A program made the position numbers and the translations under genes. Below the pieces are notes generated by a model. The model did no database searches and had not been told where the DNA came from. It saw only the letters and a program-made list of their open reading frames with translations. Shown piece by piece: positions 1 through 64,000 of a stretch of 64,000 nt of DNA. Origin of the DNA: Raillietiella orientalis (taxonomy: Eukaryota); assembly GCA_036172245.1 (NCBI GenBank), contig JAYWIR010000022.1, positions 62,001-126,000 of the forward strand, read 5' to 3'. The stretch's first letter is position 1, and the number at the start of each line of letters is the position of its first letter.

Positions 1-1326
1 CTTTCTGGACAGTGCTCACCCAAAGAGGTGCAACCTTGCTCAGAAATTCATAACTCATGTGTAACTGATAAAACAAAGAGCCAAGATGATTTGAAGCATG
101 GTGTTTTTAAAGGAAAGAGAAGGAACTTGATTTGTTCTCAGAAGCAGGGTGCTTGCAAAACTGAAGTCCAGAACCATAGTGAAAAACGAAAGAAATTTGT
201 TGCTACTCCTTCCTTAAGTACAATGAATTTTTCTTGCTTAGGAAAGCATGTGTCATGCTTATCAGGAAGGACTAGCACAGGAGATCTTAAAGAAATACCG
301 GAATGCAGCAAGAAAGATGCATCACATCTTGAGACAGAAGCCAAAAAGCATAAACATCTTAATAATGATTACTTTAAGGTATCCAGTGATGTTAAGAAGC
401 AGAATAAAGAAAAGCCTTTGCAATCAGCAGAACAGGAGGCAAAAATGAATGTTATTGGTATCCCACCTGGAGATCAAGAAAAACCAGTGGCAGTCATGCT
501 TGATGTTCCAGTGGTATCCTACAATAGGAAAGTCAGTGATTGTTCGAAACTCTCATTTGGTGTGCGTAGCAGTATACTGTGTCATGCAGATGGTAAATGT
601 GAGTCAGACAATAGAAAAAAAAAATCCAATAAAATTAGTGATACGAAGTTGAGTGCTTTTCATCATCCCCAGCGAGATTATATTCAGAGCAAAAATAATC
701 ACTTTAGTGAAATGAAAAGTGTGAAGGTAAGAAAGTGTGACCCCCGGACAGCAGCAGTGGAAGAGCCCCTAAAAAAGTGTGTTCGCACCAGAGATCAAAG
801 AAGAAATGAAATGGTCCATTTGGTTTCTACAAACGAAAAGGTTAATCATTCGGATGGTTTTATCCAAGAAATAGAAGAACCTTTGTATTGTGATAATGAA
901 AATGCCTTGGGGTCCACATGTTGCATTACTGACAGAATTGCTCCAGAGGTGAATCATAGGATGGACTGCAAGACCCAAAGCTTGTATCTGGATACAAGGA
1001 GCAGCTCAAGAAAGTGTAAAAACAGGAAATCGTACTCAAAGAAGATCAGGCCATTCCAGCCCCTGTTGTCATCCAAAGATATAAATATAGATCCTAGGAT
1101 TGTAGGAAACAGTTGTGATGCAGAAGAATCAACCAGTATGATCAGTTCAGTCAGTGCATTATGTAATGATGCTCTCAGCTCTAAACCTTGCATCCAATTG
1201 CAGAGATTTTCATGGGAATGTGCTTTCAAAAGGGGTCAATATGGGCACATGGGGAATTCTCAGAACAACTCTGAAAAAAAAGAAAAAATGAGAAACTGCA
1301 TGCAGACAGAATTGATGAGACAGTGA
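1..1326 (+). CDS. Large low-complexity (K/S/E/C-rich) coding exon of an unidentified gene, open from the window edge; possible HP1-like protein (see findings)
   Basis: Frame 1 is stop-free from base 1 to TGA 1324-1326 in AT-rich DNA, where a chance 440-codon ORF is unlikely. No domain is recognisable in frame. A strong donor (CA|GTGAGT) sits at 1323, and a chromo-shadow-like peptide follows in the -1 frame (1275-1496). Confidence 0.55.
   Translation, partial: LSGQCSPKEVQPCSEIHNSCVTDKTKSQDDLKHGVFKGKRRNLICSQKQGACKTEVQNHSEKRKKFVATPSLSTMNFSCLGKHVSCLSGRTSTGDLKEIPECSKKDASHLETEAKKHKHLNNDYFKVSSDVKKQNKEKPLQSAEQEAKMNVIGIPPGDQEKPVAVMLDVPVVSYNRKVSDCSKLSFGVRSSILCHADGKCESDNRKKKSNKISDTKLSAFHHPQRDYIQSKNNHFSEMKSVKVRKCDPRTAAVEEPLKKCVRTRDQRRNEMVHLVSTNEKVNHSDGFIQEIEEPLYCDNENALGSTCCITDRIAPEVNHRMDCKTQSLYLDTRSSSRKCKNRKSYSKKIRPFQPLLSSKDINIDPRIVGNSCDAEESTSMISSVSALCNDALSSKPCIQLQRFSWECAFKRGQYGHMGNSQNNSEKKEKMRNCMQTELMRQ
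745..911 (+). repeat. 167-bp segment duplicated in inverted orientation at 2707-2873
   Basis: 745-911 is the exact reverse complement of 2707-2873. The same peptide (RTAAVEEPLKKCVR...CDNENALG) appears in ORF 28..1326(+) and ORF 2637..2882(-). Confidence 0.95.
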
Positions 1327-2706
1327 GTGGAGGTATGTTACACTACTTGGTTACTGGCGTTGACCATACTTCAATATCCTTGTTTTCACCCAATGCAAGG
1401 AAACACATGAAATTGCATGAGCTACACCTGAACACATTTGTACCAGTGATTCTCTTGGAAGCAAGTATGCAGAAAACAGCAGTTACAGTAAAGTGAGAAT
1501 GAAACACTAGTATTGTGCTGGGATTTTTACATGAATCAGTAGCACATGTGGCTGACTGAATTATCTCAGATTAATGGTGCCCAAATAACTTTTGTTTTTT
1601 TTTGTTGAATGTATTTCTATTAATGGAGTTTTTCCAGCCAGCAGTAAGTTGACCTCACACCAATGGGCTGAAAACTCTGTAAAGAAATCAGCTAAATTAA
1701 AGGCGGGATTTTAAATTTTAGCAAATTTGATTTGTTGCAATTAGATTTATTTTTCTTTAACAGTCAGACATGTTCATCTGTGTGCACGCTGATAATTAGA
1801 AGAATTACGAAAGCTGCCGCCCGTTTGAAGTAAATTATCTGTATCTCATAAACAAAGCATCAGAATACATTAGGACCTTAACCTACACAAAATCTTATAT
1901 GGAACAACTGCAATTATCGACACGGTGTTAAAAATGTTTATAGTATGAAGCCAGCTTTTCTGATGAGCATTATCAATCTTATCGTGCGAGCGATCGTTGT
2001 TATTCAGAAGAGTAAATGGTGTCTCCTTCTTGCAGCTATCTTCTTCCAAGCTCCTTTCATTTGTCTACAGCTCCCACACACTAAAGGTAGTGAAATCGCT
2101 ACTGGAACCCACGGTGCCATACATTGGTCTGTTTTCTGGTAGCACATGGAGAACGTGATTATATATTATTGCCATTCCACATTACAAACCAGAAAGTGCA
2201 AAGTGAAGCCACTCGCCTGACTCTTTTTCAACTAGTCCTGGAATAACGGGCCGTATTGATTCATTACGCACAAATTGGATTTCTTGGCAACTGTGCTAAC
2301 AAAGAACATTTAGTATGTGACGCCTCCAGATAAAGCCTTGGTGCTTCTCATACTGTTTTTTTGCTGTTCCGATGTGTACTCCGATGGCCGATGAAAAAAT
2401 TAATGACAAACTAATTTTAGAAGAGTTCCTATTTCGATTTTTCTTGGCGATCCTTAGCGGTTTCTGCAAAACTCATCGTGAACCTTTTTCTTCCAACAGC
2501 TCCCGCTCGTGTTTCACATTTACGGGAGCTGACGCCCGGGGCTACAAAGTTGCCAGTAAACTCTTCAGAAGAAATGTTATTCATGAAGCCGTGTTTGGAA
2601 CAGAAGCCGCTTCAAAGAACTGCGTATTCTTTCTGGTCAGAGACAAGAGGATTCAACTGTCCTGTTTTTCACCCAAGTTCGATCCCGACACTGTCCCGAA
2701 CACTGT

Positions 2707-2873
2707 CCCAAGGCATTTTCATTATCACAATACAAAGGTTCTTCTATTTCTTGGATAAAACCATCCGAATGATTAACCTTTTCGTTTGTAGAAACCAAAT
2801 GGACCATTTCATTTCTTCTTTGATCTCTGGTGCGAACACACTTTTTTAGGGGCTCTTCCACTGCTGCTGTCCG
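2707..2873 (-). repeat. Inverted copy of 745-911
   Basis: Base-by-base reverse-complement identity over 167 nt. Confidence 0.95.
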
Positions 2874-2899
2874 AGGGCTCATTATCCTTATTGTTCAGT

Positions 2900-5800
2900 T
2901 TTCATCTTTTCTTGGAAGGTCTTCGTTCTAGGGTATGTGCGATCGAACCACCTTGCTTGGTGTTCTGCATCGCTCAAGTTTTCCCGCATCCAACTACAGG
3001 AACATCGCTTGTTTGCTTTTTATTGGGACTGTGCCTCAACTGACACTGTGGAGAACAAGCAGCAGGAACCTCGTAATATGCCTCCTCGTAACCTCTGCAG
3101 TCACGAAAGACTAGGCTTCAGCATCAGTGCATCTCGAGAAGGCGAGCACTGTCTTTGAAGATGCCCATCCCATAAGGACAAGGGGAATTGTGAAGAAATT
3201 CTATGAAAAGAAAGAATGAAGAAATTCTGCAAAGAACTTGTTTCACCGTGGTGCTGAAGTGAAGCCATCTTGAAGAAAACGCATTCATCTTCTGTCGTTG
3301 ATTCACCAGCTGGTCATCCGGAAATGCAAACTGCAGCGGCTGCTGTTAGTGCGAGGCGAAAACATGTCCAAGCACCGAAAGGGTTATGGCCCTCCTTTCA
3401 GAAACTGCCCGTGGCGGCTTGCTTTTCATTTAGATGGCGCAGCTTTGCGGCTTCACCAGAATCATTCCGAAAATTGGAAGCATCCCGCTGAATCCTGGAC
3501 GGAGAAACCAGAGACCGTTTCAGGGAAGACCTGACTATTGCCTCCTTTACGTGAATTCCCCATTTCCAGTATGCGCGGTGGTCGCAGAAACTGCTGGTAA
3601 TCTGATACACGCATAGACTTCCGTATTTTTTTATTACGTATTCAAAGGATCTGGAAAGTCCACGATTGGAGCTTCTAGAGCGTCTTGTGTCAGGAGACTG
3701 TACGCTAGAAGTGAAAGTTCCTGCAAGCTGCGACAAGCACAGCTGTTGCAGAAGACAACAAAATTCGCCATTTTCGTTCTCCTTTTCCGTTGTCCCATTC
3801 CTGCTGCTACAGTCCAGGTGAGTCGCCGCTCTGGAGACAAAGGACTACGATCATTTTGTTGTTTTGTCTAGTTTAACTTGCTCCTAATCCTTTCTCGAAT
3901 GTTTCTAAGTTGTGCTCAACAGAAACTTCTTCGTAATCAGTTTGAAAATGTCGTTCTTGTCTCATGAGAACTCTTGCTTGACTTGGATAGAGTAACCAGC
4001 GTCAATTCTGCACCTTACGAGATAACTCGGCCAACAAGAAAGCTGAGAGAGGAAGCTGTAGCTGAGAGGTTTCCGGAAATGAGCAGCGATGTATTCGAAG
4101 ACTTTGGAATCATTTCGCCACCTTTCTTATCGCTAAGCAGTCGAGGTCTTCATGCGCAGGCTGGCGGATGTGGCATCTACCTGGTCGAACCAGCGCTTCA
4201 CGATGAGCGAAACCATGTCTGCTACCGAAAGACGCAGAATCGGGACTTTACCAAGTTTCGTATGGACTACCTAAAGAATTTTTTCCACTCTTTGCAGAGA
4301 AACTCACACCCTAGGGGCACTGTTGATAAGGCAAAGAGGCCAACTCTCTGCCTCCTCCTTATCAGAGAGGATTCGTCTCCGGCACAAAGAGGTAGATGCG
4401 CGCTGCCTGAGCAGCTCCAGTTCCCCTTCCAGCAACTGAAGCTCACTTGTGAACGCACATGCGTCAAGCTGCTTTCCAAGATGTGGAGCGGAAACGACGG
4501 AGTCCACCACCATTCTAGAAAACACCCAAGATGTGGTCCAGGACACATCTTGAGCACCGATCTCGTGCTCCGTATTCATAGGTGCCTGGTTTAGGCTGCA
4601 GCAAGACGAGGAGGTGGCCGCTTCCAAAGGAAGCGAGACCTGCGAAGGTATTTGGCGTGGGACATCACCCAATGATGCGCTGGTGCAACGGCTTCCACAG
4701 TTGATCTGCAAAAGTCTTGTAGCTGCGTCCACCATGAGCTCTTGCTCGGCTTACTGGCCAGCCTCCTCTGCTACCTGCGCTCGCTGTGGAGCAAAGCGCC
4801 AGACTGCATCGTTTTCATCAGTTTTCTCAACCAAGACTGAAGTTTAGACGGCGAATGAGGCAGAAGATCCCTTGAGTTCGACACCTCATACCATTCTTCG
4901 AACTTGCAATGAAGACATTCCCTTTCATTCTATCTTGTCTTCCATTCAACTCTAATGGCATGCCTGGTGTGAGGGCGTCTACGTCACTAATTAAGACGTT
5001 CTGTTGCTTCTGCAGATCTTGGCAGCAGCACTCAGAACGTTCTTTGAGTTTTTCAGGAGCGCTGGAGTCCAGATCGACAAGAATAAGTCGAAGATCCTGG
5101 AGCCTCGCTCGTTACTGCAGGCCTGTCTGCATGAGAATCTCAGTGAAGGATACCCCCGTGGTTAACCTGTGGTCATCGACGGATACGTTCTCGTTGTTGT
5201 AGGTCCGGCCCGCCTGCTACGATAAAGCTCGATATGCCCTCACCTTCTTCCGGGACCGCCTGAGTGCGATACTGGCTAACATCGCTACCCTGTCCCCGTG
5301 CTGACTGCTGTGCGTACCAAGACGCCGGTTCTGTTTGAGCGGGACTTCTTCAGATCCGAGGTGCGACCGAGTACCTTATCCTTCCCCGTTTTCCCCCACA
5401 TTGTCAAGGACGTGCTCTTGTTGTCCACCAAACACATAGCAAACCCAGGCATCGTCCTGGCGTATGGTCCTCGCTATGAGGCTGTGGAGCACTCACTGGA
5501 GCCTCCCTAAGCTCGGAATAAGTGTTGAAGCACCGGCTTCGCATCCGCGGATCCAGCCGCAGGCATGGACAGAGGTCGGAGGTCAAGTTCTCCTCCTGGT
5601 AGCGGCGATCCTGTAGGATCACCGTCGGACATCTCGCCTTCCACTGAACTGGAGGCGGCAGGAATCCATGGAGACGCAGGTGGATGGTGTGATAGTTCTC
5701 GATCACAGCCACTATTTCATCCATCGCGCTGAGAACTTGATCTTAATGCTGCGGGAGAAACCTATCGGATGAGATGTTCCTCTTAAGCATTTCTGAGTAC

Positions 5801-6150
5801 TTTCTTGACATTGGAGAGCACTTACCTCCCATGCTGGTCCGATTGCTCGGAGAGAGAGCTGCGGTAGATGTTCAGCTCACGGTGTGCCTCCAATCCTCAT
5901 CTTCCTGTTTTTCGTTTTCGCGTCGCAGAACAGAAATGCTGTGCATTTCAGCGCATCCCAGTGATCGATTCTGAGAATCGTGGCGTTCCTCAAAGTTGAT
6001 CCGATGACCTGGTGACTGTATTCGTCTCAAGTGAGGATAGCATGGTAATTGGCATTGCGTTTTTCCCAGCGTCCTCGCGTCCCACTTCGTTGGTTTAACA
6101 CCCAGTAACGCCGGGGCATTTATTATAAAAATAATAAACATACATGTGTA
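2900..6150 (-). mobile_element. Degenerate Ty3/Gypsy LTR-retrotransposon internal region (gag-pol remnant); boundaries approximate
   Basis: Frameshifted motifs occur in Gypsy order on the - strand: gag-like region ~5400-5950; RT-like SLNQAP (cf. GLxNAP) and MVVDSVVS..HLGKQL (cf. YLDDxVVxS..HL) ~4450-4600; integrase-like WKWGIH (cf. WGID) ~3550-3570; HNSPCPYGMG (cf. SPYHPxxNG) ~3160-3190. No LTR pair recognised. Confidence 0.6.
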
Positions 6151-6299
6151 GGGTCATCGGTCCTACATCGTTTGAAAACGTTGGGAACCTGTCGAGTAAC
6201 TGGCACGCTGGCCGGCGAGGTTCTCTTCAGCAGCGGAGGGGGAAGGGGCAAGCGAAAATAAAATTAAATAAAATTCAATAATAAAAAGACTCTGGGGAG

Positions 6300-9200
6300 C
6301 ACGGGAAAGGATCACTGACTCTGGAGAGCGTTCTCTTCATCCTTTCCAGGATGTTGGCAAGTCCCATCCGAGTGTGCCCCAGGTGGGACCATCTGTTGTC
6401 CGCAGAAAGCTCAGGGCGAGGCAGATGGCATCCCTATAGCACCGTCCTCCTATCGCGTAGCTCCAGTCCGCCACAATCCCGCGTGAGCAGCGAAGAGCTT
6501 CTGGGAATGCCGCAGGCGAAAGGGCATTGCGCATGAAGAGGCTCTTCGTCACGTACCTGGGATTGTCCGTCGATGCACCAAGGGCCGTTGAGTAACGGAA
6601 CCACAGGGGTCGGACGTTATAAGGAAGCAACTTCCGATTCCGATCAACGGACCGTCACTTGGGACACTCTTGTAACCCCTGTCCTCCGACCCCTGATTTT
6701 GTTTTGCCTGGCACTCCTAGTGTGGTGAAAAGGACGAATGTCCTCCTTCGAAAAGCCCTCAGGGGCAATGGGAACTTCCGAGTCCTATTAAAAGACTTGT
6801 GCGCTCCTCGTTGCGATGGAGGATTTGGACTCCTGACTTTGGAGCTTTGGGCCACTCTTCTCAAGTTCAACTGAACTTCGGAAGACTTGTCTTCGTGGCA
6901 CAGAACTGGGCCACCCATTGGTGTGCCCTTGTACATTTGCTCTGCCGGCTGGCGGTCGGTGGCGAGGGACTCGCAACCCTGTTTGCGTGTCATCACCGCC
7001 GGCTCCCATCCTGCGGATTCCCTCTCTGGTGTGTCGCTGCTCTGGTGAGAGTGAACACGTGAATTCGCTGCCGCCCTGCAAATACTCCGGCCTGGCGGCA
7101 GGAGAAAGTGAAGACGTGGGCCCAGCTTGCCTGGAACCTTTTGGAAGTTACCCACTGCCGAGAGTTTCAGAAGAACAGCGGAAGAACACTGGAAGCGGTG
7201 GGTAGTTAGCTTACAAAGTTGGTCTACCCACCAGCCACTCCACTTCACCATAGCGGTGTCCTCCGCTATCGAGGTACACGGCACCTGCCTACCGACTAAG
7301 TGTGAGGTTTCCTGAGAGATCTCGGCCCGCAGAAAGCCTATCGGGGGCTGGACTACCCGTCAGCTGGCTGACTCAGCAACAGCGAAAACAGGCTCTAAAG
7401 GACTGGAGCTCTTCTCCATTCAGCCCGAAGACTTAGAAGTGCCCCCTGTATTTATGAACAGCAAGCTGATTCCCCTCAAGTGGCAGCAATCGGCTCTGCT
7501 GATACTGCAACAAGCGCCGGCATTACTGGACGACGAGAAGCACATCTCCGAACTGTGCCAGATGTGGGAAGGATACCTTTACCCACTCCTTGGTACAGTG
7601 CGTTGCCCTCCAGGAGGAATGGGAACCTTTCTCCGCGCCTCATCCAGGTCCCAGAGGCTCTTTGAGGCCCCTCTTCATTCGGGACGCCATGACGCCTGCA
7701 GCCGCAATCGCAGCGCGGTGCTGGGTGTGCGCTGTCGTGGTGGCGAAGGGCGACGCCGAGAGAGGCCGGAGAGACGGAAGGGCTCTCCTGCACACCAGCC
7801 GCTTCCTGCGGAGGTGACCCCATCTGGAAAAAAAGGAGCTCGTCGGCATCCTTCAACGAATGCGGAGGCCCAACCCACCATGAAATGTGATCCCTTCCCT
7901 TCCCCCCAACTATTTTTTTTTTGTTAGTTTTTATTGTTGGTGATGATTTGCTTCTTTTTTCTCTAGTTTTGTTTTATCCCCCTTCCCCTTCGTGGACGTG
8001 ATAGACCTCGCCAGCTCCCCCCTTGGTTGTTTTTTTGAGTGTGATAACTGGAATGGTGGACCTTCTTGTCTCCATCCATCCCTGTAAGAGTAATGGATGC
8101 CCTGGAGCACCCGGGAGTGAAACCACAGGGGTCAGAGGGCAAAACAGTCTACAAGCAGGTACAGGAGGGATTCCTGTTCCCACGCCTACAACAGTTGGGG
8201 TCCACTGCCCCCGGATCCAGTGATGCCGGCGGGCGTTGCACGGGAGACCCTAGTGCAACAGCAGAAGTGCCGACTCCTTCCGATTCAGGGGGACGGCCCG
8301 GTTGTTCTTCAGCTCTGGGGCCACTCGAGGTCTTCCTGTGGGATTCCCAGCAGCTAACCCCAGAGTAAGAGTTCTTTCAGTGGGACACTGGGGGTCGCGA
8401 TTGTCCGTGAGCTGGCGTCCCACTTCGTTGGAGTGCACGTCGGCATTCACGACTCCAGGAATGACCGCACTCTCATTCAGGACACTCTTCCTGGGCAAAA
8501 TATTCCCTTCGAACCTGTAGAACTTGCATTCCCTTTGCCTCCTTGTAATGAATAAAGTGTTTCAGCAACTCTTTGGCTGCTATGGAAAGTGACTCCCGAT
8601 GGGAACACTGTCGTGCACAGCGCCTTTCCCTATGACCCACAGAAGACACCCGATATCTTCCTAGGTTAAGGTATCGATCAGTTCTTCACATTACGTGTGT
8701 TTGGGGAACTCTTGGAGTGAATGGTACTCCGGCCTGCATCCTTTCGAGTTCACAATCATTTTGTACATCACAATATGAATATTCCTTGCCAAGCGTTTTC
8801 CCGTCTTGAAGGTCGCTGGCTTGGCTTCCGGATCCACGTTAACTGTGAGTTCTCTCAGCATCTTCGATTTCGAAGATGAAGGACCTCTGGCGTCTTCCGC
8901 CCTTCGTTGAGAACGCTTCCGACGCTGTCATGGCTTCAGGCGCTGCCGCTGAGCAGGACACTGCCGCCGTTGTTGCCGCGGCGGGCACATTTAGATCACG
9001 CGTTGGCTGCTCCTGGAACGTTTCCGTGTCGTCCGTGGCGTATCCCTCACAGCAGCTGAAGAGTCCAGAGTCGTCCGCAATTCCAGGCACCACTGCTGTT
9101 GCCGAGTTCAGGATCCAGAGTACAGAATCGGATGGAATCCTGGACACAAGAACGGCCTCCCGCCTTGGGTCTCGAACAGAGAACTGCTGAGAGATGCACG

Positions 9201-9350
9201 AGCAGGATGGCGCCTCATGCACCTGCGCTCGAGCAGTCTCCCCTCCTTTCCGCGCCAAACAGACCCGCCGCGTGATCTTCCCCAGTAACCAAGCTCACCG
9301 CGACACAAGACAAGGGAACCAGATGACATATACTCCTCTGCCATGACCCT
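6300..9350 (-). mobile_element. Degenerate L1/Tx1-like LINE (ORF1 zinc knuckle plus APE endonuclease remnant); boundaries approximate
   Basis: The - strand shows a decayed knuckle VGHRERRC ~8615-8650. APE-like motifs follow in order: SQET (cf. LQET) ~7310, SGVA ~7235, VGNF (cf. GDFN) ~7145-7155, TDRQPA (cf. SDHxPV) ~6945-6960. Many stops and frameshifts. Confidence 0.45.
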
Positions 9351-9464
9351 GTGATCTTCATATAGGCACTCACCCAATATAATTCCAGCTGGCCACCGAT
9401 TCTTTACCAGTTCAAACGCTTACCGCGCAGAAGTGCTGCTAGTGTCGGTTTATTAGCCAGTGCC

Positions 9465-9495
9465 ATCGCTCCTTGGCTTTTTGGCTAAGATCAAA
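9465..9495 (+). pseudogene. U2: U2 snRNA 5' fragment (nt ~1-31), interrupted by insertions
   Basis: ATCGCTCCTTGGCTTTTTGGCTAAGATCAAA versus the conserved U2 5' end ATCGCTTCTCGGCCTTTTGGCTAAGATCAAA (recalled): 28/31 identical. Confidence 0.88.
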
Positions 9496-9732
9496 CTGCC
9501 CGCGGCGGCGACCTTGCGGCTAGGGTGTCCGCGCGTGGTGCCAAGAGTTGCCGGTTCGAATCCCATCCGGGGAAAGAAGAGAAACGAATGCGTCGTAGTT
9601 TCGAATGCTCCCGCAGGATGACGCTGGTTGGCGTAGGCTTGGGGTACGAAAATCTTCGGTACTGATCCGAAGATTAGGAAGAGCCTGCAATGTTTCACGA
9701 TTAGGCCTGTAATTTTCTTTCATTTAATACAA
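9496..9732 (+). mobile_element. tRNA-derived SINE-like element (~237 nt) at the U2 insertion site
   Basis: tRNA-like head with a B-box GGTTCGAATCC (9553-9563) and a degenerate A-box region. Internal 9-bp hairpin AATCTTCGG/CCGAAGATT (9651-9675). T-rich tail ending AATACAA directly before U2-like TCTGCTTTTAT. Confidence 0.7.
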
Positions 9733-9743
9733 TCTGCTTTTAT
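9733..9743 (+). repeat. 11-nt U2-derived target-site duplication (5' copy)
   Basis: TCTGCTTTTAT versus TCTGCTCTTAT at 15109-15119 (10/11 identical). Both correspond to U2 TCTGTTCTTAT. Confidence 0.65.
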
Positions 9744-12700
9744 GCTCCCAATGTTGGTTCTGCTTTGAAAGAGTTTTCGGAGCGTTTCCAAGTGCTTTGG
9801 TGTCCAAATGCTTTTGAGTCAGCGTTCGTCCATGACAAGAAAAAAAAACGAAATCCGTAACGACACGAAAAGCGTCGGTAACAACTTGGAAGATCCAAGA
9901 ATGGTGTCCCATGCCAGATTACTTTCTTTATTTATTTGTTCTTTACTTATTTGCCGTTCTTTATGTATTTTCGTATGGCTTTCATTGATTTAATGATGTT
10001 TGCAATTTTTTGGCATGAGTTTTCGCAATTTATTCTATTCCTGTGATCAATTTAGCTGAAATTTCTTTGGATTCTTCGGTTTCATGTTTGGTTTGCTTGC
10101 CTTTCCCAAATGCCGACAAATTTAATCTTCACTTTGTAAGCCTCACGCCGTCGTCATGTGTATTTTTTGTTCCTTCGAATTTTTACAAATTTTATTTTTA
10201 TCTGTAGTTGTTTTTGTGTGCCTTTTTAATGTGTGACCTTGTTGCGAAAGGTTTTGGTCTTTTTAAAAAAAAAAACATTTTTTTTTTCCTTATTAGTTCG
10301 AGTTCATTTGGATATGAAAGTATGGCTGCCACTACGCTAGGGTCATGATGATGACTGTGGCTGGGCTCCTGCGGTGGTATTCGTTGCTCAGGGCGATTGC
10401 TTCGTCTGCCACTGTCTACGATAGTCTGGCTTGCTCCAAAACATTGGAACAGTATGCAGAATGTGGACTGGGATACCCACAGGCTTAAGTGGCCACCTTT
10501 ACCTTACTTTTCCCACTGGCTTCTCCCATGTCCCGCGGTGTAGAGGGCTGTGACTTTGTTACGAAGACGGCCGCTACTCACCAGCAAGTGCAGTTCGCAA
10601 AACGTCACTTGAAAGCTTCTCCTGAAATCCAAGATTTGCAGTTCCAGTATAAATGTGGGGTTTGCCGGGCAATAATCCAGTCGAAAAAACCGTTCGCCCA
10701 TGAAGGCCCTGATGATCCAGCTCCATCTTCTGTTCCTGTGGTTTGGCCACCAATCTTCGACATCCCACTTTGTTTCAATGGCAGGGTACCTGACTGTGGA
10801 ATGAGCTTTGGTAGCAGAAGAAGGCTTCTGAACCATAACCTTCAGCATGACCGGACAGAGAGGAGCACAATTAAAATCTCTGCATTCCCGTAAAATACTG
10901 TAGAAGAAAAAAACATATGCAGAAGATAAGGAACCTGAGAATTCTGCAGAAGTGAGCAGGACAACAAGAATGCCGCAAGAGAGTCGGCATTCATCATCGT
11001 CGAATGATGGGACGTATCTCTGCGAGACGCCTCCCTTGGAACCCTGCTTGCATGGTGTTGAAAACTCTCAACAAGAACATTGACAACAGCAGGTAGGTTT
11101 TGAGAGGGCAGCTTTGAGAGGTCCACGGCGAATCATTGGAAAAGTTGAGATGGGGTAATTTTTCTCTGAAGCCACTCTCTAAGGACAAGGATATTCTTCC
11201 TTTATTCCGGGCGAGTGGACAGGGAGACTTCCTGGACATTGAGCAACTCTCGAAGCCCATCATTGAAGACGCAAGTGAGGGGGAATCTACAGAGATAGCT
11301 CCTGTTGTGACGACGGAATCCAAACAGAGAAAGCTTGTAGGTGAAACCCTCCAGCCAGAAAGTACGATGCGCATCTCAAAAGTAAAGGAGGATCGGATAT
11401 AAAGAAATAACAAATAAGAGAAAGTCTTCGTATCACTTTTCTACGCAGTAACCCTTTTTTCCCAACACTTTTGATACCGTGGGAGAAGAAGCTCTTTTAA
11501 ACCCTCTGTATGAAATTCCGCCTCCTGCGGGTTCATCCAGTTCTTCACTGCAATTTTCAACTCCTCACTTTCCTCGAATCGTTGAGATGGAAGAAACCAC
11601 TTCTTGAGGCGCAGGAAGGAAGAGGTAGTAGTCACTGTACGCGAGGTCAGAACTGGGAGATCAAAAAGCTCCCATTTCAATTTCTGAATTGTCTGGAATG
11701 TGCCGACAGCATATGTTGCCTCGTTTTCGTGGAGAACACCTCCTGATCCCAGCATTCCACGTCGTCGGTTCTGAATGGTACGCCGCAGTTTTGAAAGCGT
11801 TTCACAGTAGACTTGCGAAGTGGTGGTTGCTCCGGTTCCATAAAGTCCACAAAAAGCACACCCTGAAAAAAAAACACACACACACACACACATTCTTTTG
11901 GTACCACACGCTGCTGTTAGCGCATTCCAGACAATTCAGAAATTGAAATGGAAATTTTCTGATCTCCCACCTTACAATCCTGACCCTTTTGTCTGTAGAA
12001 CCACTGATACATTTTTTTTCTCTTATTTGTTATTTCTTTATATCCGATTTTTGAGATCAGCCTCGTATGAGGAAGAAGCGTAAAAAAGGAGGGTCAAGGC
12101 AACCAGATTACTCCGGAAAATTTACGGAAGAGAGGAAACAACTCGAGGAACTGCAGAAAGATTTTTTATTTATTTATTGTGTCTTCCCTGCGTTTCAAAC
12201 CTCCACAGAAGTGGTCATCCTGTGGAGGTTTGACGTGATGGTCATCCCCAACGAACTTTTTCTTTTGGGATACATTTTTATATGTAAGGTGCACTCTTCC
12301 CCTGATTGGCAGTGTGTTTTTTAAGTAAAGGTCCCGCCGTACCGGGTACAAACCAGAAAGCGGATACGAAGCAGTGGGAGGTACTTGAAAACGCTCATGA
12401 CGCGTTCATAATCAGAATTCACAACGAGTTGAAGGTCAAACCTCCTGAAGGTTATACTAAGAGGCTGCAGATCGACATGGGCAACAACTCCCAAATCCAG
12501 AAGCTGTACGGGTTGAACAGAAGGAGAGTATTTCGCTGCCATCATCGGTCAGCAAGACCTTCGTTGCTCCATTGATGCTGGAGTGGTCGAGAAGCACTTT
12601 CACGAACATTCGGATTTCTCGGTGTCGAGAGATCATGAATTTCTCCAAGATTTTCTCCACTGGGGAGAAATGCTGAAGTTCTCTGGAAATGTCTTCCCTT

Positions 12701-15108
12701 TTAGTAGAAGAGGTTTCTGAATGGCTAAGAAAGGCGGAGAATTCATCGTCTGGGCTTGATGGCATCACCTACTCCGGACAGAAGATGGTTGACGCTGAAG
12801 CACCTTACTAACTCCGATATTCAACATTCTGTTCAAATCCACCGTCATGGAAGTGTACCAGGACGATTCTACTTCCGAAAGGATCTGAAACTTCCTTAAA
12901 CATGTCGTGCTGGAGACCGATCTCGGTTAGCAACAGTGCCTATGGACTCTATGACAAGTGTTGGTCAGCTCGCCTCAGGGATTGGATCCTCGAGAACACT
13001 GTATGCCCCACAACAAAAAAGCTTTCTTCCATTTGATGGAGTTTTAGATACAACTTCGTGCTGCAGACTAAATTGGACCACAAAAGGCGTTCGTTGAAAG
13101 ATCTTGGACTTGGGTAATGCCTTTGGTAGTGTTTGTCACGAAACTCCTAAGAACACTATTAGAAGCTGGAGTAGCAGAACTTTATATGGAGTTAGTTAAA
13201 AAAAATCCGATATCTCCACCTACGTTCAGCTGGAGTCTGCGGTTTCTGGATCGTTCTTTCTCCAGCGTGGAGCAAAAAACAAGGCAGCCCGTTGAGTTTT
13301 TTGCTCTCTATAGTCTCCCTAGAACCACTTCTACGGGAAATGAGGGAGAGTTGTGGAGAAGAAGAGACTCTCCTGGTGTATGTTGATGGTCATCTTGACA
13401 GAAAAGGAAGATGACTTTGAGGTCAGGCTAAGTCATTTTGAGGATTTGGCGTCGCGTTCATCAGTCCTTCCAAGTGCGTCGACTTGTTCTGTTACGGGAA
13501 AACTTCTCGTGGATTAAAACAAATACTGCTGGAAGTTGGGAATGAATCAATTCCAGATATCTCGGTAGCTGAGGCATACAGATATTTGGGAAAACCGTTC
13601 CCAATTGAGGTTTTCGACACCGTCCCCTTGAAGGAGGATATTTTACAAAAAACTGAAATCATTCTGAACAACTCGACTTCACCCCTCGCAAAAATTGGTT
13701 GCAATGAAAACGTTCTTTTTTCGTAGTCTCATGCGTTTTCAGAGGTTAGGAACGAATCCAAAAGGAGATTGAAAGTTAGTGGACAGAGAGATTGGGAGGA
13801 TGGTGAAGACTATGTTGCATCTACCTGCAAACCTGGCAACCAGCATCCATACGGGATCGAAAAAGGGATGCCTGGGGTTGAAGTGGCATCAAATGAAGCA
13901 GACACCTTCACTGTTGATAGCTGCTTTAAACCCCTGACATCTCCTCATGTCGCGGTCAAAGAACTTGCTAAGAAGCCACTCCGAGAGGTGGTGATTAAGA
14001 AGATTCTACAATCAACTTCGGATGATGACCCTGGAAGATTCCTCTCTGGCGACACTTCTGGAAAGTTTTCTCATATTAGTAAGGATATAAAAAGTAACTG
14101 GATTACAGGAAAACAAGCTTCCCATCGCATTTCGACAACGTGGAGCTTTCTGGATGGCGAACTCAGAATTCAAGTTGGTGATTTAACCTTCGACTCGTCT
14201 TCAAATTCACCGCAGAGGTGCGCAACGCACAAAGATGAACGCACGTGGCTGGAACTGGCAAACGAGCATCCATATCAAGGAAAGATCATGTGATGCACTG
14301 GATTTCATCTTTCGTCCAGCTACTTTCTAACTAATGGGGAGTATATGCTCTTTGCCGACTTCCGATTCATCCATGCCGCAAGACTGAATCTGCTTCCAAT
14401 TCGGGGCGTGAAGGCCCCTAGCAGATAGAGCATGACAACGTTGTGTAGCTTGGGATAGACCCTGCCTCATATAGTCAACCACTGCATCAGTTCTCTCCTA
14501 TACACGCCTAGGCATAATACCATAGTTGAAAGAATATCAGCAGCGGCTAAGGATATAGCAGGATGGAAGTTGGTGTCGGCCAACAAAACTGTGCCTGGAT
14601 CCGATTCCATCCTAAGATGGAATCTAGTATTGCAGAAGGCGAATTACATAATTATCTTCGAAGTCTTCTGTCCTTTGGAATAAGGAAGGAGTGCTCAGCA
14701 TAATAAGATTGGAAAAGGGAGCAAAATGCCAGGAGATAGCACTTCTGTTTGTGAGAAAATGTCTTCAGCCCCAAGTCTGTGCGTGTATTATAGGTTCATT
14801 AGGATCGTCGGACCCCCGGAACGATGGAGTCATTCATGAATTGGCGCATCCCGAGATTGAATGAGGATAAAATGAGGCACCTAATGGTGACCTCATGTAT
14901 CCGACACAGTAGGGATATCCATTTGACGCACAATCTAGGACATCACCCAGATGACGCCCGTAATCTGCAACGAGGGAATGCAGCAGACGAGAAAAGCGTC
15001 TCTTTTAATTTATGAAGGTTGATCACTATCTTAGCCCAAGAAAGAGACATATGCCAGAGCCATTCAGTCATTGTTTTTTTCATATATTTTATATCTTACT
15101 GCAATAAA
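9744..15108 (+). mobile_element. Utopia-type (U2 snRNA-targeting, R2/NeSL-like RLE clade) non-LTR retrotransposon, near full length, inactivated
   Basis: Motifs in order: N-terminal zinc fingers YKCGVC..H (~10650) and PDCGMSFGSRRRLLNHNLQH (~10790-10850); IQKLYGLNRRRVF (~12495); SSGLDGITY (~12745); WKCTRTILLPKG (~12850); WRPISV (~12911); QKAFLPFDGV (~13015); KQGSPLS (~13280); YRYLGKP (~13577); IHAARLNLLP (~14370); TLPHIVNHC..RHNTIVERI (14460-14540); IGSLGSSDP (~14790); SRDIHLTH (~14910). Ends AATAAA (15103-15108) directly before the U2 3' part. Numerous stops and frameshifts. Confidence 0.88.
11365..12065 (-). mobile_element. Mariner (Tc1/mariner) non-autonomous fold-back derivative nested in Utopia
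   Basis: TA on both sides (11363-64, 12066-67). Ends CGATGCGCATCTCAAAA and TTTTGAGATCAGCCTCG are imperfect inverted repeats, extended by an inverted ATCGGATATAAAGAAATAACAAATAAGAGAAA block. The - strand encodes a mariner transposase C-terminus (GVLFVDFMEP, YCETLSKLRRTIQNRRRGML, LKKW..QRF, EGLKELL.RYQKC). Confidence 0.9.
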
Positions 15109-15143
15109 TCTGCTCTTATCAGCTTGATTCCTGAAGTTCCACC
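15109..15143 (+). pseudogene. U2: U2 snRNA 3'-of-insertion fragment (nt ~40-75), truncated
   Basis: TCTGCTCTTATCAGCTTGATTCCTGAAGTTCCACC resembles arthropod U2 TCTGTTCTTATCAGCTTAACATCTGATAGTTCCTCC (recalled). No Sm site recognisable downstream. Confidence 0.8.
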
Positions 15144-15149
15144 TTTCTG

Positions 15150-18100
15150 AAAGTCATGCCATAAGCAGGACACATCAATATATCTTCAACATATTGAACC
15201 ACTGCAGATGCAAGAATGGATAGAACACACCCGTTACTGCGCAATCGGAAGAAAAATAGCAAGGACGGAAACCAGGCACAAAGGGGGATATTCCCGGTTG
15301 AGAGAATCCACTATCACAACAACTGAAGAAAATACCACTTTTCAGAGCATCCTTCTGGAGAAAGAGAAAGGATCAGCGGAATAAAGTATACCCTGATTGT
15401 TCAAAGCAAAAACTCTGAACCATGGATATTGTACAATCCCATGAAATAGAATCCACGTCGAAGGAATGGAGGGTGTAACAAATAATGCAGCAAGGAAAAA
15501 CAGCAGGGTATACTCTTCCAAGACCTCCCACGCGACGACTCAACAGAACTTCAAGGGATGCATCCCATCACAAACAGAAAAACCGTGAAACACCCAACGG
15601 AAAACTAATCCCTCGAAACAAATCCACAATTTGCTGTGTGCTAGGCAAAAAAGGAGGAAGAGAATTCGCGAAATTTTGTGCATCCACCACCAAACATGCT
15701 ACCGGAATTCATGCAAGGCAACATCCCACAGGTACACGTATGAAAAGACCGTCTTAATAGACTTCACCCACGACAACAAGGAGACCGTACAATATGACTC
15801 CTCAGAGACCTCGAATGACACCATTCTATTTGATCCCAAATACCATGAAGCCACGAAAGTACGCGACAACCCTCACATATTCGTATTCAGTCGCCGTCGA
15901 GGCAGGTCATAGGAGGTGAGCATAAAGGAGGAACTGCCAATGGTTACTCCTAGGTGAACCAGGAGGAATCCTCTACAGATACCAGCAATAGGGGAAAAGA
16001 GGTTCGTTGATGGATGCAGGCAAGTGAAAGAGATGAGCAGTGGCGATGCTGATGGAGCATGGCAGGAAGGATGTACGGAGATGATACGGGTGCTCAGAGA
16101 ATGCAGCTACTGGAGCTGAAGCAGCATTCAGCACTAGGAAAGCCGCTGAGGTGGGAGAGCTGGCTGAGGGACATCGACGAAGCGAGAACCGTGGAAACGG
16201 AGAACTGGTAGCTCCTCCTTCCTCTAATTTTTCATTGTACTGCCAAACAGAGAACAGAAAGTCTTCCACATAAAACACCGAGAGGACCAGAGATGAAATC
16301 AAAAGGCTGTGGTACCTTTATTGTCTTCATAGAAGGGAGGCACTGATGACGGTGTGCAAATCCTGGATTCCTCTCCGTCCGCATCTCCTGCACACTGACG
16401 ACAGCGTGCATGAGACGCGGATTTTTAGCACGTGAGGCCGTTCGTGTATGAAGGGCACGATTGCATCTCTCCCTTTCCGTCGAGGTCGGCATGAAGAAAA
16501 GGACCATGGCATTTCGCGGAGACACGAGGAGCAGGAAAGATCCTCGTCCTGTAGTTTGGCAAGCGTATGAAAGAGGGATCGGGTGGGAGAAAGAAAATCA
16601 TCCTGTGATGGGCAGCCCTTCAAACCTCCCGCGGTGCTCAGATGTTCAAAGCGAAGAGGCTACCTTCCTTGCCTTCTTGGAGATTGGGGACGAGAGGTGG
16701 GAGGAGGATGATAAGGAGCAGATGGGGTTGCTTGCCAGGATTCCTCGAGAGGCCACTCTTCCCTCCAGGAAGCCGAACGTTCCAGCAGAAAGGGAGCACG
16801 TGGAAGTGCTGTCTTCGACAATGCCTTCAGTGGACTTGGACGGTCCCTGCTCGTCGACAGCAAGGCCAAGCAGGAGCCTGTGTCATCCGTGGCATCATCT
16901 CCACCGAAAGATGGTTCTGCGTCCGCCACAGCAACCCTTACGACCGAGGAGGAGGAACACCAATCAGGAAACCATCCGAGATGCATCCATCCCTTCCCGG
17001 CATGCTCCTCCTGCCTGGCCGCCTTCCAGTGCCCTCGAATGCCCACTCCGGACCTGGTATGCTGAGTGAACTTCCGTATCTGCTAGAGCAAAATATTTTG
17101 GGATGGGGGAGGTTCTCAGGAGAAGGTGTGCCCCTACCCGCGTGCAGATCCTCCTGCTGGACCTTTTTTGCAGGCATGCCCACCCCTTACCAGGGTTCGG
17201 AGCTGCACAATTCGATCTCCACCCCCCGCGGTGTCTAGCAACAGCGCCCAGTAGTTCCTAGGCCCACTTCACTGGGAGCAAGAAGGGATCTAGCCCCACC
17301 CGGAAGCAGCTTTTAGCCACTCCCGGGCTTGAGGAAATCCTCCCTGAGAGCTGGGCAGTGCCACGTGGTTAGCCGAACTGAGTCCCCCTCTGCACACGAT
17401 CCACTGGGAGCAAGGCACTCACGTCTCGACCACTCTGAGATTCAGCCAAGGACGCGGATCTCGCCGTGCGTGGTCCAAAAGTCTCGACCTCGCTTTCTCC
17501 TCCGCTGGTCACCTACGCACCTGCAGCTTACGTTGTGTACATCCCGGGTGAAGTAGCCGGGAGCGACGGTCCAAGTGGAGGAAAGTCGTCTGCTATGCGC
17601 GATCTCACCCGCGAAGTCTCAACCTCTTCCCTCAGAGCACGAGAGACGCCTATTGCTGGCACGCCCACCTACCGCCCTGCAAGTCACGCTGAAACTGCCC
17701 GCGGGTCCATAGCGCACGACTCTCATCACGTGTGTCCAGAAACATCCCCAAAGCCACCCCAAACATCCTGGAAGTGTGAATGCTGCCTTCCACCGATCAA
17801 GCATACAGCACGTACGCTCTCCGGAGTCAGTGACATACGGAACTTTGCTTGTTGCACTGAAGGGTCTGTTAGGGATAACGGACGACGCGCCTCTCCGACT
17901 CTGAGGAGAGCTGACGGGAGGCCAAGTCTGCGCAGGCTAAGAATCCTCTACGCTACCCTCCTCGGGCACAGCCGGCGTTCTTCGGACCGCTTCGACGCTC
18001 CTGGTCCACCAAAATTCGCAGACTCTGAGCTAACTGTTGAGCTGGGTGATCTCTTTATTGCCCGCTCCCCCTCCAGAGGGCTAAGAGCCCACGACTTGCG

Positions 18101-18300
18101 CACTGGTCGTTACTTCTCGTGCTGTATTGTAGAGCGAGAACGTAGGGCACGTCCGAGTGGCCTTCCTGACGGAAAATGAGACGGTACGAAACGGATGCTT
18201 GGAGGTAGCAGCGATCTGCGACTCCAACCTCTAGCTACGAGCAGCCAGTTCCGATGCAGAGGGGATTCGCGCCCTCGAAGATGTGGGGCTGGTGCCCGAC
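15150..18300 (-). mobile_element. Possible second highly decayed LINE (L1/Tx1-like ORF1 knuckle region)
   Basis: Knuckle-like CNRALH and VCRRCGRRG at ~16370-16470 and weak endonuclease-start similarity near 15870-15900. Otherwise not recognisable. Confidence 0.3.
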
Positions 18301-18974
18301 ATGCATCCGGACCACTCGTGACAACAACTTGCCTGACTTGACCCCGCACTACGACTTCCGGGACACGAAACCGAAAACTCGAAACGCAAGAGCGCACGGA
18401 AATGTTTCGCTTCAGCCCGTCACCGCGGCCCCACGACGGCAACGTGGCGCTGTAAATGGAAGCGTGGATGTCCCCAAGTTCTCTGCGAACATCAAGGGAA
18501 ATCACAAAGGAATGCATGCATCAAATTCTTTAATGACGAACGTTGAGAACTTGCGGTTTCTTCACACTTGCTCTCAGAAGAACAAAGATTCCAGCAACTA
18601 GGACGAAACCGTTGGACTGCTAAGGTGCTCAAAAGTTGCAGTTTCCTAGGCAGCATTTCGCAAGTGGGAAAAATAAAGCAGTGCAACTGACAGGAATGCA
18701 CAAACGCGCAGATACATAGGTTAAAGGAGAGAGAGAGAGAAAAAAAAAAAAACTTGTCTGTAGATTCGTCGATTTCGGTTAGAGAACACACTAGCAATGG
18801 TCTAGCAGTGCCAACGGAATTATGTACGTATGGAATCCAAAATGTGCTTTGTAGGTTGACAGTTTACACAAACACTTCTTGCAAACGTGAGTTCACACAA
18901 GAACGACACAACACTTCGATTTGCTTTGAAACTGCCGCAAAATCTGAACACTCACATCGAGTCAAGTGGCTGAA

Positions 18975-19495
18975 CTACAGTTTACAGTAATAGAATTTTC
19001 TTCTTTCCGGACAACACAGAAGGTGTTTGTTTCTATTTTTACGAGTGCTAAAGCGGAAATGGCAATGCTGGCACACAAATCTGTTTCTCTCGCACAAATG
19101 CGTTTTTATATGCCACAAATATTTATAACGTGTGGAACATACAGCTGGACATGCTTTGCACAAATACTTGGGGAGGGATCTCATGTAACGGTACAGCTGA
19201 TTGCATACTATGTATCCGTACTGATAACTAAATGCAGCATCTTGGAGGAGAACAGTGCACTTTCGCAGGGCATGCGAATCGGCTGTACACTTCCAGTATT
19301 CGTCCGACCCATCCGCATCACCCTGCACTAATGGAGTGAGTGCGAGACTGCTCGACGTGTGTACATCATGGGAGTTGCCCTGTCCCGAAACGCAAACATT
19401 TAAAGCATTCTCACAAGGGAAGCTCAAACTCTCTGAATCTGAGAAGAGGCACTTTCTCACGACCTTAAGCTCGTCTAGTGGAGGTGACTGGCACA
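18975..19495 (-). CDS. C2H2 zinc-finger protein, last coding exon (possibly truncated or decaying)
   Basis: Two canonical fingers YLCKACPAVCSTRYKYLWHIKTH and FVCQHCHFRFSTRKNRNKHLLCC. Acceptor TTCTTTTCAG at 19496-97 is in phase with the upstream exon (G|TG = Val). Confidence 0.65.
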
Positions 19496-19572
19496 CTGAA
19501 AAGAACTAACTATGTAACCTAGCAGCAATAATAAATGATCCTCAATTCCAACCAAAAATAATTTCAAATTAC

Positions 19573-19870
19573 CATGTCTGCTGGTTGGGTTGGTGGCCAC
19601 TGCGAATGGAGAACTTTTGAGAGGCTTTAAGGAATCACAGTAGGTCGGACTCTTAGATTTCTGTTTATGACTAGTATTTACAACCTCATCAGTTATGGAC
19701 GAGGCATTTCCAGAGTCAAGTATTTCATCAACTATTGTGTCACATTTCTTGTGATGTACCAATATTTCATGCATCGACCATTGCAAACACGTATGAAATA
19801 TTTGATTACATTCACATGTGTAAAATCGTTCGCTATTCATACTGAATGTAGAACACACATGAGGCCCCAT
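19573..19870 (-). CDS. C2H2 zinc-finger protein, first coding exon
   Basis: ATG directly after a TTTTTTTAG acceptor; finger-like YTCECNQIFHTCLQWSMHEILVH; donor G|GTAATT at 19572 gives a 77-nt intron. A non-coding exon (19964-20000, AG/GTGAGT bounded) and an ETS-like CGGAAGTG (20282-20289, -) lie upstream. Confidence 0.6.
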
Positions 19871-21930
19871 CTAAAAAAACAAACAATCAGTAAGCAACAG
19901 GAAAAAAAAAATCATCATCAAAAAAACATCAAAAAAAAAAAAAAACCTTATTTCGATACTCACATTACTAGTCACTCATCCTCAACAAGTTCTCGACCGA
20001 CTAAACCAGAGAAATTAACGATGGTTTGCTCACTTATCATAGATCTAATCTATTTTAAGGTTATGTTCACTCCCAGAACCAAAAAAGCCTAATTTCAGAG
20101 ACACTCGACATTTCGACTGCACGTTGTTTTCATCTTATTTTATTTTTTTTGCGAATACGCTGAAGATCACAACAGATCGACGAAACACATATGTTGTGAG
20201 CAAGTTTTTACTTCGGCAACCTGCAAACTCATACTCAACTTGTGTTTAAGACCTCGGAGCACTGGAACGGCCAACAAACCACACTTCCGTGTGCGCTTAC
20301 GGTTTGCCCTGTACACCAAGGAGTGCACACTTTCTAAAAGAGCTGATTGGAAACTGTAATTCTGGAACAGGAATTTGAGCTTTTGTCAAAGGACCGAATA
20401 GGGTTCCATTGTCTTCCTCTGCAAATCCGATTTCGTTTCTTGTACCCTTTTAATTACGTCCTTTAATTAGAACATCATCCCTGAAATTTTCATTTCCCGC
20501 CTGTTTATTGCAAGGGCCATCAAAAGTCATGAGGGAACCGAAATCACCAGCACACTTGAAACACATGCCTTTGCAACACAACACTGATTTTTCCGGCACG
20601 TACACTCTCGCATGTCTACACAACTATATACGATTCACACTCTCACGCGTACAGAATTCGTGCTTGATAATTCTGCATAAAATACCTGCAACAGGCAAAC
20701 ATAATTTAAGCTAAAATTAATTCTGACTAACAGGAGAGCATTCAGTGGTGACTAAAAAAAAAATCTATAAAATAAAAAAAAGGATGAAAAACTGGCAAGA
20801 GTATACAAATAAGAAATCTGGCAGAAAAATGAAGGAAACGCCATGACCTAAAGAATGACCTGTCATTCGCAAATCTAAAATAGCGCCAACATGAAGATTT
20901 ATCTAAAACACTGATAATGCATGCCACCAGGATTAGCAGTCCAAAGAGATTTTTACGTTGCCTATAATGAAATAGTAAAACATATCTGGGCTCCTCCTAG
21001 TGTTAATATAATTTATTTCAATAAACATCGGGAAGAAGGAACTTTCATGTCTGTGCTTTATTTGTTTACAATATTCTCTCCTCTCAGTAATTTGTCCCTA
21101 CAGCTAACCATGCTGAGAATATGTTCTTCTTCTTCTTGTCTGACATCACATAAAGTCTTTCCTAATTCAGAACCTTAAGTCAAATCTTGCAAACGCATAC
21201 CATCTCGAGTGTTACAATTATCTTAGCCTTAATAATTTCAAGCAATCTTTATCTTCAGCTAACAGTTCACATCACAAATATGGCCACCACATAGTATGAG
21301 GATATGAATTTTACTTGATTGTGTGCTCGATTTCTGGGCCAAATTGAGATAAAGTTTCGAATTGTCCATTGGATTTTCTTGAAATTTGTGATTCTTATGT
21401 TTTTCTTTTAGTTTTTTGCCAACGAAAGTCTACAAAATAAAAGTAGTAACATGCTACACAACAATCGAGTTGCTTTAAAGCATGGTTTTGCACACTAATG
21501 CATAGATAAGCTTCTTCAGCTGCCATTTTAAATGCTTGTATTACTCCAAACATAATGTTTACATGAGCTTTCAGTCTTGGAATGTCCACCAAAATTTGTG
21601 ACAGCAATTCCAATTTTCCTTTCTCTTACTGAACAAATCTAAACACACAAAACTCTGATCCTGTGACAGAGGAAGTGAAAACTGGCTTGCCTCCATTGTT
21701 TTGCAATGATAATGAATAGTGTCATCTTTAAATTAACTTTGTTGTTTTATTTTACATAACCCTACCACTCCTAGAATATACAACTGTCATGTTCTTAGCT
21801 GGCACAATATCAAATTCATTCACTGAACCAACCTAATCATTCCATGTCTGATAATCATTTCGGACTTGATCCATTTGCCTGCTTATCTTTACAATGGTTT
21901 AGAGAATACTATTTTGTTTTTTTGTTTGCA

Positions 21931-22890
21931 CAAAGTGAAAATAGCCAATTACACGTTTTTTCAGATTGTAAATAAAAAAAACTCTATTTGAAGCAATACA
22001 AATTTATCCATAGCCACAGAATATGTAAATATGTTTTCATATTATTTTTAATGGGATTTCTATTTAATTGTTTTAATGTTCACTGGTGAGTGGTTTGTTA
22101 TCAATTTGTAGATGGAAGAAAAAGATTATGTAATAGTAATTGAAAATACACAAGTGAAAATACACATACTCATTTCTTCTCATCAGTTTGTAACACTTCC
22201 AGTATCCCACATGTGAATTTTTCTTTGTTCTAGCTTACACATCTTTTTTCATAAATACTGTAGATCCTTTCAAATTCATGACTGATGCAATGTTTCAATT
22301 TCCAACATGTGATCTACAGAGAAAGTTTCTAAGCATACCTCCTAAACCCACTCTTTACCAATGATGCTCCTCATTCTGCTATCACAGATATTTAGCTATC
22401 TTTTAAAAACATTTCATTTTCATTTTTTTCCAAATTTCCAGATTGCAATCTCATTGAACATTCTGACAGATTCATATCAAGTCTAGTCTTGCCCATATTA
22501 TTGGTGATCAGTTCTTAATACATAAACCTCTAACTTTGAGGAGAATTACATTGACAATGCTTGTGAAACAGTAATAATTGGGATTTTGGACTTTTTTTCT
22601 CCTTATTTTATCTGTTTTTGTTCTTCAACAAACCGGTTGTAATATTCCAACTGTAATTGTACATTTCTTATTTACCAGTGCATACTATTGCATAATGCTT
22701 TTTCTTCCATCTACAAATTGATAACAAACCACTCACCAGTGAACATTAAAACAATTAAATCGAAATCCCATTAAAAATAATATGAAAACATATTTACATA
22801 TTCTGTGGCTATGGATAAATTTGTATTGCTTCAAATAGAGTTTATTTATTTATAACCTGAAAAAACTTGTAATTGACTATTTTCACTTTG
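21931..22890. repeat. Long inverted repeat: ~208-bp arms (21931-22138 and 22683-22890) around a ~545-bp spacer
   Basis: The arms are reverse complements with few substitutions or indels, e.g. CACTGGTGAGTGGTTTGTTATCAATTTGTAGATGGAAGAAAAAG versus its reverse complement at ~22698-22741. Confidence 0.9.
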
Positions 22891-23793
22891 AGCATATCCA
22901 GCTAAACAAACACACAAATTTAAAATCATAATAGGCTGAGAAGTTCAACATACAGAATCTCTTGGTCCAGAATCATTATACTAAACAGCAAAACAGGAAA
23001 CTTTTTTAAGTGAATACTATAGCCCCAAGGGAGGCAAAAATCATGAACCAAAACGTGCCATTCTATTCACATATTTCATCCTTTCAAGTATTTACAGCCG
23101 AAAACAATTTCATTTATTCATTTCTGCTGATTTCTGGTTTAATGAACTGAATGCAACAAGATGGTCACCATCATATTTGCCATATAAGAATGCCCTACCA
23201 CTTTGCCAATTCTTGCTTGAGACTCGAAAACATGCCTCTTGGGTATTCACCTGACTTGTATGGTTCACCGAAATTGGTTGAAAACTTTGAACCGTTTACA
23301 TTGGAAAACGAAACTGAGGTTAAGATATTTCTTGAATACTGTTTATACAATACTCACTTACAATGCAAATGGTGAATTACTGTGCTTAATAAATGTATTG
23401 TGATATCAGTTCTGAATACCCATGCAAAAGTACTTCATTCCGTAATAACTGCCGCGTGATAATGATTTCATTTTGTTTTAGTCATCGAATGTATGTCGGG
23501 CACACTTTGTTTACTCTGATTACTGCCCATCTGGTGCGACAGAATCCTTTTGGTGATTTGGAAAGTTCGTGGCTTTTGTGGAGGATCTTAAATGTACTTA
23601 CTATTTTTCGTGGGCAAAAGCTCCGCTTTCCTGCATTTACGTGTACCGCACAGCTTACTGACGCACCACTTGACTTGAAAGAAATTAAGCTCCTATTTCG
23701 TAGTTCCAGATGAAACTTGGGTGGGATCACTGCACTTGCGGAAAGCACGGATATTCCAACAATGACCGTGCTACCAGAAGCGATTTTCGTTTT

Positions 23794-23798
<5 letters not shown>

Positions 23799-23826
<28 letters not shown>
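23799..23826. repeat. (CT)14 microsatellite
   Basis: Direct reading. Confidence 0.95.
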
Positions 23827-23827
<1 letters not shown>

Positions 23828-24769
23828 AATAAGACTGGCTGAGGAACTACCCACACTCTATGTACAGCCAGAATACTGTGACTCTAATCTCTTCGAAATT
23901 TATTTATTTTTTTTTCTGTTTGCAAGTGCCACCATGATGGATGCTGTTTTTTCTTTTTTTTGAAAATGAAGTACTTGAAATTACACACGCTAGAATGGCT
24001 TGAATATAAGGTAAGTAGGGTTCATCACGTTTACTCAACGCTCACTCAAAACAGGCAATTTTCATGATGAGCCACTGCATGCTGCTTGTACGAATACAGG
24101 GCGGGAAAACAAAGAGGGAAAAAAAAAACAAATTCTAATTAACCCACAACACACACACTTCAAAGTCACGCAGCTTGTGACTACCCTACATGTGCACTTT
24201 CACGCTGGAGGTACGCGGCCCAGCAGCGGCAGAACACGCACGACACTTCGAATGGTGCTGCGATTATCAATGGTCTGTCTGCCATTACGGAAACGCTGCA
24301 GTTCTTTGGAAACTGATAGCTCCGTAGCAAACTGCGTGGAATCAAATTCGAGACCAAGATGGGTGATGCGAAATTCAGTAACCCATGGAGTTGAATCCCA
24401 CACGGGACGTAATTCGTGATTATGGTTGCCACCGTTTCGCAGTGGAAATCATTCATTGCCATCGGTGAGCCTTGTTGAACCTTTGCAGATGGAAACGCTT
24501 CACATCAAGCTGGTAACTTTGAATCAGAGACAGATGTCACCATAGCGTGCTGCACCTATGAGTTACAGCTCAGTATCTCCATGTTTGACCTATTTCATGT
24601 TATCAGTTGATACATCGAATCGATGTGTTCTCGTCGAATCCCATGAAATCCAGCATAGTCACTACGAGTCGTGCGGTTGAAATGCTCGTTTTTCCCAGAG
24701 TGATTTTAGTAATCATCGAAAAGTATTTTTTGAACATTTCTGTTTCAGAATGTTTTAGATGAGAATATT

Positions 24770-27640
24770 TTCTCAACCGTCCGGAGAATACACGTAGCTG
24801 TTTTGAAACTTAAACATGGAAATCAAGCACACAGCCTTCGAAAGTTGAATGCAATGCATAAGACCCTAGTCAAATCTTTTGAAGATGGGCCATGATAGAA
24901 CAGGGTGAAAAATTTGGAGTGGATTATGAGTTATTGGAGGCATCCAATAACTTGGAAGGTAATTTCGTTCTCGACTTTCTCAAACTAAACGAAGATGTCC
25001 AACAAGGTAATCAAATGTAAACAATTCATTCCATTCAACCCATTCATGGAACCAGTAAAGTGAGGATAAAACCTTCAAGTCCTCTTGGAATCTCAGTAAT
25101 AATTCTTGAACCTTATTAGGTTTAGGAAGGCAACAGTTCCGTGTCTCATGCTGCAGCAGCCGCATCCATTAATGCATTACTTGACATCTGGATTGCGCTT
25201 AAGCAGGAAAAAATAAACTAGAGAATTACAAAAGAAGATTTCTGGATTAACATCCTGATTCTAAAAATAAACAATGTTGGTGACAGAAGATGGAATCTTC
25301 GTGAATTACATGTTACCAAGGATCAATTAAATGCCCATGAAATGACAGGAAGTCGCGTAATTTCTATTACTTGGTGCAGACTTTGGAGTCTCGACTATAA
25401 GCGTAGATGGAATGAATACTCCAGATTGAAACACAAGTGAAGGATAAATAGATTATAGATATTAAAAATTGGAGGCTATAGAACTCTCTTCCTTTCTAAA
25501 TGGCCATCAAACAAGCAGATCTAAAAAGAGAATACAGGGAACTAGAAATAAGGAAAGTCATCTGTCATGCACTCATTTTCTCTGGGCACTCTGCCTTACT
25601 GTGATCATCAGTCGGGCACTTAATCAAACTCACAGAGACTGTGATTACTCCATATGTGCTACACGCCCAGTATTATATGTATGCACGTTACATTTGGAAA
25701 TGATCCCAAAAGCAAAGGTTCTCAAGGAGGTACTCGCGTGAAAAACTGTTGATGCTTGAATGTCACAACTTGTTCTTCAAGAAAGTCAGCTCCTTCTCGG
25801 TAAAACTGAGATCTCAGATGAAATGCTGGTACAAGGAATGGATTAATGGATCAATGCATAGAATAATAGATTCAAAATAATAGTAGGAAAGGACATATTC
25901 ATCTTGGATATTCATAAAAATAATATTCGAATCACTGATCATTGCATTTGACTTCACAACACAAACTGTGAGTTCTCAGTAATTCGCGGCTGGTCTTTGT
26001 CATTTGCTAGAATGCCTGTAGATGTTCATGAGGACTTGTCGATATTGATGATAAGTAGGAGTCAGTAGTGGAATGGTGGCTCGAAATTTCAAGGTTTTAT
26101 TCGTGTGATGGATGGGGATAGCAAAGCTGGTAGTACGTCAAAGAAGATACAAGTAAAGAGGAATAGGAATAATAATAATGTTTGAACGAGGAAGTATTTT
26201 ATTGTGTAGTGGGTAAAGAAAAAGAAGGAACGTATGGAAATCGGTTTGCTTTCTACTCTAAATGAGAGAATTAATCAGTAAGCCTTAAGGACTGTGATTA
26301 ATGTACTCAGAAAGAGGGTTGGAAAAGCAAAGGAATAAGGGATCAAGAGACGAGCTATGAATAGGGTATGGACCCATCACCTTAAATTAGTTAATCTTTG
26401 ATGGTACTAATGGTAGTAAAGATATCTTTATCAATAACTGTATAAATCAAGTCCTTATATTTTATATTAAAAAATGTTTAAATATTTAAACTCTTCGAAG
26501 TAATTATAATCTAATATGCAGGAATTGCGATCATTACGGCCTTGAAACCTGGGAATTCAAGGTGCGTACACAGAAGTCACGAGTTTTGAAGTTGCGTTTC
26601 ACAATTATAAAAAAATCCTTAGGCTCCTCAACTGCAACATTTTTAATAAGCCACAAGTTTCCGATCTTCTGATTTCCAGTATTCCATTCGTTTGGTGAAT
26701 TACTTCCTTAAAGGTTCAATGACTTTCTTGATGATTTATTACTCAATGGCGTTACCTTCCTCTGTACACACATTAAAAGCTGTTTTTTTTGCATTTGACA
26801 AAGCATGTTCTTGCAAATGACTTCCTTCTTGTTCCATCTCCAGATATCTCCATGTGGAACATTAGTTTGTAAGCCATTTGCCAAGAACAAAAACACCATT
26901 GATTTTTGCGATCTACGTCTGATTATATGTTAAGGTGCATCACTTCTAATAATATAGGCTCCGTTAAGTAGAATAGCAGATTGGAATTTTTTTCCGAATG
27001 ATTCACTTGCATTCTTTCCAGCTTGTAAGTGGACTGGAAACGGAACATTGTAGCAACCACTTCTCCACCGTGCGAATATTGAACCCTTGTGGAAAAAAGA
27101 AAATCAAAGTCCCGTTTACAGCAGATGACGAAGAAATTACAAAGAAAAGTGACTGTTGGAGTTACCAGACTAGTATATGACTCAAAATAGCTCTTTCAAA
27201 CAGATTTGCGATGCTGCAGCAATTTAATCAGCAATCGCAGAGGTTCGTTCCCTGTGTTGAATATGAAATAAGTTAGTCCCCAGCAATTTTTCGATACAGG
27301 CTTTTTTCCTCAACGAAACTGCTAAACTTACTTTAAAACGTAGAATTCAGTAATTGTATCCGATACTTTTGATGCAAACATTTCATTGACATCCCAAGAA
27401 ATGAGAAACCAGAGTTTGTAGAGGGCCATGGACCCTTTTCATACCAGACAACGACACTTAAGAGGAAATTGGGCTCCTCGCTGAAGGCAGGATCAAAATT
27501 TTATTGTGAGATGCAGTATTTCTCCGGCTCTTGAAGAACCATTTGCAGAATGTGAATATGCAACAGTTCTGGATATTATAGCCGGAGTTTCATCCGGAGA
27601 TCTCTTTAGGTGCATAATATGCATATCATGACTTCTCAGG
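24770..27640 (-). pseudogene. Probable decayed multi-exon Mab-21/cGAS-like (cGLR) nucleotidyltransferase pseudogene
   Basis: Exon-like blocks carry motifs in family order: KGSMALYKLWFLISWDVNEMF (~27375-27440; cf. hGS-x9-13-DhD); QWCFCSWQMAYKLM (~26860-26900; cf. WRLSFSxxExxL); LKVLSSLYWFHEWVEW...YLVGHLRLV*ESRERNYLPSYWMPPITHNPL (~24915-25080; cf. LKTxxxWxxE..W..LPxYFxPxxNL). In-frame stops present. Confidence 0.4.
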
Positions 27641-28840
27641 GAAAATGGAAACGCAGTAAGGTATTAGAAAGATGGAAAAAAAAAATCGGAACAGATTGTC
27701 TTGATCCACCTTTTTAAATGAGAATCATAACGCTAGTCTTCCAGTACTTTCCACCATGCTTTCAAAAACTACTTTATGTAATGAAATCACATCTGATGTA
27801 CTAATATGAATCCCACTTTAAAATCGGATAGAAGTTGGTTTCCTCAGGAATAATTAAATACTTATTCTGATGAGCCATGAATGCACGTGACAAAAATGAA
27901 TCCGTTTTTGGGTTGTTGTCCTATCCTGATCATATGCATGTATTCTGATGAAGAAGTTATTCATTCTTGTTTTCTTTTTCTTTCACCGCGCATTTTGTAC
28001 TGACTACCACAAATCACTACAAATGAAATTCGGTGACAATTCGTGTGAATCCTGAAAGACGTAAAAAAATTCTTAGTCTTCAAATGTTTCCAGTGTCAAA
28101 TCGTATCACATATGCAGAAAATCATCATAAATTATTCCTGCACAAATGGACACGCTATCGACAAGTTCTTAGCAAAGAAAATTCTCCTCACCGGGTGTTC
28201 ATGATGCAGAATGAAAAAATGAAACAAAATAGGGCACATACTCGTTGACTGCTTTTTATGGGATAACAAGAAGCATAAACTAAAAGACCATGTGAAAGAA
28301 ACCAATGTGTGATAATTTTTTTTCTTCTTTCTCCAGTAAAGGAGGTTTTTCCTCATTTTAAAAAACATAAAAAACACAAAACATCGGCTCATTTTGGTGG
28401 CTTAAATATTCGAAATATGTCAAGGTTTATGCTATTCGAATCTGTATTTTAGAGACTGCGCAAGGACTAAGCAAAATGAGCTGATTGAGATATGTATTTT
28501 GTGCAGTTCTTATATTCCTCTCACTAAATCTTATAAGTACAATGAACACATTTCCAGGAATCAGTGATCGCTGAACACACATGAGCAGTTATTCTCGTTG
28601 ATCAATCAACTCCATTTATGGCAAGAGATGAACATGATAGCTTTCAATGTAGCTTTCCTTTACGTTTCCTATCCTTTTGAAAGATGCCCCTTCTATAAGC
28701 GTGTTAAGGGATTGAAAAGTAAGGGAACCCGGGGTGGAAACCATATTCTGAGCCACGCAAGGGCAGGTGATGTGATAAGCCTGAATTTCCAGCGGTTTTT
28801 GTCCGACTGTCCAGTGGGCCGAGCTGTTCGCGCTGAGAAG

Positions 28841-28927
28841 ATGAATATCAATGACGGTTTGATTCCAACGCGATTTCTCCTTCTCATTGCCCACGTAACT
28901 GTTCTCGTCACGGCACTGTGGGGACTG
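28841..28927 (+). CDS. TMEM107: Transmembrane protein 107 (ciliary transition zone), exon 1
   Basis: MNINDGLIPTRFLLLIAHVTVLVTALWGL resembles human MGRVSGLVPSRFLTLLAHLVVVITLFWSR; donor GTAAGA at 28928. Confidence 0.92.
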
Positions 28928-29541
28928 GTAAGAGTCACTGTGCTAGTTCAAACATAAATAAATGAAATATTCACCCAAATTATGTCGGTTTCGGTTTCGT
29001 GGATTCGCCTTTTTCCCCTTCCACAATGTTGGTCAGCAACCACATGGCTTCGGTCAGGTACGCGTTTACCTTTCAGAATTGCGCGCTTGTGCTGTGGCAT
29101 CATTAGCAGTCCAAAACTGTTATGAAATTGTGGAGTATGATTTATTTACTTCACAGCATGGATTATGTGCTGGCTAGTGTTCCCTATGAGCAGTCAGTTC
29201 CGTCTCCAAATAAGCGTATTTTGTATTTCGCGGTCCGTGTGTCGGTTTCAAGTTGTCCTTTACGACACTTTCCGTAGCAGCACGTGTGTGGACTGTAAAG
29301 CACACCAACAGTTTAGGTTTTCCATTTTTAACGTAAAGCTAATTTTTGATCGTAGTAATGGGATGCAGTTTGCGTAATTACCGGTAGAAAAGTTCATCTT
29401 TTTCCCCCAGCGTTTGTGTTTGTTGGGTGCTTTCGTTGTAAACCGCCGGTTAGAATGAACAGTTTTGTTTCATACCTGCCCATGTTGTATTAATTCCACC
29501 CTTTTTCTTCCCTCCCTTTCTCCTTTGCGGAATATCTATAG

Positions 29542-29609
29542 GAAGAAAATGTTGTGTCATCCATTCCATTTGTGTATTCTTCGGAGGATTACAAAGCAAA
29601 AGAAACTGA
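29542..29609 (+). CDS. TMEM107: TMEM107 exon 2
   Basis: TAG|EENVVSSIPFVYSSEDYKAKETE|GTAAGA; 68 nt, phase-compatible with both neighbours. Confidence 0.88.
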
Positions 29610-29707
29610 GTAAGAAGTTTAGTCTGTTTAGTTTTTGCATGTGGAAAATTCACTGAACAGTGGGATCCCATGGATTTCTCAGTGGATTAAAATTTAATTC
29701 TTTACAG

Positions 29708-29808
29708 ATTACTAGTTATTCTGAGTATAAGCATCGGTTTTGTCGTATTGGAACTATTTGGATTCTTATCAGGAATAACCATGTTCAGTCCTCTAGTCTG
29801 CTTAACAT
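29708..29808 (+). CDS. TMEM107: TMEM107 exon 3
   Basis: TTTACAG|LLVILSISIGFVVLELFGFLSGITMFSPLVCLT (cf. ELAGFLSGVSMF); 101 nt; ends at the U12-type donor GTATCCTTT. Confidence 0.92.
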
Positions 29809-29863
29809 GTATCCTTTTAATGCTGATTTTGTTAATAAAAACATCCATAATTCCATTGTGTAG
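29809..29863 (+). other. U12-type (minor spliceosome) GT-AG intron, 55 nt
   Basis: 5' splice site GTATCCTTTT; branch-like ATCCATAAT at 29843-29851; no polypyrimidine tract; TAG acceptor. Removal keeps TMEM107 in frame. Confidence 0.85.
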
Positions 29864-30027
29864 CCATCTTATGTCATGCTGGAGCAAATATTGCAATGAG
29901 CTATTACATTTTTGATTCCTGGGATTCTTTTGGGATTTGGTTGGTATTTGGTCTGTGTAGTGTTCCACCTGCCATACTTGAGCTTTCATCAGTCTTTATA
30001 GCTGTGTTTCTTAGAAGGTGCTTTTGA
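29864..30027 (+). CDS. TMEM107: TMEM107 exon 4 (to stop); joined CDS 420 nt, 139 aa
   Basis: SILCHAGANIAMSYYIFDSWDSFGIWLVFGLCSVPPAILE...RRCF* resembles human SIGAHCSASVALSFFIFERWECTTYWYIFVFCSALPAVTE. Confidence 0.92.
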
Positions 30028-33000
30028 ACCTACTTCTCCACTTGGATTACAGTATGCTAGGAGTAAGTAATTCAGGAGAGATTTTTCATAGCACACTTTT
30101 AAGGTGCACCCAAAAGTTTCTTTATGCTTCTCACATAAGTGTATGCAAAATATTTGAAGACACTGACTTTGCTCATGTTAAGCTCAGTACACTAGTCTTA
30201 TTTAGAAGCTCACTACTCCTAAACTATTAGTTCTCCTATGCATCAACCATTATTTGAAACTGCAATGCTCTTAAAAAATAAATTGCTTTAATGTTTTACA
30301 GAGACCAACAGAAATGTACTGAATGAGCACTTCATTCCTATGCAAGTACAATGTATAATGATGGACACTCTTCAATCTTCATGTATTCTGTGGTGTGTTG
30401 CAGCATATGTTTTATTTTACCCTACTTTTTTCATTACATCATCCACTAATTTTTGTCTCTGTGCTAATTCTGCAGATTTATAAATGGAATACAACAGTTT
30501 GTACATACAAAGGTGTCATGTGTTGTAGACAAAAATATTGAATGACAGTGAGTATTGAATGCTGTTTAACAACTGTAAGCATGCAAGACCACAAGTTTGT
30601 TAGGTTCCTGTGTCTGAAATCTTATGATTTTCAAAATAGGAAGAAAAACAATGCTGACAAAAAGTTGCCAGATAAATATTTGCTCAGTTATCAAAAATTT
30701 CCGCCTTTTTTTTTTTTTTTTTCATTTGCAAGTATGATTAACATGTGGTGAAAAAAATTGTATAAAGCTTTGCTTCATAGCATTTTTATCTTGTTTCTGC
30801 ATTTTTCAACAAGTTGCTCAAACAAAGTGAGGTTGGTGATTGTAGCAGAGGAACAAGTTTCTGACAAAACTGGTTGTTGTGGTTTTGTTGTTTTGGATAG
30901 TTTGCCCATCAGTAACACTTGGAATAACTAGCCTTACTAAAGGCATTTATTTACCTCGTGGCGATCATTTGTGTATCAATTCTGTTTGGTGATTACTCAT
31001 TGTTTTCCGATATAGCTGAATTATGTGCCTATTACAAACTTGGTATTTTTTATTTGAGTGCAACACCTGTTTGCATTGGAAGAGAGTTGGTATGCCCAGA
31101 TTTTGATTGTTCATATATCACTGCAAATGGATTAAACGAATGAGGTTGAGAGGTAGTCTGAGATGGATGCAAAGAATGGTGAAAAGAAGCAATTTTCCAA
31201 TTTGGTCTGGGAATGAAGCTCAGCATTTTCTGTTTGCTTTTTTTTTTCTTTCTACAAAACAAGACTGGTGTACTGGAAATCCGGAAAAGTTCTGTGAAAC
31301 ATGCGGCATTTCTTTTTTTGAAACAAAAAAAGAAAAGAAAGAAACGCCGCATGAAATTGAAGAGAAGAGGAAGAAGCAAGTTGGTACAAAGCAGCTTTAT
31401 CAGCCCTTGTCATTGCCCTGATCAGAATCCATAGTCAGCTGGGAAACAAAATGGGCCCATGGCGTAGGTCAGTGGGAAGTCAGCTGGTGGTGGGCCTCTC
31501 ATTTGAGACACCTCGTACGCACGGATGCGTTGCCAGAGCATTTTCTCGACAAAACTCGAGACAAAAGTGCGCCGGGGCACTGCTGCGTTTTCAAAGCTTC
31601 CTTTTCTACGTTTCCTGCAAAGTGCACTTGGAGAAACCAAGCGGGATCTGAACAGTTCTCCGAATCGGACTCCATTACTGTGCATCTACCAGTTTTTGGA
31701 CATCTGACGGGTTTGCTGCTCGGAAATCAGACCCACGTTTGCTGCCTTTCTACCTCTACTGGAGGGACGGATTCGATTCGAGTTCCGCGATTTTCCATGT
31801 GCCTCCCCCGTGTATACTTCCGCCCCCTCCTCTCCCATTCAGTGAGGGAGGTCCGGTCCTCTGGAAATTGACCCCTCGTAGAAGGATCGAGCGTAGTCGG
31901 ACGTGTTGGCATCGTGGTTTTAGAATGTAGACGCCATTTTCTTGCAGGTGCATTTCGGTTTCCAGTGAACGTGGAACTTGGCAAAAATCTGTATACTTCG
32001 TAGGAGAATACCGGCGTGTCGATTGGGGAAGCATATTTTTAGAATATAAATACAAACGTACACAGAAACGTAGCATGCAGAAGAAAGTTCTCTTTGGAGG
32101 GTGAATGAAGAAGAAAAAGCATTTTGTCTATGTAAAACAGTTGGAGCGGAACATGGAATCGCTTGTTCATGATGAGAACTGTTTGTTACAGCTCATTCCC
32201 AAATCATGAAGGAAGGAAGCCATGGATGCCAACAGATGTTATTCATATTTTTAAATTCGCTGTGCCTTGATTCACAGAAGTACTACGTTTTTTTTTTTTT
32301 TTTTTTCCTTCTTGAATCAAGAATTTGAATGCACGTGCATTGCTTTTGTTTCCGTCGTAGGAGTCCACCTGAAGTCTACATCTGCACTTTTTTTTCCAGG
32401 GATTTGCAAATGATTAAGGCGTTTAGCTTAGTGTGATGGATCGTTCCTACGCAGAAGTGCGATTTTTTCGTTAGTACTTCGCTTGAAAGGCCGCTTCATT
32501 AGGAGCACAGTAACTCTGAATGTGGAAGGCCCTTGAGAGAAGTGGTCCTTACAAGCCATTTCGTTAACATAAGTGGAGACTGGAATATAAATTGGAAAAA
32601 AAAAAAAAAAATGGTAAAAACGGTGTACTGGAATGTAGAAGCGCAGCTGAGGTTTCATCTGTTGGCAGAGTTTAAGAAAAGCGTTAAGGTGATGTTTATC
32701 GCTTAAGACTTATAAAAACAAAGAGCGCAGGCAGTTTTTTAGGTGCAGGGTGAGTTGCCTTGAGACGAGCATCGAGATGCGCGCCAAGGTCCTTGAAGTG
32801 TGAGCTTCTTGCACATAAAGATTGGTGCACCAAAGAAAGTGAGCGTGGACGTCGTTTCTCCTATCCGCAATCTTACACTGAGTTTGGGGGACTCTTGCAT
32901 GTTCGGTGTTGCCCGGCATTTCAGTCTCTCCATTTGGCTTAGCAGCAGGACTCTACTCATACACCATTTTTTAAACTGAAATTTCGGGAATGTTTCCCGT

Positions 33001-34985
33001 TCAGAAAAGTCACTGGTTTCAGGCCGTGCTTGCTTAATGGCCTTAAGAGACCTTTTCTGGCTTCTCGGACTCACTCAACCTCGTCGTCACCTTTTTTTTT
33101 TTTTTTCTCTCGGAAAATTGGAATCCTTCGTCATCGGAACCAGATCGACGAGGTAATCACATTTGATCGCTGCATTGGTAAGACGAATCAGAGACGCCAC
33201 TCCTGGTGCTTCGGCTGCTTCGGAACTTTTCCTCCATCTTGCACGTTCTGGCATGGCGCAATAGAGTTCCTGGAACAGAATTTTGAAAACTGCGCTCCAT
33301 TTTTTGTCCCGATGTCTGCAAGCATGCAAAGCATCCTAAAATCTAAATGGACACTGAATCTCTGGTTAAAAATACTGCATTCCCCTCTTGATATAGCATG
33401 CAGAGACCCAAGAGTCTGTCTGCCTGTTTGTTTTTGTCCTTTTCTTAAACAGTTTCACACGTGCCAGGGGAGATGAACGCTCAAGTGTTCTTTATTGACT
33501 CTGATGGTGAATTTATTTTCTTCACAGGTAGATCTCACGAGCGTGAAGGGCATTTGTCTCCACTGGTCAGGAGGATCGACGTGAAATCCCCAGCGCTTGT
33601 CTGCGAGCGGAGCTGTTCACCCGCTGGAAGTAGTTCTTCCTGTTTCTACAGAGATTTCGCTACGACTTCGTAAAAGCCACCACAGGGACGATCGTTCCAC
33701 CTACGGTTGCGAATTCTCGGGCCGGTTGTTTTGCTTCCATATTCGTCACTCTCGGTAGCGTTTCTTCCAGGAACCGACCCTTCCTCCTCTACCACGGCGC
33801 TTCACACAGTCCCTCTCTTTGTGTGCGTGTTTTATGGAGTGGCACTTGCAGATCGATGCCGCAGCTTCCGCTGCAACCGTTATTCCTGCAGAATCAAGGC
33901 GTGGTGCTTCGCTTGCAGATGATGGAGCAATTTTCGCATTTCTCTCAAACAGCAGCAACTTGGAAGAACCCCTTATTTGTGAACCCCTCAACTTGGTCCG
34001 AAATGCGTGCGGACGAACTGTGTCCGGCAGCTATGAAGTGGGCCTGTTACCAGCTGTTGTCGGCAGGAAGCAAAGGCTTCAGCAAGTGGAGCACATGAGT
34101 AGACGATGTGGCCGAAGACATACGAGAGAAAGGCCGCCGGCACACGCGGTCAGACAAGCAGGGAGACTGGACCAGTGGACGAGGTCGCCGCACTGCGTTC
34201 TAACGAGGAGTGTGCCAGCGGTGCGGGTCAGGCGGAAGAATCCAAGGAGTAGTCACACCTTCCACGCGTGGGAAGCGGTGGAGCCCCCTTTCGAAGGCGA
34301 GAGACAACACGGAGAGAATCCCGCGCGAAAATCTTCGGGCGCATGCATCTCCGGAACCCGCTCAGAGGGCCGAAGCCCTTCCGACGCAGCGCCACCTTTC
34401 CGGCGCTTTTGAGTACTCCTGCCCCCCGTGAAAGGAGGCGAGCACCCTCTCCGCGACTCGCGTCGCTGCGGGAGCGTGGAGGAGGAGGGAACTCGAGCTA
34501 CCGCGCGGTGCTCCATTCGTCGCCCACTGCGCTCCGCTCGGTGCCAGCGAAGCGGTAGGGAATCGATTAAACAGCTCCCGCGCCGCGAGCAAACAAACAA
34601 GGACCGCTAATCGGGGACCTCTTCTTCCGAGCCGCATCCGCTTCCTCCGCTCTGGCCGTGCTCTCCCCCGGACGGGAATTCCCCGTCCTCTCGCCTGCAA
34701 CGCCAAGGACTGCAGCCGGGATCGCTCGCGTTTCTGCGATTCTCGGGAAACGCAGATACCTCGAAGCTGAACGCCTCCTCTCTGAATCATTCATGACGCA
34801 GATTTCCTCAGGTCCCTTCCCGGAGGCTTCCCGAAGCTTCCAGCAGCGCACGGACGACGGTGAAATGATCTGGTGATCACATTCGACAGCTACAGGAAAT
34901 CAGCCTCTAATCTGACGAATGAAATCCTTTGCTCGTTTGATGAAAGAAGATTAGAAATGGTCCGAGAAATTCTGCGACTCGCAGG

Positions 34986-34999
34986 GTTGCCATGGCAAC
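34986..34999. promoter_or_regulatory. RFX X-box, perfect palindrome GTTGCCATGGCAAC
   Basis: Exact match to the optimal RFX consensus; function not shown. Confidence 0.6.
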
Positions 35000-37900
35000 G
35001 CGTTAATAACTTTACTTGCATCAGTTAATGACTTCGATCACGGAATACTGTGCAGCGGTAATTAACTGAATTCCGTCTTTTGTTCCATTTCAATATTTCG
35101 GAATTTCGGCAGGAACGAGTGAGAAAACATTCCGGGGGGAGGGGGGCGCAGCAAAGGGACCGGTCGGCTGAAGAGAGAAGACGTGGGTAGGCTGCGCAGC
35201 ACCGGGAAAAGAGAGGGAAGGAGGGAGGGAGGGGGAGACCTTCTTTGGGAGTCTTAACATGGGGCGACACAAATACGAACGTGTGTGCCCTGGTGAATCT
35301 GTCGCGGTCAGGGCGCGTAGGTCAGGTGGCTTCGGAGTCCATCTTCGCGCTGCTTAGGCGTATGACGCCGAAAGTCAGAGAGGCGAGCGAGGCCGGCACA
35401 GCCTCGGAGACGAAGGCTTTCCTTTGATCTCAGGACATGCTGAAGATGCAGGACAGAGATTTGAAAACCGAGCGGATGGCGGTGTGGTTTCAAATCTTTG
35501 CAAGAGCGGCACTTGACCTGCAAGAGAGCCCACAGCACTGCTCCGATGAGTGCCCACCCGGCGAGGTCGGTGGGATGGATCGATTCAAGGGACGGAATGA
35601 AAGACGACGAAAAGGAAATCGCGCATGGTAGCGACGCGCGCGTCCCCGGTGGGAGACCGCGCTGTGCGCGCGCGCTACAGCAATGCACGCTGTTCATTCC
35701 TGGCGACAGCGCGGTGCGCGCTGGAAGGAAGAGGGGAAGGGGGGGGGGGAGCTACGTGTACCGGCACCTTAGTAAAGTTGCGGCTGCCTTGAGACAAGAT
35801 TGCCGCCGTCGCTGAGAGCTCTCCTGCCTGGACCAAGCGCGTTCTCGGGGAATCATGAGCTCAGGGGGAAGGAGTTCCCAGAGGGGGATGCCTCTATCCG
35901 ACGCAAGAGAGGCAGTGGGGGAGACAGGTCTCCAGGCAGAGCAAGGCGCGCTCCTCGGGGGTTGCCAGAGACAGGCGCCGCACCCTTCCGAGAGTCTGGC
36001 AGTCCTCGAGGAGGCACCAGCAAAGGGCTTGAGGTGGGGAGCAGACGACGGGGGTCGCTGTGAAAGAAAGCCCCGTGAGGGAGGATCTCCCGATCCCTGC
36101 TCTGCTCAGCAGTGCTCCCCTGGAGGCACTGGAGGAGAGTTCACGCAAGAGTCAGGACCCTCCTTCCGGCCTCCGCTCTGTTCGGGGAAGGTCGCTCCCT
36201 CCCGCCTTCCTTAAGCTTAAGCCTTTGAGAATGCGGCGTGGCAACCTGGAGGGATGCGGAGCAAAGGCTGGCTTTTCCTGTCGTTTGCCCGGAGGGAGCG
36301 ACGGGATGCCTCCCGCGACAAGACAGCGGCAACTTCCGCTTCGAAAAACCCACTCGCCACGGTTCCGCTCATCCAGTTCTCCTTCCTCGGGCCTTATCCC
36401 CTGCCATCCTCCCCTCCCCCCCCCCCGCTCCTTCTCGGCGACGACGAACTCCTGGTTGCTCGGCGACCGGCCAGCCGTTGCGGCGGGGACGTTTGGTCGA
36501 TCACGCTAATCGCCTCCCCGTGCGGACAGGCAGTGGCGTCTCTGCAGGGAGGCCGCCGCTCCCTTCTGCCCTCTGAGCCCAGACCGTCTCTACCCGTTCC
36601 AGAGGACACAGGGAGGGGAGGCACATCCGGTCCCGCCGCATGGGAAGGGACGCGCGAGGTACTCCCGGCGCGCAGCATCCTGGCCGTCACCCGGGGGAGA
36701 GTCGGGCTGCACGTGTGTCCTGGCACCCTGGGCTCTGCCTCCCATCTCAGCGCGGGCGGGAGGACGCGGACGCTCTGGGACAGACCTCTCGACAAGCGGA
36801 GAAAATGGGAGGTGGACGTCCATCCCTTCCTTCTCTTCCCTACGTGTCTCCTGGCCTCCCCACGAGGAGTCCACCTCGTGGGACGTCGCCGTGAACAGCC
36901 TGAGGAGTTCCCATCCGGGGCTGCTGGAGAGGCCGGTGGCGCTCCCGGGCGCGTCACTGTTCCGGTAATTGTGGCGGGATGGGGAGGAGGAGCCCCGGGC
37001 GAGCTGGGATTTGCGCGCGGGAATCCTTCCTGTCCTGCCCACTTCCCTGAGAGATCTCTGCAGTCTCCTGCCGTTGCGGCGCGCTTCAGAACCCCCCCAT
37101 TTCCGTGGAGTCGGGAAGTCCCTTCAGTGCGGGCGTTCCTCTCCGGTCGGCCATTCCGTCTCACCCGTGGTCCCCCGGGACCGCAGGTGCAGGCAGCCCC
37201 GAGCGGCGATCTCATTTCCAGAAAGAGCACCGGGAGTCTGCACCGCGCTCTCCTCCAAAGGGCAAAACATCTCCGCGGGTTGTCGTCGCGCTTGCGCGCG
37301 CACGCATTCAGAGATTCGCGGTCCACCCCCCTCCCCCCTCGCGGGGAGGATGAGGACGAAGCGGAATAGGACGTGGACCTGCGGGACAGAAAAAGGGAAG
37401 GGACAGCTCCTCCGGACCGCAGTCCGGAGTTTTCCAGGTTCCCAAAAGGAAAGGCAGGCTCATCCTTTCCATCTCCGCGAGGGGCGGTCCAAAAGCATCG
37501 CGAGCATCCCCGGAGGGGGAAGGTGGTTAGGAGTGGTCAGGAAACTAGAGGTTTTGCGGACACCCGACCGGGATGCGGCGGACCGCGTTCGCTTCCCTGA
37601 GGAGGCGAGCGAACTGGAATTCAGCGCGCGACCTCCTGCTTTTCGCGACAGCGGGAACGCGCGAATGAGGGAGCGCGCCTCCAGGAACGGGAACTCTGGG
37701 ACGTCGCTGGGCGGACAGGGAGACGCCTTCGCTCCTCCTTCCGGACGCGGCGGAGGGCATGGCAGGCATCGCGGGCCCAGCGACTACCGGCGGGAGAACC
37801 CCGCCCCTTCTCCCCCCCCCCGTCCCGTGGTGGCGGGAGGCCATAGGGATCGTCGCCCTTCTTTGGGACCGTCGGGAGGGCACGCATCCTCTCCTCCCGG

Positions 37901-40719
37901 CGGGCCGTCCGCGCGCGCGCGCCCTCGAGCGAGCGGAGCTGCTCCCGGACACGTGCCTGCACGTGCTCGAGAACGCCTCATCTCAGGCTCGACGCGCGTG
38001 CGCGCGCGCATCCCGGGCGTGCCGCGTGCGCCAAGGAAATGGGGACCGCTGCAGGCTTCCAGAATGAACGCGCACGCCTGGCAACAAGGCCGTTTGGCTT
38101 TCCCTCACCGTCGTCAGGAGGCCACCGCACGCGCACGGCGCACTCGGAGCGTGGGCGATTTTCGCACTCCCCGGGTGGCGACGGCGCATTCGTAGGTTAT
38201 CGCAGGCGAATTCCCTGGGAGATTTTAGTCAGGGAGGTGGGAGGTGGCAGGGTGGTGGCCGCTTCGTTCCGCCCTGCGGTTCCCGCTCCGCCCTCGATGG
38301 CGCGTGCGGCTCCGAGGTTCCGTTCCCCGGGCTCCTGGGCAACCAGCAGTGAGAAGATGGTGGTCGCCGTCACCATCCAGGTAGCACATTCGAGAGGGAT
38401 CGGGTCTAGCGAACGGCATCTACTGCACTCCCGAACACCCGCTTCGCTATTTCGCGGCGGTGCTTCCCATCCGACGATGAAACGCACAAGAAATGCATCT
38501 GTTCGCCGTGCAAGTGCGGGCTGCTGCTGAGGGTGCCTCCTCTCGGTGACACACACCGGGCAAACAAATCCACTCAGACCACCTCGTAGGCCTACGCACT
38601 TTATAGATCCAGCCAGGTTAAAATTAGGACGCGCAACAATGCTCGCAGCCTGGCAGCCAGGAAGCATTCGACTCCATCTTTGCCTTCTGGCAAACACAGC
38701 TCTTCCAGAGGTTTTTGCAAGAAGCAGGTGGAGCCTGCGAGACGAAATAAACTTCAATTAATCAAACGAAATCAAGTCGCAGCTCTAAGTTAATATTAGG
38801 AAAGAGCGTGGAAGAAGATGAAGAAAAAAAAAAGAAAAAGAAAAAAAGAAAAAGGCCTGAAATGTCTGAGAACGCAAAGTCGAAACGGGGTAAGAGCGAT
38901 TCTCATTTTCCGAATAACGGATTTCATGCTGTTCCTCTTTCAACAAAACGACTAGTCATCTGAATTCATGAAATTCCCTTGGAAAAACACAAATGAAGAA
39001 AGGCAAAAGGAAAAAAGAAAGAAAGAAATGAAACTCACGGCTAAATTAATTTCATAAAAGGAACCAAACGGGAAAACGAGCAAGTATTTTTTTGTGTGTT
39101 TTCTCCCTCCTCTCTCTCTCCTTTCCATTCCTCCCCTCTCCCTTTATTTCTAATCCAGAAGGTGATTACTGTCTTTGTGAGAAGAAATTTGCATGTGCTC
39201 TCTGGAACTTTCGCTAAACTTTTTAATAATACAGGAATTTCAGTTATTAACAGAAAAAAAAAAAAAAAAGGCTTCAGAAGAAACAAAGAGTAGAGAGGAA
39301 ACAGCGAATGTTTCTGGACTGCTAAAGCCGTTAGCTAGTAGCTGATAAATAAAAGTATTTATGATATGCAGTCTCACAGTTAATTACTTCTAAATACTCC
39401 AGAAGGATTTTTTTCTGACGCGGAAGCCAATCCTTATCATTCCGCATCAGCCAGCTTGGTCCGTAATTATGCCTTGTGTCAGTACTTCAAAAGATGATGC
39501 AGCCGGCAAAAGTTTTGAATAAGTCATTTTATGATGTCAGCCACCGCATACTTGTACTTCGTTTTCGGAACAGCATCTGATGGGAACTCTAATCAGCAGC
39601 AGGATTTCGCTGATCTGCATAATGGACCGACCTGATAATAATTAAGTACAATGCTATCTACATTAAACAATCTATAGGCATTATCTACAATTTAATGTGA
39701 CCCCAGAGACTTAGGGGGCACAGCAAAATTCCATTCCTCCTCCCCTCCCCCCTTTCTCCTTTTCTGGGTATTATTTTCTAATTGATTTCTGTCCAGTTGA
39801 GTTGGAAAAATAAATTTGCGATTCGCAATTAAGCGAAATAGCAGAGCGCTGGCAGTAATAAAAATTTACGCAGTCATAATGCTGACAAATTTCCCAGATG
39901 CTGACTGCCGGGAGCATCCCTGCCTGCTCCATAATCATGCTTGTTGTATTTAAATCATGGAAACACACACTTCAGTGGCAGTCGATGCAAACAAAAGAAC
40001 ACAAAGTGTTTCTTCTCGGTTGCTCTTCCCCTTTTTAATTTGGAACGAGCTCTTGACCGTCAGAGAAGTGGAATCACCAGGGTGATCTAATGGGGGAGCA
40101 GCCGGGGATCCCCGCTGCCAGTTTTTTCCCGCTTTCCGGCAACAATGGAGCAGCGGCAGCGATGACTCACGGGGTTTTCGCTCGAGGGCGCTGCCGAGGC
40201 GGTCTGCACGGGCAAAAAAGTTTTGTGCTGTTCCACCCAGCTACTGGAAGATTCTCGGCAGATCGTTATCCGCTCGCAAGTGTTCCGGACGTGCCTAACT
40301 GGATGAGGGAGATGATTTGCCGGGCGTCCTCACCACGTCGAATCAAATCGTCGGAGGAGATCCCGGTTTTCCCATGCGTCCCGGCGGTATCCCTGCCTCT
40401 CCGTCCGGAGGAGACGCAGCGTTTCTCCCTCCGCGCGCGGAACGGGAGACGCTCTTCCTCTCTCTATTGATTCCCGCGGAGCGAATCGTAGAAGGTTTCT
40501 ATCGATAAGCGTTTACTGCGCATTTACGGTGCCATCATGCTTGTTTATGACCGGCTGGCGTTCACGTGGTCAGTGCTTTGGGGTAGCGGGAGGGGGAAGG
40601 GGACCGAGTGTGCCTTCCCAGATCCGAAAAAAAGCCCCGTCTCGCGCCCCTCGGGAACGTTCCCTCCCCCCCTCCCCTGCTACTTTCGTCTCCCTTCGGA
40701 ACTGCGGATAGCCCGCGTC

Positions 40720-40752
<33 letters not shown>
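40720..40752. repeat. (ACG)11 microsatellite
   Basis: Direct reading. Confidence 0.95.
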
Positions 40753-40753
<1 letters not shown>

Positions 40754-41351
40754 ATGCGCATGCCCGGGCGACCGGAGGGCGGCGTTTCGCGTGCGCCGTC
40801 GTCACGTGCGAGGAGCGCGCGAAGCATCCCCTCCCCCTACCGCACCCCGAGAAAAGAAAGAAAAAAAATAGGGACTCCTAATAGCAGCGTGGAGCTTTTT
40901 TCCGTCGTTGCCTCTCTCCTGACGGGAACTGCCGGGAGGAGCGGCGACCGACGTTTCGATTAATTCGAAGGGGAAGAGGAAGACGCTCTTTCCTCGACTT
41001 CTGGATCCGAGGAAAGCCGCAGAATCCGGAACATTCCCATCCCATCATTTCGGAGGAGGGAAAAAAAAGAAAAAAGGCTGATCGATGGCTCCCCCATTTT
41101 TCCCTCCTCCGCTCCTCCTGCCCGCTCTGCCCGGCCCTCGCTCCCCTCCTGCACGTTCCATCGGGCCAGGGGAGGGAGGGAAGGAGGGATTCGGATGGCC
41201 CCGCGGATGCTGGATCGTCTTGTGCCGGCCAGCCGCCTGGAGCGAGTCGGGAGGAGGAGCGACGAAAGCGGAAGACGCGTCCGCCGCGAGCCCCGCCGGC
41301 CGGCCAATCAGTGGATGATCGAAGCGGGGCGCCGCCGCGGAGCAGGAGGAC

Positions 41352-41365
41352 GGTGCCATGGCAAC
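41352..41365. promoter_or_regulatory. RFX X-box-like GGTGCCATGGCAAC
   Basis: One mismatch to the palindromic consensus. Confidence 0.45.
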
Positions 41366-41997
41366 ATGAAAAATTCACCGGGGATCCCTGGACCCGGGAG
41401 AGAAATATGACGGGGACGCCGCCGGCTCGCGTGCCGCATCCCTTATTAAGAGTTCATCGAATTTCGGGAGAGACCGGGAATCCCCGATTTCCTCCGGGTC
41501 TCCGGGCGACTTCACACGAGAAGACGATATTTTACGCCCTCCTACATAATTAAAATCTTTCATCTTCCTGCTCCATCAGCATCCGGGGCAGAAGCGGGAA
41601 GGAACAAAGGAGGGGGAGGAGGAGGAGGAGGAAGGCGCGAGGTTCCTCCTTTCATTCGTTCCTTCTCGCCAGGGGCGAGAGTGAGAGATCCCGGCGCGCC
41701 CTTGGGGGAACCTTCCGGTCGGATCTTCGCTGCCGCTCCAGCCGCCAGCGTCCCTCGGAAGGGGTGTGGGGTGGAGGTGGGGGTAAGGCGCTCTCGACCC
41801 CCCTCCCATCCTCCTCCCGAGACCCATAGCACAAAGGAAAAACACAGACACACGGACACAAAGGCGCCTCTTTCCCTCGCCCCCTTCCCTACCCCTGTCG
41901 CACAAGAGCCAGGAAGGTGCCGCGGAGCGGACCCTCTCTCTGCTTTCGTCCAGGGAAGACGGTGAGCAGGGGGTGCCGAGGGAGGCGCGAGATTCAC

Positions 41998-42572
41998 CGT
42001 CCGCCTAACGCCGCAGGGGGCCACCAATCGGCCTCTCCGCCGGCAGCCTCGGGCGGCCTGCCGGGAAGCAGCGCGCAGGTCATCAGGCCGCCAAACAGGA
42101 AGGCCAGGAGGAAGGGCAGCAGCAGCTGTGCCCGGGCTCCTCGGGGACAGTGGCCCTCCGGGCTGGAGTCCGCGTCCTTCTCTCGAGGCCCGGATCCGGT
42201 CCTCCAGCACAGGTCGGGGAGGATGTGGCACACCTTCGGGTTGCGGGACACCGAGACCTCCTTCTTGACCGACCTGCAGACGACGCCGCCGGCGCCGACC
42301 CGCGTCCTCCGGCGCACGCGCTCCGTGCGCCGCGCCACGGAAGATCCAGGGGAGGGGCAAACTCTGGGGCAAGGGGCTTCGGTCTCCAAGCAGGGACCGC
42401 CCCCCTCCTCGCGTGCGCGCTGGCGGCGGCGGTGCCGGCGGCGCCCGTCCTCGTCCTCTTCGCCGTCCACGTCTGAAGGCGACGCCGACGACGCTGACGT
42501 CTCCCACGGCTCCCGGCGGGCTGCGGAAAGGCCGCTGTCCCCTCGTAGGCTGCGCCAGCTGAACGCTTCCAT
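41998..42572 (-). CDS. Candidate first coding exon of an unidentified type II membrane protein
   Basis: MEAFSWRSLRGDSG...DVDGEEDEDGRRRHRRR...VCHILPDLCWRT...LLLPFLLAFLFGGLMTCALL (hydrophobic segment). Ends at donor CG|GTGAAT. X-box-like GTCGCCGTGGAAAC at 42622-42635 just upstream. The GC-rich context makes a chance ORF possible. Confidence 0.4.
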
Positions 42573-45500
42573 CTCGAGCAGGCAGACTCCGGACAAGGGC
42601 GGGAACAAAGGGCTGGCCACTGTCGCCGTGGAAACCAACGCCTGGCGGACGGCAGCGACCAATGTCGCACCCTGCCCTCCTCTGTGCCGGTGCCTCTGAG
42701 ACACCGTCCGGCGGCCGTTCGCGTGGTAACGCCATCGGCAGGGCGGTGTAGCCACGTAAGCGGCCGCATCGGGTCGGGTTGCGACCGAGCACTGCCGCCA
42801 GACGACTCATTACCTCCCTGCGTCCTCCCTCGGAGACCACAGAGCGGGGAAGTCGACCTTGGGGGAGCGTACGGAAGCCCTCGCCGGAATCGCTCCTGCG
42901 ACCTGCGATTTAGGGAACAAGACGGGATGACCCACCGCCTCTGCTGGGGCTCATCCTGCCTTTGAGAGTCCCTTGATGGGTCTCTGCTGCCAGTGCGTCG
43001 AATCGGTCGACTGAGACCCCCCACTACCCATACGGACAAGCGTGCAGTTGATCTCTCCCCCCCCTACGGAAACTCCTTCCCACGGGTTAAACACTTCCGC
43101 GGGATCGGGGGCGTTCTTACCGGCGCCTCCGCGTCGTGCTTCGTGGAGCGAAGCCGCGGCGCGTCGCGGACGCGAAGAGCCGAACCGTCCGCAGGTCCAG
43201 TCTCCACCTCTCACAAGGTCCCTGAGATCCCTGAGGACTAGGGAGACCGCTGTCCAGTGCTGTGCACGGCTTCCTCCTCGGAGAGTCGGGAGACGGAGAG
43301 GGCCTTCGCCCTTCCGGGCAGAGGAGCGGGAAAGAGAGGTTCCGAAATCCGAGTGATGCTGCAGGAGAGAGGCGGAAGACGCAGACAACCTTCAGGTGCA
43401 GGTGGAGGGGCTCCGAAGCCACAGGTGTTCCGGAATTTCTGCAAAGACTGCGAGGCGGAAGGATCGGCCGACTACGAGGAGTGCAGAAAAGGCCCCTCAA
43501 GGCGTCATCTGGCTCTCTGCAGCGCTTCTGTTTCTGCTTTGCTTTGTTTTTGTTGGTAAATGGGGAGGAAGGAGTTGTACGGCACCCCACCAGAGGCAGA
43601 CCTTTCGTCTTGTGCCAGGAAAAAGCGCAGCACACACGGGAGGGATGGCTGCTGCCAACACACGGACCGCCCCCTCCAATGAAGGAAGAGGAAGCAGCTG
43701 GTGAACATCTCGAGATGTTTGCGGCAGAAGGGATCCACGTGACTCAGCGAGTGTCCTCCCGCCTCAGAGAGCCCTTGAATAGGCAGAGCTGCGCATTCGG
43801 ATGAAGAGCTCGATCAGCAGTCACTTCTTCAGCCCTTTCCCCTCTCCCTTTTGATCTCGAGGGTTGACCCTTCGGAAAGTAGGAAACCTTGCAAAGGAAA
43901 CTCCAGCTTCCTGCTGACTGGGTGCTGGGCACAGGGGAAGGCGACATTTCTCGAGGTGGATGCATGGCGTTCAGGGAGGAGGGGGGGAGCAACCAGCCGT
44001 CGAGAGCGCGCGCTCGGGAGAGAGACGAGAAAGGGGGGAATCTAAGCGAAGGTGTGCAGCAGCAGGGACAGCGCGCACAAAACGAGAAGCAAGGAGGAGG
44101 GAGAGGGGGCGCATCACAGCATGCATGAGTGCAGCCTTACACGGGCAAAACTCGCTAGCCCTTGGTTGCATAGAAAAATGCGCGTCCACCCCTGTTCGGA
44201 ACCTACCGAGGACTGGGCGAGCTCAGCAGGCGTCGGGTGGTGGTGGAGTCCCCTTCCAGCCTGAGTCATGAGGACCTGGTGAGGTCCGCGGACGTATCCG
44301 AAACCGACATCCCCGAGTCTTTCCCATCCCCGTGAGCGGATGGAATCCAGCATGAGATGAGACTTCGCGGACTCTTTGAATCGGCGTTCGAGATGCACTC
44401 ACTCATCCTCTCCCACGAAAAGTGCTGCTGCGCTCCTTCCTGTGACCGGCAACGATTTTGTTTCTCCGTTTCTTTTTTTCCCCTCTCTCTCTCTCTCCTT
44501 TTCCTTCCTTCCTTCCTTTCTTTTTGTTTCTCCTCTTTCCTCCGTGAGAAAACACACACACACACACACATACACACACACTTCACTAGGAACGGCGGTC
44601 TTCACGGCAAGTGAACAACCGGCACTCGCACTCAGAAGCTGGTTTTTGCCGACGCTGGCACACCACGCACGTAACGATGCTTACGCAACAAAGGCTTGCC
44701 CCTATGAGACGCTATAAATAACTAAGACGACATTTTGTTTCAGGGGGTGTCTAGCATAAAACATGGAAACAATTCGAGGCTCTCGGCATGAGCAAAAGGT
44801 TAAGTAGAGAATAAATCCTCCATAAAATCGTCCTGCAAATGGCGCGTGTGTAGCGACGGAAAAATCAAGGCATTTAACGCAACTGCAAATTGAACGAATC
44901 ACGAAATGAAGTCGTACCTATCGCTATTCAAAATGGAAAGTGCATCGTTCATCCTTGACGATTCCCTCGTTTCGCATGAAGGTATGCTTTTTCATCTACT
45001 TGACTTCTGGGTTAATGTGAAGTAGAATTAAATCTACAATCAATTTCCTCCAATCCTCTGATTTTCTTCTTCAGAGATTTAAGTTCTTTTCCCCCTCCAG
45101 GTAATTTGCTAGCTCAAGGAATTTACTGGCTCTCCTATCTTTCATTCGCGTGACATATTTTCGTTAGCCTTTCAAAAATCGTACGCTAAAATCTGTTTCC
45201 CCGAAGAAGTCTTTATCGGTGTCTCTGATGGCTAATTATATTCGCATATCAGAAGAAGGAAGGGGAGGGGGAGAGGGAAAAATTGCAATTTTTCGCTGTT
45301 TCTAATTGAAATAAACAACCGTGTGGGTGCGCGGGAGTAGTCTATCGATCTCTTCCTTCTTTCGTTACGTTCCTCAACACCCCGTACTCTCTCCCTCCCC
45401 AACAAAGCGCACTAAATTTCCCCGCCACCGTTAATTAAAAGCAAAAGCATCGCTTAGGACTCTTTCACGAGAGGCGGAATGACTCGGTGATGATCAGGAA

Positions 45501-48500
45501 GATGGGGAAGGGAAGGGAGGGCTGATGGGAGGAGAGGTGAGCATGCCGTAGAGGCCGAACGCCTCTGCGCCGCGTGCCTCTCCTCTTCTCGGGTTTCGCG
45601 CGTCAGGCGGGTGCCTTCGCCCGGTGCCCTCCGGGATCACTGTGCTCCCGCGCGCTGCTGCCGGCCGGCCGCGCCCCTAGGAGGAAGCTGCAAGGCTATA
45701 TGGCCTGCAACTGTAGGTGGAAGAGGGCCGGAATGGTCAGTCGGTGTGAGCCGCGTGCACCGCCGACTGCCGGTGGGGCACGAGGCACCTTACCTTTTCA
45801 CTCCTGGGACATCGTACCAAAGAGAGATGTCCAGAGGGCTATGAGGAGGCAGGTGGCTAGGAGATAAATTCTTCCTCGTCTTCCTTCTTTTATCCTCACC
45901 GCCTTCCCTCCCAGCTTCCTCTTGCCTCGATCCTCTCTCCTGTGAGCTAGGAGGAGGCAGAAGAGGTCGCTGATCTTCTGGGGGGACGCGCTGTCTGGAC
46001 GCATCATTCCGTGACGTATCGATCGGAGCCCGCCAGGTGCGCGCCGTTCGCAGGTTTCCGAGGCAATTTCCTCCTCCCCCCCACGCGCGCGCGTTGACAG
46101 GAGGACGGCGGAAGGGGAGGCACCGGCGTTACCGAGCGGGGACATTCCAGAAGACTCCCTAGTAAGGGAGGCCAGTGGGGTCTCCGCCGACATACCCCCT
46201 CCCTTTCTGCAAATTGACTGTAGGACAGCTCACGGAACTTTCCGCAGGTGAATCCGGAGCGTCCCCCTTCCCACGTATGCGGAAGCTCGAAGGTGGAGTT
46301 CCAGGTTCTCCCTGAAACGCTCGCGGCAAGAGCTGAAACGGAAGGCTTTGCTATCAACCCATCCTTCCCACCCTCCGCTTCCGGCAACAGCTGGCGCAGG
46401 CCCCATTCGGTGCACGCGGCCCCCGTTCCTTTGGCAGGGGGAATCTTCTTGCTGTTTCTCCCTTTTCCGCATCTCAGCCTGCTCTGAGCGCCGATCGCCT
46501 GGTCCACCTCCGACAGGAGGATGATCCCTCCCCCCTCCGGGAATGACACGGCAGACGACGCCGTCCGATAATCCATATAATTGCAAACACACCGCAGTAT
46601 TCAATCACAAGGAATCAAAGAAACGTTGACTAGCATCCGGCCAGGTGACTCGGCGATTCTCTCCTGCTTCTCCCTCCTCCTCGTCCTCTTCCTTTTTGGG
46701 AGTGAATGGGTTGGGTTGTTGTTGTCGTTTTTTTTTTCCCGGGGTTTTTTTTTGGGGGGTGAGGGGAAGGGGGGTGGAGAAGATGTTTTGTCCTGTGTAT
46801 GTGTGTGTTTTTGTGTGTATATATACGTGTGTGTGTGTGTATTGGTATGTTTTTTTTTTTTTTTGTCGTCTGAAAGGTGGAACCAATCTTCTCGCCTCGT
46901 CGCCCTCTCTTCTGCCAGGAACCACACAACTCTGCTACTCAGTGCATCGGTAGCAGCAGCTCCGGGGACTTCCCGCGGCATCCGTGCGTCTTCCTACTGT
47001 CTTTCGCGTCAAAGCTGATTATAAAACGGCATCCATCTTGGCTCCTGGAAGAACACATCCAAGATATGTGAAATGAGCTGGGCGGCGGCTGCGCGGAGGG
47101 CAAAGAGAGTGGGGGTAAAGTCAAGAGCAGAGGAGGGAGAGAATTAAGAAAACTTCTGGATGCTAGGTGTACTGGGAAGAACGACCATTATCTTCCTCTC
47201 TGGAGTCGTGCAACAGTCGATATCCTCTAGCGGTGCCACGGAAGCGTTCCGGCGTCATGCGAGGAAGAAGTACGCAGGAGGAAAGTAGATGGGGTGGGTT
47301 CCGCCGCCGCCTGCCTCTGATGTTGCTGTTGCTGCTCCTGGCTTCCCGAGTCACACCGCGAGAGTAGCTTCCAAGGATTCAAGATGGTTCCGTGGAAAGC
47401 CGATGCCTGCGCCGAGGATTGCGCAGAGCAGCCGCACCACGCTCTGAGCGGCACCACTCAGGGCATGGTGCATCTGCTGCTGTTCCTTCACCAGTGCCAC
47501 CCTCTTTATTCCATAGAAGCTCCCTCAAGAGTCGATCCGCCGTAGAAGCAGACCTGCTTCCCAGACGCCCTGCCGGGAGGAAGAAATGGACGCAGCTCTC
47601 GGCCGATTGGTCTCCCGGAACCGGAAAACCTCCGCATTGAGTGGATGCCCTCTCGAGGGCCTGTTCTCTGTCCAGAGGTGCTCAGAGTGTTCCTTCCTCC
47701 TCCTCGAGGGTCGATGACGAGCGTGCGCTTGCTGCCCATTCCTTCCCGCAGGAGGGGAAAAAGACCATCCCACCTTCCGGGAATAAACCTGCGGTTCCGG
47801 ACCGGATGCCCGTCAACTGCCTGTGGGACAAGGAAGGGTGGTGGGAACCAGTCATTTAGGAGGCAGCCAGACCGGCAACTCGGCGGACACCTCGCCGCAT
47901 CGAGCGAGCTGTAGGCCCCCTGCGGGTTGTCGGAGCGAATTGTAGGTCCCCAATCGTCGACTGTTCATTTCTCTCTTCGCAAAAAAGCGAAAGAGCAAAG
48001 CTGTCGGCCGGCCGTTGCCGACAGTGAAGGAACGGGGAGGGGGGGGGACACCGTCTGCAAAAACGTGCGTGGCGCCGTATCGGCAGTGGCACCCCAGAGC
48101 CGTGCGAACCGAGTCGGCCGACTTCATAAGGTCTCGCTGCTCCGCGCGGGAAAGCTACTGTGCGCTGCATCCGTGTTTTCGCATTTCCGCGCACACTTGA
48201 GCAAGCAGAAAGGAACATGTGGAATCATCTGATATCGTTTGCGATGGTAATTAATTCATAATGAGACTTTATTGTTTCACCAGCAGTGAATAATTACGCT
48301 ACGTTTTGTCTACCAATCAAAGAGTACGACAAAACATTGATTCCACCATTATATAGCGATTAATCTTTATTTCATCTCCGGCGCATTTTTTCGTCTCGTT
48401 TTATGATCATGGCTCTCGAAAGAAAAGGGAGAAAGGAGGAAACACAGAAGACGGGGCTGATTCCTGAGAACATTTCAAAACGGTTTCTACTTTTTTGTGT

Positions 48501-49149
48501 GCTTCCCTGACTCAGCGCCGTGGGTTTCTGAGATCAATATGTGATTTGTACATTTATCCGCCAAGAGTATGCTCTAGAAAAAGAATTCGGCTTAGCATTA
48601 ATCATGCGAAGCAGAGAACTTCTTTGCAGGGATTTCCACAGAACGTTTTTCATTCATCAGAGAGAGAGAGAGAGGCTGAGGGAGGAGGAAGGGGGAGAGG
48701 AACACCTCCATGAGCACAGAATCCGTTCGATTCAGGTTTTGTGATTGAAAATGGGAAAAGCAAAGAAAATGCATGAAGAATTAGCCAAATATTTTCTTTT
48801 TGTACTCACTTCGACTTCAGTTCACTCCGTGTTTAGGAGGGTATTGGTCACCTCCGAGATGGACAACAGAGGATTGCGTTCATGTTTGTCAATGAATAAC
48901 CTGTGTTGTGTTGTTCGAACCTGTGCAGAAAATGTTTCATAAAACCTTGCAATGGCATGGTTTAAAAATCAGAGCAAAAAAAAAAAAAAAATCAAGACTT
49001 TTCCTATCGCGCTCACATCTTGCCGGCTTTACACAGCAAAGTCGGCGTGTCGAACATCATCAAATGTCATCAATAAGTTTCATCATTCGCATATGTCCGC
49101 TCACTCATGTGTCTTTATAAGAGGGAACCCACACGCATGGCTTGCGATC

Positions 49150-50520
49150 GCCCGGCATACGCTCTCGGAAGGACTGGACTCTGTCCCGAAACCCAGCCAG
49201 ATCAAACTGGAACGATCCGGGCGTCTAAATTCTTGGCCGAACACCCGTTTTGGATCATCCATAACTTGGAATTTGGTGTCGGCGTCTAGACTTCACTTTT
49301 CCCTGGTTTGGGGGGCGCGTCCACGTGATTACACGAGCGTGTTCTTCGAATTCCCCGAGCTTCCAGATTTCGCTCCCGTCGATCCGTATTCCTGGCGGTT
49401 CGGTACGAATGTGCTCCGAGTCATCTTTCAGAACTTCATCTCGACTTCCCGAGCACGTCTGGAAAGAACGCCTCTCACTGTCCTCTCCTCAGATACCACA
49501 TACCTGGAGTGTGTCTGAAGCTCAAGGAGCGTGCTGGATTCCACGTTCAGAAGGAGCTTCTTTATTTCAGAGATCACTGTGCTCTTCAGAACGCGACTTT
49601 TTCCTTTTATATATATTTCTTCGCTTTGCGCTACGTCTTAGCACCACCGTGCAGCCACATTCGGCTCTTGGAGTTTCGCCGACAAGCGTACGTACAGTCC
49701 TACACTGTTTCCTTCTTTTTTGTTAAAGCTTTGAAGGAAGCTTGAACGAAGCTCTCGAGCGTAGTCCCCTCTTTGCGAACTCTCTGTGCCCTTACCATTC
49801 TCCCTACCCAGACTGAATTCCTTCCGGAGCACTCTGTGAGAGAAACCCAGTCCTCACTACGTGAGCCAGGGGTTATCATCCAAACAAATCACTTCCCCCG
49901 CCCTGCACTAGAAGACAGAGAACTCTCGATCTCTTGGCGTTTCCTTTGATTTCTGCTTTCCGAGAGGACCGATCCGGAACGCTTCGTGCGGCTGCAGCCG
50001 TCTGGAAATGCTGCACGAGCAGTAGGTGTACCAGATATGATGTATGTCGAAGATGTTGAAGACAGTCAGCATATCTTCCAGACTCATCTCTTCAAGATGT
50101 CCAGTACGCGGTGCTCAGCAGTCGTTCCCGACTGGCAGGAACCAGCACGCATCCTTTCAGCCAGTCACTCTCAGGAGGAATGTCTTCAGCACATGCATCG
50201 GCTAGGGATGTTTTAGCACCAAATTTCGGACGTCCCATAAGGGAAGCTGGCGTTTTCAAGGATCAGTTCACTTTCATGGAAGCTGCCTCTAGTATCTGAG
50301 AGGCGCTTCCAGGGACTGGAAAGCGACGGGGAGGAGGTAGAAAAATCCCGAAACATCTCAAGGTGTGGAATGTGATTTGGAAATATCTAGGACCTCTCTA
50401 CACTTTTCTTGCACTTGTTTGTCCCTTATTCGCATGTCGCGTGTCCACTGGTCATCAAGTTTCTTCACGCTGCTTCCTGGTTGCCGTGCTCGTAAAGCAC
50501 CACGTATACAGGTGGCAAAA
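49150..50520 (-). mobile_element. Degenerate BEL/Pao LTR-retrotransposon integrase/C-terminal remnant; boundaries approximate
   Basis: - strand motifs in BEL order: GTPTA..FPDG (cf. RGxP..SDNG) ~50000-50030; WVGRMVR (cf. WERMVR) ~49790-49812; WKLGEFEE...GKVKS (cf. WKLGRIEE..GxDG..VK) ~49285-49368. Confidence 0.5.
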
Positions 50521-53350
50521 GGGTCTTTAGAAGGTAAGCTGTTTACTTGAATGAAACTCGAGATGCTCGGAATCCGGCCCAATGCCTTCGCCATCCAGGA
50601 GCGGTGGTTCCGTCCGTCGCTCCAAGAGTCCGAGTGGGCGACCCGACATGCGTGCGCGATGAGACGATAGTCGGGGATCTTGGCCGAGGTGAAAACGCCG
50701 GGCAGCTGGAGGAGCTGGAGTCTCGAACACCAGAAATAAACCATCGGAGTGCGAAGTGGGAAATCGGGAACCTATCGATCTGCGGGGGGCAGGAGGGCCA
50801 ACAATACAATGGGTAAGAGAGAACGCCGCTCGCAGCGGTTCGGGAGGGAAGGGTCCATTGGGGCAAGCCTGCTCGCAAGGAGGATCTTGGAGCACTCGGA
50901 GCAAAGTGGACGCTTCCTTCTCTCCCCCGTTGCCGCGGTTACGCGAGATTAGAGAACGGCTCCGAGGTTTGGGAGGGGGGAGAGGAGGAGGAGAAGGTTG
51001 AACTTTTAAGCTTCGAGATTTAGGAGGGATTTCATTTGTCAATTATTAATTAATAACCTTTCTTTCTCTCATGCAACCGGACTTGGGCGATCAAAAAGAT
51101 TAAATGGGGGAGGACGCAAAAGCTACGAGGAATTCTTCGCAAGAATGAGGGATCTGGTTCGCGTCCTGAGCCGCCGGCATCGCCCCGTTTCGATACTTCT
51201 TAATAAATTGTGGAGCATCATCACATAGCGAGCTTGAAGGAGTTTCTTTACGTAATTAGATTTCAAATTGGGGGCCAGGGAGGAGGAGGGAAGCGAAATA
51301 GGAATTACGGAGGTCACGGTGGGGCTCTGCCATGTCTGAAATAAAGATGCGCGCCAGCTTACGGAGGATCGACTCGAAAGGGATCTCTCCTGGAGATGAA
51401 TTCTTCCGAGAGGATGCGTTCGCCAGGGAGCAGTTGCTGGGCGGTAGCGTGTCGGAGGTGCATCGTTCCGGACCTGTCCAGCGTGAGGACACGACCCGGA
51501 CGCCGCCCTCCGTTCTCATCAGGGTCCGGCAACCTCCTTCCCGGGAGAAAACGAGAGGAAGGAAAGAGAGGACGCAGTAGTAGAGCGCCGCCAAATAAAG
51601 CGCGTCGAAGAATATGAGACCTTCCTTCGCGGGATGACGTGAATGCAGGCGCTTCCATATTTTGGCAGGAAGACCGCCGGCAGTGGCTTCACGCTATGCC
51701 AAAGAGGGAGTTCCTCGAGAGGAGAGGTCAAGGCATCCGCTCCTCCCCCTTTCCCGGAGGCTGCCATGAGGGATCCTCCTCTCTGGGAAGGAGCGAGGCT
51801 CCTGAGCCGACTCGTGGCGGCTGCAGCGGCACTCCCTGTTTCCACCTATGCCAGCAGGCTTGGAACGGTGGCGCCATCTGCGGCGGCAGGCCATGCGATA
51901 CCAAAGGGTCGCAGACCGCGACTAGAGGCGGAAGCGACGCCGCGAGAAGACCCCGGCAGGAGCTGGGAGCGCGGTCACAGGGATATTCCCGACGGCTGAG
52001 AGAGCTTGAAGATGCCCTTTGCTCTCACACAAGAAATGTCTACTTCGGAAGCGTCCGGTCCGGTCCTGAGCTTCAGCCGCTGCGCAGGGTCGCTTCTCTC
52101 CCCTTCTTTCCTTCCTTCCCCCCTTTCCACATCGTGGCAGACTTCTGCTGGGAGCCGGGAGGAAGTCGTCGCCGCCGCCGCGCGAGATGGAGACTCTGCC
52201 ACGCGCAAGCGCCATTCGGGGCGCGCGCGATCGATCGGACTGCCAGCCGCTTCGAGGCATTCCCGCCCTATCCGTTCCGCCTCCCGACGCCATCGACCCG
52301 CCCCTCTCTCCACCTCTCCTTCTCTTCCGGAAATCTTTCGGAAACGTATCCTTGCTCCGGTCGCTTCTTCCTGCCGCGATCGAACGCTTGGAAGGGAGGA
52401 AAGGGGAAGGGGGGAGGGGTGGCAGAAACGGGCACGAGAGCCCCCGCTTCCGTGGGTTCTCTTCTGCGGCTCATCGCCGCTGCCGCTGCTTCCTGCCTTC
52501 TGGGCTACATCGCCCAGCCATCGCTTCCGCTCGCCCGAAGTGGGTCGCAGGAGGCACGTATCCGTAGCAACCGCTTTCATTAACGGGAGAGCGGAGGGGA
52601 GGAGGAGAGGAAAGGAGGTGACCTTCTCAACTCCAGACCACCGCCCCAGAACCTCCCGTTTAGAAACGAGTTTCGGGAAGATTGAGGATTCACCGTCAAC
52701 TTTGGCCCCCCTTTCCTTTTCCTACGAGTCCGGAGGTGGAGAGGGAAATGCCCGACAGAGACTTACGATGCAAACGTGCTTTCTCCCAGGCTTCCTTTCC
52801 TCCCTCCTACTCCCTCTTTCCTTTTTTTCCCTTTCCGGCAGCCTGTACTATCGGAAACGTCCTCTTCCTCCGGCAGTGGTGTGAGGTGGCTGCGACCCCT
52901 TCTCCTCCTTCCCCCCGTCACTCTCTTCTGGATGCGTTTCATCGTCTGCTTCCTTCTTTTCCGCCTCTCCTCACGCGGCTCCAGGTCTTCCGCTCCACTC
53001 GATCCTCTCTTCTGACCCCGATCCCCCCCCTTTCCCCCCCTCTCTCTCCCTCCGCTGCGGGCGCGCTCACACCCCTCCGTCCGCCCTTGCATTTTCGGGG
53101 GGCTCGCCCTTCGCGCCACCTTCGGGGACGCGCGCGCGAAATGGAGAGAAAGTCAAGGAGGTACGTGAGATGGGGGGGGGGGGAGGACGGATGTTCCCAT
53201 CCGAGCGCCCGCTCCTCAGCGTCCGGGAGAGAGTAAGGACCGGCAGGGGCCGGACGCTACCCCTGGACTCGTCGTCTCGTGGATGCAGGAAGAGTCAGTC
53301 CAAGAGAGAGAGACAGAGAGAGAGATCAGAGGAACAAACATAAACCGCAC

Positions 53351-55124
53351 TCACTGTGATGGTGCGTTACAAGTGTGGTGGTAGACCGTGGGTTCCCATA
53401 CCTCTGCAGGGGCGAACAGCGCTACCTCGTGGTGATGGTGGTGGTGGTGGTGGTGGTGGTGGGGCTCGAAGTATCCGTCCGCCGCCGCCGCCGCACTGAA
53501 CTTTCTTTCCACCGTAGGCTGGGACGGAGAGCAAGGGCCGTGGGGAGGTTTTGGATGCAGCTTGATGACCTTGGGCGGAGGGGGAGGCGGGGGCGGGTCG
53601 TGAGTCAGTTCGGGGAGATGCCACTTGCAGTGGGGGGTTGACGCCGCCGGCTGCTGCTGGGCGTCCAGGCGGACCACGACGTCGTTCAGGCCGTGCAGGG
53701 TCGCGGAGCTGCCCACCCCTCCTCCGGCTCCTCCTGAGCCGCCACCGACGTCGAGAGTGGTCGTGGAGCCCACGGCGGGAGCGGCGGAGACCACCACGCA
53801 CTTTTTGCTCAGGGCAGCTGCCACGAAGGGCAGAACGTTAGGTGTGCCGCTGCCTCTGGGCAGCAGTCCCGTAGGGACGTGGTCGCCAGAGGATACCGGG
53901 GGGATGGCGGCTGAGGAGCCACTGCCACTGCCTCCACCGCCGCTGTTGTTGCCGCCGCCGCCGCTGCTGCTGCTACCACTGCTGCTGCCGCCGCCGCTGC
54001 TGCTGCTGCTGCTGCTGGAGGTTGTGGACGCCGCGGCGGCGGCGGCAGCGGCTGCCCAGGCGAGCACCGTGTGCCTGCCCTCGCTCGCGGCCGGGTATTC
54101 GTGGACAGCGTCCTCGGTCAGTCGCTTGGTTTTGAGATCATCGGAGGTGGTGGATTTTATTCGACCGTTTGGGATGGAAGGGGTCGCCGGCACCGTAGAA
54201 GCGTCCTGCTGCTGCTGCTGCTGCTGCTGCTGCAGAGAACCGTAACCGGGCGAGGCGTGGTCCCTCTTCGGATGGTGTGAGTGGTCCTTGACCAGCAGCT
54301 CGGGAAGAGGATTGACCTCAGCTGTCGGCATCACCATGATGGAGAAGTTCACGTAGGGGTCCGCCAAGGCGGTCTTGGGGACTTTTCGGTCGCAAGGGTC
54401 GTATTTTGTCATCTCGACGCCGCCGCAGGGGTACAGAGGCTTGGACTCGGTCGGCGGGCACTTGGGAAAAGAAGAGGCGTCGTAGGAGACGAGATTGGGG
54501 CAGGGCCGGGGGGTCGGCACGTCGAGGAAGCCGTTCCCCACGTACGGCCCCGCTGCGGGCACGTGGCAGCCGTACTCTGGGTAGTAGTTGCTCAGGTGGC
54601 GGTACGGGAAGAAGCCGTCTGCGGCGGAGGAGGGCAGCAGCCGGTTATCCACGGTCGAGTACAGGTTTTGGTAGCTCTGGAAACCGGGCGCCAGGCCGTA
54701 GAGGGGATGGGGCGCTTCCCCATGGAACGTTGCCGCGCCACTGTATGCGCCGCCACTTCCGTAGCTCCCACCCCCGTAAGGACCTCCGCCTCCGATGCCG
54801 ACAGGGGTCTGCACTGCCGCTGCTGCTGCCGCTCCGCTGGCTACGGAAGAGGTCTCGGGCACGTACTCGGCCGACATTTTCTTTTTTGTGCGGTAGGACG
54901 TCAGATACTCCCGGAGCTGGTTCTTGCAGCGGCGATTCAGGCGTGGCGGCTGCGACCCGTTGTGATGCATGGCTGCCGCCGCCGCTGCTGCTGCCGCCGC
55001 CGCCGCCGCCGCTGCCGCTGCGGGCTCTGCCTCCACCAGGTAGCTGCTGCTCAGGTTCATGTCCAGGTAGCTGACCTTGAAGTCCATGGTCCTCTTGCCG
55101 AATAGATCGCGGCCTTCTTCCTCC
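53351..55124 (-). CDS. ss: spineless / aryl hydrocarbon receptor (bHLH-PAS), terminal exon
   Basis: Acceptor TTTTTCTGCAG; (M)EEEGRDLFGKRTMDFKVSYLD and RRCKNQLREYLTSYRTKKK match Spineless. Low-complexity C-terminus to TGA at 53351-53353. Confidence 0.9.
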
Positions 55125-55349
55125 CTGCAGAAAAAAAACAGAGAGGGACTGAGGAGGTGGCGGCGTTAGCATCCACGTGCGAAAGCGCCTTCCGCTTCAT
55201 CCTCTCCCTACCAACCTCAGAAGTCGAGCACCCCCCTCGCTCCGCCCCATCCCCGTCTCCCCACAACGCTCGTACTCGCCCTGCTCCGCCCCTGAATAGA
55301 AGCCTCTTGTGCCCCTGCCCTCCATCCCGTGCCATCCCTCGGCACTCAC

Positions 55350-55491
55350 ATGAGCGGGCGGTGCGTGCTGATGATGAAGTCTGGCTTGCTGTTCTTGTAG
55401 ACCAACCGGGAGCTCGTCTGCAGCCACTGCCATGAGCCATCCTTGGTCTGCAACCGGTAAGCGATCATTCCAGAGGCACCGGTCTTTAGCA
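55350..55491 (-). CDS. ss: spineless/AhR PAS-B/PAC exon
   Basis: LLKTGASGMIAYRLQTKDGSWQWLQTSSRLVYKNSKPDFIISTHRPLM; CAG/GTGAGT boundaries; 142 nt. Confidence 0.96.
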
Positions 55492-55550
55492 CTGGAAGGA
55501 GAGAGGGCGGGCTGGGGAGAAGCGGGCGATGGCGGCGGTAGGACACTCAC

Positions 55551-55657
55551 GCTCCTGGTGGGCGCTGGCGACGTACGCCAGGTCGTCGTAGTGGACGAGG
55601 GAGTAGATACTTCGGCTGGAGAGCTCGCTGTCGCAGTGTCCCAGGAGGTGTCTCCCC
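55551..55657 (-). CDS. ss: spineless/AhR PAS-B exon
   Basis: GRHLLGHCDSELSSRSIYSLVHYDDLAYVASAHQE; TAG/GTGAGT boundaries; 107 nt. Confidence 0.96.
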
Positions 55658-55718
55658 CTAAAAGAGCAGTGGGAAGGAGAGAGAGGTAGGGAGTCCAGGC
55701 AAGGGAAGGGTTGGATAC

Positions 55719-55906
55719 CTCTGGTCCATGGAGACGATGCTGAGGTCCAGCTTGTGCTTGCTCTTAAACATGAGCTCCTTCTGAGGAAGCTCCAGCAAGG
55801 AAGGCGGACCGAAGGGCGTGCAAATGGCAAAGAGGGCCAGGGGAAGCTCATCGGATTTGCGGTTCTGACCATGCAGCAGCTTGATGCGGCCCCGGACGTC
55901 CAGCCT
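55719..55906 (-). CDS. ss: spineless/AhR inter-PAS and PAS-B start exon
   Basis: RLDVRGRIKLLHGQNRKSDELPLALFAICTPFGPPSLLELPQKELMFKSKHKLDLSIVSMDQR; AAG acceptor, GTATCC donor; 188 nt. Confidence 0.95.
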
Positions 55907-55997
55907 CTTGGGGTCAGCAAGGAGAGGGCGCTCTCAATTGTCGTCCGCGGATGTCCTCCCCGCCAGCGGCGCAGCGGCGCCGGAAGAAACCACTCAC

Positions 55998-56207
55998 CAG
56001 AAAACCGGAGGTGTTGTCTAGGAGACAGCGGAAGCGCACCGTGAAGCTGCGGTCCAGAAGGCAGACGTTCTCCTGGTGGAGGACTTCCTGGAAGCTCAGG
56101 TTGAGGGACTCCTGCGGGAGCGCGAAGTTCCACAGGAGTTGTCTCTGCAGCTCCTCCCGGTCTTCCGAGTGGACAAGCTCGTAGACAGACTGGTGGACGA
56201 TGTCGGA
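55998..56207 (-). CDS. ss: spineless/AhR PAS-A exon
   Basis: SDIVHQSVYELVHSEDREELQRQLLWN...RSFTVRFRCLLDNTSGFL; 210 nt; CAG/GTGAGT. Confidence 0.97.
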
Positions 56208-56272
56208 CTGCAAGAAGAGCGGGGATTCCCGGGATGAGGGGGAGACGTTACTCGAGGGCGGGAGAGACTCAC

Positions 56273-56362
56273 CTGATGGAACCCCAGATAGTTCTCGATA
56301 GTGTGCGTGGAAAAGAACACCTCGCCGTCACAGGTCAGGATGAGCAGGAAGCCGTTGAGCGC
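56273..56362 (-). CDS. ss: spineless/AhR PAS-A start exon
   Basis: ALNGFLLILTCDGEVFFSTHTIENYLGFHQ; 90 nt; CAG/GTGAGT. Confidence 0.97.
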
Positions 56363-57346
56363 CTGCGGGAAGAAAAGGTCAGCAAGCCGCGTGCACGAGG
56401 AGTCCCGCCCGCCGGCTCTGCAGCCGTCCGTTCCCTGGCGGCGGCGGCCGCAAGCTCCTCGGCTGCCCCCTCGTCGAGAGCGCGCCCTCTTCACGGAAGA
56501 GTTGCCGACTCCCCCCTCCCCTCCTTCCCTCGACCGCTGTCTTCCCCTGCTCTTGGCGGGGGAGGAGGAGAAAGGGAGAGGAGGAGGAAGCGCTTCGATC
56601 CAGGAGGCAGCTCCCCTTCTGGCGGGACGCCCGCGTCGACACTAGGCGAGTCTCCTCCCGCCGCCGTCCCCTCCCTTCAGAGCGGCGCGAGAAAATCATC
56701 CATAATCGATGAGGCTCCCGGAGGGAGGGTGGGGGATGGGGGGGCGAGGTGGGGCGATGGAGGCGGGGAGGGGAGACGGGCGCGCGCGCGCCCGTCTCCC
56801 TGTTGGAGCTAATGAACGGCCTCCGGTTTGCGTGCGCAGCAACCCGGTCATTACAGGATGACGGATGGCCGGGAAGCCCTGCGGCGCGTCCAGCTAGCCA
56901 GACAGACGGCCGCCGTTGCGCGCGCGGACGGGGCCCGGGATGACCTCTGCTGGGGAGGGGAGCCATCGGCCGCTCTTGGATCGCCGCCCGGAAGCTGCGG
57001 CTCTGCTCCCGCCGCGCGGAGCACGGCTTCCGTGCGCGCGTGCGTCTGCTGGGAGGGTTCTGTGGGAACGCCGCCGCTCGCAGCGTCAGTCCGCGCGGAG
57101 AGAGGACCCAGTGGGGAAGGGGAAGGAGGGAGCGGAGTGCATCGCTGGTAGCTCTCTCCTCGGGAATCCGTGCGCGGTAGCCAAGCCCGGAAACCACCTC
57201 CGCCTCCGGGTCCACGGGGCTTGCGCGGGAGCACGCGGAGGAGGAGGAAGGGAAGGAGAAAGAGGCATGGTCCTCAAGGGAGGAAGTGGGATCTGGAAGG
57301 GGGGTTCTGGGCAGCCGCTGCCGGGGCGCTCGCCTCTCCTACTGGC

Positions 57347-57465
57347 CTGCAAGAAAAGCTCCTCGAGGGCGGTCCCATGGAGGTCGCTGTAGCCCAGCTC
57401 GCGGGACCGGTAGAGGGGCTCTGCGCCCAGTGGGAATCGCTCCTCCCTGCCTGCGTTCGACGTCA
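57347..57465 (-). CDS. ss: spineless/AhR bHLH-PAS linker exon (GC donor)
   Basis: VTSNAGREERFPLGAEPLYRSRELGYSDLHGTALEELFLQ (cf. Drosophila YRTRELG...DMFLQ); 119 nt bridges phase 1 to phase 0; donor CAG|GCCAGT. Confidence 0.85.
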
Positions 57466-58710
57466 CTGAAAGCACAGAAAAAGAGCAGCTGGTCACAGCC
57501 ACCGGCAAGATTCAGGACTATCGGGGCCGGTGCGCGCGAGCTGCTTCCCCTTCTCTTCCTTTCCCCCCTCTCCATACGTTGTTTCGACGCGCCGCGTGGA
57601 GGACGGGCCGCGAAGGAGGATCAGAGCTCCAGAACGTGACCTCCAGGACCGAGATCATCGGGATTTCTCTCTGCCAGAGAGGGTCCTCGCCTGTCCGCGC
57701 CTCGAGTTGGCGCGCTTTCATCCGAGAATCGGAGACAGGTGACCAACATGAGGTCACCGTGAGCGGGTGGGAAAGAGCTTTGAGGGCAGTGACCGCAGGG
57801 TTTCCCGGATCTCGCCTGCTGGGGAGATCCCGAGGAGGGGACGCGGAAGATGGCTCTGCCAAGTTCTGTCGGTTCCATTCCCGGAGGCCACCAAGGTGAT
57901 TCTTCCGTGAGCCGGGCGGTGGTCACACCCCGGGAGCGGGTGTCCACCAGACCGTGCCGAAGAGGGATGTATGGATCCGCGCGCCGTTCCTTGGAAGGCG
58001 GCCCGCCGCTCCTCTCCGTCGTGACGGGGTCCCAGGGAGGATGGGGGGAAGCCGCCGGAACGATCTTGGGAAGGAGGTTGTTACCAGGCCGAAAAGAAGC
58101 CGCCGTACCCTCCCTCCTCCAGGGAATGTGTCTCTCCCCGGTCAGGGACGCCCCTGTCCCTTGAGGCCATGTCATGGCCTTCCCCTTGCCTGCGCAACCT
58201 CCTACCAGGCTTGAGGAGGAGGGGAGAGTGGACGTGCGCCGCTCGGCGGGACGTCCGCCGGCGTCAAAGCGAGGTTCTCTGCGGGGTGCCTTGATTTGAC
58301 ATCCCCCGCGTTTCCGAGTTGCCGCTCCCTGGAAGTTCAGAGGTGGGACGAGCGTGCGGGAGCGGCGGGCGAGGTCATCTTTGGGCATCGTTCCGTTCCG
58401 TGGATGATCAACGCACCTGGGAAAGGCACCCGTCGGGCGCGATGGTGGAGCGGCCGATCCTTCACGCACTTCTTCCAGGGAGACACGAGGGTGCGAACCC
58501 TTCGGTGGCCGCCATGTGGCTTTCTGACTCGCCGCCGCCTCCATCGCTACGGTTGTCCACGGTGTGTCCCGGACAGTGATGGCGCTCCCGGAGGGCGGGA
58601 CTTGCCCCTCGAGGGGGAGTGTAAAGTGGGCTCGATGGTAGCGACTGATCCTCTCCCAAGCAGTGGACCCCTCCCTGCCTCCCTCCCCTCCCTGGAGCGG
58701 ATGGAGCACA

Positions 58711-58729
58711 GCGGTCTAAAAATAGCAGC
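58711..58729 (+). promoter_or_regulatory. 19-nt motif containing a MEF2-type site CTAAAAATAG (copy 1)
   Basis: GCGGTCTAAAAATAGCAGC, identical to 59800-59818. Confidence 0.5.
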
Positions 58730-59489
58730 CGGTTTCACGGGAGCGGGTTCGAAACCGCCCGCGTCCTCACCAGTGGAGGCGGAGCCGCAGGCGCGGAGCG
58801 GCGTCCCCCTGCGCCTTCCCGCCGCGCGCTCCCTCCCTCCCTCCCCCTCCTGGGGACGGCGCGTTCGTTCCCTTCGCCCCCTTTTGTTCGATCCCCGTCC
58901 CCCGCTCGCCGCGCGTCCTCCAATCGACGCCCGGGAAAGGAGAGAGGCGGCCAATCGCGCCTCCTCTTCCCTCCTGGACGAAAGCCGCCACCCCCTTTCG
59001 CCTCCAGAGAGCGCCCCTCCGAGCACCTTGGGGAGGCCCTTCCCTCCACCTCACCCCGTCCCCGCGGAGCAAACGAATGGGACGCTTGTGAGGTGCCCCT
59101 GCGAACGAAATGCGGAACCCCTCCACGGATCACTCCCGAGCTCCCGCGTTTCTTTTTTTTTTTTTTTTGCCTTCCGTCTCTCCCCTTCCCCGCTCGTCCG
59201 TCTGCGGGAACGACTGCAACTCGTGAGACCCAGGACGAACGGTCACTACGAATCCAAGATGGCCGCCTCCGCAAGCGGCGGAAGGTCGAGGGATCTGCGC
59301 TCGTCCTCCTCACCTGTCCTTACCCCCTCCTCCGTTTCTATCCAGGGGCGGAGGGGAACGCCATTTCCTAGGACGCTCCCGGAGCGCGTGCGACGTGAGG
59401 CGGGCGCGCCGCCGAGCAAGTGGGAAGGGGGAGAACGAGGAAGCGGAGGGGAAGAGCCTATGCAGCGGGGGCGGCGGCGCCCTCCTTAC

Positions 59490-59680
59490 CTTGGAAGTAG
59501 CTCTTGGTCCTCAGGTAGCTGACGGAGAGCCGCAGAATGGACAGCTTGTCCAGCTTGGACAGGATATTCTGGTCGAAGGGCAGCAGGCTGGCCAGCGTGT
59601 CCAGTTCGGCGTTGAGCCTCTCCCGGTGGCGCTTGCTGGGGTTGCTCTTGGTGACCCCCTCCTTGGTCGGCGGCTTCAGG
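59490..59680 (-). CDS. ss: spineless/AhR bHLH exon (the preceding first exon was not found in the window)
   Basis: [71 protein letters not shown]; 191 nt. Confidence 0.98.
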
Positions 59681-59799
59681 CTGCAAGAGAACAGCCAACA
59701 GATAGAGAGAGGTCGCAGCAAATGCTCCTGGGCCGCCGCCGCCGCCCCTCCCTCTCTCGGTGCGCGCGCTCCAGCTGAGGCGAGCGAGGAGGTGGCCGG

Positions 59800-59818
59800 G
59801 CGGTCTAAAAATAGCAGC
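59800..59818 (+). promoter_or_regulatory. 19-nt motif containing a MEF2-type site CTAAAAATAG (copy 2)
   Basis: Identical to 58711-58729. Confidence 0.5.
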
Positions 59819-62800
59819 AAGTCGGTCACCGCGGAGGGGACGACCGCACGGACGTGGGTTCGAAGCCGCGGTCGCCGTCGCCGCCTCGCTATAGGGCGGG
59901 GAGAAGAAAGAAGGGAGGCCGAGGGAGAGGGGGGCTGCTGGTTCGGCTGCTCGTTTCCCTGGGTGAGGGAGAGGATAGGCAGGTGGCGCCGGTCATACGG
60001 CGCAGATGCGCAGGGGCTTCCTGCGTGCCTGCCGAGGGCGCATCCGCTCCGGAAGGGCGCGCGCGCGCCTCCCGACAGGAAGTTCACCTCAGCGAGACGA
60101 GGGGAGGCTTCCCGGTTGCAAGAGGGAGGGAGGGAGGGGATGAGGCGCGCGTCCCTCCGGAGAGAGGGATGGACGGACGGGAGGGAGCGAGAGAGCGACC
60201 ACGCCCTCGTCGAGCCCGGCTTGATCGATAATTCCGCCGGTCCGTCCGTCCATCCGTCCGTCCCCCAGAGCGGAAGGGGGGAGAGAGGAAAGGGGAGGGA
60301 AGGAGTCCGCGTTTTTTTCCCTTTCTTCCTTTTCTTCCCTTTTTTCCCTCCCCCCCCCCCCCTGCCCCTACAGAGCGCGCCTTCCTGGTCTCCACGGCAA
60401 CGGCGGCTGCTTCCCAGGGAGAGGAAGAGGCAGCGCCTAGTCTTGCAGGGGAGAGGGCTCATGGTCTTTCCCCGGCCTGTGCGGCTTCCTTCCCCACCCG
60501 TTCCCCCCACGGAAGGCAGCCTCGACTTCGCGGCCACCACTCTCCGTCTGCCACGGATTCCCTCCCTTTCCACTTCCGCCTGCTCAGGCCGCTCCCCGCC
60601 TGCCCCTTGGGAGCTTCCCCTAGGCAGGGAGGGCTCTCGCCGCCAAGGGTGACAGGTGGAGAGCCTCCCGTTCCCCCGAGGGGCGCATGCGCAGCCAGCA
60701 GCTGACGGCGGCGGCGCAAGAGGGGGAAAAGAGGCAAAGAGGGAGAGAGCGGCGCCGGCGGCAGCAGTGGAGGGGGAGAGAAGAGGTGCCCTCAGACGCG
60801 CGCGCGCGCGAGAGAGATGAAAGCGGATGCGGAAGCTCATCCCCCTGGGCGCGCATCCGCAGAGCGAATGGAGCGCGAAGGCGACTCCGGCTGAGGCGAC
60901 CGGAAAAGAGGAGGGCGAGCAGGGGCGTGGCTCCGCTCCCGAGGCGGAGAGCTCCGGGAAGTCCTACGAGAGGGGCAGGCGAACCGGAAGGAGGAGGAGG
61001 AGGAGGAAGAGAGGGGCCAGTCGCTTCCCAGTCCCGTGGAGCTCCCCCTCCCGGGCGCGAGCTATGCGCGGTGGGGGAGCTCGAGGGGGGGAATCTGACA
61101 GACCACCCCGTCGCCCGTCCGTCAGCGGCTCGCGGCACTCTCTGAGAGCCGAGAACGCATCGCCGGACCGGCGGTCACCGCGGTCCTCTGTTCCTTCTCT
61201 TTCCCTCTTCTCTTCTTCTTCCTCTTCGTTTCTTTTTCTTTCTTTCTTTCTTTTTTTTTTGGTCTTCCTCCTCCTCTCCCCTCCTTTCTTTCTTTCTTTC
61301 TTTTCGTTTTCCCGCCTCCCCCGTCTATTCAAATCATCAATCAAAGATGGACAGTGGGAAATGAGAACCTCATCTTTCGCAGTTGCCTAACAACGCCGAG
61401 TTCCCGGTATGAGAAGGCAGAGAGACGCAGAGGGGACGTAACAAATAAATTGCTCCAGGAAGATGACTTTTTAATTGCACGTCAAACGCGAGCTTGCCGC
61501 TCTATCACAGAGAGAGCTCCAGATCGAACATCCAACCTGGTTGAGAGAGCCATGCTGACCGGGTACGGAGTTGGGCAACGCTAATTTTGCGCTCGGAACG
61601 CTCGCGGGATTCCCCTGGTCCATCGGCTAATTTATGGTTTCCTGCACACCAGCGCCGATGCATCTGATTACCTGTAGGCATTCGATTATTAGCCGTGCAG
61701 CCTTCCTGCATCTCCCTGTGAACCGCACAGAAAGTGAAGCCAAATGACTGTGTTCAGAATTACTTAGTGGCAATTTAACTGACGGACACAAACACGCGGT
61801 TTCCATGGGGACGTCCCACTCGGAGACGAGAGCTCGAAAGTTGAGGCCCACGGGGAGGCTGGAGATTCGTGCGGTGGCACAGCCCCAGCAATGAGCCCTT
61901 GTGCTCCGCGCCACGATCCGAATTCGGACCTTGGCAGCATCCAGTCCCTGTTAGAACGGAGATCGTCCGGCAACAGCATCCCGGTGACCTGGAGCAGCAA
62001 CGATATGCGGTTGCGTGTGAGCTGGTGCATCGACAGACAGACTTTTTCTGGGTTTTCCTTTGAGATTGAGCAAGAGAAACTCCTCAGTATTTCTAATGAT
62101 CTTAGCAGCAACGTTATTTCATTGTTTTTTTTTTGTCATTTTATTTTTTTTTCTTTTGTTGTTGTTGTTTTTCTTGTTTCGTCATTGTTTTTACTACTTT
62201 CGATGCTGTTTCGATGGTCTCACATTTCACTGGTTGTTTCCCGATGGGAGTGCTTTTCCAGCTCATTGCAGTACATCAGTCGGGAAAAAGCCAACAAGAT
62301 ACCCTCAACGAGGAATTGCACGACTCAGAAAGCCCTACAGCTCTCAAGCTGGAGGACTCCCACTCTCCTAATTCAGAGAATTAGAATCCCCTCTGAAAAT
62401 TTCCGATCTCCTTCCGAAACGATTCTTCTCGGTCCTAGGGATGCGCAGGCACTGACACAGGGGATCAAATGTGTTCTCACCTAGTACCGAACACCAATAA
62501 CACGAAAATGTTGGTCACGTATTCAGCTTCGCCCGTATTTCTTTCCTCCCTGCATGTTCGCTGTTCGGCGACTTTGTTTTAAGCCTAGGACTGAGCCGCA
62601 TTGTTGCTACCGGAGACAGGATAGCCACAGTTGCCATCAGAAATAAATGTGGAATTCAGTGAAAAGTTTCCTCTTTTTTTCCTTACTCTCTCTCTCTCTT
62701 CTCCTACAGTGAATGATTCCGTTCTGAGAGTTTTGTATGAGACTTTTCTTAAACTGTACTAATATTGCTTTTTATCCTGCCAGAGCATATGCTCAGCATC

Positions 62801-64000
62801 GCTTTTCCTAACATAGACGGCTGTAGCAGCAGTGTCCCAGTGGGAACGCGGACAGCCTGAGAAACAGGAAGTTTCCGAGGAAGAATTTTGAAATTTCTGT
62901 TTGGAATGGAAACTTTGGAACCCAAACTTCGTTGGAACGAACACGTTCTACTGGGAGGGAAACACGAACAAGTTGCAGAAAGAATTGCTATACATCATTA
63001 GCTAAGGACTCACCATCGTGTTCGAGTAGCAGTAAGTAGTGTTTTGAAATAGTAAAGCAGATTCCGAAACTGCAGTTGTTTAAAATAAAATAAGCCTCGG
63101 AGAATCTAAAAACAGTACATGTGAGAAGTGTGACGCATGTTTATATGGCGTCACATGTTCATTTTGAGTTATGAACTGAGGCTGCCACTTCACAATCATT
63201 TGCGAACATGCAGGAGTAATCGACAGCTTTTCTAGAGACAGCAAGCTGCTGATGGGTTCTGCAGATCCAAGTAGGAGGAATTTTGCAATGGTTACATGTA
63301 ATAGCAAAAAATGACATTTTTGTGGAACAACGTGAAAAGAAAAGAAAAAAAAAAAAAATCTCCTAATTGGCGTTTACAAGCTTATCATTTCCCTAATTGG
63401 GCTAATGGCTGCTACAAAGACTTCATCGAGAATCACCTAATGTCTGTGTTTCAAAAAACACATGCTGTATCGGTATTTAGTAATGGGAAGTCTCTTTGCC
63501 GAGCGAGCGTTCACTGTTAACGAACGAATGCACAAAGGGGACGGCGATAAATAAGGAGCTGCGGAAGGTCAACAGGCATCCACTGTGAATTCGTGGAAGA
63601 CTGTACGGTGGGATGTACCTGCACAATCGCTAATTGGTGTACGAGCTGAAACTCTCCACGAATGTTCTTGTGTGGTGTGTTCTGACATCCTCACATTAAA
63701 GTTGCTGCGTTTCTCCCTGATCTCTGGCGATTACGTATGCAGTTGGGGGGATTCTCAGTTTGAAAACTAAAGGTCGAGACACTTAATTACAGAGCTCAAC
63801 TTTCGCTAAAAGCAATGGATGCGATCATACTGTAGCTTATAAAATAATTTTGGAACAGGATACAACTAGTAATTATCATACAGGTTTGATTCCGTAGGAC
63901 TTGAAACCTTTAAAGCATCGATCTTGTGTGGAATTCCGAAATCGATCCATGCTATGTGGAAAAAGAAAACTATGAATATGTAATCCATACGTTTCCTTTG

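Follow-up and report, generated by a model that had tools for sequence, protein, structure and literature searches.

Two different sequences, a 237-nucleotide unit and a Utopia-type LINE, adjoin the same nucleotide of a U2 snRNA gene

A 237-nucleotide non-coding unit and a decayed LINE of the Utopia type, which lie close together in the 64,000-nucleotide stretch of DNA analysed here (the window), both adjoin nucleotide 39 of U2 snRNA. The LINE carries a reverse transcriptase (RT) and a restriction-like endonuclease (RLE). Since two different sequences abut one U2 position and one of them is an RT and RLE element, stacked insertion is the most economical reading of the locus. The explanation tentatively favoured here is that at least two sequential insertions were primed at the same U2 nick, and that the unit travelled as a passenger of Utopia-type machinery, either truncated or non-autonomous. 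The evidence supports a new instance of a known pattern, i.e. stacked site-specific insertions in one U2 gene. An earlier note on this DNA had proposed stacked insertions at one target with a Pol III SINE as the passenger; the common junction at U2 nucleotide 39 supports the stacking, whereas the identity given to the passenger is not supported. The sequence itself shows the anatomy of the locus, the common U2 junction and the RT and RLE nature of the LINE; how the insertions arose, in which order, and what kind of element the unit represents are reconstructed below from that anatomy.

The interrupted U2 gene

The 5' fragment of a U2 snRNA gene lies on the plus strand at 9465-9495, where positions 1-30 of the Rfam U2 model are aligned and one further A follows. 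The match to the model (9465-9494) has a score of 17.5 bits and an E-value of 0.29, which is under the gathering score of 46 because just the first 30 nucleotides are present; at gathering thresholds, Rfam returns no match in the whole 64-kb window. The fragment is still well preserved when compared with the Rfam model, and the sequence GGCTAAGATCAA occurs a single time in the window. The 237-nucleotide unit follows directly (9496-9732, plus strand) and is delimited by its sequence and composition. Nucleotides 31/32 to 38 of U2 are missing at the left edge of the unit, which represents a small target deletion at the 5' junction. Between the unit and the LINE stands an 11-mer resembling U2 nucleotides 39-49, TCTGCTTTTAT (9733-9743, plus strand), past which the sequence departs from U2. 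The LINE itself occupies 9744-15108 on the plus strand, and U2 is found again from nucleotide 39 directly 3' of its tail, as TCTGCTCTTATCAG (15109-15122, plus strand). The 11-mer differs from the copy at 15109-15119 at one of 11 positions. In the Rfam U2 consensus UCUG begins at nucleotide 39, and Kojima and Jurka place the resumption of U2 downstream of Utopia insertions at this same nucleotide (PMC4640811); TCTGCTCTTATCAG also agrees with the U2 flank quoted in their paper. Rfam at E<=10 gave no further U2 match downstream of 15109. The sequence agrees with the layout described in the earlier note, namely a U2 5' fragment, the unit, the LINE and a common 3' junction in U2.

The 11-mer that separates the unit from the LINE is rare in sequence of this composition. 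The exact pattern TCTGYTYTTAT has two matches in the window as compared with 0.12 expected, and two matches were reached in one of 100 shuffles. When local composition is preserved, an 11-mer of this kind turns up by chance somewhere in 9496-15108 with a probability of 1.3-2.2%, and within the first 600 nucleotides with a probability of 0.4-0.8%. The octamer TCTGCTTT has six matches in the window vs 3.9 expected; two of these are at 9733 and at 9759-9766 (plus strand), the second 26 nucleotides past the first. An 11-mer of U2 that is improbable by chance, with a second TCTGCTTT only 26 nucleotides away, argues for stacked insertion, and the U2 fragment at 9733-9743 is taken as real. Among the points against the favoured reading, the 11-mer keeps a residual chance explanation of 1-2%, and the B-box of the unit (see below) is left without an account.

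According to the favoured reading, an old U2 snRNA gene would have been struck more than once at the Utopia nick between U2 nucleotides 38 and 39, each time through target-primed reverse transcription with an RT/RLE protein of the Utopia type. Priming at that nick would be the reason that every inserted piece stops directly before U2 nucleotide 39. One event would have given rise to a near full-length Utopia (from 9744 or 9767 to 15108) and another to the 237-nucleotide unit. A staggered second-strand cut may have duplicated the first 8-11 nucleotides of the downstream U2 half, and the duplicate would now stand between both pieces. Utopia and R2 insert with precise 3' junctions and variable 5' ones (PMC4640811), which fits the loss of U2 nucleotides 31/32-38 at the unit. 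According to the same paper, arthropod Utopia families make no target-site duplication; a duplication of 8-11 nucleotides is therefore not the published arthropod pattern, and the short U2 duplicate between the pieces is a difference between this locus and those families.

The Utopia-type LINE

The LINE is classed as a Utopia element, a U2-targeting LINE of the NeSL clade, on sequence features, i.e. on its architecture and its 3' junction at U2 nucleotide 39. An RT is followed by a C-terminal CCHC motif and an RLE of the PD-(D/E)xK type, no APE is present, and the 3' end adjoins U2 from nucleotide 39, which is TCTGTTCTTATCAG in the published description of Utopia and reads TCTGCTCTTATCAG here. 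All parts of the element lie on the plus strand. It begins with a T-rich 5' region (9744 to about 10480) and continues with a zinc-finger region at about 10492-10893, of which tblastn covers 10492-10740. The RT and linker extend from 12707 to about 14370, as located by tblastn with relatives, and the CCHC and RLE occupy 14378-14683, as located by alignment with relatives. A stop codon (15013-15015) is followed by a T/A-rich 3' UTR (15016-15108) that has AATAAA at 15103-15108, immediately before the U2 flank.

The open reading frames of this copy are broken up, the longest being 188 amino acids, and Pfam finds in it a weak match to RVT_1 (E 0.053, 13196-13414). Clearer evidence of its nature comes from relatives. 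A HMMER search with the 74-residue frame at 14459-14683, which is a fragment of the RLE, retrieved 39 proteins at E<=1e-3 (best 5.5e-10). RVT_1, situated in the middle of the protein, was the sole Pfam family at E<=1e-3 in each of the six relatives that were scanned, and the RLE frame of the window matches near the C-terminus of these RVT_1 proteins. Relatives carrying both RT and RLE cover 12707-14846 in tblastn (P0126, E 4e-62; P0122, E 1e-57). Alignment of the LINE with its relatives brings out restriction-like endonuclease blocks, namely CCHC, RHN, RPDLV, D and K-x2-KY. This copy reads RWNLV and IFEV in place of the relatives' RPDLV and conserved D, and its endonuclease is therefore taken to be inactive. 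The nearest relatives are 25-27% identical to the LINE, and one of six clusters is named, as a hypothetical protein of Cherax quadricarinatus. A protein search with the 188-residue frame found nothing, and searches of the PDB with the RLE and RT fragments found nothing relevant.

The absence of a Myb domain has been used to tell Utopia from R2 (PMC13188248). No Myb family was found in the N-terminal open reading frames of the window, where the N-terminus is decayed and interrupted by a transposon, or in the six relatives. The interrupting transposon is a mariner-like non-autonomous DNA element nested in the LINE on the minus strand (11392-12048). It has terminal inverted repeats of 32 nucleotides that are 100% complementary, and its segment 11441-11935, read on the minus strand, matches Transposase_1 (PF01359, E 6.5e-5).

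The 237-nucleotide unit

The unit is uneven in composition, with a head of 67% GC (9496-9580) and a tail of 37% GC (9651-9732). The tail is T/A-rich, ends in AATACAA and has no poly-A. Within it lies a perfect 9-bp hairpin with a 7-nucleotide loop (9651-9675, plus strand), in which 9651-9659 pairs with 9667-9675, and which was found both by RNAfold of 9640-9732 and as an inverted blastn self-match. A perfect hairpin of this length would be expected by chance in about 0.7% of 237-nucleotide sequences by the estimate made in this analysis. The hairpin and the T-rich tail ending in AATACAA had been pointed out in the earlier note, and both were seen again in the sequence and the fold. The presence of this hairpin in the AT-rich tail counts in favour of the passenger reading, and the hairpin might serve in recognition by the RT. 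Folding energies of the whole unit (z -0.16), of its head, and of the tails of both the unit and Utopia are like those of shuffled sequences, with z between -1.1 and +0.2.

Only one copy of the unit was detected with blastn in the 64-kb window, the next best match being 17 nucleotides long with an E-value of 0.19. The two best background alignments of the unit, one near 18400 and the other on the minus strand near 51600, extend over long, gapped stretches with low identity and were set aside as chance. When a metagenome was scanned with a 21-mer of the head, the one match lay in a GC-rich contig without a tRNA or any other likeness to the unit, and this match is also taken as chance. The single open frame of the unit (56 codons) had no relatives in a protein search that covered proteins of 98-2000 amino acids, which is weak evidence given that range. 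No ribozyme was among the Rfam matches at E<=10 around the unit (9380-9900). The perfect hairpin and B-box of the unit, set against the heavily broken reading frame of the LINE, hint that the unit could be the younger insert; this hint comes from one copy.

The unit does not resemble the 3' end of the LINE beside it. Aligned with the last 400 nucleotides of Utopia, it scores 28 against a shuffle mean of 28.0 (z 0.0), and 96 of 200 shuffles score as well. Between the last 100 nucleotides of each the z-score is 1.6, with 15 of 200 shuffles as good, and the alignable tail that the earlier note had named as a check on its proposal was thus not found. At the protein level, the best of nine frame pairs between the unit and the Utopia C-terminus reaches z 2.7 with a raw score of 32, which amounts to no likeness. 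The possibility that the unit is a truncated copy of the co-resident Utopia family was rejected on these DNA and protein comparisons. Without likeness to the co-resident Utopia, a reading of the unit as a truncated LINE requires a second, unseen Utopia lineage. Within the favoured reading, the unit would most likely be a heavily 5'-truncated copy of such a second lineage or an internally deleted non-autonomous derivative. A derivative of the latter kind would be transcribed together with U2 by way of the U2 promoter, and could dispense with a Pol III promoter of its own.

Comparison of the unit with the sequence downstream of it bears on a different proposal, that the locus holds a single insertion in which the unit is Utopia's own 5' end (5' UTR) and the U2-like 11-mer is a chance match or a relic of a master copy. 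This proposal, which the earlier note had named as its alternative, is unlikely, although it requires the fewest events, namely a single insertion into a single U2 gene, with nucleotides 31/32-38 of U2 lost. The sequence past the 11-mer is no longer U2, and the probability of finding the 11-mer by chance somewhere in the element, given above, is not negligible. The open reading frame of the LINE begins only near 10490, which gives the element a long 5' UTR under any reading. A repeat search also detected short collinear repeats between the unit and the downstream sequence at spacings of 219-266 nucleotides, and the unit has a weak collinear likeness to 9744-9990 (score 150, z 2.5; 7 of 500 block shuffles as good). 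However, this likeness is at background level, since at least 18 of 1260 other segments of the window score above 150. The 230-nucleotide k-mer band has a z-score of 1.6-1.7; the strongest band is at 380-420 nucleotides and is attributed to two poly-A runs. A related candidate, tandem 5' UTR monomers of about 230 nucleotides, was rejected as unsupported on the same likeness and periodicity. Two further observations argue against a single insertion. Two motifs resembling U2 from nucleotide 39 stand within 34 nucleotides of each other, which is hard to obtain by chance, and composition breaks sharply at the boundary of the unit, from 53% GC over the whole unit to 32-41% in 9744-10300.

The earlier note had described the head of the unit as tRNA-like and the unit as a Pol III-transcribed SINE derived from a tRNA. 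One feature of the head is as described. The 11-mer GGTTCGAATCC (9553-9563, plus strand) is a perfect B-box that matches the consensus GGTTCGANNCC, and it begins 58 nucleotides from the start of the unit, near the place of a B-box in a tRNA. The consensus has three matches in the window vs 0.74 expected over both strands (128 kb), and three were reached in one of 100 shuffles; scaled to a 237-nucleotide unit in this analysis, the expectation is about 0.003. The origin of the head from a tRNA is not borne out by the other searches. ARAGORN found no tRNA in the whole window, and none of the three Rfam matches at E<=10 over 9380-9900, shown down to 13.9 bits, was a tRNA. With ARAGORN relaxed, a His-like cloverleaf at 9499-9574 first appears at a threshold of 76%, at which the window has 109 hits (1.7 per kb); five of its seven acceptor pairs and three of its five anticodon-stem pairs form, and its T stem is poor. 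Inspection of 9496-9552 by eye revealed no convincing A-box.

These observations make it improbable that the unit is a Pol III-transcribed, tRNA-derived SINE that uses the RT and endonuclease of Utopia and for that reason shares its U2 site. The B-box at its near-tRNA spacing would be explained by such an origin, as would a short, non-coding unit with a structured AT-rich tail and a 3' junction in common with Utopia. A SINE promoter under selection would be expected to keep a perfect box in a head that otherwise resembles a tRNA poorly, and the B-box of the unit fits that pattern. Nevertheless, there is neither a tRNA call by ARAGORN or Rfam nor a convincing A-box, the tail has no significant alignment with the Utopia 3' UTR, and the window holds a single copy. 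A TTTT run at 9713-9716 (plus strand), a potential Pol III stop, would end transcription 16 nucleotides short of the 3' end that is needed for priming. This run could be a later mutation in this copy. For SINEU, too, transcription by Pol III has been argued against on the strength of oligo-T runs (Kojima 2015, PMC4494074), and following another argument in that paper, an element inside a U2 gene that is transcribed can do without its own promoter. With the B-box standing by itself, no tRNA call and an internal TTTT, the Pol III tRNA-SINE identity proposed earlier is not sustained.

A literature search met no paper on a U2-specific SINE or on any non-autonomous partner of Utopia, and for this reason a tRNA-derived SINE at this site would be new if the reading were true. 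The Utopia paper mentions SINEs in a reference only (PMC4640811). It is improbable that the unit is an undescribed non-autonomous retroposon of the U2 Utopia site with a tRNA-derived B-box head, mobilised in trans by Utopia. If this were true, no SINE before it would be known to depend on a LINE of the RLE type with snRNA genes as its target. A locus of this kind, in which the U2 promoter and U2 nucleotides 1-30 precede the unit, could then also be a source gene for SINEU-like retroposons with a U2 head.

The contrast between the head and the tail of the unit (67% vs 37% GC) could alternatively be due to a chimera, in which the RT, on reaching the end of reverse transcription, left the LINE RNA for one or several further RNAs of the cell, or in which filler DNA was captured at the 5' junction, leaving a foreign GC-rich head on a short LINE tail. 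Template jumps are documented for the related R2 enzyme, and R2 5' ends have gained 156 bp of U12 snRNA, an 80-bp tRNA-Lys with CCA and 18 nucleotides of tRNA-Gly (PMC3414825). The present locus resembles these extensions in having small-RNA-like sequence 5' of an RLE-type LINE and a deletion of the upstream target, and a B-box would follow if the second template were related to a tRNA. A jump to a mature tRNA should leave a near-perfect tRNA with CCA, however, and CCA is missing after the putative acceptor end near 9574. The head is unrecognisable as a tRNA even though the adjacent U2 fragment is well preserved. Unlike in the R2 extensions, a piece of U2 (nucleotides 39-49) stands between the unit and the LINE, and it would be unexplained without a further, separate insertion. 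A chimeric origin is very unlikely on these grounds.

Relation to known elements

Tandem Utopia insertions in Nasonia provide the known pattern to which stacked insertion would assign the locus. Utopia-1_NVit of Nasonia occurs in tandem in U2 genes, 20 of 94 Utopia 3' junctions in Nasonia vitripennis adjoin another Utopia, and hymenopteran Utopia is strictly U2-specific and sometimes tandem, as reported in PMC4640811. Like the tandem insertions of Nasonia, the present locus combines an RT and RLE LINE, a precise 3' junction at U2 nucleotide 39, a variable 5' junction and an arthropod host, and by the favoured reading more than one insertion in one U2 gene. It differs in that the upstream piece here has no likeness to the co-resident Utopia. 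The presence of site-specific LINEs in low-copy RNA genes is a population-genetics puzzle (PMC4640811), and the locus as it stands adds one more case of a U2 gene that was hit repeatedly.

The R2 clade, which is also of the RLE type, yields site-specific non-autonomous elements called SIDEs, which consist of the 5' ribozyme and the 3' end of the parent LINE (PMC3414825; PMC5786205). The unit is comparable to SIDEs and to bipartite non-autonomous LINEs as a short non-coding element at the specific site of an RLE-type LINE, and would presumably share with SIDEs the use of the LINE's machinery for target-primed reverse transcription and co-transcription with the host RNA gene. It has the site and junction features of the parent, with U2 nucleotides 39-49 directly after it and a small target deletion at its 5' end. 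Unlike in SIDEs, neither end of the unit matches the co-resident LINE significantly (z 0.0 at the 3' end, background level at the 5' end, the co-resident Utopia being the one parent compared), and Rfam recognises no ribozyme.

With tRNA-derived SINEs (SINE2) the unit has in common its length, lack of coding capacity, B-box and structured tail. It departs from SINE2 in lacking a tRNA-like fold, a clear A-box and a tail in common with the LINE, as judged from the co-resident LINE, and its body is not free of terminators given the internal T4 run. SINEU is similar in that a U2 5' fragment is directly followed by a short non-coding body. SINEU has a poly-A tail, a Tx1-Mar partner and Mariner-N4 as a target, and is reported in PMC4494074 from crocodilians only. 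The unit lacks poly-A and the combination of an snRNA head with poly-A, ending instead in AATACAA, and its place within a U2 locus is the Utopia site.

Targeted gene insertion is a use for which RLE-type enzymes, R2 among them, are under development. If the unit is a non-autonomous partner of Utopia, the RNA features on which the Utopia enzyme depends could be read from it, and it would be a natural minimal template.

Two observations concern the window as a whole. The CpG observed/expected ratio is about 0.7-1.0 over most of its length, and CpG depletion is therefore uninformative as a gauge of age. A bHLH exon on the minus strand (59458-59790), from which the analysis judged the host to be an arthropod and probably a hymenopteran, shares 94% identity with spineless/AHR proteins of many insects, and Hymenoptera feature strongly among its best hits.

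Decay of the Utopia copy and a nested mariner-like transposon

The Utopia-type LINE (9744-15108, plus strand) has mutated endonuclease blocks at 14378-14683, where it reads RWNLV whereas its relatives, the proteins with a reverse transcriptase and a restriction-like endonuclease that resemble this region, have RPDLV. IFEV stands at the place of a conserved D in these relatives, and the CCHC finger in the same interval is broken by stop codons. This copy cannot be an autonomous element. The LINE is also interrupted by a nested, non-autonomous mariner-like DNA transposon (11392-12048), which carries a Transposase_1 remnant on the minus strand and an internal 58-nt inverted repeat in which 11654-11711 pairs with 11912-11969 at 88% complementarity. 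Because its 32-nt terminal inverted repeats are still perfect, the evidence suggests that the transposon is much younger than the LINE that hosts it.

The 5' junction of the LINE

TCTGCTTT occurs again at 9759-9766, 26 nt past the first U2-like 11-mer (9733-9743, resembling U2 nt 39-49), and 15 unrelated nucleotides (9744-9758) are enclosed between the two. A third insertion that was abortive may have left this second TCTGCTTT and the enclosed 15 nt as its trace, or they may be a trace of filler at the LINE 5' junction. Further into the T-rich 5' region of the LINE, the T-rich 15-nt repeat TTCTTTAYTTATTTG is present three times at 9924-9971.

GC-rich sequence and a spineless/aryl-hydrocarbon-receptor exon

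GC content is 59-67% over long stretches of 34000-62000, and both strands hold open frames of 300-600 aa there, in several frames; composition alone, rather than the presence of genes, would predict such a pattern. A 604-aa open frame on the minus strand (53351-55165) is rich in runs of Ala, Gly, Ser, Gln and His, lies in a block of 63-66% GC and may be a large low-complexity exon belonging to a neighbouring gene. The minus strand also carries a spineless/aryl-hydrocarbon-receptor bHLH exon (59458-59790), with 94% identity to the proteins of many insects and with Hymenoptera prominent among the best matches. This exon assigns the window to an arthropod and sets it beside a developmental transcription-factor gene.
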